A stretch of 64,000 nt of DNA from Squalus acanthias (Eukaryota). Positions 1 to 64,000 of this stretch are shown here, piece after piece. The stretch is taken from contig CM059435.1 in the NCBI GenBank assembly GCA_030390025.1, positions 38,936,001 through 39,000,000 on the forward strand. Reading direction: 5' to 3'. The position numbers and the translations under genes are program-made. The notes under the pieces were generated by a model. The model did no database searches. It saw nothing but the letters and a program-made list of their open reading frames with translations, and was not told where the DNA came from. Each line of letters starts with the position of its first letter. Position 1 is the stretch's first letter.

Positions 1-2589
1 AAAAGTAATTCAGTGGTTATGAAACATTTTGAGAAGTTCTGAGGAAGCTATATCAATGAGTTCTTTTAAAAATAAACACTGCTTCACATTTCAAATGAGT
101 TTGGAATCTATGTCAGTCTCACTGATCATAAATGTCACCTAAGTGACATTTTCGCAAGTGCTACAGTTCCAAGAAAAACAATGAAATGAAAGCATAGTTT
201 AAAATGGATCTTGCTCAGTTTTTGAAAGCAAACACATACAAACTTATCACAAGGATTGCACTGTTTATAGTGCTCTTTTATCAATGTACATTCAGGATTT
301 AATACAATAAACTCTCTTAATGTTGCCTTTGGAAGCAAAGGGCACACAGTATGTTACAGTGAGGAGTCAAGTGATTTCTTTATTTGTGAAAGGACATAAA
401 CAATAACCACTGAATCCCCTTAGCATCAACTTGGTACAGTTGGAAGCACTCTTGCTAAATCAGAAGGTTGTGGGTTTAAACCCCACTGCAGACATAAGTA
501 CACACTCTAGGTTAATACTTCAGTTCATAATAACCCTGGATGCTCCTCAAAAGTAATTATATAAATGTAAGTTCTTCTTTATGGCTCAGTTTGCATATAC
601 ACCACTAGATGTATTACTGATCCAAGAAGAGTAAGGAAGTTTAAATGAGTTTCAGTTGGCCCCCTTACCCCTGGGATAAGGAGGACAAGCAATCAACCAG
701 GATTCTCACTTGTGAGCAATATCTACGGACCATTGCTGGGAAGTATGGATGGCTGGTTAGGACAGATTCTATTTGTGACACTGATTTCCCCCACCCCACC
801 CTTTGGTTGAACAGCCTACTTTTCCAACTCAGTTGAACAGCCTACTTTTAATTAGTTTAGAATGGCCATTTGCTTGAGGTAGAGGAATGCTGCAGGTGCC
901 AGTTTTACTGTATCCTAACCAAAGATACCGGAGAGAAAATAAGAGGGAGAGTAGAAGATGCTAAACTTCTGATATCAGAGTGTTTTAATAGGGGACTGTT
1001 GAATTAAAGGGATATTGTTAACTTGAAACTAAGATACATTGACAAGTTTTCAAATTAAAAAGGTGTACAGTGGTGTGTTCAATGTTGAAAAGAATGATTG
1101 CTTTACTGATAATTAATGTCTATGCCTATATTTGTTTAACTTTATAAAATGTATTTGTTTCCACACTGGTTACACAAATCCATTCATAAAGAAATACATT
1201 TCCTTACAATGCCTTCAAGCACCTATTTGAACAGTAGGTTTTTGATCTATGAACCAGGCATGCATAAAATCCAGTATTACAGCTCATGGGAAAGGAAGAA
1301 CTACATCTATGCAGCAGCGGGAAGTCGGTAGGGGGAGGTTTCAATGTTATATTAGATTGAGCAAGTGGGTGGGGAGAAGAATTGTGATTCTATGTAGAGG
1401 TTCACCAACTGTGCCCGTCACCATTCCTATTCAGAGATTCTCCTTTCACTGCTTACATTGAGTGTTGTTGCTGAACAGAACTGCAACAGATCTTTCCAGC
1501 ATAGGCACTACATGTAGGTCTTGTACCAATCTCTCTACTTTCAGTTCTCAGTTTTAATTATGGCTCTTCTTGCAATTAATATTGAGAGAACCAGCTTCAT
1601 ATTTCAGTCAGATCTATTGCCATTGGTTGGACCCCTAAAATGCCAATTGCTTGGCATATGTACTCAAGGTACTTTAGTCCACAAAGAGACATTCTTGGGA
1701 TTGTTCCATAAAACTTGTACCAAGGTCCTTACTTTCATTAGCTGGCTGTTTGTGGTATAACCATTTTTTTTCTGAGCAAATTTTAAGTTTTTCTACAAGT
1801 AGGCCAATGTTTTTAATTGGTCAAATGGCAGCATCTGTGATAGAGTTTTCTTTTGTAAAATGTGGACTGAGATAGTCAGCTGTGAAAGTGCAAATATGAC
1901 ACTGAAAAACGTAGTTACAGTACCACTTATAGAAAATTCCAGTAAACTGGTCCCTTCTTACTTGCCTCTTTCCAGACCCCAGACTCCATACTGCCTCCAT
2001 GTCCCACTTTGATCTTCGCCAGTATGTAAGGCAACAACTAAACAGTACCCTGTATGGAAGAAGGGTGGCTGCCACCATCTATATGTACCAAATTGGAGCA
2101 TGGCCAGTTCAACAATTACTGTAACTACCCATTCCCATCTTAATGTATACATTTCAATTTCTAATAATGACATTTCCTGATGGAAGGCAATGCTTTTAAA
2201 CCTTTTAAAAGGATTCAATTTAATGAAGATCTTCAGTCTCTTGATATTCTTACTAGAAACATAACAAATTAAGCATTTATATTATGTGAGGTCAATTATA
2301 AATCAGAAATGTTCATCAACCGATTCAAAAAGATTTAGTTGTTCAATCAAACTCTGTAAAATTCAGGCAAGTGTGGATCAAGCCCCTCTTTGCCCAGATT
2401 AGTCAACATTAAGCAAAACATAATATAAGCAGTTAAAGAGGAAGGATAAGAAAATAAAGAACTTGCATTCATATAGCACCTGTTACATCCTCTGGGCAGC
2501 CCAAAGCATTTCATGACCAGTGAATTATTTATGAAATGTAGTCATTGTTACATAGGCAAACACAACAGCCCATTTTATCAATGATAGCT

Positions 2590-3750
2590 GCTAATGTTAA
2601 ATTAGAGAGCATGGAAAACTGGAAGAATACAAGAGATTGCATAGACAGGTGGCAGATAGAACTTAATGTGGATTAGTGTGAAGTAATACATTTTGGGAGG
2701 AAAACAAGAAATGTGAGTGTACACTTAATGGAAAGACACTGAAGAGTGTGGGTAAACACTAACCGAGGTGTTTAAATATATAATTCTCTGAAAGTCTGGG
2801 CACAGATAGTTAAAGACGTTAAAAAGTCAACAGCATTTTGTGTTTTATAAGTAGGGGCATTGCGTACAGGAGTAACTATTAATTTGTACAAAATACTTTT
2901 TAGGCCACAGTTAAGAGTGTGCAATTTTACATACAATTACATAGAAAGTACAGCACAGAAACAAGCCATTTGGCCTCTGCCGGTGTTTATGCTCCACACA
3001 AACATCCTCCTATGCTACTACATCTAACCCTATCAGCATATTCTTCTATTCCTTTCTCCATCACATATTTATCTAGCTTCCCCTTAAATGCATCTATGCT
3101 ATTTGCCTCAACTACTCCTTGTGGGAGTGAGTTCCACATTCCAACCACTCTGTGGATAAAGAAGTTTCTCCTGGAATTCCCTATTGGATTTATTACTGGC
3201 CCCTAGTTTTGGTCTCCCCCACAAATGAAAACATATTCCTTTACTATATATATCATCTATAATGGTGACTCATTATAGAAAGGACATTAAAGCCATTGAG
3301 TGTCCAGTGTGATCCCAGGGATGGGAAACTATAGTTCTGAGGAGACTTGAGATACTGGGACTATATCCACTGAAGCAGAGACAGTTAAGAGATTTAATAG
3401 ATTTGATGGAGGTTTTAAAATTATGAAGGGTTTTGAGAGAGTGAATAGGAAAAGACAATTTCCTTTGGTTGGACAGTCAGTGACAAGGAGTCATCAATTT
3501 AAAATTGTCACTAAGAGTGAGGAGAGGTTAGGATACATTTCTATATGCAGAGGGTTGTTGGAGCATAGAATGCCTTGCTCCAAGAGTGGTTGAGACAAAG
3601 ACCATTGCATTTTTAAGGAAAAATTAGATAAATATTTGAAGATACAAGGCTATGGGATGAGATCAGGATAGTGGGATCAGTTTTGGATTGCCCGAGCAAA
3701 GATAAGATGGTGCAAATTACCTTCTGTGCTGTAAATTTCTATGGTACTAA
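2590..3750 (+). mobile_element. Old CR1 fragment interrupted by an oppositely oriented CR1 3' end (about 2940-3240)
   Basis: Degenerate nucleotide similarity to the CR1 copy at 16005-16934 on the plus strand, with an inverted 3' piece in the middle. Confidence 0.7.
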
Positions 3751-4439
3751 GACATAGACAGGTTAATGGGATGGACAGGCACATTGCAGATGCAGTTCAA
3801 TGCAGTGAAATGTGAGATAGTACATGATGGGGAAAAAGTGAACTGATGGATACCTCAAACCAGGACTGTGCAACCATTTGGAGTTGGGGGCTGGATATGT
3901 GTCTAAACCAGAGTGGCCTGTTATACTTACAATTACACAATAATGCAAGCCCCCATACATTAAAAAAGCAAGGTTTTCCCATACACAAAACAAGCAAAAC
4001 CATGTGAGGAAGCCATCTTCCCCCCCACTCACCCTTTCCCCTCTTTGGTTCCAGTCTCCCTTCTCCCCGATTTTGGCTACATTCTACCTCAACCCCAAAG
4101 CCTGGTTCTCCTCTTGTTCTTCCTCCATCTTACTGCCCCCTCCCAAAGCCCACTTCAAATTCTTCTGTGAACATGGACAGCAGGAGTGATCAGATTGGGG
4201 CCACTAATACAGCACAGGGAGTGGGAGAGAATGTTTTAGCTCTTTACAATTGCTGTGCTTGGAGAACCGATAAAGACTTTGATGAGTGGTGGATTTTGAC
4301 CAATTAGAGACTAGCCTTATTCAGTCCTCTGGGCACAGGAACTTTAGCTTGGAAGGACTAAAATCAGCTTTGTGCACAAGCTTCACAGGTCAGATCAAAG
4401 AAACCTATGGTCTGCATTTCAATGGTGTCTCGGACACCC

Positions 4440-5140
4440 ACACTCTAAACAGCAAGACTCTTAACAGAGCTGAGGAACAAAAAGATCAAGTGGTACAGAT
4501 TCATAAATCTCTAACGATGGGTGTGCAGGTAAAAAGGGTAAATGGGATTCTGGGTTCTATATAAAGGGGTACTGAATAGAAAAGCAAAGAATTGGCATTG
4601 AATTTGTACAAGACATTGGCTAGCCCAAAGCTAGATATTATTATGTGTAGTTCTGGCCATCCCATTTTGGGAAGGATATTGAAACCATGGAAAGAATACA
4701 GTGAGGATTCACTGGAATACCAGTTATAACGGGTTATAGTTAGGAAGAAACGCTCAATTAATTTTTTAACACTAGAGCAGAGGTTAAGGGAGAAATCTAA
4801 TAGAGATTTTCAAAATCATGAAAGGTTTTGGGAGGGCAAGGAATCAGATGGTTTCTACTGGTCGGTGAATTGGCAACAAAGAGGCATAGATTCAGGATCA
4901 TCAGTAGAAAAATGAAGGGGGAAGTTAGAAGAAATGTTTTTACAGCCGAGTTATTACAACTTGGGATGCTTTCCTACAGCGACAAAAGCATCATTCAAAG
5001 GGGAATTGGATAACTATTTGAAAAATAATATAAGAGAATATGGGGAATGGGCAAGGGGATGGGATTAGACCAAAATGCTTCAGTTGAAGATTTGGCACCA
5101 GTGCAGGTACAATGTGCTGAATGCCTCCCTTTTTGCTGCC
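4440..5140 (+). mobile_element. Old CR1 fragment
   Basis: Degenerate similarity to the CR1 ORF2 end (VNGILG, KRHRFRI, RRNVFT). Confidence 0.7.
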
Positions 5141-6550
5141 AATTTATGATTTACCTGTCCAACAATAATTGATGTAAACTTTAGCACCTCAGTACACTTG
5201 AGTGAATTACAATCTATATTCACAACTAACCTTACTTCTAAACAACTCCTCCCAATTGAACAAAAAAAAACCCTCAAACACACTCCATATAATCTCTACA
5301 TCCTCAAATCCAGGATTTTTCTCATGTTGCAATCACTGGGTTTGTGCTGTTAGGTGATCTTAGCCAGGACAGTGCTGTTATTATTGGCCTCATTGCCAAG
5401 TGTTTGAAGCTAGGGGGAGGGGAGGAATAGAGAGAAAGAAAAAAAAATCAGCCAAAGTTCCCACTCCTGATGGCTGTACAGCTTGTACTGGAAGTGAATG
5501 TATTGGTGCCAGGATTGGATTTGGCTGTGATGCCCTCCAAAGTCAGATAAGCTGCCAGCATTCAACGTCATGCTTCGTACATGAACAATGGCTACTTGGA
5601 TGAGGTACTGGAGGGGGAGTGGCACCTGTGAAACTGTATGCCAGAGAGAGTCAACATCCTAGAGAGGATGGAATGAGAGAAATATTGAAGAAAAACATTT
5701 AATCATAATCAACCACTCTGTATAGAATAATCCATTTATAAAACATTCATCTTCAAATGCCAAATAGAAACCTTAGTCTTTCGTATTCTACCACCAGATA
5801 TAATTGGCTCCACAGCTTACACTAAGCTACAGCTGAGTTCAGCTGCAGACATGAGCACCTCGAGGACCCAGCCTACAGAAGAGAACTGTTGGTTATACAG
5901 CACAAACTTCTAAGTGCGCTGGGCAGCTTGCCAGCAAGCTTTCATACAATGGCAGAGAGCACGAAGGGCAATCTACGACAATATGGAGCTACTCAAGGCC
6001 GTCTACCACGGTCATGTCAGGTGTCTTCAATGGAAGTCGGCAGCCTTCCACCTCCTTTGCTGTAGCCACTGGGGATGCACCGCATAGGAGCACTAGAATA
6101 GGTAAGAGAGCATTGGAATACGCATAAGACAGGGACCAGGGCTTTGCACAAGGGTGATTTTTAGTTCTCTATGTTCAGTATAAACAACTGTCAAATGAAG
6201 AGTGAAATATCTTGGTATATTAAACTTTTTTTTCTTGGATAGAGGGCTTGGTCTGGTACAGGAGCACACAGGGCCATGTGGGTACAGTCGATGGCCCCTG
6301 CACCTGAGGAAATCCATCAAATATTGCAAAGCCCAACACACTCTCCTCCTGCTTGGCAGCATCTATTGGGAAGATGATGAATTCCTGGGACCTAGCAAAC
6401 AGTGCACCAGTGGCATCCCTGGAATTTTCCAAAGGCCAAAGAAACTGACAAGGTGGTTAGGGAATAGGTTCTGACACACTAATGGAATAAATTTGCCACA
6501 TTATGCAATACATCTACTAATATGTAAAGGAGGTGTATTCATTATATTCC

Positions 6551-7935
6551 AAAAACAACTTCCACATATATAGCACCTTTAACAGAATAAAAATCCCCAA
6601 GGCGCTTCACAGAAGTATAAATCAGACAAAAATCAATGTCGAGTTAAAGGAGATGTTAGGAAGGGTAACTAAAAGCTTGGTGAGTTTTTAAGGAAGATCT
6701 TTAAAGTAACAAAGGGAGGCGCAGAGGTAGCGGTATGGGAGGAAATTCATGAGCTTATGGAGTAGATTGCTGAAGGCACGAGTGCCTATGGTGAGGTGAA
6801 TGGAGTGGGAGATGCACAAGAGACCAAAGTTGGAGGAACAGAGAGAGGGGGGGACAAGGCTATGCAGGGATTTAAACAGGAGGGTAAGAATTTTAAGTTT
6901 TGCTTTCAGTCCCCTAATTAACATCTGCAAGCACAAGGGTGATGGGTGAATAGGAGTTGGTGTGGGTTAGGATACGAGCAGGAGAATTTTGGATGAGCTG
7001 AAGTTTAGGAGGTTTGAAGATGGGATTCCAGGCATTGGAATGCTCATGTCTGGAGGTGACAAAGGCATGGATGGGGGTTTTGGCAACCAGTTGGGCTGAG
7101 GCAGGGGCGGAGACCGGGCAATGTTATGGAGCTGGAAGTAGGTTGTCTTTGTGATGGGGAAAAAAACTCAACTCAGGGTCAAATAGGATGCTTGGGTTTT
7201 GAACAAATCAGATTCAATCCGAGACAGTAACTAGAGAGGGGGGGATGAAATGGATGGTGAAGGTAACAGAGTTTGTGGCAAGGGCCAAAGACAATGGCTT
7301 TGGCCTTCCCAATGTTTAACGGGAGGAAATTGTGGCTCATCTAGGACTGATGTCCGTCCAACAAGCAGTTTCACAACAGATAGGCAGTGGAAGGGTCAAA
7401 AGAGGTGGTGGAGAAGAATAGTTGGGGATCATCAGCATACATGTGGAACTGGACATTTTGTCTTTGGATGGTGTCGCCAAGGGGCAGCATGCAGACAAGG
7501 AAGAGGAGAGGTCCAAGGATAGATCCTTGGGGGACTCCAGAGGCAACAGTGTGGGAACAGGAAGAGAAGCCATTGCTGGAGATGCTCCAACTACAATTGG
7601 ATAGGTAAGAATGGAACCAAGCGAGGGTCATCCCACTCAGCTAGACAGCGGAAGAGAGGCATTGGAGGAGAATGGTATAGTCAACTGTGTCAAAGGCTGT
7701 AGAGTTTGAGAAGCACCATGGTCACAGTCACAGAGGATGTTATTTGTGACTATGCTTAGGGCTATTTCAGTGCTCTGGCAGGGTAGAAACCAGATTGGAG
7801 AGATTCAAACATGGAGTCGTGGGAAAGATGGGCATGGAGTTGGGAAGTGACAACCCATTCAAGGACATGAGAGAGAATGGTTGGAGATTGGCTGTTAGTT
7901 TGCAAGGACAGAGGGTTGCGGCTGGGTTTATCTTT
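6551..7935 (-). mobile_element. L2-clade LINE fragment
   Basis: LAWFHSYLS, GVPQGSILGPLLF and HMYADD RT motifs (ORF 7371..7631), KILTLLFKSLH, and an L2-type 3' tail at about 6551-6610. Confidence 0.88.
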
Positions 7936-9882
7936 GAAGAGGAGAGGGTTGAAAAACAGGTATGTAATATGTTCAGAAATGTTAATATGTTATACAGTAG
8001 TTCAGATCTTTTGACTTGGAATAGTTCCTCAGCCCGATTTTAAATTCCATGTTTGGGTATGCAAATTCAAGACAATTCACTCTTTCCCCACATTTTTTTT
8101 TTCCTCTTTTGAACACACTCATGCTGAGGTAGTGTTAGACAGCTGCAGCCCTCCAGGTTCTCAATCAAGTAGCCATTCTTAATGGGAGAACTCCAGACAC
8201 AATTTTGTGAAGCTATTCAAGAGTGGTGGTGGGTTGTTTTTTTTTTTTAGGGGTGGGGCGGGCAGCAGGGTTGGAGCCCTGATATCAAACAGGAGCTTTC
8301 CAGCAGCAGAGACTGGACAAATTTCAGGAGACTGATTTTTTTGTCCTCTCTTGGCACTGGGGTGTAGCAAACTGTAGTACCCCTAGTCCAGCCGAGCGGA
8401 GATCAGCAAGCTCAGCAGACAGGGAAATAGACTTGGGGCATTCTGTTGTATGTGGTTCAGCACTGCAATGGCAGTGCCTACCAAGCCATCAATGGATCTA
8501 TGCTTAAAATACAACAAAGATCATCATTAGTAGCTGGACTTGTGTGCCCTGTGCTGCCACAATGACACTCCAAAATGGACACAATGGATAACAAACATCA
8601 CAGCAGTTCTACCACATAATCCCTACAATATAAGATACAACTTGGAAGTGTTATTTCAAAAAATCTTCCTGCTGCCATCACATACCAAATCACAGCATAA
8701 CTTAAAACCACATTGCACAAAATGAGCTGGTTTCCTAGTGATTTTAAAACACTAATTCATTGAAATAAACAGAAACTTGACATCAGCCATGGAGGAAGGA
8801 TTGCAAGATTTGGAAATACAGTATCCTTTGAACTTAGAAACTATGTTAATTGTATTTTCTAGTCCAATGTAAAAAGGAAAGCAACTTTGAATTGGAGTGT
8901 AATCTGAAAGTCAGATTTTCAAGACATAAAAACGTGCACCAAAGTGGAACTCAAGGTAGCGTATCCCTTATCTGTGAAAAAGTTGTTTACTTAAAATAAA
9001 ATGAACTTCATTTACCTCAGATCTACAACTGCACAGATACAATATCAGCACTTATAATGAATAAAGACAAAGCATATAGGGCTCCCTTAATGGGTAATGC
9101 ACAAGGTATATTACTGAGCTATGCATACTAGTCATATCCCACACTCAATCCATGTCTGTGCAGTTAGAAAATCTCAACCAGGGCAGCAGAATCTGCACGC
9201 CAACCCAATAATCAATTTTCATAGCATAAAATTGTCTAAAGAAATGGCAATAAACAATCTTAGAGAGACCATTAATTTAACAGTGGGCAAATTAAAGCTA
9301 CACACCTCTGGTAGATAAACAAAGTCACTGGCAACAATTACAAGTTCAGGTGTAACACTGATCCATTTAAGAACGTACATCTAACAAATGACTAGTGATC
9401 ATAGGATGAATAGTCATAAGGGCTGACGTATGCTTTTTACAACGAGCAGCTGCTTACTCATGAGCTTCTTGTGCAGTCTCCCCCTTTGTACTGATCTGTA
9501 CTGTTGAACTCCTGAATGAACACTTTTTACCTGCAAGATGGCTATTTAGAGACACATCACGGCCAAGCCAGATTCCATCTTCACTTTATGGTCATACATG
9601 TGCACTTTAGCAAGACCCAGAAGAGTGCGATCCCTTGCTAATTTTTCTCTCCTTTGCCCAGGGACACTGAAGCAAACTAGTGGCCGCACAACTGCTACGG
9701 GCGAGATCAGCTAATGGGAAGGATCAAACCTGGGACTTTCTACTACATACACACTATTAGGTTGTCATAGTAGAGATCAGTATTGATTACTGGTTTGAAT
9801 GTTCGGATTGTGATTTGTAATTAGTTTTGTACATGAATAACAAAGATAACCACATCTGTGACTGTGACAATGCTATCCTGCA

Positions 9883-9888
9883 TTTATT
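9883..9888 (-). terminator. Candidate distal polyadenylation signal of SALL4
   Basis: AATAAA followed by a GT-rich tract (tgtggttatctttgttatt). It closes a 2.3-kb stretch with no recognisable repeats, and SINE sequence resumes just beyond it. Confidence 0.45.
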
Positions 9889-11975
9889 CCCGTATGCCAG
9901 AAAGAAAAATCAAGTTTACATTCAGTAGATGTACTAAAGAGAGCCACTAAAACATTCATGAAAAGACAGCATATTCAAGGCATCAGCAACATGATGTAAC
10001 AAAAGATCCATTTTTCATGTAAACCATATAGATTCTGCAGATTCAGTTACCCTTGTATCAGTCCATTTACATGTGAAAGCACCATGAAAAACATTGTGGT
10101 AAACTGAAATCATAAAAGGCCAAAGTGAAGCAGTCATTTTGGAACTTCAAAAGAAAACAACACTGCACTGAAATAGTAGCTTACTCTTCCATGTAGGCAT
10201 TGAAATTTTACTCAAGCTACCAAGTCCCAAAGTATTCCAGCTGCAAAGCAAGAGGCGGTGTCCATTTTGTTCAGCACTCCAGTTGTACATTCAGTGTTAA
10301 ACTATAGCACGCAGAAAAGTCAGAGATTTCTTTTTAAAAACTGTTTGTGATGCTCCCAAATCTCTGTCGACAAAAAACTTGGTCCATTTACTGATGTAAC
10401 CGTTGTCCAACTGCACAAGGTATCTACTTCAAGCCAGTTCATTTTACAACAAAATTGTGGTCATATTCTACAAAAAGTAACCAGTATGACCAAAACAAAA
10501 AAAAATTAAAAATAATTAAACACAAAAAAAAGTAAATTAGAAAGTGAGGTAGTTAACAAAATTACTTCAAGTTCTGGGGCCCACCCTCCCCACTTCCCTC
10601 ATATGCTACACGTGGGTCTCCTTTGGCTAAAGCACAAATGGTGTACCATCCACAAATTAAACAAGTAACCTGGTTAAAACCAACCAAGGTAGGCAATGTT
10701 TAATCAATCAAGAATGCACTCTTGTTTTATCAGTATTAAGCATTAGAAAAAGTCAATATCTCATTTAATGCTGTGACCTGCTGGTTTCTCTAGTTTACTT
10801 TAAAAAAAATGCAAGTAACAATTTTTTAAAGGGGCACAAATATCATTCTTTGTAACATGGGCAGGTACTGAATTCTCCCAGATCTCAAATTCCAATTGTA
10901 GCAATTGTGTGAAAATGTAAAAATGACTGGGTTTATAAGGAGTTGCACCTCTTGCCACCACCCCGCCCCCCCCAAAACCAAAAATATAGTGAGACCAAAT
11001 CTTAAGATCATTAATTTAGAATATAAGACAGTGCATTATTTTATAAATTACAAAAAATCCTATTACTGTAATTAGTTTCAACCAAGTCCTTAAACATCTG
11101 TACAGAAAAGGGATTTTTGTTTTGCTACACATTTTTTCCCCTTTCCCCTCATCATCTTCTCCAAAAGGCACCAACTCATGCTGGATTATGGTTCTGTAGA
11201 TGCCTGCTGGCCTCTGTACTTTGCCCAAATTGCCATTCTTTACATGCTAGTGTTGGCTACTTGTCTGGAGGACATTATAGCTGTGCCCAATCCTGCCCTC
11301 ACCCAATATCTACACACACTCTTTCCAGATGTTACTGGACTGTGTTACTGGCTGTTTGTTTCTGCCTCTCCAGCACAGAGGCACTGAGGCCAATTATAGT
11401 GCTGCAACTACAACTTCTGCTGAAAATCAGCTAATTTATTCGTTTCCCCTGCCCCCCATTTATGTGGTTCAGTTCCACAATTGGCAGAAGTTCCTAGCTG
11501 ATTGAGGAGTCTGCAACCTGTTTTATTAGCTATTATAATCTTGGACTGAAGTTAATCCCAAGTAAAATTAAGCAATTTAATTTATTGAGTATGTAGTCTT
11601 ATAAATGCATCTTTTATCTGGGATTTTATTTAAAACAAGAGTTCATTCAAGATTTTTTAAAGAAACAGTTGTCATTGAATTCTAAACAGATGGCACCAAT
11701 TGACATTCTAGAACAGTTACCCGCATAAATGGTTTTAATGTATAAACAGTAAATACAAATACACACATTCTCAGACAAATCTCTATAGTAGTTTATGGAA
11801 ATGATTCATTTCAATTTCTACTCATTATTTCAAAACTAGCACTAATTACAGAATTTGTTTCAATCTTTGGATTCATAAGGATTTTGTAGTAAAAATTCTT
11901 GAGAAAGAGGCTGTACACTTCAAATATTGTAAACTCAAAGTCAATATTGTAAACGCTTCACTTTGCAAGACCCGC

Positions 11976-11989
11976 TTTATTATTTTATT
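11976..11989 (-). terminator. Candidate proximal polyadenylation signals of SALL4 (two AATAAA)
   Basis: Minus strand reads AATAAAATAATAAA about 245 nt after the stop codon. Confidence 0.5.
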
Positions 11990-12230
11990 CTTTAGATAAA
12001 TCCCAGAGTTTTATACACTAAATTTGCAAAGCAATGATTGTACTCATAACATAAATTCAGGAGGTACCCAGCAGTTTTGTTAGAGACAGCTACAGTAAAA
12101 AATCTATTTTACATATTTGGGGATTATATGAAAATAGTAGCCCATATTGAGGTCTGTGGTTGTTTTTCATAAAACCTAAAACTAAAATCTACTCTACCCT
12201 GCACTTTTTCTACAGAATGTCTTTTTTTCT

Positions 12231-12656
12231 TTAATTAACAGCTATTTTGCTTTCTTCCACAAAATGGTGGAAGCGAGGTGTTGCAACACTTTCAGAACTA
12301 GGTTTTTCCTCATCAGCGATTGCTGGGCTAATGCCAGACTGGGATGCATCCACTTTGGAAACTGCAGTGCTGGTGCTCACAACAGAACCGCTTGCCACAC
12401 TAACTGTGATAGGAGGAATACCACCATTCTGAATCACCGAGATCTCATTGGTTTTCAAAGCTAAGCCATTGGTAAGCACAGTGGTGTACTGGTTCCAGAC
12501 GGTTGGTTCAATATTCATTGCAGGAGCCATTAGATCCTTTGGGAACATCTCAGAGATCTTCTTTGGGTCATTGCCAATCAGTATCATAGGACTGTCTAGT
12601 GAAAGACGTCGCCCACGTCTGGCTGAATTATTCCACATGTGAGTTCCAACGTGGAC
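12231..12656 (-). CDS. SALL4: SALL4 coding exon 4 (end of last finger and C-terminus)
   Basis: Acceptor ttgtag|GTC at 12656. VHVGTHMWNNSARRGRRL...VWNQY...LALKTNEISVIQ...HFVEESKIAVN* completes the finger split across intron 3. The C-terminus and the 4-exon layout match SALL4 rather than SALL1/3. Confidence 0.96.
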   Translation of the reverse strand, partial: VHVGTHMWNNSARRGRRLSLDSPMILIGNDPKKISEMFPKDLMAPAMNIEPTVWNQYTTVLTNGLALKTNEISVIQNGGIPPITVSVASGSVVSTSTAVSKVDASQSGISPAIADEEKPSSESVATPRFHHFVEESKIAVN

Positions 12657-13348
12657 CTACAATACAAAAAGTAAAATACATCTTAGTTGTTTATTATTAA
12701 AGTGGTCAGGTTGTGCAATCCAACTGTAGAGTTTCAGCATCAAGCACTCCCTGGTCAGGATTAATTTAAATGCAGCTTAAGAGTTCCCTTTAGACTGCAA
12801 CAACCTTCTTTCTCCTCCCTCCCCAAGAAACATGCACTCAAGAGCTATTCCTCTATTGATATTTCCATATTAGCTACAAACAGTTACTGTACTAGATCAA
12901 CAGCATTCACTACCCCCTCGACTCACTGCAAAGGCTCACAGTAGCAGGCTTTTTGACTACGGGGGTGGGGAAGAGGAGAGGAGGGCGTAACACTACTGAG
13001 CCATAACTCTTCACCCAACATCCACACATAGGCACTGTCTAGCATTGGTCACTGGATATCAATAAAAAGGAACAAAAAAAAAAAAACTTTGCTTTTCCCC
13101 CTCTCCCAGAGCACAGGAGCACTTAAGTGAATTCTGCCTCTACTACCACCACCACACAGATCAGTGAATTCAGCACAGACCAGAGATCAAACCTGTGACT
13201 TTTTAATGTCCATACTGCCCAGTACCATATTAGGCAGTGCATTTACCCACTGAAATATTGGTTGGAAACTTTCCCAGATTTTAATGAAAGCGTTGTTTCA
13301 GCAAGATGCATGCTAGGCTCGCCTGAACCATCTGCTATTGCAAATATT

Positions 13349-13694
13349 GGCCTGGATTTTGCGATGATAATGATGTGGCTAACTTTTTTTTTTAACTTTT
13401 TCTGTCCGTCTCTTCATCTCTTTTTTAATCCCATCGGTCTTTCCCAATCTTTAATTTGCTTTCTGTACATGATTTAAATCTAATTTATACTTCCTTGTTT
13501 AGATTCTGCGTGTCTCAGTGAGGATTCTTCAATCTCAACCCTGCTCACAGACCCGCTGTAGAGGACGCTGCGCTGGATCAGATGTTGGATTAGTGCAAAT
13601 CTACGCTGAGAAACCCGAGAAATCTTTGTGGGCAGCAGTCAGCGAGGTGAACGACGAGTGCCGTTCCTTCGCCGCGGACAGCAAAATCCGGGCC
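13349..13694. mobile_element. MITE (non-autonomous, Harbinger-like) in SALL4 intron 3
   Basis: TIR GGCCYGGATTTTGC (13/14), exact 3-bp TSD ATT on both sides, CpG-retaining interior. Confidence 0.75.
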
Positions 13695-13748
13695 ATTACT
13701 TAGACTTTAACAAGTACTGTAGCATTTTTCTCAATCTGAACAAGTTAC

Positions 13749-14059
13749 CTTGAGATTTCCTTTCGTTGTAAAAGCTCTTCCACAGATGGTGCATGCAAAT
13801 GGCTTTTCACCAGTGTGCGTGCGTTCGTGAATCTGTAGAGCACTTGCTGAGGAGAAGCTCTTTCCACAAGTAGGGCAGTTGTGTTGTTTAGGTGTGCGAC
13901 GGGGTGGAGGTGCCAAAATAGGTGGCATGATTGGAGCCACAGTTGATGGGGCAAGAAACTGTGCAGTGGTTCCTGCTGGTCGTTCTCCATGGTCGCTTAC
14001 TTCCACTTTAATCAGACAAGGAGGAGCCCTGTTAAAGGAACCTGCAGGAACTTGAGCAC
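13749..14059 (-). CDS. SALL4: SALL4 coding exon 3 (start of C-terminal zinc-finger cluster)
   Basis: Acceptor gtttttag|GT at 14059. Encodes [52 protein letters not shown]. Donor AAG|GTAACT at 13749. 311 nt, phase 1-0. Confidence 0.95.
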
Positions 14060-16004
14060 CTAAAAACATACAACAGTTTTCACTGTTTAGACGGATATGG
14101 GTTGTAAATTATACATGGTGGATCCCTGACTATAATGAATTCTCAACTGCCATGCCAGATTTCACTACCTCAGGTCTGAATACTAGAGCTTTAGCAGCAG
14201 CTAGATGAAATGGAGAAAAGCAGCCAATTCAAGTCAACTGACAGTACAAACACACACGCCACTCATTCATTCCTTCTACTCTTGTTCCTGGCAGCTGTTT
14301 ATTGAAAAGGACTGGAAACGTCAGCATTGATCACTTACCCAGTTACCTGCAAAATTGGTGTGTAACCTGGGTACATTGCTTGATATACAGGAAAATTCAC
14401 CTGAACTAAAAAGCGCCCATTTTGTAAAGATTCAAGTATGTTTTAATAAGTTGCCCTTTAACCCTGAATGTTACAAAAATGGAAATATCCATCAACTTAT
14501 CATGGTCTCTCACTGTACGATTAGAAGACAGCCTGGGAGCAGACATTTTTTTTTAACAAATGAGAAAGGTGAAGTTCTGCTCCATCGTTGAAGCACAAAT
14601 CTGTTCAAGTTGCCTGGAGCCAGCACTTCTAAAGCATAAAAAGCATGACAGAAAGTAGACAACAACACTGAAATGTATAAAGGCATCTCCCTTTAACATT
14701 CAGCTCTGTAGAACGATTCAGGCCCTTTAAGCACTGTATCAGAAGTTCCTATTGATCTATGAGACATGTCCTACTTTTCTTTACAAGTTAAGCAATAGAT
14801 TAGCAGGAAATGGTCAGCATTCTACAACTGAATGGACTAACCATTCTGTTAAGGGACTCAAATTTATCCAAATTCACTGTCCTCTATCTTCCAACAGATT
14901 ACATGGATTATGGACAATTGGGAGACAATGAGGTAATTTTAGATTTCCCCCCCCCCCCCACTTTAAATAGGTTCACCAGCATGAGGGAATTGAATACTTA
15001 ATCTTCTAGTGTCAGCACTTCCAGATCAAGCTTACTATCGCCTGGTCCTTTTACACAGACCAAGGAGCAATAGTGTAAATTTTCTGTTTCTTTCAAGAGC
15101 CATCCTTATTGCCATTTGAGTGGCAATGTCAAGGACAGTGCACCTAACCACTGTACCACACACTCCCTCTTAATATCTGGCTCATGACTGTCTTATTTTC
15201 TGAGATGCGAGTGGGGAGAGAAAGAGGGACTCCCAAATATCCAAAGTGATATGAACCTTTGGTGGTGGTGGACACACAAAGGAGCATCAGTGGATAGCAA
15301 TTTAAAGTTGGAATAACTTCCCCTAATGGCTCGGTGGGTAAATACCACCCTGTGTGGTACTGGGCTGGAGATCAGGAGGGAGCCATGTCATCACAGCCAT
15401 CATGAAGTACAGATTGTTGTCACCAGTGGAATAGCCACAGGATAGTTAATGGGAACAATACTTTATTATATAGCTGAGGCAGGCCTGATAATTCATGACT
15501 AAAGCTGCTTAAAATAAAAGGTAATATACCCTCATTCATGAGTTTAAAAAAAAAGTTTGACGGTTCCTAGTAGAGACTTTATTTTGTTATTGTACAGCGA
15601 GATGTCCAAGTTACAGCCCACGAGCTCCTATTACTCAGCCCGTCAAGCTCATCAAATCCTTCTTTCTTTGCACACTTGTGTGCAACACCAACTTCTATTA
15701 TTGCTCAGCCATAGCTCTTCACATTTCCAGGACTTGAGGATTGCAGAAGACTGTACAGCAATTGATGAATGTAATATTTTGGGACTTTTACCTAAAAGAA
15801 CTGGGAAGGATTTTGATTAAATTTAGGCTATGGTAATGCTATTAAGTTAGATTTAGCTTACAAAGGGTTAGCTCCCACAGCTCCCAAGCTATTTAAAACG
15901 TTGTTTAGGTCGTTTCCTGCGCTGAGACACCAGACGGCCCAGCCAGCAGAGACATCAGGTTGTTTACTTCACATGTCATTAGTTTTGAGACAATGGGGTT
16001 CATA

Positions 16005-16934
16005 ATGTAATGTATCCAAGTTTGCTGATGATACAAAGCTAGGTGAGAAAGTAAGCTGTGAGGAGAACACTAAAAGTCTGCAAAGGGATATAGATAGACT
16101 CAGTGGCAGATGGGGTATAATGTAGGGAAATGTGAGGTTATTCACTTTGGTAGGAAGAATAGAAAAACAGAATATTTTTTAAATGGTGAGAAACTTTCAA
16201 ATGTTGGTGTTCAGAGAGATTTGGATGTCCTCGTGCAAGAAACACAGAAAGCTAGCTTGCAGGTACAGCAAGCAATAAGGAAGGCAAATGGCATGTTGGC
16301 CTTTATTGCAAGGGGGTTGGAGTATAAGAGTAAGGAAGTTTTGCTACAATTGTACAGGGCCTTGGTGAGACCACATCTGGAGTACTGTGCACAGTTTTGT
16401 TCTCCTTATCTAAGGAAGGATATACTTGCCTTGGAGGCAGTGCAACTAAGGTTCACTAGATTGATTCCTGGGGATGAGAGGACTGTCCTATGATGAGAGA
16501 TGGTGTAGAATGGGCCTATATTCTCTGGAGTTTAGAAGAATGAGAGGTGATCTCATTGAAACATACAAGATTCTGAAGGGGATTGACAGGGTAGATGCTG
16601 AGAGGTTGTTTCCCCTGGCTGGAGTGTCTAGAACTAGGGGGCATAGTCTCAGGATAAGGGGTAGGCCATTTAGGACTGAGATGAGGAGGAATTTCTTCAC
16701 TCAGAGGGTTGTGAATCTTTGGAATTCTCTGCCCAGAGGGCTGCGAATGCTGAGTCTTTGAGTATATTCAAGGCTGAGAGAGATAGATTTTTGGACTCAT
16801 GGGGAATCAAGAGATACGGAGATGGGGTGGGAAAGTGGAGTTGAGGTCGGTGATCAGCCATGATCTTATTGAATGGCGGAGCAGGCTCAAGGGGCCGTAT
16901 GGCCTACACTTGCTCTTATTTCTTATGTTCTTAT
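16005..16934 (+). mobile_element. CR1-clade LINE, 5'-truncated 3' end
   Basis: SKFADDTKL, KCEVIHFG, LYRALVRPHLEYC, RRMRGDLIETYKI, TRGHSL and FFTQRVVNLWNSLP, with frameshifts and a (TTCTTATG)-type tail. Confidence 0.93.
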
Positions 16935-17569
16935 AACCGTGGTCTTGGGTATTTGTGGCCATGAAGATAGAAAGGTTTTCATTTATTGCACCCAGCAGGA
17001 GACTCAGCTGAACAAACAATACAACTGCTGCAAGTTTCCACTCCAAAAAGGGAAAGATTTTCAAGATGGTAACTTTAGCAGCCTGATGGACTGAAGGACG
17101 GCTTAGCGGACAATGTTTGTTTTTTAACACTCCCTCTGGAGTGACTGTGGGGTCACAGAGGCACTGAAAGATCTCACTGTCCAGGTAGTGAAGGAGATAA
17201 GGGACTCCAAGCCTAGGTACGAACCATGCAACCTGTAACAGAGGAAGTCAGGGTTCACTAACTTGTAAGGGAGTTTAGCCCCTTAATAGGGGCAGGGGTG
17301 CAAGGTTTGTTATTTTATGGTACAAGGAGTGGTAGGAAAAAGGTGCATCTCATTCATAATCTCATTCGTAATCTGTACATTCATGCATGGTGTGTGAAAT
17401 AAACCAATTTGTTGGTTTACAAATCAGCTTCATCTCAGTAGAGTGCTTTTCAGTTCTCCTGAAATTACAAGAGAATGCATATGGTGGCATGTGCAAGACC
17501 ACGTTATCCAGTACATACAACAAAGGGGTCTATTGTTATGATCCTCGGGTCATGCCATTTTCTAAACAG

Positions 17570-18550
17570 TAAAGGCATGCTCCAGATCATAGGGGACAAA
17601 GTTGGCTTACGGAAGTAATTGGTGATGCTGTAACCAAGCGAGTATCTAAATGTAGATCTGTGAAATTTGCAACAGTCAATATAAACCAATGAACGAGAAA
17701 GCTTTACTGGTACCCTAGGCTAATGAAGTTTAATGAGTGAGCGCTGAATTTTTCAAGCGTTCAAACTTTAAGCAGAAGCAGCAAACATGAAAGTGGCAGA
17801 ATAATGAGCAGCAGTGGAGAGCACAGCGAGCGACGGTCAGGAAAGCGGAGAGAGCAGACCAGCTTGGAAGTGAATAGCAAAGTTCTACAAGGGATATAGG
17901 CAGTGAGCCACTTTTTGTGGGGGAGATTTGAATTTGCATGGGTTTTGAGGGAGGGGAAGAAAAGAAAAAGTGCTTGGATTTTCACACCTGTGAGGAGCAT
18001 CCAAATCACTAGTTGTGGATCAAAAGGTTGGGCACCTATGGTGCACAGTAATTGCTATTTATGGCAGCTCACAGCAACAGCAGTGATGGATGTACAATGC
18101 AGTTTTCAGCATTAGGTACAATCATTCTGCCCTGTTCTACTTGTTCAGAGGTGTGGGTGAGAAATAAATTCTGCATCAGTCCGTGGGAAAGCAGAAGGAC
18201 CTGTCTTTCTAATGGACCACATTTGTCAAAGATATAATAACTTGGTTCAGAATGTTAAGTTATTATGGGGGAATTTTACAAAGAAACAGAGCACAGCCAC
18301 AATCATTTCAGATCAGTTCTGGGAATCAGTCCCTTGAAGGGAAACCAACAGCCTGGCAATCCCGATCCAGCTCAGAAACAACAACCCCAAAATAAATGTT
18401 AAAGTGCCCTTTGTTGGGAGTGAGGTAGTGGTCAGTGAGCAACAGTTATCTGAAACAGTGCACCACTCTCCCAAAATCCACATCATGAAGGAAGTAACCA
18501 GCTGGGTGCATGCAGATCATCTGAAGAAGCTGGACGAAAGCAAGAAATAA
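17570..18550 (+). mobile_element. Probable degenerate LTR-retroelement integrase relic
   Basis: Hand translation gives HAPDHRG (H-x3-H-x-G), LYWYPRL and SWVHADHLKK* in integrase order. No continuous ORF and no LTRs identified. Confidence 0.4.
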
Positions 18551-18814
18551 AAATCCACACACAAATGGGACCACAAAATTAAAACTTGGCCTTCAACTGC
18601 CAGGCAAAGAAACAGATCATCTCTGGTGGACCATGAGTGCTACAGGATCTTTTAACAAATTGTCTGACAAATTTGAGAGAGTTCTTTGAGGAAATAATGG
18701 AGTGTAATAAAAGGAAATGTGGTGGATGTTAGATACATGAATTTCAAAAGGCATTTGATAAGTATCACATAGAAGGCTCGTTGATAAAATGAAGGCGCAC
18801 GGTATTAAAAGGCC

Positions 18815-19203
18815 ATGGGTTCAAGCCCCACTCCAGAGACATGGGCACATAATCCAGGCCAACATTTAGTGCGGTATTGAGGGAGTGCTGTACTGTCGGA
18901 GGTGGCATCTTTTGGATGAGACATTAAACCGAGGCCCCGTCTGCCCTCTCAGGTGGGCGTAAGAGATTCCATGGCACTATTTGAGGTAGAGCAGGGGAGC
19001 TCTCCCAGTGTCCAAGCCAATGTTTATCCCTCAATCAACATATAAAACAGATGATCTGGTCATTTATTTGATTGCTGTGCAAATTGGCTGCTGCATTTCC
19101 TACATTACAACAGTGACTACATTTCCAAAAGTACTTAATTAGCTGTAAAGCACTTTGGGACATCCTGATGGGTACTATATAAATGCAAGTTCATTCTTCT
19201 TTC
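18815..19203 (+). mobile_element. tRNA-derived Deu-domain SINE (SacSINE1/AmnSINE1-like)
   Basis: B-box GGTTCAAGCCC, Deu-like core (ggatgagacattaaaccgaggccccgtctgccctctcaggtgg...ccatggcactatt) and L2-like tail (ctatataaatgcaagtt). Partial copies at about 430-580, 2460-2570, 19510-20355, 33540-33760, 33915-34030, 54415-54515, 55855-56000 and 62420-62527. Family name is from memory. Confidence 0.8.
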
Positions 19204-19551
19204 AAGGGGATGTGGCAGCATGGATAGGGAGATGGTTAAGTATGGAAAACATTGGTGCTTTTTGGATTGGAACAGTGGTGTCCCCCCAGGTGGAGGACTG
19301 CAAGTTTCTTCAGGATGATGTAAACAAATGAGTAGATAGATATCAGATGAAATTTAATGAGAGATGATATATATTGGGAAGAATAAGGACACGCACGCAC
19401 ACACGTTTAAATATACTAATTTTTAAGTGGGAGGACAAGTTGTAACGAAAAACACAAATGGATCCTAGGTTTTATAAATAGGGGCATAGAATACAAAAGC
19501 AAAGGAAGAAAGAAGAAATTGCATTTATATAGCGCCTTTCACAAACTCAAT

Positions 19552-20297
19552 GGCCCAAAAATTTGTGTTGATACGCGAGAGTACGCACTGTGTACTCTCG
19601 TGTATTCTGCCTCCAATTGCCGGTTTTCTGCATGCACTGCACATGCGCTGAAAACCGGCACTTGGTGATTTCAAAAGGGGGCGGTTCCCAAGTGAACCGC
19701 GTGCGCGCTACAGGCTGCGCGCACGCAGTGCACTTAGTGCTTTGAACGCGCAGGTAAGTATGGAAGATTTTACACATAAAGAAAGGAGGCGTAAGACCCT
19801 CTTTTAACAAGGTAAGTAGTTAATTAAGTATTTTTTGAATTTTTTTTTTAAACAGGTATATCTTTTTTAGAGACTTTAAAGACAGGTAAGTTTATTTTTA
19901 TAACTTTTTAAAAGATTTTAAATTTTTTCAAAAATTAAATTTTTTGTTTAAAATGGTTAATTTATTTAACTATACTTATTTTATTAATGTGATGGTTTTT
20001 TTTTTAATTTAATTGAGGTTTAGCTGTTCTTTTGGGGGGGGGTATAGATTCATAGCTTTCACAGCACTTATGTGAAAGCTATGAATGAAAGATAGCGTGC
20101 TGCCATTGGCTCTAACTGAGTCACGTGATCCCACAGCTCGCACGAATTAACTGCGCCTGTGGGATACGGAAGCACTGCCCAGCTGCTGTCCAGAACATCA
20201 AGTTCGTGCGAGCTGGGACTGAAAAAGCCAGCGCGCAGTGAGAGATCGCGGGGAAGTCTTACCCTCGCATGAAGGCTCCCTCACAAATTTTTGGGCC
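19552..20297. mobile_element. MITE (non-autonomous, Harbinger-like) in SALL4 intron 2
   Basis: Perfect 16-bp TIR GGCCCAAAAATTTGTG, flanked by AAT / ATT. It splits a SINE tail (cacaaactca...gtcctaaagctttacagcc). GC-rich ends and an AT-rich middle. Confidence 0.8.
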
Positions 20298-22842
20298 ATT
20301 GTCCTAAAGCTTTACAGCCAATAAAGTACTTCTGAAATGTAGTCATTGTTGTAATGCTAAATTTATACAAATTGTTAAGCTGCAATTAAAATATTGTTTC
20401 CACTTTTGGGCATCTTACTTTAAGAACAAGGTCAAGGCCATGAAGAGGGTGCAGAAGAGATTCATTATGATACCAAGGATTAGAAGCTTTAGTTATGAAG
20501 AGAGACTAGAGAAAACAAGGCTCTTTGTGGGAAAACAACAGGTTAGAAAGACATCTGAAAGAGTTCAAAACTGAGATTTAAAAAAACAGGGCAAACTGTT
20601 TTCCCCTGGTCAGTAAATCAGAAACTAGAGGGCATACATTTATTAAAGTTATTTCCAAAAGAGGTTAGCAGAATTTTTATTAAATGCAGGGAGTTGTTAG
20701 GACATGGAATACCCGGTCAAAAACAGTGGTAAAGGTAGAATTCATAAAACATTTAAACAAGTATATAAATCTTTGAAGTTAAAGGATACAGGGAAAGAGT
20801 GGAAATGGACTAAATGGCGAGTTCTTTAGAGAGCGGACACAGGCCTACATCTGTGCTGTAAAATTCTATGATTTTAAGATTCCAAGAACCTGAACAAGCT
20901 GGTCAAGAGAATCTGGAGGGGATGATCAAGGCAGATATAAATACACTTTCACTTCTGTATATCAGTGTCTACACACTTTGATGGATGCAAAACAGAGCCT
21001 ACAATAACGTTAATACAACAGTTTACTTTCTGTGCATTATCAGATGTTCAATATTATACACACAAGCAGTTACTTTGGCTGATATACTACAGCTGTTGTG
21101 CCCCAATGGCTACTTTTTTTTTGAAGAGCTGCCAAATACTATTGCACCAAACGAGAAGTCACACAACACTACTGTACAGAACTAAGTGTACCAGTTAGTG
21201 AATCACCATCAAGAGCAATCATTGAGCATACCACATTCCTCAAGAGTATATTAGAGACACCAGAAAACAGCTTGTGCGAGCCTAAACAGTGAGCGTCACC
21301 ATCAACCACAAGGGACATCTCAGCCAACCCAGATCATGCAGTCAAACATCCAAAGAAATGCCCTTCCAGCTGGAGCTACTGGACAGACATCAGAAGCAGG
21401 AGCGTAGGCCAAATATCTCCTAACGAGGGGGACTGAAGTCAGCTGTAGCACCCCTACCCTACCAGCTCGGACATCAGCTAACTCAACCCACACCAGCAAT
21501 CAAACCTAGGGCCTTCAGGGTCTGTGTGGCTCAGTTACTCAATTTCAACCAGCTGTACCACTGGGAGGAGATGGGCAGTGGGGGCAAAGTTAGTGTTCAG
21601 CTGCTGCTGCTTATTGGTGCTTCCCCCCCCCCCCCCCCCCCCCCCATACCCCTGATTTTAATTTTGTCGTCACTCAAATAAAAAGCCAAAATACACTCAA
21701 GGACCTGCTACTGCTGCTCAGGGTAGCTTATAGGGGTCCAAGTTAAATGTAGTCAATAATTGAGTGTACCTACTGAAAGTATAAAAATGGTGCAATTCAA
21801 AGCAAGGAGCTTTCACCTGTGGGAGCCTAAATTCAAATCCAGCAGAGATTAATGGAGCGAAATTCCCTGCCAGCTGTAAGCCACAACATTAAATTAATTC
21901 CAGTTCTTGGGCACAAATTAGGGAAAAGTATTCCATCACCTTCATTTTGAAAACGGAAACAATCAGCCCGCTGGGGATGTGTATTAAAACAGGGAAGAAG
22001 AAGCAGTTATTCTTTTATGATGGAGTCACAAATAAACAGTCAGCAGTTACAGGGTAAACCTACAGTTGAAAGATGCTGTTCATTACTGACCACAAAGCAT
22101 TTGGGCCAGGCAATTTAATTGGCAGCCCCATTTTGAAAAATTGTCAGGTTCAATCTCTGATCTCAAGTTCACTGATCTCAGCCTGGCCAGTGATAGGAGA
22201 TGCTACCGTTGGCTCCAAAGCCCCTGGATACAGGAGATTGGTGGACAGAGGAGAGAGGAATCAGGCTCCTGCTCATTATCATTATCCAGTAAAGCCTGCT
22301 GCAAGTTCATGTGCAGAGGTCTAGTGAGTGCAGGATTAGCTGTGGACACTCATGAATGACAGTTACTTGGTGAGGTACTGGACAACAATCAATGCCCATG
22401 GAACAGTACTCTTGCAATAAATAAACAAACAGCTATGAGAAGAAAGGAGACAATCATTTTTCTCCTTCCTCCTTGCCCTGTACAGAGAAAAAAAAATCCT
22501 AAATAAAAAGGTGGGAGACCAGTCACTTGCTGTTTAATGCTATAGGCAAAGGTCATGTAACTGCTTCACGTATCTGATCAGATCTCAGCATAGAGGCTCA
22601 TCGTACCTTACATGTGCTCAGATCCTTTTACTTTAAAAATCTGTATAAATGTCTTTTTCTTTAAAACTTCAAATAAAGTCTCCAAATAACCATTACTAGG
22701 GCCTATTCAAATGAGCACTCAATTATCTCGTTAGCCCATTTAGCTGCATTTATGAAATTGCAACTCGAGACTCAGACTGGAGCTTCTGCTGAAGTTATTC
22801 ACAAGGTTTAAACTATAGTAATATATTTTTTTTCATACTTAC

Positions 22843-25464
22843 TGCAGTCCCCATTAGTAAATGGCACACTAGGCACTTCTTCCTTAACTTTGCGATGAAT
22901 ATTGGCAGATGTTAAATCTAACGCACCATCATTTGCCAGTTCAGATGTCTCAGCAGGCTCAATTTTTGTTCCTGAATTTTCACAAGGAGTAGAGAATCCT
23001 GGCGACTTGGACAGATGACTACCATTATAGCTATTAGCAGGAGACGAAGCTTGGAACAATGCAGGCTCGGAAGCACCTGGGCTCCGATTATTCTGGTATT
23101 CTTGATCCCCTACTGCCGAAAAAGAATCGTTAGCTATACCTTCACTTTCTGGGGAGTCATTCTCACTAGATTTTAAACTGCTCTGTCGTTGCAAGTTCAC
23201 ACTAGAGTTAATCATTTTCATCTGACTCTCCAAAGCAGCTATATTTGAGAATACTAACAAAGGAGAGTTAGCTGGTAAGTCACTATAAGGCAAAACTGGT
23301 TTTGAATACTCAGTTGCAGGCACTTTCGTACCTTTGTCTCCTTCCAACTCAGATTCATCCATATTTTCATCAGTAAAACTGCTGTCTAGTTCAGCATTTT
23401 CATCAGCCAAAGCTGGCTCTGGATCAGAACCATCATAATAGCCCTCAGGCAAAGGTGTGTTAGGGATCTGACCTCCCATGTGCATTCTAATATGCTGCTG
23501 AAGAACAACAGCATTGGTGAATCTCTTGTGGCAGATAGGACATGAATGCTGCACTCGCAAAGGTGGCTTTGCCCTATGAACCCCGTAGTGAGTCTTGAGG
23601 TTGCCTTTTGTTGAAAAAGCCCTGCCACAGACTTTACATTTGAATGGCCTTTCACCAGTGTGTGTACGGTAATGCATTTTTAGTGAACTCTGGCAACTTA
23701 GTATACGATGGCATACAGCACATTCATTTGGGTCATTGGATGTTTTGTCTATATTTTCCACCAACTGTTGAAGTTTGGATGTCTCAGATGCTTGGCTATT
23801 ATCAAGTATGTTACCAAAAGGTAACTTGGGTTTTGAGGTTTCAGACATTATAGAAGTAGCCAAAATAGGTGCATTGCCATTTTCATTTGCAGACTTAATT
23901 TCTAGGTTAGAATCGTAGTTGCTGACATTTGATGACATAGAAGCAGTTTCACTTACTGCTGGAGATCGTCTCTGCAGAAAATCACTCACAGGTACCTTAT
24001 CTGAAGTATCCTCAAAACTAGTCGACAGATTCAAGCCAACTGAATTGGACAATGTTTGCAAGACAGGTTTGGTGTCCACCAAGTTTGCCGAATTGTCAAC
24101 GGGTATAGACATGCCATATGGAATTCCACTGCTAGTTGGAACATTGTCCAAATGTTCAGGAACAGGATATGGATTCATCCGGATATGCGGGTACTTCTCC
24201 TTATGCCGCTGGAAGTGGACCTTCAGATTGCCTTTGGTTGTAAAACGATTACCACAGATGTTGCATTTGTACGGTCTTTCACCAGTGTGCGAACGGATGT
24301 GAATCTGCAGAGCACTGTCATTTCCAAATACTTTGCCACAAAACTTGCACTTGTGTTTGAAAAAGGACTCCTCGGAACTGGACTTGGTTTCAAACACTGC
24401 AACATTTGGAGGCTTGCCTTTCTGATTTCGTGCAGCTGAAGCTGCAGATAGTCCCATCAGTGGGCTGTGGATAGTTGCAGAATTTGGAGACTGAGGTAGC
24501 AAGGGGTTTGGAAATCTTGCAGCTGGGCTTGTAAGGTTGCCATGTTTAAGCCTTGTGGGGTTTTCAGAGCACGAAATGGAATCAGGCTTGGAGGTTAGCG
24601 AAGCTAGAGCACTAGTAGTTTGGAGAGACCCTGACTCAGAGTGGTGTAAACCTTTGCTAAAATGAGTTGCACCAGCAGAAGAATGAGGTAGCTGTACTGG
24701 TTTAAAACCTTCTATAGTAAAGCTTTGGCTACCAACTTTCTGCCCAATTAAAGCAGCAGCAGCAGAAAGCTGTTGTGACAAGTGAGCCCCCAGTGCTTTA
24801 AGGGGATCTGCAGCTGCAACGATGGATGGGTGCAGAGAATGAGGTGCCATCATTGCCACCTGGATGCGGATTTGCTCAGTTAACTGAATCTGCTGAAGTT
24901 GCTGCTGCTGCAAACAGACCAATTGCTCAAGCAGGATAGGAATGACATTGACATTTCCAGTTGCATTTGAATTGCTGGCAGGCAGAGTGTCTGGAACATG
25001 TTGAGTCACTGCCACTTTAGTGTTCTGAATAGTCTCCAATGTGACATTAGTGTTTGGTATTTTAGATTGGGACACATAGCTCACGTCAGAGGCTGGATGT
25101 AAACTTGCAGCAGCATTTGAGGCACATGATTTTCGAGATTCTACATTATCAACATTCATCTCAGCAGTTTCACTCTCTTCATGCATTCTTCCTTCAGGGC
25201 TATCATTGCTTTTCGATTGATCGCTCATTTGGCCATTTGGAAAGTTATCCGGACAAGATTCTGGGCTGTCTTTTGGAGGCATTTCCCTCTCGCCTTCATT
25301 CATAATCAAAACTGGTGGGTTTTTAGTGCAATTTTTCCTGTGCTCAAGGAACTTGGAGAGATCAAAGAACTCGGCACAACATTTCTTACAGACGTTGGTT
25401 TCCTCGGTCCTGCATTTCTTTGCGCTTACTTCCCCATCTCCATCATCCTGACATTCTTGAGAAC
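22843..25464 (-). CDS. SALL4: SALL4 coding exon 2 (C2HC finger, Q-rich region, zinc-finger clusters 1 and 2)
   Basis: Acceptor ttctcacag|GT at 25464, in frame with the 833-aa ORF 22808..25309. Encodes CKKCCAEF...HRKNC (C2HC), [31 protein letters not shown]-box fingers ([20 protein letters not shown]) and a third finger in cluster 2. Donor A|GTAAGT at 22843. 2622 nt, phase 1-1. Confidence 0.97.
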
Positions 25465-28400
25465 CTGTGAGAAGACAAGCACAGTAACTACTTAGCGTTA
25501 AAGAACACCCATCATGCTCCTAAGCCATAGCAAACAGGCTTTACGATGCACACTATGGGGAGGATTCCCTCCATTTTTTTCCTGTAGTGAAATAGTTAAC
25601 CCACCAGTTATAAATGACTGTCACAAATAATGTACAAAGAAATCTTCCTGCAAGTTATATTTCACTCCATTCATCAAAATTTGATGAAAAGGCAGAGAAT
25701 ATCAAGTAGAAAATGAAGCTTCATTCTCACATATACTTCTTTTTACTAAAATTGGTGGAAAATATAAAACAGCTGAAGGAAATATGGCAAGTACAGCACA
25801 AGCTGACAGGGCAAATCACCCAAAAATAAAACATTTCATATTAGCCATTTTTATTTCTAGGCCGAGATAGATTATTTGAATTTTTTGACCTGGTTTCCAG
25901 TCCTCTGATCATTTGCCATAACCAGACATGTCAAATAGGGTCAACTTCTCCTCCCTGCAACAACAGTTCCTCAACTGCCCAGCTGAAATCAGAACATCGT
26001 ATACAAGTCTGCTTCTTTCCACAATGCATTAGTGAATAGAGCCTTTAACAGTGACTAGGGGGGGTACCACATCAGAATTCTTAAAATGCCACTTATGTTT
26101 ATAGTGTCATAGGAGCAATAATAGTCGTAATGTCTGGCAGAAATTCTACTCATTTATAAATCACACTTGTCTTCAGTGCCGCCTTTGGACATGCAAACTT
26201 TTCTGATCAAGACAACACCATTTTATAGTTTCAGCAACCAGGAAGGAAAAACACAGCTGGTCCCATTCCCTACTAGTTGTTTTTAAAAGTCTGGTTGTAA
26301 AACAGCTTCTCTTCTCTACTTTCCTTCCCGCTCCCCTACCAGTCAGATTAAAACTGGTCAACAAATGCAGGCAAGCTAAAAGCAATTAAAACCCATTTTA
26401 AACAGGCAACCAGATTTTGTCACTGTTAATTGACGATTTGGAATCTGCCAGCATTGCACTGGCAGGAACCTGCACTTAGTTAAAATCTGTAATAAACCCA
26501 AAGTTGTTTTTCAGGAATGCAGCTCCCATCTGCCCACTATAAACAAGGAATCAAATACCTTTTTACAAATCCTTTGTGGCCCCAAACAGATATGCAAGTG
26601 CTCACTCAGGAAGTACAGCTACTCAAAATAGATAGTAGCATGTCCAATTGGATTTTAAGAGTTCTGTTTCATATATGCAATGCCAGAAACAGCTCTAACA
26701 AAACGGATCCAATAAGTTTCAAAGACAAATTTCAATTTAAAATGCAAAAGAGAAGTTGTACTACATAAATATTTGAAGAGAGATGACATGATGCAGATTC
26801 ATGCACTGCAATTCAACTCTTTCCCCCTTCCTCCAGAAGGATGAATGAAAATCAGACAGTGAGAAACATACACGAGAGAAGAAACAGAATGATCTGTAAA
26901 GCAATCGAGTGGAAAACAGGAGACGGTCAAGTGGCACATGTGGATAGACCAGCAGGGGTCACTAATGGCGACTCAACTGTAGCACCCCTATTACCATCTG
27001 GCTGAGATCAACTAATTTTACACAGATGAGAGTCTACCTTGGGCTCCTTCATGCTCTGCTTTTTCATGCTCTGTAGGGCTCGGTGCTGTGCCATCTGTCA
27101 ATTTACCCAAGGCATCAGGAGTGCATTAACGGAAGTATAATCCCAATGAGAAGGGACCACCCCCCCCCCAAGTCCTGCCACCAGGAAAAGATGCCAATAT
27201 TGCACAAGCTCCCAGGGTTTCCACAAGACACCATAACTCTGTACACCAAGTCACACACTTACCACATGTGATGTGCATCACGTATCAGAGGCAAACTGAA
27301 GTAAACAGGTTCAATTTGGATTGTTTCTAAGTGGTTACAAATTCCTGAATATTTTATCTTAAACAGCATTCCACAAGTTAAATTTTACAAGGGATGACTG
27401 TTTCTGTTTACAACTTTAACCACTTGCTTGGAATTTCATCCGAAAGGAAGACAACATGCCTTTAAATGGAAGAAACTAAAAATTAAACGACAAACAGATC
27501 AACTTAATTACGGCCAGTTAAGTCCATTAGGAAATGCCTGAAGGTATTGTCAGCAACTCTAAATAATCACTAAACATCTGTGCATTTAACATACTTTGAA
27601 ACAGGATAATCTGAAATGCCCAGAGATCTTCTGTATTCTCTTCTCTCCTCACCTTCCTTTTCTTCTCTACAAGTACCACCTAAAGAGCAAACCTTCCATT
27701 TAAATAGCCATTTAACAGTAGAACCTTAACTTAGTAAGAATGGCCAGCCTGTTGCAGGTAGCCCACACACACACACACAAAGCCTCATCTGGCAGTGACG
27801 AGCACAATATAGGTTTATAAAATCATCAGTAATCTACTATTTGCACTGAAGATTGCTCCATACTCAAAGCGTTCTTGGTCAAAGCTCACATGAATAAAAG
27901 ACCACATGGGCAGGCTATCAGAGGCCACTCAGCATCCATGGAATTGTACCCTAGCATGGAGAAAGAGAGGAGCAGGATGGAGAAGGGAGGAAAATACATA
28001 ATCTGGCAAAAAAAAAGTTTGTAATAGACCCAAAGTATCATGAATATGGGGTGGGGTGGGGACCGAGGAGCAAATATAAAAAAAAAAGAGTCTAATGTAA
28101 AAGTTTACCCCCCCCCAAAAAAAAAGTACAGTGGAAGGGTGAAGAACGTTTCAATCCAATACGATGACAGCTCTCTTTATTGCATTCCAGTCAAGCCTCC
28201 TTGCAATGAGTCCTAATGAAATGTTGTACAGTGAGGTTTGTATTGCCCATTTACTGTAGAGGGAGCTGTAAACACATTGGACTGGTTAAATTGTGGGCTG
28301 CAGGTCAGCTACTAAAAACTGCAGGACAGATATTAACTCATACAAGCAGTTCATGGGTTGAAACAAGGAGGAAAAAAAATGTTAATTTACAGTAAAAGAC

Positions 28401-28549
28401 AAATAAAGTTATATCCTGGATTAAGATAATTAGAGCAAGGGACATGTTGCTGTGGGGGAAGGGAGAAGTACACACTGGTCACTGTAGGTGGCTGTTCAAA
28501 GAGCTCAGCTCTGGTAACATGGCATTAAATGAAGATGCCCCATTACTGC

Positions 28550-28905
28550 AGCCTTCCACCCTCCGTAAACTTCAATTCATCCAAAACTCTGATGCCCATA
28601 TCCTAACTCGCACCTAGTCCAGGTCTCCAATCACCCCTGATCTACATTGTCTCTCGGTCCAGCAACACCACAAATTTAAAATGCTCACCCTGGTTTTCAA
28701 ATCCCTCCATGGCCTCACCTCTCCATAGCTGTGTAACCTCCTCTCCAGCCCTACAACCCTCAGATCTCTGCGCACCTCCGATTCTGGCCGCTTGCGCATC
28801 CCCGATTTCCATCGCCCCATCATTGGCGGCCATGCCTTCAGCTGCCTAGGCTCCAAGTTTTGGAATTCCCTCCCTAAACCTCTCCACTGGTCTCTCCTCC
28901 ATTAT
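28550..28905 (+). mobile_element. L2 LINE fragment
   Basis: KLQFIQNS, FKMLTLVFKSLHGL and AFSCLGSKFWNSLP. Confidence 0.82.
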
Positions 28906-29422
28906 GACGCTCCTTGGTCACCTGTCATGTGGAGTGTGCCAAAGAAAACATCCAAAAAATTTAATCCCTTGCATCATGACTGCCTTCATTAAGGCCAGAT
29001 TCAAAGAGTGTACGAAAAAAATAAAATCTAGAAACTGGAGTAACAGAATCCTCCGCTCCTCCAGAAAGTATACAAGTGTAGAAACTGTATGAAGTAGGTC
29101 CACTATACAGAAAGAGAGCCAAGCGCTGACCAGTCACATAAATCAACTACCTAGAAACAATTGGTGGCAGACTCAGTCCAGTCTCTTCAGGATAAGATGG
29201 GAATGAAGAGAGAAAAACAACATTAGGCTCTGCTGTGATGCCTCACAGTCAAAAAGCCTGCCAATACACTATCTAGATTCATACATGACAAATGTCACTT
29301 GGGCGAGATACTGTTTGTTACCAAACACCTGTGCAACTGTACACCTCAGGAAGGGGAAGAGAGTGGGAGGAGAAGAGCAACCGCCCTTGGAAATGTACCC
29401 TTCCACAGATCACAATCTTCAC

Positions 29423-29443
29423 CACACACACACACACACACAC
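29423..29443. repeat. (CA)n microsatellite
   Basis: Read directly from the sequence. Confidence 0.9.
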
Positions 29444-30157
29444 AACACGGGACTAGATTAAACAATTAATGTTATATCAGATCATGAGTGTTTTACTCTG
29501 CAACATTAACAAAAAATGTGCAACTATCAAGGCAGATATTCTTTCTGGGGAGATGGGGGATTCTGTATGAACACCCAAAGAGGGATCCCCACTTGACATT
29601 CTGAAAAAAAGGTCATTTCCCATGCACTTTGGATTCTTAAAACACTGCACTTTGACTCTTCAAATATAAATATCTATTAGGAGATTCTGTATGAATAGAG
29701 TGCATGTTCGTTGGACTTTAACCCAGTAGGGCAGTGTTGCAATTTTGTATTACAAAGCCCTGCTCACACCAACATTCTAAACCCACACAGAATCTGAATG
29801 AAGAAAGCCATCACATTACAACTTCATCCACCCTGGGGATCTGCAGCCCAGGCTAAGCAACTTACTAGTTTAAATGATACTGCCAAGGTAATGAGATTTT
29901 TTATTTTTTTTAAAACAGAAAATGCGGCAAGTACACAGGTCAGTCACTATTTATAAAAGAAAACAAAACAGGGTAAAACACATCAAGTGTGTACGCTTCA
30001 GAGTAGAAGAAAGGTACACACTTGAAAGGTCAAAATCCATCTTTTCTCTTTACAGCATTTCCTGTTTTAATTTCAAATTTGCAACATTTACAGTTGAAGG
30101 CAATGGGTTAGTTACTTCTCGTCACTTTCTCGTGAAAAAAGTGACCAGCAATCTCAA

Positions 30158-30532
30158 GAAAGAACAAAAAGCATTTATAAAGTGCCTTTCACAACCTCAG
30201 AACTTCCCATTGCAACCAATGAAGTACTTTTGAAGCACAACCACTGTTGTAATGTAGGAAATGCAGCAGCCAATTTGTGCATATCAAGGTCCCACAAACA
30301 GCAATGAAATAAATGACCAGATCATCTGTTTTAGGTGTTGGTTGAGGGATAAATATTGGCCAGGACACTGGGGAGAACTCCCCTGCACTTCTTCGAATAG
30401 TGCCATGGGATTTTTTATGTCCACCCAAGAGAGCAGACAGGGCCTCAGTTTAAATATCTCATCCGACAGTACGGCACTGAAGTGGCAGGCTAGATTATAT
30501 GCTCAAGTGTCTGGAGTGGGGCTTGAACCCAC
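30158..30532 (-). mobile_element. Deu-domain SINE, second near-complete copy
   Basis: Reverse complement aligns by eye along 18815-19203. Confidence 0.8.
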
Positions 30533-33321
30533 TGTAGGCGAAATTAACAGATTTCTGCACACCTGCCTGGTGAAAATATCGATGGCCACGAGGTGGTGCT
30601 TTCCCCAGAGATTATCCAATAATTGTTTTGTTGAATCTTCAATTACACTTGCTGTAAAGCCTGAAGCACAGTTAGCGGTTCAAAAAAACATTTTGGCAAG
30701 AAGTCAGCTTCCCCCTGCCCAATTTTCTTTTCTCCATAAAAAGTTGAATTTCTCTTTGGGGTTAGGTACTACAGGCGCTAGTCACCCTCTGGTGTCTTAT
30801 CCAAGTTGCCACTATTCATGCACAGACCTGGACCTCAAGTATTGGCAGGCCATTCAATCAATCAATCAGTGGTGGTGGTGGAGGGGCAAGTAGAGAGACT
30901 TTTATCAGAGCTGGCTGAATCAACATCCATACATGCACACTTCAGTCGGAGTCGCTGCATAGTGATCAGAAGTGGGAACCACCAACCGATTTCCTTTACC
31001 TTCGTTCAGGGATGGAGGCTAATTGTAGCATTCTGGGCAATATCAGCTAACTCACCACTGACTGGGGTTGAAACTAGAAATCGTCCTGGACTACATTACC
31101 ACTCAAATGAGCACTTGCGACAGCAGCATGCAACAGTGTGTGTGTTGCAAGCATGTCCATACAGCAGCTTGTTCCAGACACTTAGCCTGTGGTTGAGGTA
31201 GCACCGGATAGGTGCATTTTATGTCATGTCTCTTACCGATTTGTATTTCTTTGGACATGTAAACAAAAATTTTAGATGCTGCAAGTAATAAAATTGATAT
31301 AATGTTGAAAAGACAAGGCTGTATGGAATTAAGTGCAGCAAAACAAGCACGTTCACATTCCTGCTTGCAAACAGTCCAAAAAAATTTTGCTTTAAAAAGG
31401 AGTCTTTTATCATACACTTTATAAAGAATAAAACTATTAACAGTTCGCGTTAAAAAAGTGTCAATTGTATAAAGATAAATGCATAGAGAAAAAGCTAGAA
31501 AATCATTAAGGGAAAATAACCCACATCTTTCACCTGCCTCTCCCCGGACCAGAACGATTGAAAGATATTCCTATTTGCACCCCTCAGTATAGCTTATTGC
31601 ATGATGTTAGCTGAAGCTTAGAAAGCACAAGTTGCAAACTGAAAAAAGACAAACACTGAAATCCTCACAGCAGTGAAAAAATCTACCTACAAGTGTGAAT
31701 GAGGTGAAGCAATCAGGTTAGCTTTAGATGCGAGCTTACAGCAGTCACTATGCAATTAATTACTTCAAGAGATTCGAGTGAACACTTAGAAAATGACTGT
31801 GGCAAGCTACTTGGCTATTTGCACTGCTATTCACAACACCCATGCTCACCTTCCCACCCTGTGCAGAGCAGACCCCAGTCTGCACGTGACTATCAGACAT
31901 ACTACAATGTGCACAGGTTAACTTTGGATACATATTTTAAGAAGGGGCACTTCAGTACAAGTCAGAATTACCGCAAGTCACAAAAACTGGTTTCATATAG
32001 AAACATGTGGTTTACTATAACATATACTGAGCATTTCATTTTTGCTCAGAGGACCAAGAAATCAATTTATCATATGGGGAAGTGCAGCAGTGACCACAAA
32101 GGACTGCAGGCAATGAATGCAGTGAGCAGCTCCCATTTGGCAGGTACTATCCTCAGTTTTCACATCCAGTGACTGGAACGCTGTACTTCACTTACACTGT
32201 AGTTGAATGACTGGGACAGGTATTTAATGGTGTGCGGAAAAAAAAGAGGAACTAGATAGAAATTACAACAAGGAAACAGGACATTCGACTGTTTATCCTC
32301 CACACGAGCAGTAGTTCTAATCCCATGCGCCTGCTCTGTTCCAATATCCTTTTAAGCCTCAAACCACCTGTCTAACCTATTCTTTAGGCAGAGGAGAAAC
32401 ACAGACACCATGCCCAGCAATATCACAGGACCCCAATTATTAGATTACCATTCTGCAATGTACTTTCGGAAACACTAAGGCACCCTCTGCTAACTACTGC
32501 TGTCGGGGTTTACTGTAACTGTACAGGATGTGATGAGTGATTTGAGTTTCGATAGAGGACCAATCAGATCGATTACTCTTTTACTGGGCAGAGAATGGGT
32601 GCCCTGGAGAGGCTTTGAAGAACGTGTGCATTCTTATTCTGACTGTACAGAATTTCGCAGCTTCAGTACTCCATTTGAATAGTAACTCTGAACCAGTCAG
32701 ATTCCAGTAACAGGCCCCAGTAAAATGCAGATCTGCACAGGTTTCTTGTTTTTCTCAGGTCTCTATAATTATGTTTTATAACATTTAAACACCCAAAGGA
32801 ATTATGCTCTTACGTAAAAAGGAGACCATAGTGTGCTCGTAAAGTTCACAGCCTATAATTCCCCACGGCACACAGGATCCTCAGCCAGTGTTCATGGAGG
32901 CACACACCAGCATTTCCGTATATAAAAAAAGCAAAACAAAAACTACAAAAAGAGGCAAGTGTAAATTTTGAAAACAGATCTTTTATTCAGACGGTATAAG
33001 CCAATTGCATTCACCCTCACAGTTCATTAGAAAATTGGTGAAGGCCTTCACGGTAAAGAGCTCCTCTTTGGTATACATAGTGTCCAACTGCTGCAAACAT
33101 GCTCAGTTTTATGTTGTAAATGCGCAAAATATGTATAAACAGTATTCTTTGGGGTGGGAAATCCAGCAGATGTAATTTGGTAGCGAGGGCAGAAGATTTA
33201 TATCTACCACAGAGGCAACGGCTATGCTATTCAAGATGCGGAGATGCCGGTGTTGGACTGGGGTGGACAAAAGTGAGAAGTCGCACAACACCAGGTTATA
33301 GTCCAACAGTTTTATTTGAAA

Positions 33322-33359
33322 TCACAAGCTTTCGGAGCTGCTGCCCCTTCGTCAGGTGA
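33322..33359 (-). ncRNA. Minimal hammerhead ribozyme motif (mirror copy, sense to SALL4 pre-mRNA)
   Basis: Exact reverse complement of 33372-33409 in the other hairpin arm. Confidence 0.7.
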
Positions 33360-33371
33360 AGTGACTTCACT

Positions 33372-33409
33372 TCACCTGACGAAGGGGCAGCAGCTCCGAA
33401 AGCTTGTGA
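33372..33409 (+). ncRNA. Minimal hammerhead ribozyme motif (PLE type)
   Basis: UCAC-CUGACGA-A-GGGGC(AGCA)GCUCC-GAAA-GC-UU-GUGA: stem I UCAC/GUGA, both conserved core boxes, 5-bp stem II, and palindromic AGCU in place of stem III. Confidence 0.7.
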
Positions 33410-34224
33410 TTTCAAATAAAACTGTTGGACTATAACCTGGTGTTGTGCGACTTCTCACTTTTATGCTATTCAAGACAACAGTCTGTGCAGAATTTCCAAA
33501 TCAACCAAAATAGGTCCATTAAAAAAAGGTAAAAAAAAAAAACTTACATTTTCAAAAAAAGCACCTTTTGTGACCTCAGGCCAACCCAGGAACATCACTG
33601 CCAATGAAGTACTGCTGAATTGTAGTCACTGTTGTAATGTAGGGAAACACAGCAGCCAATTTGCACAAAGCAAGGTCCCACAAGCAGCAATGAGATAAAT
33701 GGCCAGATAATCAGGGCACCGGTAGAACTCCTCTACTTTTCTTCAAATAGGGCCATGAACAAAACATTTTCAGAAACAGTTTCTAAACTATAGAGCCCCA
33801 ACCAAGGCCACACTGCTGCAGGTAGCATATTAGCAGAACCATCCAATCACACCTGGTCACTGCATAAACAGAGGCTTTGGGATCAGAGAAATATTGAGTA
33901 GATACGATTCTCATGCTTCCCTACATTACAAACAGTGGACTACACTTCAAAAGTACTTCATTGGCTGTAAACCACCTTGGGACATCCTGAAGTTGTGAAA
34001 GGTGCAATATAAATGCAACTTATTTCTCTTTTCACGGTGCTGGTCCTCTTCTAGGTTGAGGCACTAAGACCATCAATACATGTCTCTAAAATCTATTAGG
34101 ATAACTATTTAAATAAGTTTGCTTGTTTAAAGCTTTATTGCTTCCATGCTACATCCCACTTATGGTAGATACAGAACATAAAGACTACTTTTGGGAAGAA
34201 TCAATTGCATATATTGTTGTGCAA

Positions 34225-34620
34225 GCTCCCCTGATGGCTCATTGTGCTTATCCAGCAAGTAGCAAAGCCATTCAGAGAAGATGGCTCCAAATTTCACCCT
34301 GCTCTGTGCTAAGTGATGGTAGCAGCACTACATTTAGTCTCAGCATCCTTACTGGCTGGAGATAGAAAAAAAATCAGTGTTATCACTCCTGATTGCTATC
34401 CAATAATTCTGGCTAGAAATGTACATGTACTGACATCACATCACACGAGAACAGAAACAAGCTATTCCCCTGCCTCTTGCAGTAACTTCCTAATACTTAC
34501 TGTCTTGGCTCACACATGAAGAATAATTACTTGAATGAAGTACCAGAGGGCTCATGGAACTGAACCTAACAATGCCCTCAAGAGCTGGAGGGAAAACTGG
34601 CAGAAAGAAAGAGTAGACTC
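34225..34620 (+). mobile_element. Old abundant SINE family (representative copy)
   Basis: Shared blocks (ctcctgattgctatcca; ggctgtgatgccc; atgaagaatggccacttgggtgaggtact) recur at about 580-950, 5300-5680, 22140-22450 and 29170-29380, and inverted at about 8090-8500, 9500-9750, 12900-13260, 21300-21570, 38990-39340, 54260-54765 and 61980-62345. Family not identified. Confidence 0.55.
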
Positions 34621-37589
34621 AGGAAAGGAGGAAGGAGAGAACTGTTTTGCAAGACTCCCTAGTACAAATAATGGATGTTACACAGATTTATGATTAGTGC
34701 AAAAGCCATACAGTTCCCAGAATACAGTCAAATTTGTGTTAAACAAATTGCCCAATTATACTTAAATGAGAAGCAGGCTGTTTAGACGTGCAAGAGATAT
34801 TCCAGCCATTGCAATAAGAGCACTCCTCTCTCTTCCTCCCCACCCCCCCACACCCCACACACCAAAGCATCCCCATTCTGACAGAAGAATTGTACCATTC
34901 AATAGGAGCAGTTAGCACATCACCACATACTCCACTCATACACAACACTGAAGCTGACCAATGAAACCTATTTCCTTTTAACCTCCTGTAACAAGATACT
35001 GTATTCAGACCCTCAGTTCCCCAATATATACACTTTACAGAGTCAAAAGGAAAGCAGCTGAACACTGTAAGCCAGTTAAAAGCCTGAGAAGAAACAGTTG
35101 TCTTTGTCTCATTAGTGAGGCTCTCTGAACTTCCTGCACAGATTATAATCAGTGTTCTTACCCTCACTGGAGGCTGCTAGTCAGGTCCCTGTTGGCTCCG
35201 ATGTCTCAGATAAGGTCAAATAAATTAAAGCAATTCATTGATTTGGAAACTGTTAAGTAGAACAGACAGAGATATTCTGGTCTTGTACAGTACACATCAG
35301 TCCAGTACATAGAGAACAGCAGCAGGTTTCACAATGGAAACTAAGCCCCTGTTCTTATGGTACATTAAGTTTTTAAATAATTAAAACCTAGAGTTTGGGA
35401 GTGGTGTCCCTCTCCTCACAGGGAGTCTGTTAGTCATCAAGATAAAAGTAGAGAAATACTGCATGTTAGAAAGCCCATCACCCATTTCACAAAAATCATT
35501 GTATTATTCATATTTTCTGAAACACTACAAGTTCATGTTCAAATATTTAGGTATGATCCCTGCCTTCTAATTTTCTAACAAATGCTCACATGTTGCTAGA
35601 TATCCAAGTCTCAAAGATACTAACTAATTGTGTACAGTGCATTAACCAGGCACCAACAAAGTTTCCCAAAAATCACCCCAAACTTTTAAAATTGTTACTT
35701 GCAAGACAACAATTAAAAAGCCAATTGGATTGAAGTAAACCAGATCCAAAGAACACTTGTTGCCGTCATAAAGAAGTTTTTCTTTTTATGGATGCGAGTA
35801 GCAGACACGGCACAGCACTGACTAGTGTTTCATGCTCCACTTCACACAGAGGTCAAACGCCCTCTAATAATACAGGTTGCTTTCAGAAACTTAAGGAGCA
35901 TGCCTGGCTTTAAACAATTAACCAATAGTGCAGCTTTCCAACAAAAAAGTAGTTCTACACTTTAACCATTAAAAACTAGAACAAATTAGTCCTACCTTAC
36001 ACCAGTGTTGAATCTGACCACATAGGGTGGAGAGCGACACTCAAAGACATTGTGAAGAGAAAAAAAACTTCACTTCATTGTTTTTTTCCTATTCTTTTAT
36101 CTAGATCCTAGAATTTCAAGAATGTAATCTCCAAGCATCCTGTAATCCAATAAATGTTGGGAATGCACCAAGCTCAGCAGGGAATTGAGAGCCAACTGTT
36201 GCCAAATGGTATTAAGACAAAAAGAAAGCATTAACTGATTCCAACAGGGCCAATGCAAAGATAAGGGCAGCATTATACTTCAGTCAACTCACAGAACAAT
36301 TAAAAAGATGTTCAAATTAACAGTTTAAATACCCTTTCAATAGCATAAAACTGCAGTTAAAATGGAAACAAAATGCCCTCAAGAAAGGGGGGGAAAAAAA
36401 GTTACCTTGAGGGTGTACATAAACCAGATTACATTTAAACTTTTAAAGAAACAAACTAGATAACATAAGACATTTAACACAGAGGCAGCAACTGCTTAAG
36501 TGATTTAAGTAAACCAGCAGTGAAAAACTGTACATTTACCACTGCGTACAATAATATTTCTGGACGCACTTTATGATTGAAAAATTATCAATCTTAATTA
36601 GGTCTCAAGGAACTTTTAGGCAAAGTATTAAAATAATGTCCAAATCCCCGATGGAAAAAAGGTTATATTTCATACATGAAAGTGGCAGCATTTCCCATTT
36701 GGAACTACGGAAAGCTTTTTTCAAAACTTTCATTTATAACCCATATTATTTTGCATCAGAATACTGGACAACATTTGACTTCAATCTCCTGGTTAAATGC
36801 AAGGATAGAATTCTACCTCCCTTTCTCTCGTCACTCAGACATCTTACTTTTAGGATTGCAGGTGAATAACCCAAGCAGAATTTAACCCAAGATTTAAAAA
36901 AAATATATATACACAACATGCTTAAGACGTTAAACAAGATTTTGTACAGGAAGCACTTTTTTTTAGAAAAAGGTAAACCTTGCAGTTAATGAAGCAAAGA
37001 CCAATGACTAAATAAACATCACCTTGGGTAAATGAAAGAAATGCAAGGCGTTTAGCTCCAATGCTTGCATTCCAAACACACTACCCCTTTCCATCTTGAA
37101 GTCTATATTCCACCTATAGTACAGGATAAAGAAAATGCTGTCCTTGCCAGAGATCAACTAAGCAGAATTTAAGTGGTACAAAGTAAAATTAACATAACAT
37201 GCCACTTACCAAACCAATACAGAAAGCTGGTTAGTGCTAAAAATTGCAACGCCAACAATTTTTTTTAGAAAAATTAATTAAAAATTGTGGAACTATACCG
37301 CCAAATAGCATGCCTAATCTCCTTAAGCAGAGACTGGATCGCCTGCTGGGGGCAGAATGCTGAAAGCTATCTCTCTGATAAACATCTGTTCTACTGGTGT
37401 GCCTTTACACAATGACTGCAACTAGAAGGATCAACACAGGAGGGCACCCAAGTCAAGCAAACAGTGCAAAAAGTGTCTACAGGTAAAGTACTGATACGGT
37501 CATGAAATTAAAAATTACAAGAGGATACCTGTTTAATTCCCAGCTTTTCTTTAACAACATGCACCCTTCCCCAACTCTTGAGATCTGGG

Positions 37590-37870
37590 TGGGGCAGTGC
37601 AGTGTTTTAAGGCCCTGGCCTTTCACCTCTGGGACCCGTGATAAAATCCAGCCCTGATTGATCGGATCAAAGTCTCCTCTGTCTGCAAGGAGACGATGTG
37701 AAATGAGTTTGGACAGTCTCAATCCGGTTCCTAGTGGCATGGGATGACAGCATAAAACTACCCCTAATTGACAATCTCACTCACCAATGGCTGGTGTGGA
37801 AACTGGAAGCTCTTGTGTTGAAGCAAGTTAAGGGAAGCCAACTCTGCATCTGGCTGTGCCTTACTTGGGA
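37590..37870 (+). mobile_element. LF-SINE-like tRNA-derived SINE
   Basis: Blocks gcctttcacctct, aaatccagccc and atgtgaaatgagtt...gtctcaatccggttcctagtgg occur in the order I recall from the LF-SINE consensus. A more decayed copy is at about 21790-21915. Confidence 0.55.
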
Positions 37871-38464
37871 GTACCTGATGCGGACACCAAATGCCTGAAA
37901 TGGGAAGACTTCCATTCTCCCACCACAACATCCTTCACTTTGATGAGCACAAAAATTTGAACCAGGGCGGGGGCGAGAAATGGTGCGACCTTGCATATGG
38001 GAAATCATTAACATTCGGAACGCAAGTGATTTGTGTAAAAAGATGTACACAGTGCAAATACCGGCAGAATGGAACCAATTTCATTTGGAGGAATACCCAG
38101 TTATAAAAAGCATCTCTGCACACATTGGAGAATACAGTACTACTGAGAGCAGTCACTTGGATATTTTACCAGTTGCTCAGTCAAAATTGCAGATATCACC
38201 ATCATTTGGCTAAAACTACTAGACTGTCTAGTTATTCAGGGCTGAGGCTGGAATGAAAGAAATGGGAGGGGGAAAAAAAAGTTTCCAAAACCAAATACCT
38301 ATTGCACTTTATTCACAGCATTCCTATGCAAACAATGCATGAAGAATGCCTTGCTGTTGGTCAAGTGCTGCACTTTAAAATGTGCACCCATTTCATATTA
38401 ATAGCTACAAGAATTGTTCCACAATTAAGGCCAACTACATACATACATATATATATATATATAT

Positions 38465-38960
38465 ACATATATTGCCTTTAACGTAAATGTCCCAAAGCGC
38501 TTCGCATAAGCGTTATCAAACAAAAGTTGACATTGAGCCACACAAGATAGTAGGACAGACGACCAAAAGCTTGGGCAAAGAGGTTGGTTTTAAGGAGGAG
38601 AGAGGTAGAGATACGGAGGGATTTAGGGAGGGAATTTCAGAGCTTAGGGCCTAGGCAGCTAAAGGCACGGCCGCCAATGGTGGAGCGATTAAAATCGGGG
38701 ATGCGTAAGAGGCCAGAATTAGAGGAATGCAGAGATCTTGGGGGCGGCGGTGGTGGTTGTAGGGCTGGAGAAGGTGAGAGAGAGAGAGGCCATGGAGGGA
38801 TTTGAAAACAAAGATGAATTTTTTTTATTTTTTTTTAAACGAGTTGTTGTCTAAAAGGAAGTCAATGTAGGTCAGGGTGATGGGTGAATGGGACTTCATG
38901 CGAGTTAGGATACAAGCAGCAGAGTTTTGGATGAGCTTAAGTTTATGGAGGGTTGGAAGC
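38465..38960 (-). mobile_element. L2 LINE 3' fragment
   Basis: Reverse-complement similarity to 28550-28905 and 6551-7050; a TA microsatellite has expanded at the tail. Confidence 0.82.
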
Positions 38961-41900
38961 TCAAAGTTCCACAACATGGAGTTTAAATTGATTTATTTTG
39001 CCATTTTGCTTACCTCTTCCTTGGTGCATCGACTCTGCTTGGGGCATGGTTTCACAGCTGCCAGTACCTCACCCAAGTAATCATTCTTCATGCATTAGTA
39101 CCACAGTGAGGGTCACACCAGGTGGGAGGAAAAAAAAATACAGCCAAGCCCAATCAGGCTTCATCCCACATCCACATTTCCAGCAGCATCAGTGAATAGC
39201 GATAGAAGTTAAAACCCTAAATTTGTCCCTCCCTAGCCCAGACGTGATAAAGCCAATTGTAGCACCCCTAATTAGAGCAGAGATAGCAGCATCGACCAAG
39301 AATCAAGCCTGGGACCTTCTGATCTGTATGGTGCAGTTGATGAAATGCAGCATGTTGCTGAAGCTGCTTTTTACACAGTCAGCTAGTTCTGCCAGCTCTT
39401 GATGCATGGGCCTCACACAGCCAGCAGCAAGCGTGAAGTAAATTTATCAGGTTGCTAAGGCTGGCAGGAGAGAACCAGCCTTTCCAGCAGCCAGGTTTAG
39501 CAAACCCAGCAAGTTTACTTGGGATTGCTACTCTGGTGCAAGCTTAGCACTTAACCCAATATAAAAGCAGCTCGATTCATATGGGGAGTGGACAGGAAGG
39601 GTTTGATTTGAATTAAATTCTCATGACAGGTTGCAGTTTGTTACTGGAGTGGAAGCCTGCACACAATTTCTGCGGTAGGCACAAAAATATCACAATACTT
39701 GTGCAAGAGCACCGATGATCTCACACATATTAAATGCAAGAAAAGAAATTAAGGATTCTAAAGCAAGAGCTTACAAATTTGGTAAAAGCTACACAACCAA
39801 AAGACCACATTTATTTATAGTATTCTGAGTAAACCATGAAAAAACTGCACCACACTTCTGATCAGTGTGCAGAAAAGCTACTGTAGACTTAAGGGTTAAA
39901 AAATGTTTTTATCATTATTGAATTTGACCCATTTAAATGTTTTTAACCCAAGGCAATTTGGATCCCTCACTTTGTAGAATGGCAGTTTAAGCCCGTCAAA
40001 ATTATTTGCATCATTACTTCAAATTAAAGATAGTTTAACAGATTATAATAGTGTAGCTCATAAATGAATTCGTTTTTAAAGTTACTGATATGAAAACTAC
40101 CAGTATTTTCTTTTAAGAAAGCTGTGGTTCAAGAGAATATTGATAGTTGCTAAACAACTTAGAAGGGCCTAGAAAAAGACAATCTTCAAAAGAGAATTGA
40201 AAACAATGAAGTCCTGTGTATTGCCAAATCTTGTTCTTTCCAAGGAAAAAGTACTAGCCAGGAAGATTAACCCAGAGACTAAATTTGCGTGCTCCTAGTA
40301 AGCACCTCCAATGTCCATTGATTTCCTCCAATAAGCTTTAGTTGGTAAACAGGCTATTCCAAGTCATGCTTAACACTACCATGGTGTTAACAGTAAACTA
40401 AACAACGCAAAACCCTGCTGCCAAGGTCAATTGCTTGGGAGCCCTAATTGTTAGCTTGACATCAACTTGCCACCCAGCGGGCCCAAAAAGGCAAAGGTTA
40501 CATCAGCAGTTTCATGAAGACGTTGGTGCTCTTGTAGAAATCTCCTGTACTGTATGTCATTAAAAGACACATCCGCATGCAGAAGATTTGCCTACTATTT
40601 TCCTTCAACAGAATACAGGCCTATCAAGCCAACAAATGCCAGCATAGTTTACCTCATAAAATACCAGCCGATTAGAATTAATATGCGATTTTGACTGAGA
40701 TTTCAGAGTTTGGGAGGAGAACTAATATTAAAATCCAAACTACATAATATCCTTTGAAAGGAAATCTCCCAGATACTCTTTAGGGAATTGCTAGTTGTAA
40801 CAATTTATAGGCTCTGCATAAACCAATTAGTTTTATAGACCATTTCAAACTTATTCATTGGTGCACAGCTCCATGGCAATTTTGTGTTGGATTTATGTAC
40901 ACAGGAAGCTACTGAGATTGTTTTGAGCGGTTAGAGTGGGTTCTATTCTACACATCCAAAATTTAGTGTACTCCGGACAAGTAAGCACAACCACAGCAAT
41001 ATTAGATACGGCATCAATCCACATAGCTTTTTCCCTATATCCATGTCGGCTGAATAATATGGATATTTTAAACTGAGTGTTGACATCCCACTTCAGCTTT
41101 CAAAATACATCTCCTTAGCAAAAAGACTTTTTAAAATCCAAAATTTCCATAAAGCACTATAAAAGGAACTTAAGAAACAGTCAACTGATCAATTCACAGT
41201 ACTCAGGATAATGTTTTTAAAACACCAATCATGTTTGATGTTAGCTTACTTGAAATCCTCCAAGGGTGCAGACTGCAACATTTCAGGCAGAACTGGTGAA
41301 CCATACATAGAAAGGCAAGGAAAAAATGGTGCAGCCTTGACAGGAGTTGCAAGAATAACTCTAGGATTAAAATTTCAATGACAGAATAAGAACGGGAAAT
41401 GGGGGAAAACACACACCCATTCTTGGAAGACATTTCCTGTCAGTTACAGCCTGGGATGAAAGCGGAGGAGGGCGACACAAGATTTCCAGCAATCAACCTG
41501 GGTAAATTTGTTTTTAAATAAAAAAAAGTTTTCATACCAAACTATATTATGACAACAATTTATTTTCTCCTCACTCTTCTTCCCCACCCTTGAGGAAGGC
41601 CCTCTGTCTATTCCATCAAACTATTAAAGAGGTTAGTAACAAAGGTGGCTTGAGTTTACGGTGGTTTTCGTACACAACTCAGTTTAGATTCAAGACAAAA
41701 CAATGCTAAACCCTAGATAAAACACACACCTTTTAGTTGGTTATTGCCACTGGAAGTCCCGCAACCCCATAATCTTTTAGAAAAACATTTACGTTTCACA
41801 TTTCCAAGCATCTCTTTACTTCATCACAGCTGGCTAGATACAAAACAATGCAAGGCTGACGTAGAAGCATAGTCTACAATTACTGTGGTTTTTATAATAG

Positions 41901-42683
41901 TACTTCTCAGACAAGTCACTCTTTATTGCCACCTGTAATATAGGATTGCTAAAAATAAATTGACATCCAGCAATTTCACTGATGGCAAGAAGTGAATTTT
42001 TAAAAATCCAGTTCAACTTCAGATTTCTGTTTCTGTGCTGCCTTTTCCTGAAAAAGAGCAAGACTGAACAGTATAGGGAATCCTTTGGCAGTCAGTCCAT
42101 ATAGCAGATTGATATTTGTAGTACTGGAACGAGCACTGTAGTTAAAAAAGGATAGTTCTATTAAGGCTAAACTTCTGGGCTCTTCACATCTCCTAATCAG
42201 GTAAGCCAGCTGATGGGGAAATATTGCCAACTTCTAAGTTAGTAAACATGATTATTACAAAATTAAATTAGTATTTGTATCCATTGAAGCCTACCAGCAA
42301 CCTGAACATTGGCTGTGTACGGCATCTGTTCGCACTTCAGTTTTGCAGAGCCATTTACCTTCCATATACAATTATTTTTATTTTGAACACTTAGAATGAA
42401 TAGTTCAAAACAGATATTTTCCTCCTCTCCCTCACCTTCAATGCAACTCCTGCTTTAAAATAAAAAACACGTCATTTGGATGTAACCAACAAAGAGGCTA
42501 AACTGTACATCTTAAAACACACTTCAAAGAGTTAAAAAAGTTATGACATACACTATATGACAAGTGTTGTCAAATTCTACTTGGTCACCCATTTTGGTCA
42601 CTCTGGAGCAGTTAATTGCCCTCCAGGTGAGGGGAGGGACAAATTGCAAACAGCATTGTTTTCTGGGGTGTGACTTCAAATTG

Positions 42684-42784
42684 TTGCTTTATACATGTTA
42701 CTCTGAATATATTGCTTTATACATGTTACTCTGAATGATTATATATATCTATATATATTATATATTATATATTATATATATATA
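42684..42784. repeat. 25-bp direct tandem duplication followed by a TA-rich microsatellite
   Basis: TTGCTTTATACATGTTACTCTGAAT at 42684-42708 and 42712-42736, then (TA)n. Confidence 0.9.
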
Positions 42785-44988
42785 GCAGCAAAAGACCACC
42801 AAGAAACATCCCTGCAAGTGCAGCAAAGTTTCAGTGAAAAGGTCAGAGGATTTTAGAACTCTGTTTTTGGATAATTCCCTTCCTAAAAGGAAACAAAAAC
42901 ATACCATGCTCACTACACGCCCAAATAGGAGCAAGGAATCAAGCTGGCAAGAGAAAATGGTTTTAGCAAAGAGGTCACAATATTGTATGACTGTCTTTGG
43001 AGAGCTCCCTTAAAAAAACCACCCTCACCACACACCCAAATAGGGATCAGTTGTTAACTTGGTCACAGAAAATAGTTATGGATTGTGCAACAGTGGACTC
43101 TGAATTTCTTCATATAGAGACAAGGAATCCTCCATCATTTTTTTTTTAATGCCAGTTTATCAAAGATTGGGGAGAGTTTAAGATATATATGCCAGCACAT
43201 ACTGGGTATAAATAGATTTGTGGCTACAACATAACTGGTATGGTGATTTTTTTAAGCACAGGGAAAGAAAATAATTAAATCATTTCCCCCTTCCTATAGT
43301 GTCCAATAGATTAGTCTCAAGTCAACTATATTACAAATCCTGAGCTCCTATACTGTACTCTTGCCCAACACTACAAATAAAGTATTCCTACTTGATTCTG
43401 TATGTTGTAGCATACACACAATATTTGACAGTAACAAGCAATCCAACAAGATTTCTGGGGTGTCCTGTGAGATTCCATTTGTTTGATGATGATGATATTA
43501 CAATTCTTCTTTTGCACTAGACTGTGTGAAATTCCACCATTTGGCCAAACAAAGCAAGATCTTCACTTTACTGATAACTGCAGCTTTTGTAAAAGTGGCT
43601 CATCACTCTAAGTTTAGGATAATTTTCTGATCCACACAGCAGTATCGGGTACATTAAATAATCTGGTATCCTGCATTAAAGGCACATTTTGGAATTTGTT
43701 CATTCCAGTACCACATCAAAGTAGTGATCTTTTAAAGTGATTCAGATCAACCTGCGCAGATTTTTTTTTTTTTTTTTTTTTAAACATAATCTTTAGGGAA
43801 TCATCCAAAAACCAAATGTCAAAAATATTGTAACCTCTTCACTCTAGAAGGTTCTTCCCCTCCCCTCCCCCATTGCATAGAGTAAGGTGACTCTAGAGTT
43901 AAAGAATCTCGAGATGTCCCAACAATATAAAAATGTTGTGCACCAGACAAGATTTTTTTTTAAATGGGGTCCAGATAGTTTTTTAAAATCTTATTTTTGT
44001 ACTTTGCAGCTGTTATATTCACCTCATATATTGATGCTATTTCTTCCAGGAAGGGACAATGATGCATGCCTCACCAAAAGTTAACACAATGGTAATGTTT
44101 AACATATTGTTTCATGAATTGTTTTCCAACCTACGACTGTGCCAAGTTACAGCAAGCCTGTGCAAAACTAGCACATTTTTGGCATCACCTTGTTACTGTC
44201 CTTTAATGCTGCATTTAAGTGCACCAATCCAGACTAGCTTAAATTGATATTCATCCCATTTATACTGAAGACTTTCTTCCAAGCTAAATCATAATGAATT
44301 CCATCTGTAGTACAAGCCATGCACCCATCAAAGAATAAATGGGGTTGTAGACTAAAACTGGCTCAAGATTCATTAAGAATGATGCCAGAATACTGAGCAG
44401 TTTAAAAATCAACCTAATCCAACAGCTAGGACAACCTCTGACAATTTGACACAAACTATACAGTATGTCATGCCTCAAATCACATCTTACCTTAATCTAG
44501 GTATCAATACTGAAATGTAAGATTTTTTTTTTTTAAGATGTTATGTTGCATTGGCTATCCATTTTTGAAGTTTGTTATGGAAAATGTACAAATGGTAATC
44601 AGCATGTAACGTGGAAGTAAAGTAGCAATACAGTTTTAAAAGGGAACATTTGTGCCTCATTTGCAAGATTTTGGATTATTATTGAATCTGACCATTTGGT
44701 CAAAATTACAAACATGACAGCAGTATTTGTTGTCATTGCACTGTAAATGCAACAGCCTTAAATTTCCATCTCAGTTTTACTCCAGGTACCATTATAACAA
44801 AGTTGCAGCAGGTATCGATGGAAGGAAAGAAACTATTGGTATCAATGCATCCTCCTAAAATAGGCTTCAGCTTGTATTCTCCCCTCCATATTTAAAAAAT
44901 AACCTCCGAATAGCCTTTCAAAGAATTGCTTGAAGAAGCAAAATAATTTTAACATAAAATCATGCACCAAATGAATAGATGTGCTGTT

Positions 44989-45012
44989 GGGGGGGGGGGG
45001 GGGGGGGGGGGG
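44989..45012. repeat. Poly-G run (similar poly-C at about 21623-21645)
   Basis: Read directly; homopolymer lengths may be affected by sequencing error. Confidence 0.85.
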
Positions 45013-47430
45013 TGCTAAACAGAATACATAAATCACAAGATTAAAGGACTGAGCACTTCAACCACAGCTCTTACAATATAAGGGTCTCCCTAACTCTCTT
45101 CATTCTTCCTCAACAATATCTCTCCCTCCAAGCATCCTGTACACTAATGCTGCCCATTCCATACAGCAAGAAGGGACACTTCTCTTGCTTTTAAAGCTAA
45201 CATGCAGATAAGCTTCTTTGTGAGAAGGGGATACCCAGGGGTTTCACAAGCTTTTGTGCCATGTGTTAGTACATATATAGGCACTACCATTCCATCCCCC
45301 CACTTGCGCACACAAGAAATAAAGCACTGGAGTAGAAGTTACAGAATGGTTCTTCAGAGCACATTAACATTCAAAATGCTTCTTTGAGGATTTGCCACTG
45401 CAAACAATGGGTGGGACATAGGACAGTTAAGCACTTGGACAATAACAAATGTCGGGGGCGGGGGGAGAAAGAGAGTTCTACCACCAGCAAACTGTTGTGC
45501 AAGTAACACTGTTTAATTTAATTTTACAAGCAAATGATAAAAAGTGTGTTGGTGAGTCTGGCCATCCTTGCTTCTTGCACACAACTGCAATTAACTGCAA
45601 TACTAATGGGCTCCAGCTGTATTACATTAGGAAGATATAAATAAACCCCCTTCCAGAGGGGAAAAAGGAGGGGGGTAAATGTAGCAATGTTTTACAGCTG
45701 ATAAAAGAAATTTGTTGGAAAAAATTATCCCCAGTGCAAAGGGTCTTTTGAAAAAAACTTATGTGCACAACACTTCACCACAAGAGTACTTCCATTAAGA
45801 TAATTAATGTTAAACGTGGCTAAGATGTTTTAATGCTCAGATACCTACTAATGCAAAAGTACCACCACGTGCTCCAAATTAGACCCCCATCAATCATTCA
45901 TGATACAACGTATTTTTAAAACAATCTGCAGTTACAATTTTGTAAATACTAATGCAAAACAGATTTAATCAAAATTGAATGCATCAGTGATAAACGGCGC
46001 AACACCCCTTTTACCAAGGCAAGAGGTGCAAAACAGCAAGGTTGTGCGTGTGTGCCTTTTAAACAGTCTTTGATATTGTAGCTCAGTCTGATCTCACACC
46101 GATACACTTCAGAATTGATTATACTCCGCTGCAAGCGTATTAGTCTAAAACAAGGTCTTACTGTGTTACGAATTTAAAAAGTTTGAATATCGCAGCATGT
46201 AAATCCAGATTGGTATCAGTAGAGTGGAGGTATTCCCCGCTCTTATTTTTTTAACGGGTAACATTTAACCTGAATCCCCGTTGCAATACAACTGCAACTT
46301 CTGTGACATTTTTTTAAAATAGAACAAATGCGTCCATTGAGTGGCTGTAGGAAGTCGGAAATCAAAGATGGCTGTAGGTCATGGCTCGGAGTCCAGGGTG
46401 ATCGCGATCTCGCCCTATCCTCAGCACACACAAAAAAAACTACCACCACCACCTTCGAAATAAAAAGCAGCAAAGCGCTAAAAAAAAAAAACAAGCACCA
46501 GAAAGAATCAGAAGCAAAAAGTTCTTTGTAAAAAAAAGTTTTACAAAACTGTAAAAAAAAAATTGTAAATAAAAAGCTATTTAAAACGTTTATTGCAAAC
46601 AAATCTGAATAGTACAATCGCGAAACATGATAAGCGTCAACCTTTCCTTTTAACAAGTTGCAACATCAACTGGTAACGAGCCGCAAAAAAATGAAGCTCT
46701 AAAATGATTACAAAATAACCGAGAGGCAGGTAATGAGAGAGAAAAATGAAATATATGAAACATAATTGTGACAAGATAAGATAGGATCTTCTTTGTGCTA
46801 CATGTTGTAACTATTTATACCTACCTCGATCAATAGGAGTGAGTCACGCTAAGCGTGCGCACCAGACCCGTCCCATAATTGAGTCAAACACCCCCAAAAA
46901 TAATACTTTTACAGTAAATCTGACACGACCGATCACACATATATCGAGAATAAAAGTTCACATGAATTGAAATACACGGGAAACGGGATCTGCTCTCTGA
47001 CTTTTATTCGAGGGATTTTCAGTCGGTCAGCGGTCAGAGCCCGGGTCTTGCTCCCTCCGGCCATGGCAAGGACACAAGCACTGGTCATTTTTTTTTCTCT
47101 CTCTCCTCATCCCAACTTCTACCTTTGAAAGGGAATGGAACAACTTTTCTTTATTTTTCCCTCATCCCAGGTTGTCCTGAAGTGATAAAAAAAAAAAAAA
47201 CTATTCCGATCTTTTTGATATTTGTTGGTTTCATATCTGATAACCCAGTTCAAAAGATGTTACGATCTCAGCGAAGTCGGACCGGACACGCACTCCAGAG
47301 AGAGGGAGAGAAAAAACCCCCACTCATTTCCCCAATAATCTGTTGATCAATTAAATAAACCATGAAACATGAATTAGAAGGTTTTCCTCTTATTTTCCAC
47401 CCCCACCCCCCCAAAAAAAATGCAACTTAC

Positions 47431-47497
47431 TGTTTCCAACTATTAGCTGCTCATCCGAGTTGATGTGCTGGGGTTTCGCCTGCTTGCGACGCGACAT
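47431..47497 (-). CDS. SALL4: SALL4 coding exon 1 (MSRRKQAKPQHINSDEQLIVGN, phase-1 end)
   Basis: Hand translation of the minus strand from ACC-ATG at 47497 gives MSRRKQAKPQHI, the Spalt-family NuRD-recruiting motif. It is followed by a GTAAGT donor (47430-47425). 67 nt, too short for the ORF track. Confidence 0.96.
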
Positions 47498-47800
47498 GGT
47501 AGATGCATCAGTAACAAACACAAAAAAAATTCAAACAAATTCTTGGAGTTGCCAAATTACTCCATTAAGTGGAGTGCGCATGTGTCATGGTAATTATGAT
47601 TATCAATAATGCATTGCGATTTATCATAGGCTCCTGACAGCTGATTGGCTTGGATCCAAGTGCTCTCAGATTATTCAAATGAAGGGGAGCGCGCGAACGC
47701 GCACGCGCCCCGGGGCAGTGCACTCTGGGGACTGTAGTACTGGATCGCACAGCTGCCCCTCTCCTCCCCAGGTTAGTATTCGCATTCCTGCCAGAATTAC
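47498..47800 (-). promoter_or_regulatory. SALL4 proximal promoter and 5' UTR
   Basis: CpG-rich patch (gcgcgaacgcgcacgcgccccgg at about 47689-47713), CCAAT box (AGCCAATCAG, 47650-47641), adjacent TGACAG Meis/TALE site (47635-47640), TGATAAATCG Pbx/Hox-like site (47626-47617) and octamer-like ATTTGAAT (47680-47673), all immediately upstream of the ATG. The TSS cannot be determined from sequence. Confidence 0.7.
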
Positions 47801-48109
47801 ATTTACAACACTGGAAAACGGTTTTTTTCAATTGATTTTGTCAGTTGAAGTTTATTTCAGAAATTATCTGATCTAAATAGATATATTCTTTGACTTTTTT
47901 ATATTCCTATTTTTTGTTCCACTTCGTTATTTAGCATTACACCTCTTTTATGCACAGAGATAACATAAGATGTGCCACATTCGCAGCTATAAAGGACTGG
48001 ATCAGTTAAACACGAACAGTTTACAAATTTAAAAATATTTTAATTACTACAAGACTATAAAGACTGAGGTAATCTCATGTCAAAAGACAAAATCAGGTGC
48101 AAGCAAAAC

Positions 48110-48885
48110 AGTTACATCTCTATGGTGCTCCTCACATACATTGAGGGGGAAAACAATCGATACTGAACAGGAGAGGAAAAGGAAAAATGAAACAGGTTAG
48201 GGGGCAAAGGCATGATCAAAGGGAAGGACTTTGATAAGGCTTTGGAAGCAAGGAGGATGGTGGATGTACAGAGGGAGCTGCCGATCCCAGGGGCATGGTG
48301 GTTGAAATAGTGGCCAGCATTTTGGTGCAGAGAGGTTGAGAACAGCGAGTAGTTGGGTATAAGGGAGGCAGAAAACATGCAGGGACATATGGATAGAGGA
48401 TGCAGGGTGGGGCAAAGCCATAGAGGGATTTGAAAGCAAGGATGAAGATCTTGATGCCATTTTGCTGTAGGTTGGAAAGGGCAGGGATGGTTGGAGTATG
48501 GGACTTTGTGTGGGTGAGCACATGACTGCACTTCTGGAAGTGTGAAAATCCTAACCTTTAGCCTGTTTGTGCAGGGGATGCAAAAGCTGAACATTTTAAA
48601 AGACGGAGAATTTTAAATTTGAGGTGGTGGAGGATTGGGAGCCAATGTAGGTAAGCGAGAAATGGGGTGATAGGTCAGTGAGACCTGGGCAACAGAGGTT
48701 TGGATGTGCTGAAGTTTATGGATTTTAGAGGATGGGAGGCTGGCTAGGAGAGCATTGGAATAGTTGAGTCTGGAGGTAACAAAGGCATGGATGAGGGTTT
48801 TACAGGTAGTTAGGCTGAGGTGGGGCAGAGGCAGGTGATGATATGGAAAATATGGAGTTGGAAGCTCAGCTCAGGTTCTAATCAG
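48110..48885 (-). mobile_element. Old L2 LINE fragments (two adjacent pieces)
   Basis: IKIFILAFKSLYG and nucleotide similarity to the 6551-7200 L2. Confidence 0.7.
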
Positions 48886-48894
48886 GTCCTTATT

Positions 48895-49431
48895 GTGCCC
48901 AATTCTGGGCACCTCCCTTTAGGAAGGATGTCATGGCCTTGGAGAGGGTGAAGAGGAGATTTAGCAGAATTATACCAGGGATGAGGGACTTCAGTTATGT
49001 GGAGAGACTAGAGAAGCTGGGATTGTTCTCCTTAGAGCAGAAATGATTAATGGGAGATTTAATAGAGGTGTTCAAAATTATGAGGGCTTTGATGGAGTAA
49101 AGAAGGAGAAACGGTTTCCACTGGCAGGAGGGTCAATAACCAGAGGACACCGATTTAAAATAATTGGCAAACGATCCAGAGGGGAGATGAGAATTTTTTT
49201 AATACAGCGAGTTGTTATGATCTGGAATGCACTGCCTGAAAGGGTGATGGAAGCAGATTCAATAGTATCTTTCAAAAGGTAATTGGATATATACTTGAAA
49301 AGGAAAAATTTGCAGGGCTATGGGGACAGTGCAGGGGAATGGAACTAATTGGATAGCTCTTTCAAAGAGCTGGCACAGGCATGGTGGGCCGAATGGCCTC
49401 CTTCTGTCTGTAAGATTCTATGATTTCTATG
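48895..49431 (+). mobile_element. CR1-clade LINE fragment
   Basis: Decayed ORF2 end (TRGHRFKI, QRVVMIWNALPERV) and (ATTCTATG) tail. Confidence 0.85.
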
Positions 49432-49796
49432 ATTTGCAGGATATGCACTTCTCTCTCTTGGAGGAACAGATGGGCCTACATAAGAGCAGTCAACCATTTC
49501 TGCCCTCTATTTTTTGAATCCATAAATGCCATGTGTTTGCTCAACATAGGACTGAGCCCATTGTTTATTTTTCCAAGTGAAAGAGAACAATAAAAGAACT
49601 ACTGTGCACAGATTATACCTAGGTGAAGTCATGTCTCATCTATGTCTTTTGTTTTCCCTTGGGAAAAGAGCATGGTGCACTGCAAACAGCTCAGGTCCAG
49701 TCTGATTGGCATCATAATGCCTTCTTCACATAGCCCAGATGCTGATATCCCAGTGCCTATCTGTCTTGATTCCTATAGAAAAAATATGAAACCATC

Positions 49797-50297
49797 ATAT
49801 GTGTACAATTCTGGTCACCATATTATAAAAAGGATATAGAGGCACTGGAGAGGGTGCAAAAAGATTTACAAGGATGGTACCGAAAATGCGAGGGCTGAGG
49901 GGTGATCTAATAGAGGTCTTTAAAATTATGAAAGGTTTTGATAGAGTAGACACAGAGAGGGTGTTTCCATTTGTGGTGAGGAGCAAAACTAAAGGCCATC
50001 AATATAAGATAGTCACCAAGAAATCAAATAGGAATTCAGAAGAAACTTCTTTACCCAGAGAATGGTGAGAATGTGGAACTCGCTACCACATGGAGTAGTT
50101 GAGGCAAATAGTATAGATGCATTTAAGGGGAAGCTAGATAAGCATATGAGGGAGAAGGAAATAGAGGGTTATGCTGATAGAGTTAGATAAGGAAAGATGG
50201 GAGGAGGCTCAAGTGGAGCATAAATGCCAGCATGGACTGGTTGGGCTGAATGGCCTGTTTCTGTGCTGTATAATCTATGTAATCCTATGTAATCATA
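49797..50297 (+). mobile_element. CR1-clade LINE fragment
   Basis: RGDLIEVFKIMKGFDRVD, TKGHQYKI and a CTATGTAAT tail. Confidence 0.85.
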
Positions 50298-51947
50298 AAA
50301 GCTCACTTTGTTCTTACCCAGGGTCCCAATGTAATCATCACCTGGCAGAAATTGGACTTACATCCTTGTACACTATCAAAAATGTGACCCATTTAGAGTT
50401 ATTAAAAGAACAGTAAAATATATTAATCCATAAAAAATATCTCAGGAAAATGTCCTGTGGTCAACTGGATTACATGCATCCTTACATCACAGTTAAGTTA
50501 TTTACCATATGCCATCATTGCTGTTAATTCGATGACAGCTTTGTGCGATACAGTATTAAAATTAATAAATATAATTTTAGTTAAAAATGCTGGTGACAGA
50601 TAAAACCCAAGCTCATGTCATGTGACATCATCAGAATTACATCTGAGTTAAAAATAACCAATGGAAAATAACTTGCTGCATTGCACAGACACACTTCATA
50701 TGTGGTATAAATTGTGGTTATGACTTTGGATCAGTAATTATAGATTAAAATGCAGGTTCTCAACAATAAAAATAACTGAATTATGTGCACCCAAATAAGA
50801 GAAGACAGCACAGTAACACTCAGGGCATGGCTTCATATATTCTGGAGGCAGTGTTTTGCTGAGGTACTGTAATATTTAAAGCCAAATTTCCATTCTTTTT
50901 AATAAGCAGAAAAGCTTGACTATATTAAGGGTAACTAAATCCATAATGTAACTGTGTGGCCTGAGAGGTCACTAACCATAATGGCTTTAATCAGCAATGT
51001 CACATCAGCAAAAGTAGCATACAAAACCCTTGTTGCAGTAAACGCGATACCAGCACCTTTTATTTAGCAGACTATATCAGATGACAATTTTTTTCACTGG
51101 CTTCTGGGATCACATAGCTCCCTTAATCAGGCAAGCAATGGAAAGATAGATTCTTCATGTAATACCTAAACAATTATTGTAATCATAACAGTGGGATAAT
51201 ATGATACCAGCCATTTTATCCAAACTGCAACCCTCCTTTTGTTTTACTTCTCATCTGACGAAGAAGAGACCTATGGAATTCTCACAATCTTGTTATAAAC
51301 AATTGGTGAACGATTACCAAAATAAAAGGCAATAGATGCATTCCAATAATGTTTCTGTCACCATTCTGGTCAATATTTGGACTGTCCAGTTTTGTAATTC
51401 TGAAGTTAAAATCTGCATGCAGCTCAACCAGATTTTAAAAATTAGGTTATCACTATTCTGCCCTGGTGCTCAGTTTGATGGTGTCATTGATGACAGATAA
51501 TTCTAGGTGGAGAAAGTAATTCCTGAAGTAAAACAGGAAACTATTTTGTTTGTTTCTTTTTAAATGTATCATACAAAGAAAAATCTTTTAATATTCCATA
51601 CATTTTTCAGTTTGGATGGCTGTTGGCATTATGAAAAGTGCCTGTGATGGGAATTCCCCAAGTTCAGTTACATTGGGGGCGATTTTCCCATTGGAGGCGG
51701 GTTTGGGTTTGGGTGGGTTCCAAACCTGCCTCCACTGAGAGGTGAGGAAAATTTGCGATTTTCCCCTAATTGGCCAGTTGATTTCAGAGGTGTGGGTTCC
51801 CCTGGGCCAATTAGTCTTTTGGGACTGAAACTCGCCTCTGCTGACGTCACTTATCCAGCTTCATTTAAGGGCTGCTTGCTGCCTTGGCTCATTCCACTGG
51901 TTTTTGGTCGATACTGCACCACCTCCAAACTTTTATCTCCTTGAAGA

Positions 51948-52125
51948 ATGGCCAGCTCCAAGGCAAGGGCCTCCCCGAGGTTCTCGGATGAGGCGCTGGG
52001 AATGCTGGTTGAGGGGGGGAGAGCTAGCAGGGAGGTGCTCTTCCCCTCATCTGGGAGGAAGAGGCCTCCCAAAGAAACCAAGGCTGTGTGGGTCCAGCTG
52101 GCAAGGGATATAACCTCCAGACCTG
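51948..52125 (+). pseudogene. Myb/SANT-like DNA-binding ORF of element A, truncated
   Basis: MASSKARASPRFSDEALGMLVEGGRASREVLFPSSGRKRPPKETKAVWVQLARDI follows the Harbinger Myb/NAIF1-type pattern (PRFS..L..LV...EVLF...W..IA). Similarity stops at about 52120. Confidence 0.75.
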
Positions 52126-52374
52126 TGTGCAGATTGGGTGATTGTTTCTGTTTATTGATGAAATGCCATTCCTGTGTGAATGTATTAAAATTAGGTGATG
52201 GCAAACTGTTGGCGTGATGGCATCTGTTATTTCGGCTTAGGCAGCTCCACATTGCGGGCTCCGCGACACTTGCGTGGTCAAGTTGGTGGTCAGAGTGAAA
52301 GGAGGCCAGAGAGTCATGTCCATTGTCTATCATGTGTTAAGAAGGAGCCAAGCACATGTGCCACAATGGGCAAC

Positions 52375-53576
52375 CTATGCAAATCTGGCCAGGATGAGTG
52401 CATCACGGGCAGCCATGTGCTCACGTGCTGCCGCTGCTGCTGGTAGATATGCCGCCGTTCGGTCCTCCTCCTCCTCATCTGAGGAGGCTATGAACTGAGC
52501 CACTTGCTCATCAGGAAGCTGCAAGACACGATGCTGTGCCATGTTGTGCAGTACACAGCAGACCACGACCATTCTGGAGACCCTGGCTGCTGAATACTGC
52601 AGGGCTCCACCTGATCTGTCAAGGCATCGGAATCGCATCTTCAGCAAGCCAATGGTTTGCTCGATGATGGACCTGGTCGAAATATGGCTGGCGTTGTAGC
52701 GCTCCTCAGCCTTGTTAGCTGGCCTCCTGATTGGCGTCATTAGCCACTTCTTCAGGGGTTAGCCCTTGTCACCAAGGAGCCATCCGTTAAGTTGGTTTGG
52801 CGGATTGAAGAGCGGAGGAACACTAGAGTTCCGCAGGATGAACGAGTCATGGCAACTACCACAGAACTTGGCGCAAACTTGCAAAATCTCCTTGTGGTTA
52901 CACACCAGCTGTACGTTGATGGAGTGGAAGCCCTTGCGGTTGACAAAGATAGCTGGGTTGTGATGAGGTGCCCTAAGGGCCACATGTGTACAGTCTATGA
53001 TGCCCTGCACCATTAGCAGGCCTGCCATATTTGCAAATCCAACTGAACGCGCGGTTATACTTGCTTGATCCCTTGAGAAGTGGATGTAATTGTGCGCCTT
53101 TGCAAAAAGGACATTGATAACCTGCGTGATGCAACTGTGGGCGGCCGACTGGGAGATGCCGCTGATGTCTGCTGATGATCCCTGGAAGGAGCCTGAAGCA
53201 AAAAAGTTGAGTGCGGTGGTGACTTTGACAGCCACTGGTAAGGGGTGTCCACCCGCTCCTCTGGGATCCAGGTGTTGGTGCAGCAGTGCGCAGATGTCTC
53301 CGACAACCACTCGCGAAAGTCTCAGCCTCCTTTGGCACTGCTGCTCAGTCATGTTGAGGTAGCTCATCCTCTGTCTGTAAACCCTGAGAGGGGGTATCTC
53401 CTGCGGAGACATGCTTCCATGTGCTGGTGCCTTCTGCCCTGTGCAGCATCAGGAGGGTGAGCAGGAAGTTGGCACTCCTGCTGCTGTTGCTGCTGAGCTG
53501 CCTGGTTCTGCTGCTGCCGTGGCTGCTCCTCATCTGAATCTGAGGTCCACGATGAAAGGAAATAAATGGTTCCCAT
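52375..53576 (-). pseudogene. Harbinger DDE transposase of element A (HARBI1-like), disrupted
   Basis: Motifs [66 protein letters not shown] and CCVLHN. In-frame TAA at 52761-52759 replaces the Y of GDKGYP, and there is a frameshift near 53400. AATAAA at 52156-52151. Confidence 0.9.
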
Positions 53577-56004
53577 GCTGCTGGCAAATACCTCCGTTGG
53601 GGAAGCGCTCAGTCCAAGCGGGGAGAGGGTCTTCCAAGGAGGTCCCACAGTTGAGAGATAGAAGCTGCAGCACCTCCGACTTCTGTAGGCCTGCTGAAAG
53701 ACCAGCGGAACAAAAGTTCTGCCACCTGCAACTGCTCCCTGATGAAAGCTCCATTTTAATGGTGGAGCTGCAGCTGTGAGGAGGCCACCCACTTGTCAAC
53801 CCGCCAGGATTAGCTGGCGTGGTTTAGGAGGGTCGTGCAAAATGCACAAAATGTGGCAAAATAACAAAGGCCTGTCAAAATAGGATTATAGAGGCCCTCA
53901 ACGACTATTTAAGGGTCGTAACTACCTCTCCCAACTGATGGAGGCGGGACCGAATCGCACCCATGAAACCCACCTCCAGCAAAATTGTGCGGAGGCAGGT
54001 TGGAGGCGGGTTCTGAACCCTCCCTCACTTTTTGCAATTTTGACAACTGTCCCGCCTCCAAACCCGCCTCCTCAGGGCTGGGAAAATCGCCCCCAATATT
54101 ATCTCTTTCGGTTAAAAAGTGAAAATGGTGACAGTCTAGTTTAAGAATCTGGGCTGAGCTGCATGTGGCTTTTGATACCAGCTAGAAACAAACAAATTGC
54201 CAAAATGTTCAGTGGCTATTTAGCCCAAATATGCTCTAATTTAGGTTTAATTGTCCTTATTTATTTTTTCTTGCCAATTTTCTCACTGCCCTCCTCAAGG
54301 TGTTAACTCCTTGCACCAGTCAGCCTTCCCATTTCCTTTGCAAAATGGCCATTATTCACGTTTGAGCCTTGGCAGGGAGTGCCAGCATGCTATATAATTG
54401 TGGGCTCCTAAATTAGAAAAGTGACTACAATTCAGAAGTACTTCATTGGCTGTGAAGTGCTTTGGGATGTTCTGAGGTCATGAAAGGCGCTATATAAATG
54501 AAAGTTCTTTCTTTTTTTGGGGTATCACAATCAAGCCAAATCTTGTCCTCTCCAAAATCATACACAGATTTCCAACAGAGATCACCTGTTAGGGAATGGG
54601 AAACCTGGATGATTATCTCCCAAAGCTAGGGCACTGAGGCCAATTCAAACATTCCTATCACCACCCTGGCTGATATCACCAACCCAGCAAAACTGGGGAT
54701 TGAACCGTTCTAGTATGTATACTTGGCTGTTCATCGGATAAACTCACTGAGCCACGAAGGGAGTCTTAATTGTCCTAGAAATTAATACTCCAATGGACAT
54801 TGTTAAAAACAAACAGTAATGGTAATCTAGATGCGCTTGTATCCATGATATTGTCTTTTTCACAAGAAATATGATATTTATAGTTTATTAGGCATCACAT
54901 AAAGAAAAGTTTAAGAATGATATTTTAGTCATTATGGATTTTCAGATTCAAATATAAAAACAAGAATAGGCACAGCATTGAAGACAGGAACACTGATACA
55001 TTAGACTCAGTGAGAACCATGATAGGAATACAGCACCACAGATCTGGGTGCAGATGACAGCCATTGGAGAAATAAAAATGAATGATTTACAAGTAAAAAT
55101 GTCAAGCTTTTAGTAAGAAATGTTGTTCAAATAACAAATATGATATTAACAGCATCCACCATTATTCTATTCAACATAATCCTTTAAATACTAATAATGA
55201 AAGTTTGAATCACGTCTCCTGGATTTTTTTTATTTGACTAAAAACACATTCATGAATTAGAAATTGAATTGAATTGGCTGTTCAAATGTAAGGGAGATGA
55301 CATCCATTGATGACCGACCATTTTTTCACCCGAAATCCGCACATGCATTTTCCAGCACAGGTCACTTCTGCAGTTAACGTAGCACAGAGTGGAGATTGAA
55401 TCTGGGAACCTTCCTGGTCAGCATCACATTTACTAACTGAGCCACTTTCTGCATAAGGAGTTTTTTCTATCCTCTGTTTTGCTTTTTTGTAATTATAATT
55501 ATAATTTTGTGCCTTCTCATTACTATCTCACTGGCTAATACCACAGATCCCCTTCCTGTTTTGTGTCTCATAGCCAAGAGCCAATTATTTTACAGGAATA
55601 ATTCTGCAGTCCAGCAGGGAAATGTTCCCATAGGGAGTACGAGTCAAAGATTTGGAGCCACAATGTTGTAGCCCCTGTCTCTGACTTGCACCCACATCAA
55701 GCATAATTTCCACACTGTGAGCATGGGACCATGGAACCACCTCTTATATGCCTTATGTTTATTTCCCTCCCTTATCTCATTACCATGCATTTGTCCACAT
55801 TAAATGTAATTTGTCACTCATCAGTCCACCTTCCCAACCTATCCAGATCCCTTTGAGAGAGTGCTGCATTGCCAGAGGTGTTGTCTTTCAGATAAGAAGT
55901 TAAACCAAAGTCTTGTCTGGCTGCTCAGGTAGACATAAAAGATCCAATGGCACTATTTGACGAGCAGGGGAGTTCTCCCAGTGTCTTGGCAACATTTATT
56001 CCGC

Positions 56005-56655
56005 CTCACCATCTACATACTGCCCCTTGGTGATGTCATCTGCAGAGATGGGGTCATCTTCAAATGTACAGTGATGGCAGCAGTTCTACCTCTCCAACAT
56101 CTCTCTCAAACCCTCCTGCCTCTGTGCTGTCAGACAGCTTGTCTGACATCTACTCTTGGATGAGCCACAATTTGCTCCATCAAAATATTGGGAAGACTGA
56201 AGTCATTGTCTTCAGCCTCTGCTACAAAATCCAGACCTTTGCTATCGATTCCATCCTCCTCTCCTAGCCAACCTTTCACTTCACCCTCAGCTCATCCAAT
56301 ATGCTGCTGCCCCTACTCTATCCCACCAGCAAATCCCGCTCACCCATCACCCATGTACTTGCTAACTCACATTGCTTCTCGATCCCCTAATGCCTCAACT
56401 TTAACATTTACATTCTTGCGTTTAAATCCCTTCATGACCTCACCCTTCCCTATCTCTGTAACCTCCTCAAGCTTTACACCCCAACCAAATTTTCTGTTCC
56501 TCAGACTGGCTATTTGATCTGAGCTTTAAACAACATATCCTTTCCATCAGCAAGATCATTTATTTCCAACTTTACAACATTGCCTGCCTGCACCCCTACT
56601 TCAGTCCATTGCCACCAAAGCCAATATCCACACCTTCATCACCTCTCGACTCAAT
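56005..56655 (+). mobile_element. L2 fragments; host of Harbinger B, with L2-like sequence resuming at about 60613-60950
   Basis: LSDIYSWMSHNLLHQNIGKTEVIVF is an L2 RT C-terminal pattern. Confidence 0.72.
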
Positions 56656-57137
56656 GGCCACAAAATTCAACTCTGTAGCGCCCGTTTTTTCGGCGCTATG
56701 AGTGCTGTTTGTATCCAAAATGGCATCCACGCCACACGCACACACTTCTGGTATGGGCCGTGCTGAATGCCATTTTGGTGAGGTCGTTAGCACGGGTGCT
56801 GGGAGCATGCACCAGAAGTATGAAGAGCAGGCAGATCAGCGTGTAACGCTGATTTGACACCATTGCTGCCATTTTCGACCTCAACACTCCAGCCAACGCC
56901 CTCTCTTAAAGATGTACAGCTGAACATGCCTTCAGCAGCAGGAAGGACCCTCCACCAGCGCTATTTAAAGGGATCCTCAACTACTTTCAGGTTAGTTGCT
57001 GATTGATTTCTACTGGCTCTTGGTGAGTTTCTGGAAGTGTTTGGTGGTTTGGTGTCTTATTTGAAGTTGCTGAAGTCTCCAGGGAGTGGTCTGACAGGTT
57101 ACATCAAGGCTTCTGCTCAGACCAGTTGCTCCCAGAA

Positions 57138-58275
57138 ATGGATGCAATAGTTTGCATCCGCCTTGGCCTGCAGCATGACAGGGAGAATAAACAGAGGAGA
57201 CACAGAGGAGGACAAGCTGCTCAAAGAGGGAGGAGCAGGAGGGGGAGGAGGAGGAGGAGGAGGGGGAGGAGTGTTCATAGCAGGAGACCAATCCACCCAG
57301 GGTCTTCAGGGAGCAATTCTCCTATCTCAACCTCAACGAGGAACAGTATATGCAACGTCTCTGCTTCATTAAGGAGGTGCTTGCTGAAATCTGCTACCTG
57401 TTGCAGGCAGAACTGCAGCCTCAGAGCAGGGTGAGGACAGCATTGCCAATGGCTGTGAAGGTGAGCCTGCCCATAAATTTTTATGCGTTGAGCTCCTTCC
57501 AAGTTGGAGCAGGCGATATTCCCAAGATCTCCCAGTTTGCCGTGCACTGTTGCATAAGGAGGTCATTGAGGCTCTGTATGCAAAGACAGTTGAATACATT
57601 TCCTTCTCTCTTACCAGAGAGACACAGGCGTAGCGAGCATGTGGCTTCGCCAGGACAGCAGGATTCCCCATGGTGTAGGGTGCCATTGATTGCACATATG
57701 TCACTTTGCAGGCGTCGCATGTGAATTTGGAGATGAACCGCAACCGGTAAGGATTCCACTCTCTCAATGTCCAGCTGGTGTGCAACTATACTCAGAGCAT
57801 CATGCAGGTCAATGCTCGGTATCCTGGCAGCAGTCATGATGCCTTCATTCTGCAGCAGTCCACTGTACCATTCGCATTTGAGCCACCACGACAAACCAGA
57901 GAGTGGCTACTGGGCGACAAGGGCTATCTGCTGACTCCCTGGCTTATGACTCTGGTGTGCAACCCAAGCACACATGGGTAGCATGCATCTAACGAAAGCC
58001 ATGCTGCCACACGGAATGTGATTGAGCTTAAACAACGCTTACGCTGGCTGGACTGCTCAAGAGGAGCCCTGCAGTACTCACCAGAGGGCGACTCATGATT
58101 CGTCGTGGTCTGTTGCATGATCCAGAACCTCGCCATCATGAGGGCACAGCCCTTGCCACCAAGTATAATGTGAAGAGCTGAGGAGGAGGAGGAGGATGGG
58201 AGGAGGCAACCAACACAACCCCTTTCTGGCTGGGATGTCCCTGATTGACTCATCTGATTGCGGTACCAGTGAATG
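57138..58275 (+). pseudogene. Harbinger DDE transposase of element B, multiply disrupted
   Basis: Fragments [55 protein letters not shown] and HAATRNVIE are spread across frames with stops and frameshifts. Confidence 0.85.
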
Positions 58276-58491
58276 CAACATCAATTCCCCATTCACCAAC
58301 AGTCCCACACCTCACCTTCCCTCTGTTACTGACCATCACAGCGTCCTCTTGGCCACCATAAAACAAACATTCCAAACCAAATTTATGAATCAAGCCATCC
58401 AATATTACATACCAAAGTCAACTAATTACCTTTGTGCATTCCCTTAGTGCCTATCTTCCATGTGCCTTTGCCTGTCCTAGTGCTCCAAGTG

Positions 58492-60282
58492 CTAGCCTAG
58501 TGGCTGCAGCATGGCTGGTGGAAGACTGCTGACTTGCAGTGGGGGAGACTGCAGCTGACCTTGCAGGATGACCTCATGCAGCTCTGGGCCTAGAAGACCT
58601 GGCTTTGGACGGTACCATTTCATCATGGGCGGCAGTAGTCCGGGCTGGCTGGCTGACAGGCAACAGCAAGGGCACTGGCAGAGTGATGGGGCGGGAGGAC
58701 GAATGCTGTCATCCTGAGAGAGGACAGCAGGTTTGTGCTCCATTGCCACTCCCCCTGGGCGATGCCTCAGCAATCCAATAATCTGTTGGAGGACAGATTG
58801 CTGGACTGCTGTGAAACTCTGCAAGCCCCTTTCAACACTGGTAACCGCAGCCACAATAGCAGCAGTCTGAGCTTCCATTGCAGCACCCAGACATTGGGTG
58901 GCTTCTGCTTGTGCTGCAATGGAAGCTGAGACATCGGCTGTCAGACACTGCATCATGGTTGGGTCCACAAGTGCGCTAATGGAGTTGGCCATCACTTCCA
59001 TGCTGGAAAGGATGGGCTCCAAGCTCTGCACAAAGTCCTGTGCAAGGTTGGTGCTGGCCTCCTCCATGCTCCTTGACATTGCACTCAGGCTTTCTGGCAG
59101 GCCTGCCAATGCACCAAGCATTTCATTGTACATACCCATCAGCCTTCTTCTGTAGGCTGTCCCATCGAAGGCCTCATCTAAGTCCTCTGCAGCAGAACTC
59201 ATGCATGACCTCGCCCTCCGGGGAGCTGGCACCTGCACTACCCTTGCTCCCTGCCCTGGCTGCAGGCCACTCATACCCGGTGTCTCACCACTTGCAGATC
59301 CCGTGTCTAACCTATCCTCTAAAGTACGCAGAGTGGCAGTATCTGAGCTGGTGGCTGTGAGTGTGAAATCGAGTGACAGTGCCGTGTCTTCAGCATCACT
59401 GCCTTCTTCCTCTTCCAGTTCTTGCTCCTCCACCACTGCCTGGTCAGGTTGCAGTTCTTGGCTATCTGAAAGGAGAAAAGCATGAGGGTAGGGTTGCAGT
59501 GAAGGGATGGGGGGAAAGTAAGAGGTGCATGCTTACACCATCTGCAGCTTGTAAATTAGAAGAGATTGTGGGATGAGGAGGAAGTGGGATGTGAGAAGGA
59601 GGATTGGGTATGAGGATACCATGATCTTCCATTGTTTCAGCCCCGCTGCTAGCCACAGGCTCAGCGCTGGCCGCTCCAATAATCTCCAGCACCGTCTCCC
59701 CCATGGGAGTTAGTTCATGCAGGTGCGCCTGTCTCCTTTTGGGTAGCCCCTGTTGCCTCCAGTTATGAGCCACCTTGTCTTGCAAGAGAGAGGGAAGTGT
59801 ATCAGTGAGTGTGGTGCAATGTGTTTGGTTGATATGCCTGTCATGGTTGAATAGCTGGCAGTGTGTGCAAGCTGTGAGATGTGGGTGTGAGGCTTGCAGC
59901 AGTGCTAAGTGTGTGAGGTTGAGGTGAAGCTATGAATGTGAGGTATGAGTCATTATTGATCGAGATTGTTGGTAGGTGAGTGAAGTGGAGGTGGTGAATT
60001 AAGCAGTGTCTGAGCCTATTGGTTCAGTTGTAAGGATTTGGCATTTGAAGATGAATTTGCTGTCATTAGACTTCTTGTGGCACTGCATCCAGGTCCTCGG
60101 GGCTACACTGCTGGCATTGACAGCAACGGCTATCTGCTCCCATTGCCTTCTCACAGTTTGTCTGGTGGGCCTCCTGGCCCCCTGTGGATAGAGGACCTCT
60201 CTCCTCCTGTCCACCTCCTGCACCAAGGCCTTCAGTGCTGTGTCGGAAAATCTTGGAGCCCGCTCTCTTCCTGTTTTGCCAT
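58492..60282 (-). pseudogene. Spliced Myb/SANT-like gene of element B (3 exons: about 60282-60050, 59780-59620, 59465-58492)
   Basis: Exon 1 reads APRFSDTALKALVQEVDRRREVLYP...WEQIAVAVNA...RTWMQCHKK, with a 1-nt frameshift after the ATG. Donor G|GTATCC at 59620 and acceptor cttttctcctttcag| at 59465 are phase-compatible. A long acidic, low-complexity third exon follows (314-aa ORF). Confidence 0.75.
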
Positions 60283-63255
60283 TAGTAAGTCTTCTTCCTG
60301 CTCAGAATGTCTTTCCCAGCCACTTCCAGCACCTGCTCCTGCCATGATGCACCTCCCCTTTAAGAGATGCAGGCTGTCTTTAAGTAGTGCAAGCTAGCTT
60401 TAAGTGGTGCTAGCCTCGTACGAACTTGAGCCCCCTGCTGAGGCTTGCAACCACTCAACAGCGTGTTTAGCACTGAGCTGCATGCTTTTATCATTTAAAT
60501 TAGCAGGCAGGACGAAGTTTACGCGCTGCCTGCATTGGACTCAACGGGCACGGGCTAATTGCGCATAGCGATTCCCGCGCCCATTTTATGGGGGCTATCG
60601 AATTTAGCCCCCAACCTCTCCAGCTCCTAGATGTTCCACATTAGGCGTTGCTCAGCCATCACCCCAATCCTCGCTGACCTACATTGGCATCCTGTTCACT
60701 AACGCATCAAATTTCTCATCCTTGTCCTTGTCTATAACTCCCTCCATGGCTTTTCCCTCTACCTCTGCAACATTCTCCCACCTTACATTCCTTCCCATGT
60801 TCTCTGATCCTCTGACTCTGGCCTCCAGTGCATCCCCCTCCCCTTTGGTGGCAGAGTTTTGAGCTACCTCAGCATTACTCTTTTTGACTCTCTCTGCAAT
60901 CTCCTCCACCTTTAAAGGCCTTACTAAAACACATTTCTTTGACCAAGGAAGTGATCAAGCATCTGGACATAGAACCTTACAGTACAGCTATCGGGCCAAA
61001 CATTATTTTTTGCAGCTGAGTTTCACTTGTAAAGATTGTTTACCCTGGATGGAGACAGCAATATAGTTTTGTTTTATTATCAATTTAAGATACCAGTTGA
61101 GGACTCTGGAATAGTTATTCACATAATAAGAGCCACTACTACTGCAGACTGTCATAATATTATCCACAAACTGTAACAAATTAAATAGTTACTAAGTAGT
61201 CATATATATGAGTTATTTTCCTACACTTTCTGAGCCAAATACTGTTCCTTAGATGAGAGCATTGGCAGGTGACCATTTCCCAGGTGTGTTTCAATGGATC
61301 TCTGTAATCAGTCTCTTGAAAGTGTGCAAAAACGACCTAGAATGACACCCTCTGATTGCCTCCTCCTTTCACTCATGCTTGGAAGGAAAATGCCCACTCT
61401 CTGATTAGTATCTGCCAAGCTTACGCGGAAAAATTGCTTTGTGGGGAGGCATGGGAACAAATCTATGTCCTATCATTCCATGCCTTAGCATGCTGGCCAT
61501 CCAACAAGCTGTGCGCCTTTAATGTAGCTTGTCTTGTCTGCGTGCTTTTGGGTAATATCAGTAGCACAAATCCTCATCCTATCCCTCTACTACATTGCAT
61601 ATTTGGAGCAGGAGCTCACCACCACATGTCCCATTACACTTACCTAATTTTAATAACGTATTAGTATTCAGGATGAATATTGGAACTATATGGAAATTCA
61701 GACAAATTTGACATCTGCTTTTCTTCTGGGTCATTAAAACTAGCCTGTTTATACTGTAGGGCATTTTCATTAACCAACAGGTAGAACAAAATCATGACTG
61801 TCAATGCCCTGACAGCTTCTAGCTTCTCTTGCTGCACCTGTCATGGTCTTTTGCAAGTTGTTTTTATGCGCCTTACACAGTTAGCTGCTTCTGTACTAGT
61901 GAGTGAAAGTTAAAATACTTGCAGAGTGGATAAATAAGATCAATATAGTAGGAAGCAAATTAGTAATACCCATACTCATCAACAATTTTCTCTGCTAATT
62001 TTCCTCTATCCCTCTGAAATTGTGGTATGGGTCCACTGGTGCTGAGTGCCCTCTGGTACCATGCCCAAGTGTTCATAATTAACCTTTGAACCTCAACATT
62101 GACTATCAGCAGACAGTTTGATCATGAGGGCCATCATAGCCAAGTCTGATCCTGTCCTTGCCCAACAGCCACACAGTCACATTTCCAGCAAGAGTTACAA
62201 TCAGGAGTGGCCAATTTTCCCTTGTTTAACCCAGACCACGGTGGCATCTTTACTCGCATTTCAACTGAAATCAGCTAACTTACCTGTGATCGCACAAGAT
62301 TGTGTAGCTCAGCTACGCACAAAATAATTTTGTTCAGCCATCAAGGGAATAATTATAAATCAAAGACACCATCTCAGCACTAGTTACAGCATAGCAGCCT
62401 TCATTACAAGTATTAAAGGAAAGAACTTGTATTTATTTATACGCCATCTTTCACGACCTCAGGACGTCCCAAAGCGCTTCACAGCCAATGAAGTACTTTT
62501 GAAGTGTAGTCACTGTTGTAATGTAGATAAACTGACTTGTAAGATATGATGTTGATGCTGCCCTTTTATTGCCATTGGCTTGTTAATATCCTGAGTTTGG
62601 CTGCCAACCTGTTGGATACACTGTAAGTGGCTCCACTGTACAGGACGCTGCACTGGTGACAGTGCATGTGGCTGTTTATTGGCTATATTTCACACTTACA
62701 CATGTATTCTATGAAGGACTTTGAAATATCAATTACACAAGTGACATAGCAGAATATCATGCGTGTGAATATTCCATTTATCCCTTTCACTGGGTAGAAA
62801 TTCCAACAGTAACGGGCATGAAAAATTGTTTGGTTATGGACAGTGATTATCGCTGTTTCCTCCAAGTGATTATTCATGAGTTCAGCAGAAGGTCATCTGG
62901 CCTGACAAGGGACACAGGTGCCTACAGTTGCGCCATCATCCTTCATGTAAGCTTGTTCGTCAATAGCTAACTCCACAACATCTTGTTAAACCTTTCTAAA
63001 TATGGCCGAGGTGACCATCATCCTCTAATATCCACATCAGCACACATTAATCACCAATCACTGTCTTTTAAACACTAGCTTTAAAAAGAAGGGAATATTT
63101 CACCATTATCACTTTATTCTCTTCATTTAGTCCCAGAACTAGCCTTTTAAACTGCAGTAGAAGCATTTAGACAATACACTAAGTCAACTTAAAAGTACAG
63201 TTTATCTGTGCTCTCTTCTATCGCCCAGGACAGCAGTTTGCTCCTTTCTCAGTCT

Positions 63256-63766
63256 TAGAAACATAGAAAAATAGGAGCAGCAGTAGGCCATTCGGCCCTT
63301 TGAGCCTGCTCCGCCATTCAATATGATCATGGCTGATCCTCTATCTCAATACCATATTCCCGTTCTCTCCCCATACCCCTTGATGCCTTTTGTGTCTAGA
63401 AATCTATCTATCTCCTTCTTAAATATATTCAGTGACTTGGCCTCCACAGCCTTCTGTGGTAGAGAATTCCACAGGTTCACCACCCTCTGAGTGAAGAAAT
63501 TTCTCCTCATCTCAGTCCTAAATATCCTACCCCATATCCTGAGACTGTGACCCCTCGTTCTAGACCCCCCAGCCAGAGGAAACATCCTCCCTGCATCCAG
63601 TCTGTCTAGCCCTGTCAGAATTTTATACGTTTCAATGAGATCCCCTCTCATTCTTCTAAACTCTAGTGAATACAGGCTGAGTCGACCCAATCTCTCCTCA
63701 TACAACAGTCCTGCCATCCCAGGAATCAGTCTGGTGAACCTTCGCTGCACTCCTTCTATGGCAAGT
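63256..63766 (-). mobile_element. CR1-clade LINE 3' end, young
   Basis: Intact 134-aa ORF2 C-terminus (QRRFTRLIPGM...WNSLPQKAVEA), the same 3' UTR as the 16-kb copy, and a TTCTATG tail. Confidence 0.93.
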
Positions 63767-64000
63767 ACTTCTGTTGCGCGCCTCCCTCTTCGTGCCTGTG
63801 ACCAAAAGCATGGTCTATGATATAAGGCAGGTGTTAAAGGAGGAGAAGGAAGGGTTTATGGAGGGAATTACAGGGTGTTGGGCTGATAGCACTGCCACAA
63901 ATGGTTGGGTGGAGGGAGGACTGGGATGCACAAAAGGCCGGAATCAGAGGGAAGGAAAGTTATAGGGGGAGGTTTGTAGGGCTGGAGGAGTTTCCAGAAA

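Follow-up and report, generated by a model that had tools for sequence, protein, structure and literature searches.

A one-tailed head-to-head pair of Penelope-like retrotransposon ends in a shark SALL4-like intron, with counts from related copies that favour double priming

Judged from its sequence, the perfect hairpin in the window (the whole 64,000-nucleotide stretch of Squalus acanthias DNA analysed here) is a non-coding head-to-head insertion of two pseudo-LTR (pLTR) end pieces of a shark Penelope-like retrotransposon (PLE). The locus is real but ordinary, and its value is the fossil population to which it belongs. Counts of tails and of mixed arms in that population reject fold-back of one cDNA and favour two cDNAs that were primed separately and joined close to the probable start of the RNA. 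We therefore regard double priming as the likely origin of the insertion, with two end pieces of the shark PLE carrying their hammerheads as passengers.

The insertion, its hammerhead motifs and its host gene

The inverted repeat at 33269–33364 and 33367–33462 has arms of 96 nt that are 100% complementary across a 2-nt spacer, and its fold reaches −199.2 kcal/mol (z −26.9), a value matched by none of 200 shuffles. It belongs to a 225-bp insert enclosed by a 14-bp direct repeat on the + strand (33223–33236 and 33462–33475), with the last 2 bases of the left copy also matching the tail end of the element and the first base of the right copy being common to arm and duplication. Inverted-repeat and direct-repeat analysis thereby re-found the hairpin, the target-site duplication and the insert size described in an earlier note on this DNA. 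Unstressed in that note was the asymmetry of the insert, in which an extra 32-bp "tail" (33237–33268, − strand, pLTR about +95 to +126) is present on the left arm only. The tailed arm (33237–33364, sense on the − strand) is a pLTR copy from −2 to +126, and the tail-less arm (33365–33461, sense on the + strand) is a copy from −4 to +93. They meet in a head-to-head joint at 33362–33369, where the arms end 2–4 bases past an initiator-like +1 (33362 on the − strand, 33369 on the + strand) that may represent the RNA start.

Each arm contains a 4-bp stem I, a CUGANGA box, one extra A, a 5-bp stem II with one G-U pair, GAAA, an AGCU palindrome and a CUU triplet. These core parts agree with the earlier claim of one minimal hammerhead per arm, placing the motifs at 33372–33409 on the + strand (predicted cut between 33405 and 33406) and at 33359–33322 on the − strand (predicted cut between 33326 and 33325). 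The 38-mer 33372–33409 folds into stems I and II, yet with a z of only −0.71 and 43 of 200 shuffles being as good, and no hammerhead was found among 10 Rfam matches at E ≤ 10; the miRNA matches of that search were rejected, being hairpin-shaped only and under the family cut-offs. Given that the fold is at shuffle level and that Rfam gave no match in the model-search and folding check suggested in the earlier note, the hammerhead call rests on the core motif and not on a model score. Among 438 arms with a full core, the AGCU palindrome is intact in 431, stem II is fully paired in 429 and stem I keeps 4 pairs in 367, while H17 is U or C only (208 arms), in agreement with an NUH triplet. Stem I occurs in UCAC/GUGA and UUAC/GUAA lineages with a wobble intermediate, a covariation that may represent one lineage event only and lends the hammerhead weak support. 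A free two-strand fold of two ribozyme copies returned no dimer form; the dimer is non-nested, so that such a fold cannot show it. In the available part of PMC4209133, minimal hammerheads of metazoan PLEs resemble the shark motif in their short stem I, the extra base between positions 9 and 10.1, the G10.1–C11.1 pair and a palindrome replacing stem III, and they are reported with no cleavage as monomers and low cleavage as dimers. Opposite-strand hammerhead pairs were already noted there at distances of ~100–700 bp, whereas the shark pairs are only ~12 bp apart.

The insertion lies between exon 1 (coding part 47431–47497 on the − strand, ATG at 47497) and exon 2 (in an open frame at 22808–25519, − strand) of a SALL gene, after which two more SALL exons follow. 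The exon 2 frame has its best solved-structure match in SALL4 (E 7.6e-64), a match that does not separate paralogues because the solved-structure library is rich in SALL4 pieces. The exons are compatible with a SALL4 layout, namely an MSRRKQ motif at the N-terminus, two clusters of zinc fingers in exon 2, one in exons 3–4 and no third cluster, the lack of a third cluster being what we take to be a SALL4 mark. The placement in intron 1 of SALL4 by the earlier note is thus borne out in the form of a SALL4-like gene. In a fold of the SALL strand, all 38 ribozyme nucleotides pair with the antisense arm, so that cleavage in the host pre-mRNA is predicted to be blocked, as expected from the earlier suggestion that the ribozyme is locked in dsRNA. 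To either side of the hairpin lie older copies of a different high-copy repeat (33597–33712, 33914–34016 and 30171–30326), two of them inverted and ~300 bases apart. The window also holds − strand open frames at 52759–53448 and 58492–59929, which presumably resemble a Harbinger-type transposase and a possible partner protein.

Copy number, parent frame and age

Pattern searches of the 3.7-Gb genome of the same species (reversed-pattern controls, 0) found 2,484 exact occurrences of a 36-base ribozyme core, together with 4,192 short head-to-head pairs by pattern and 5,044 by a tail-anchored pattern. At three loci (L085, L028 and L021) the same pLTR continues upstream into a frame of probable reverse transcriptase (RT)-endonuclease type. 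This parent frame, 716 aa long, open and 5'-truncated, contains an RT domain (Pfam RVT_1, E 2.6e-8) and ends ~315 bases above the ribozyme. Shark proteins (81–92%) are the closest homologs, and its wider homologs often carry the GIY-YIG domain PF01541. Pfam GIY-YIG gave no score on the L085 frame, and a 400-aa piece of the frame had no Pfam hit. A Cys-rich linker and a C-terminal motif pair, which we take to be GIY-YIG-like, were both recognised by eye. A zinc-finger-like linker between RT and endonuclease is given as a feature of the Neptune clade in the available part of PMC8557442. The genome-wide search for copies and for an RT parent proposed in the earlier note was thus productive, with at least 4,192 short hairpins and relatives running into an RVT_1 frame, and the Penelope-like origin with inverted pLTRs put forward there is supported by the inverted arms, the one-sided tail, the target-site duplication and the linkage of the pLTR to the RT frame.

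The layout of the locus was already known, since inverted 5'-truncated PLE copies with a 30–40-bp tail at one end and a target duplication are described in the accessible parts of PMC3846280 and PMC8557442, and ribozyme pairs in those of PMC4209133. The closest counterpart is Pen2a_Av (PMC3846280, with a scheme in PMC8557442, both in part), which shares with the shark insertion the head-to-head inverted 5'-truncated copy, the tail at one end and a target duplication of ~10 bp. By contrast, the shark arms span only 97–128 bp with no ORF between them, and their copies can be counted in thousands. Non-LTR retrozymes, as presented in the available portion of 10.64898/2026.07.22.740005, are likewise non-coding hammerhead-bearing PLE derivatives; they form direct tandem arrays in which ribozyme dimers are possible, whereas the shark element is an inverted pair with a sequestered ribozyme. 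Retrozyme identity was ruled out by the inverted pair and the lack of tandem units.

Assembly fold-back, an artefact that the earlier note had kept in view, has next to no probability as the maker of the hairpin. Although the hairpin centre is spanned by none of the short-read contigs, its sequence is identical at the independent locus L164, short-read contigs from two samples run out of the unique flank across the left junction, their flank departing from the window at 2 sites, and the right junction is spanned by one short-read contig (0 differences); the target duplication, the asymmetric tail and thousands of loci with the same anatomy speak against the artefact as well. No empty-site joint was seen among the best 15 of 218 joints in short-read contigs, and the contigs of one possible RNA run contained repeats only, without the locus flank. 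The earlier note further inferred a functional self-silenced ribozyme cassette, or a dsRNA signal, regulating SALL4. Its position in intron 1 and the 96-bp perfect RNA duplex predicted from either strand would suit such a role, a perfect duplex of this length being a plausible ADAR or Dicer substrate. We consider this reading extremely unlikely, as the genome holds at least 4,192 equivalents of the insert and its sequence is the common family variant without special feature; no function at this locus is indicated, and the hammerheads are probably passengers. It is very unlikely, too, that the short hairpins represent a non-autonomous mini-element which spreads by itself, each hairpin moving as one unit. 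Thousands of copies are of similar size and some joints recur exactly, but joints differ between copies and grade into kilobase-long pairs, those that recur are found across different lineages as well as in mixed hairpins, as expected from microhomology, and entire hairpins are not tied together by private changes in common (only 3 of 104 hairpins had shared rare variants, 7 in all).

The earlier note called the insertion very young. Rare single-arm changes numbered 62 in 104 sampled hairpins, or ~0.4% per site in a sample biased to intact copies, at which level 192 unchanged bases have a chance of ~0.48. At the mutation rate of 7e-10 per base per generation stated for another species, the epaulette shark, in the available part of PMC10587355, simple arithmetic gives ~7 million generations per change for 192 bases. 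Perfect arms are therefore a poor guide to youth. As contigs of two samples also carry the insertion, its description as very young is unsupported. The family, as the earlier note proposed, does look recent in sequence terms, with 2,484 exact 36-mers and an open frame of 716 aa.

Nested insertions were met within the family. An element of ~900 bp, presumably a PIF/Harbinger-type miniature element, has short terminal inverted repeats made of G/C runs and is bordered by a 3-bp duplication. It sits at pLTR +60 in 7 arms at 6 loci (L157, L206, L262 (whole), L012, L079 and both arms of L061), and looks like it has a preferred target inside the PLE end. At L076 (G000:C1:23157570-23158350), a rare-variant hairpin lies inside an arm of another hairpin with a 12-bp pLTR duplication, and its stem II shows a compensatory pair change.

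Tails, reach and sequence of the two arms

The arm statistics draw on fossil copies, chiefly those that come first in the list for contigs C1–C7. Rows left out were 4 loci without an anchor (joints), 6 of 104 with untypable loops, 4 of 30 without a partner (marker set) and, for the long pairs, 31 of 66 without a partner plus 2 untyped. Among 50 unselected short hairpins, 39 combined one tailed with one tail-less arm, 1 had two tails, 1 had none and 9 had an unclassified arm; target duplications of 10–14 bp were found in 39 of the 50. The same one-tail rule held in 101 of 104 hairpins of an enlarged set (54 of these chosen by tail pattern), in 32 of 33 long pairs and in all 30 pairs with one short arm. 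Fold-back of a single cDNA needs the tailed arm to reach furthest in the 5' direction. The results showed that the arm reaching further 5' was the tailed one in 29 and the tail-less one in 24 of the 101 pairs, with both ending within 1 nt in 48, and that, where one arm is cut short, its complete partner was tail-less in 21 of 30 pairs and in 6 of the 9 with a fold-back-like joint. Fold-back of one cDNA is rejected by these tail and reach counts.

The RNA start is probably the initiator-like +1 near the joint. By eye, 14 of 30 copies unselected for 5' length begin at −17 to +4 of this site, which lies ~30 bases below a TATA-like box, and the same pair exists in a second lineage. A TATA-like box paired with a TCACT initiator is likewise described for the A. 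vaga Pen2a_Av pLTR in the available part of PMC3846280; the D. virilis Penelope promoter is given as TATA-less in that of PMC2377424, which counts against such a start. Among the first 100 of 2,014 truncated arms, ~36 end at microhomology with a joint that, by eye, reads exactly like cDNA fold-back, and only ~6 end at the predicted cleavage site. Ribozyme cleavage as a common RT stop was rejected; of the ends at the cut, 4 lie on microhomology and 2 are duplicates. An extra C templated by the cap is not claimed for the joint, most cases being ambiguous, as the natural −1 base or the partner arm gives the same letter. Arms stopping at the predicted cut (L298, L299, L300, L305 and L325) were tailed in 5 of 5 fetched, 2 being duplicates, against a background of 21 of 30.

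The two arms of a hairpin are frequently not of one type. Among 360 hairpins with a G-type stem II and a G- or A11-type partner, 240 have the G variant on both arms and 120 are mixed, joining stem-II variants that differ at two sites. Loop type differs between the arms in 31 of 98 typed hairpins, 10 of these by multi-site recurrent types, and the arms of L003 differ at 7 recurrent sites. At the other extreme, the arms of L082 have 0 differences in 186 nt with 4 private variants common to both, and loop concordance within lineages is 65, compared with 46 in shuffles, of 96. These numbers suggest that the two cDNAs would mostly go back to one source, with two RNAs contributing in a sizeable minority of cases. 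Of the long pairs, the arms of L084 show 11 recurrent-site differences, yet share 6 minor alleles, and the arms of L141 share lineage markers but show 46 differences over 1,296 aligned positions, of which 44 are non-recurrent.

Self-priming or fold-back of one template could make the second arm, with mixed arms arising from later gene conversion. Self-priming from palindromic joints, on antisense RNA, was proposed for PLE inverted copies in the accessible text of PMC3846280, and the ~36 fold-back-like joints described above, lineage markers shared by the arms at two sites in 103 of 104 hairpins, and private changes common to both arms in L082, L018 and L233 are all in line with it. Pairs of shared source, such as L082 and those behind the loop concordance, are indeed expected from a single-template route as well as from double priming, and gene conversion could have produced mixed arms later. 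We nevertheless judge one template with conversion to be unlikely. The 5'-complete arm is too often tail-less, among fold-back-like joints and short-arm pairs alike, and a third line of counts, the 120 mixed hairpins, also goes against a single template, so that the self-priming reading published for Pen2a_Av, as far as the available part of PMC3846280 sets it out, misfits both the tail and the mixed-arm counts. Moreover, the arms differ at +18 in 13 of 103 hairpins (2 likely alignment noise) and at +40 in 1 of 104; conversion from random donors should strike neighbouring markers alike, and this unevenness argues against it.

Double priming, the reading we prefer, would proceed as follows. The protein of the element would cut both DNA strands 14 bases apart, and each DNA 3' end would start its own cDNA, a polarity suggested by the outer ends, which look as though a staggered cut had offered two 3' ends and a cDNA had grown from each. 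Of the two start points, one would be the tail site and one would lie ~32 bases closer to the 5' end of the RNA. Each cDNA would extend roughly to that 5' end, where the two would be joined, often through 1–5 bases of microhomology, and then filled in; the two cDNAs may mostly derive from one source and, in a sizeable minority, wholly or partly from two RNAs. In L1 twin priming, cDNA synthesis is primed from either end of the target and microhomology unites the products, as would be the case here; L1 thereby yields two non-overlapping pieces of one RNA, whereas the shark arms represent the same region with fixed starts, and two RNAs are possible. The lizard PLE protein Poseidon_Ac offers a biochemical parallel, since in vitro it cuts and extends both strands, is a predicted dimer and starts RT at two neighbouring sites within the RNA, between which the tail lies (PMC11167929), and the outer ends of the shark copies match such tail-bounding start sites. 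Ribozyme cleavage is unneeded for insertion by Poseidon_Ac, whose tail lies inside the ORF and which belongs to another clade than the shark element; the main text of PMC11167929 draws no link from the two starts to inverted insertions, its sole use of "inverted" referring to a primer block.

Downstream markers and the meaning of the population

A bolder proposal is that the hammerhead serves as an RNA-pairing signal of the PLE, with AGCU-paired transcripts entering a dimeric particle, being copied into separate cDNAs and permitting a template swap inside the ribozyme. We regard it as doubtful, although mixed hairpins seem to share more downstream sequence than two independent RNAs would give, which hints at such a swap. 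When an A11 arm carries the downstream G marker, its G-type partner has it too in 6 of 8 cases, the background in G-type arms being ~5% (118 vs 2,484). Recombinant-type arms had a like partner in 0 of 26, and 17 cases showed a non-G or untyped partner with the marker. A private downstream change was common to both arms in 2 of 30 mixed hairpins, one of them lying 2 bases past the predicted cut. Mixed short hairpins gave 7 of 27 vs 1 of 30 for long pairs (matching lineage; p 0.02), although 5 of 29 long pairs have arms that disagree at the downstream marker. Against a swap stand the lack of a pile-up of arm ends at the predicted cut and the rarity of stem-II islands in long arms (25 vs 4,512). 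The shared downstream sequence could also come from snap-back copying during fill-in, from short gene conversion or from lineage succession.

Taken together, the locus itself is of little matter, and its worth lies in the population behind it. How inverted one-tailed PLE copies are made, and what the hammerhead does in vivo, are presented as open questions in the parts of PMC8557442 and PMC11167929 considered here. No twin-priming or two-RNA proposal for PLE inverted insertions was found in the literature covered, a weak negative as subscription papers, including the main PLE reviews, lay outside it. Thousands of near-intact shark hairpins form a record that can be counted. It speaks for double priming rather than self-priming, and this population indicates that two RNAs can feed one insertion.
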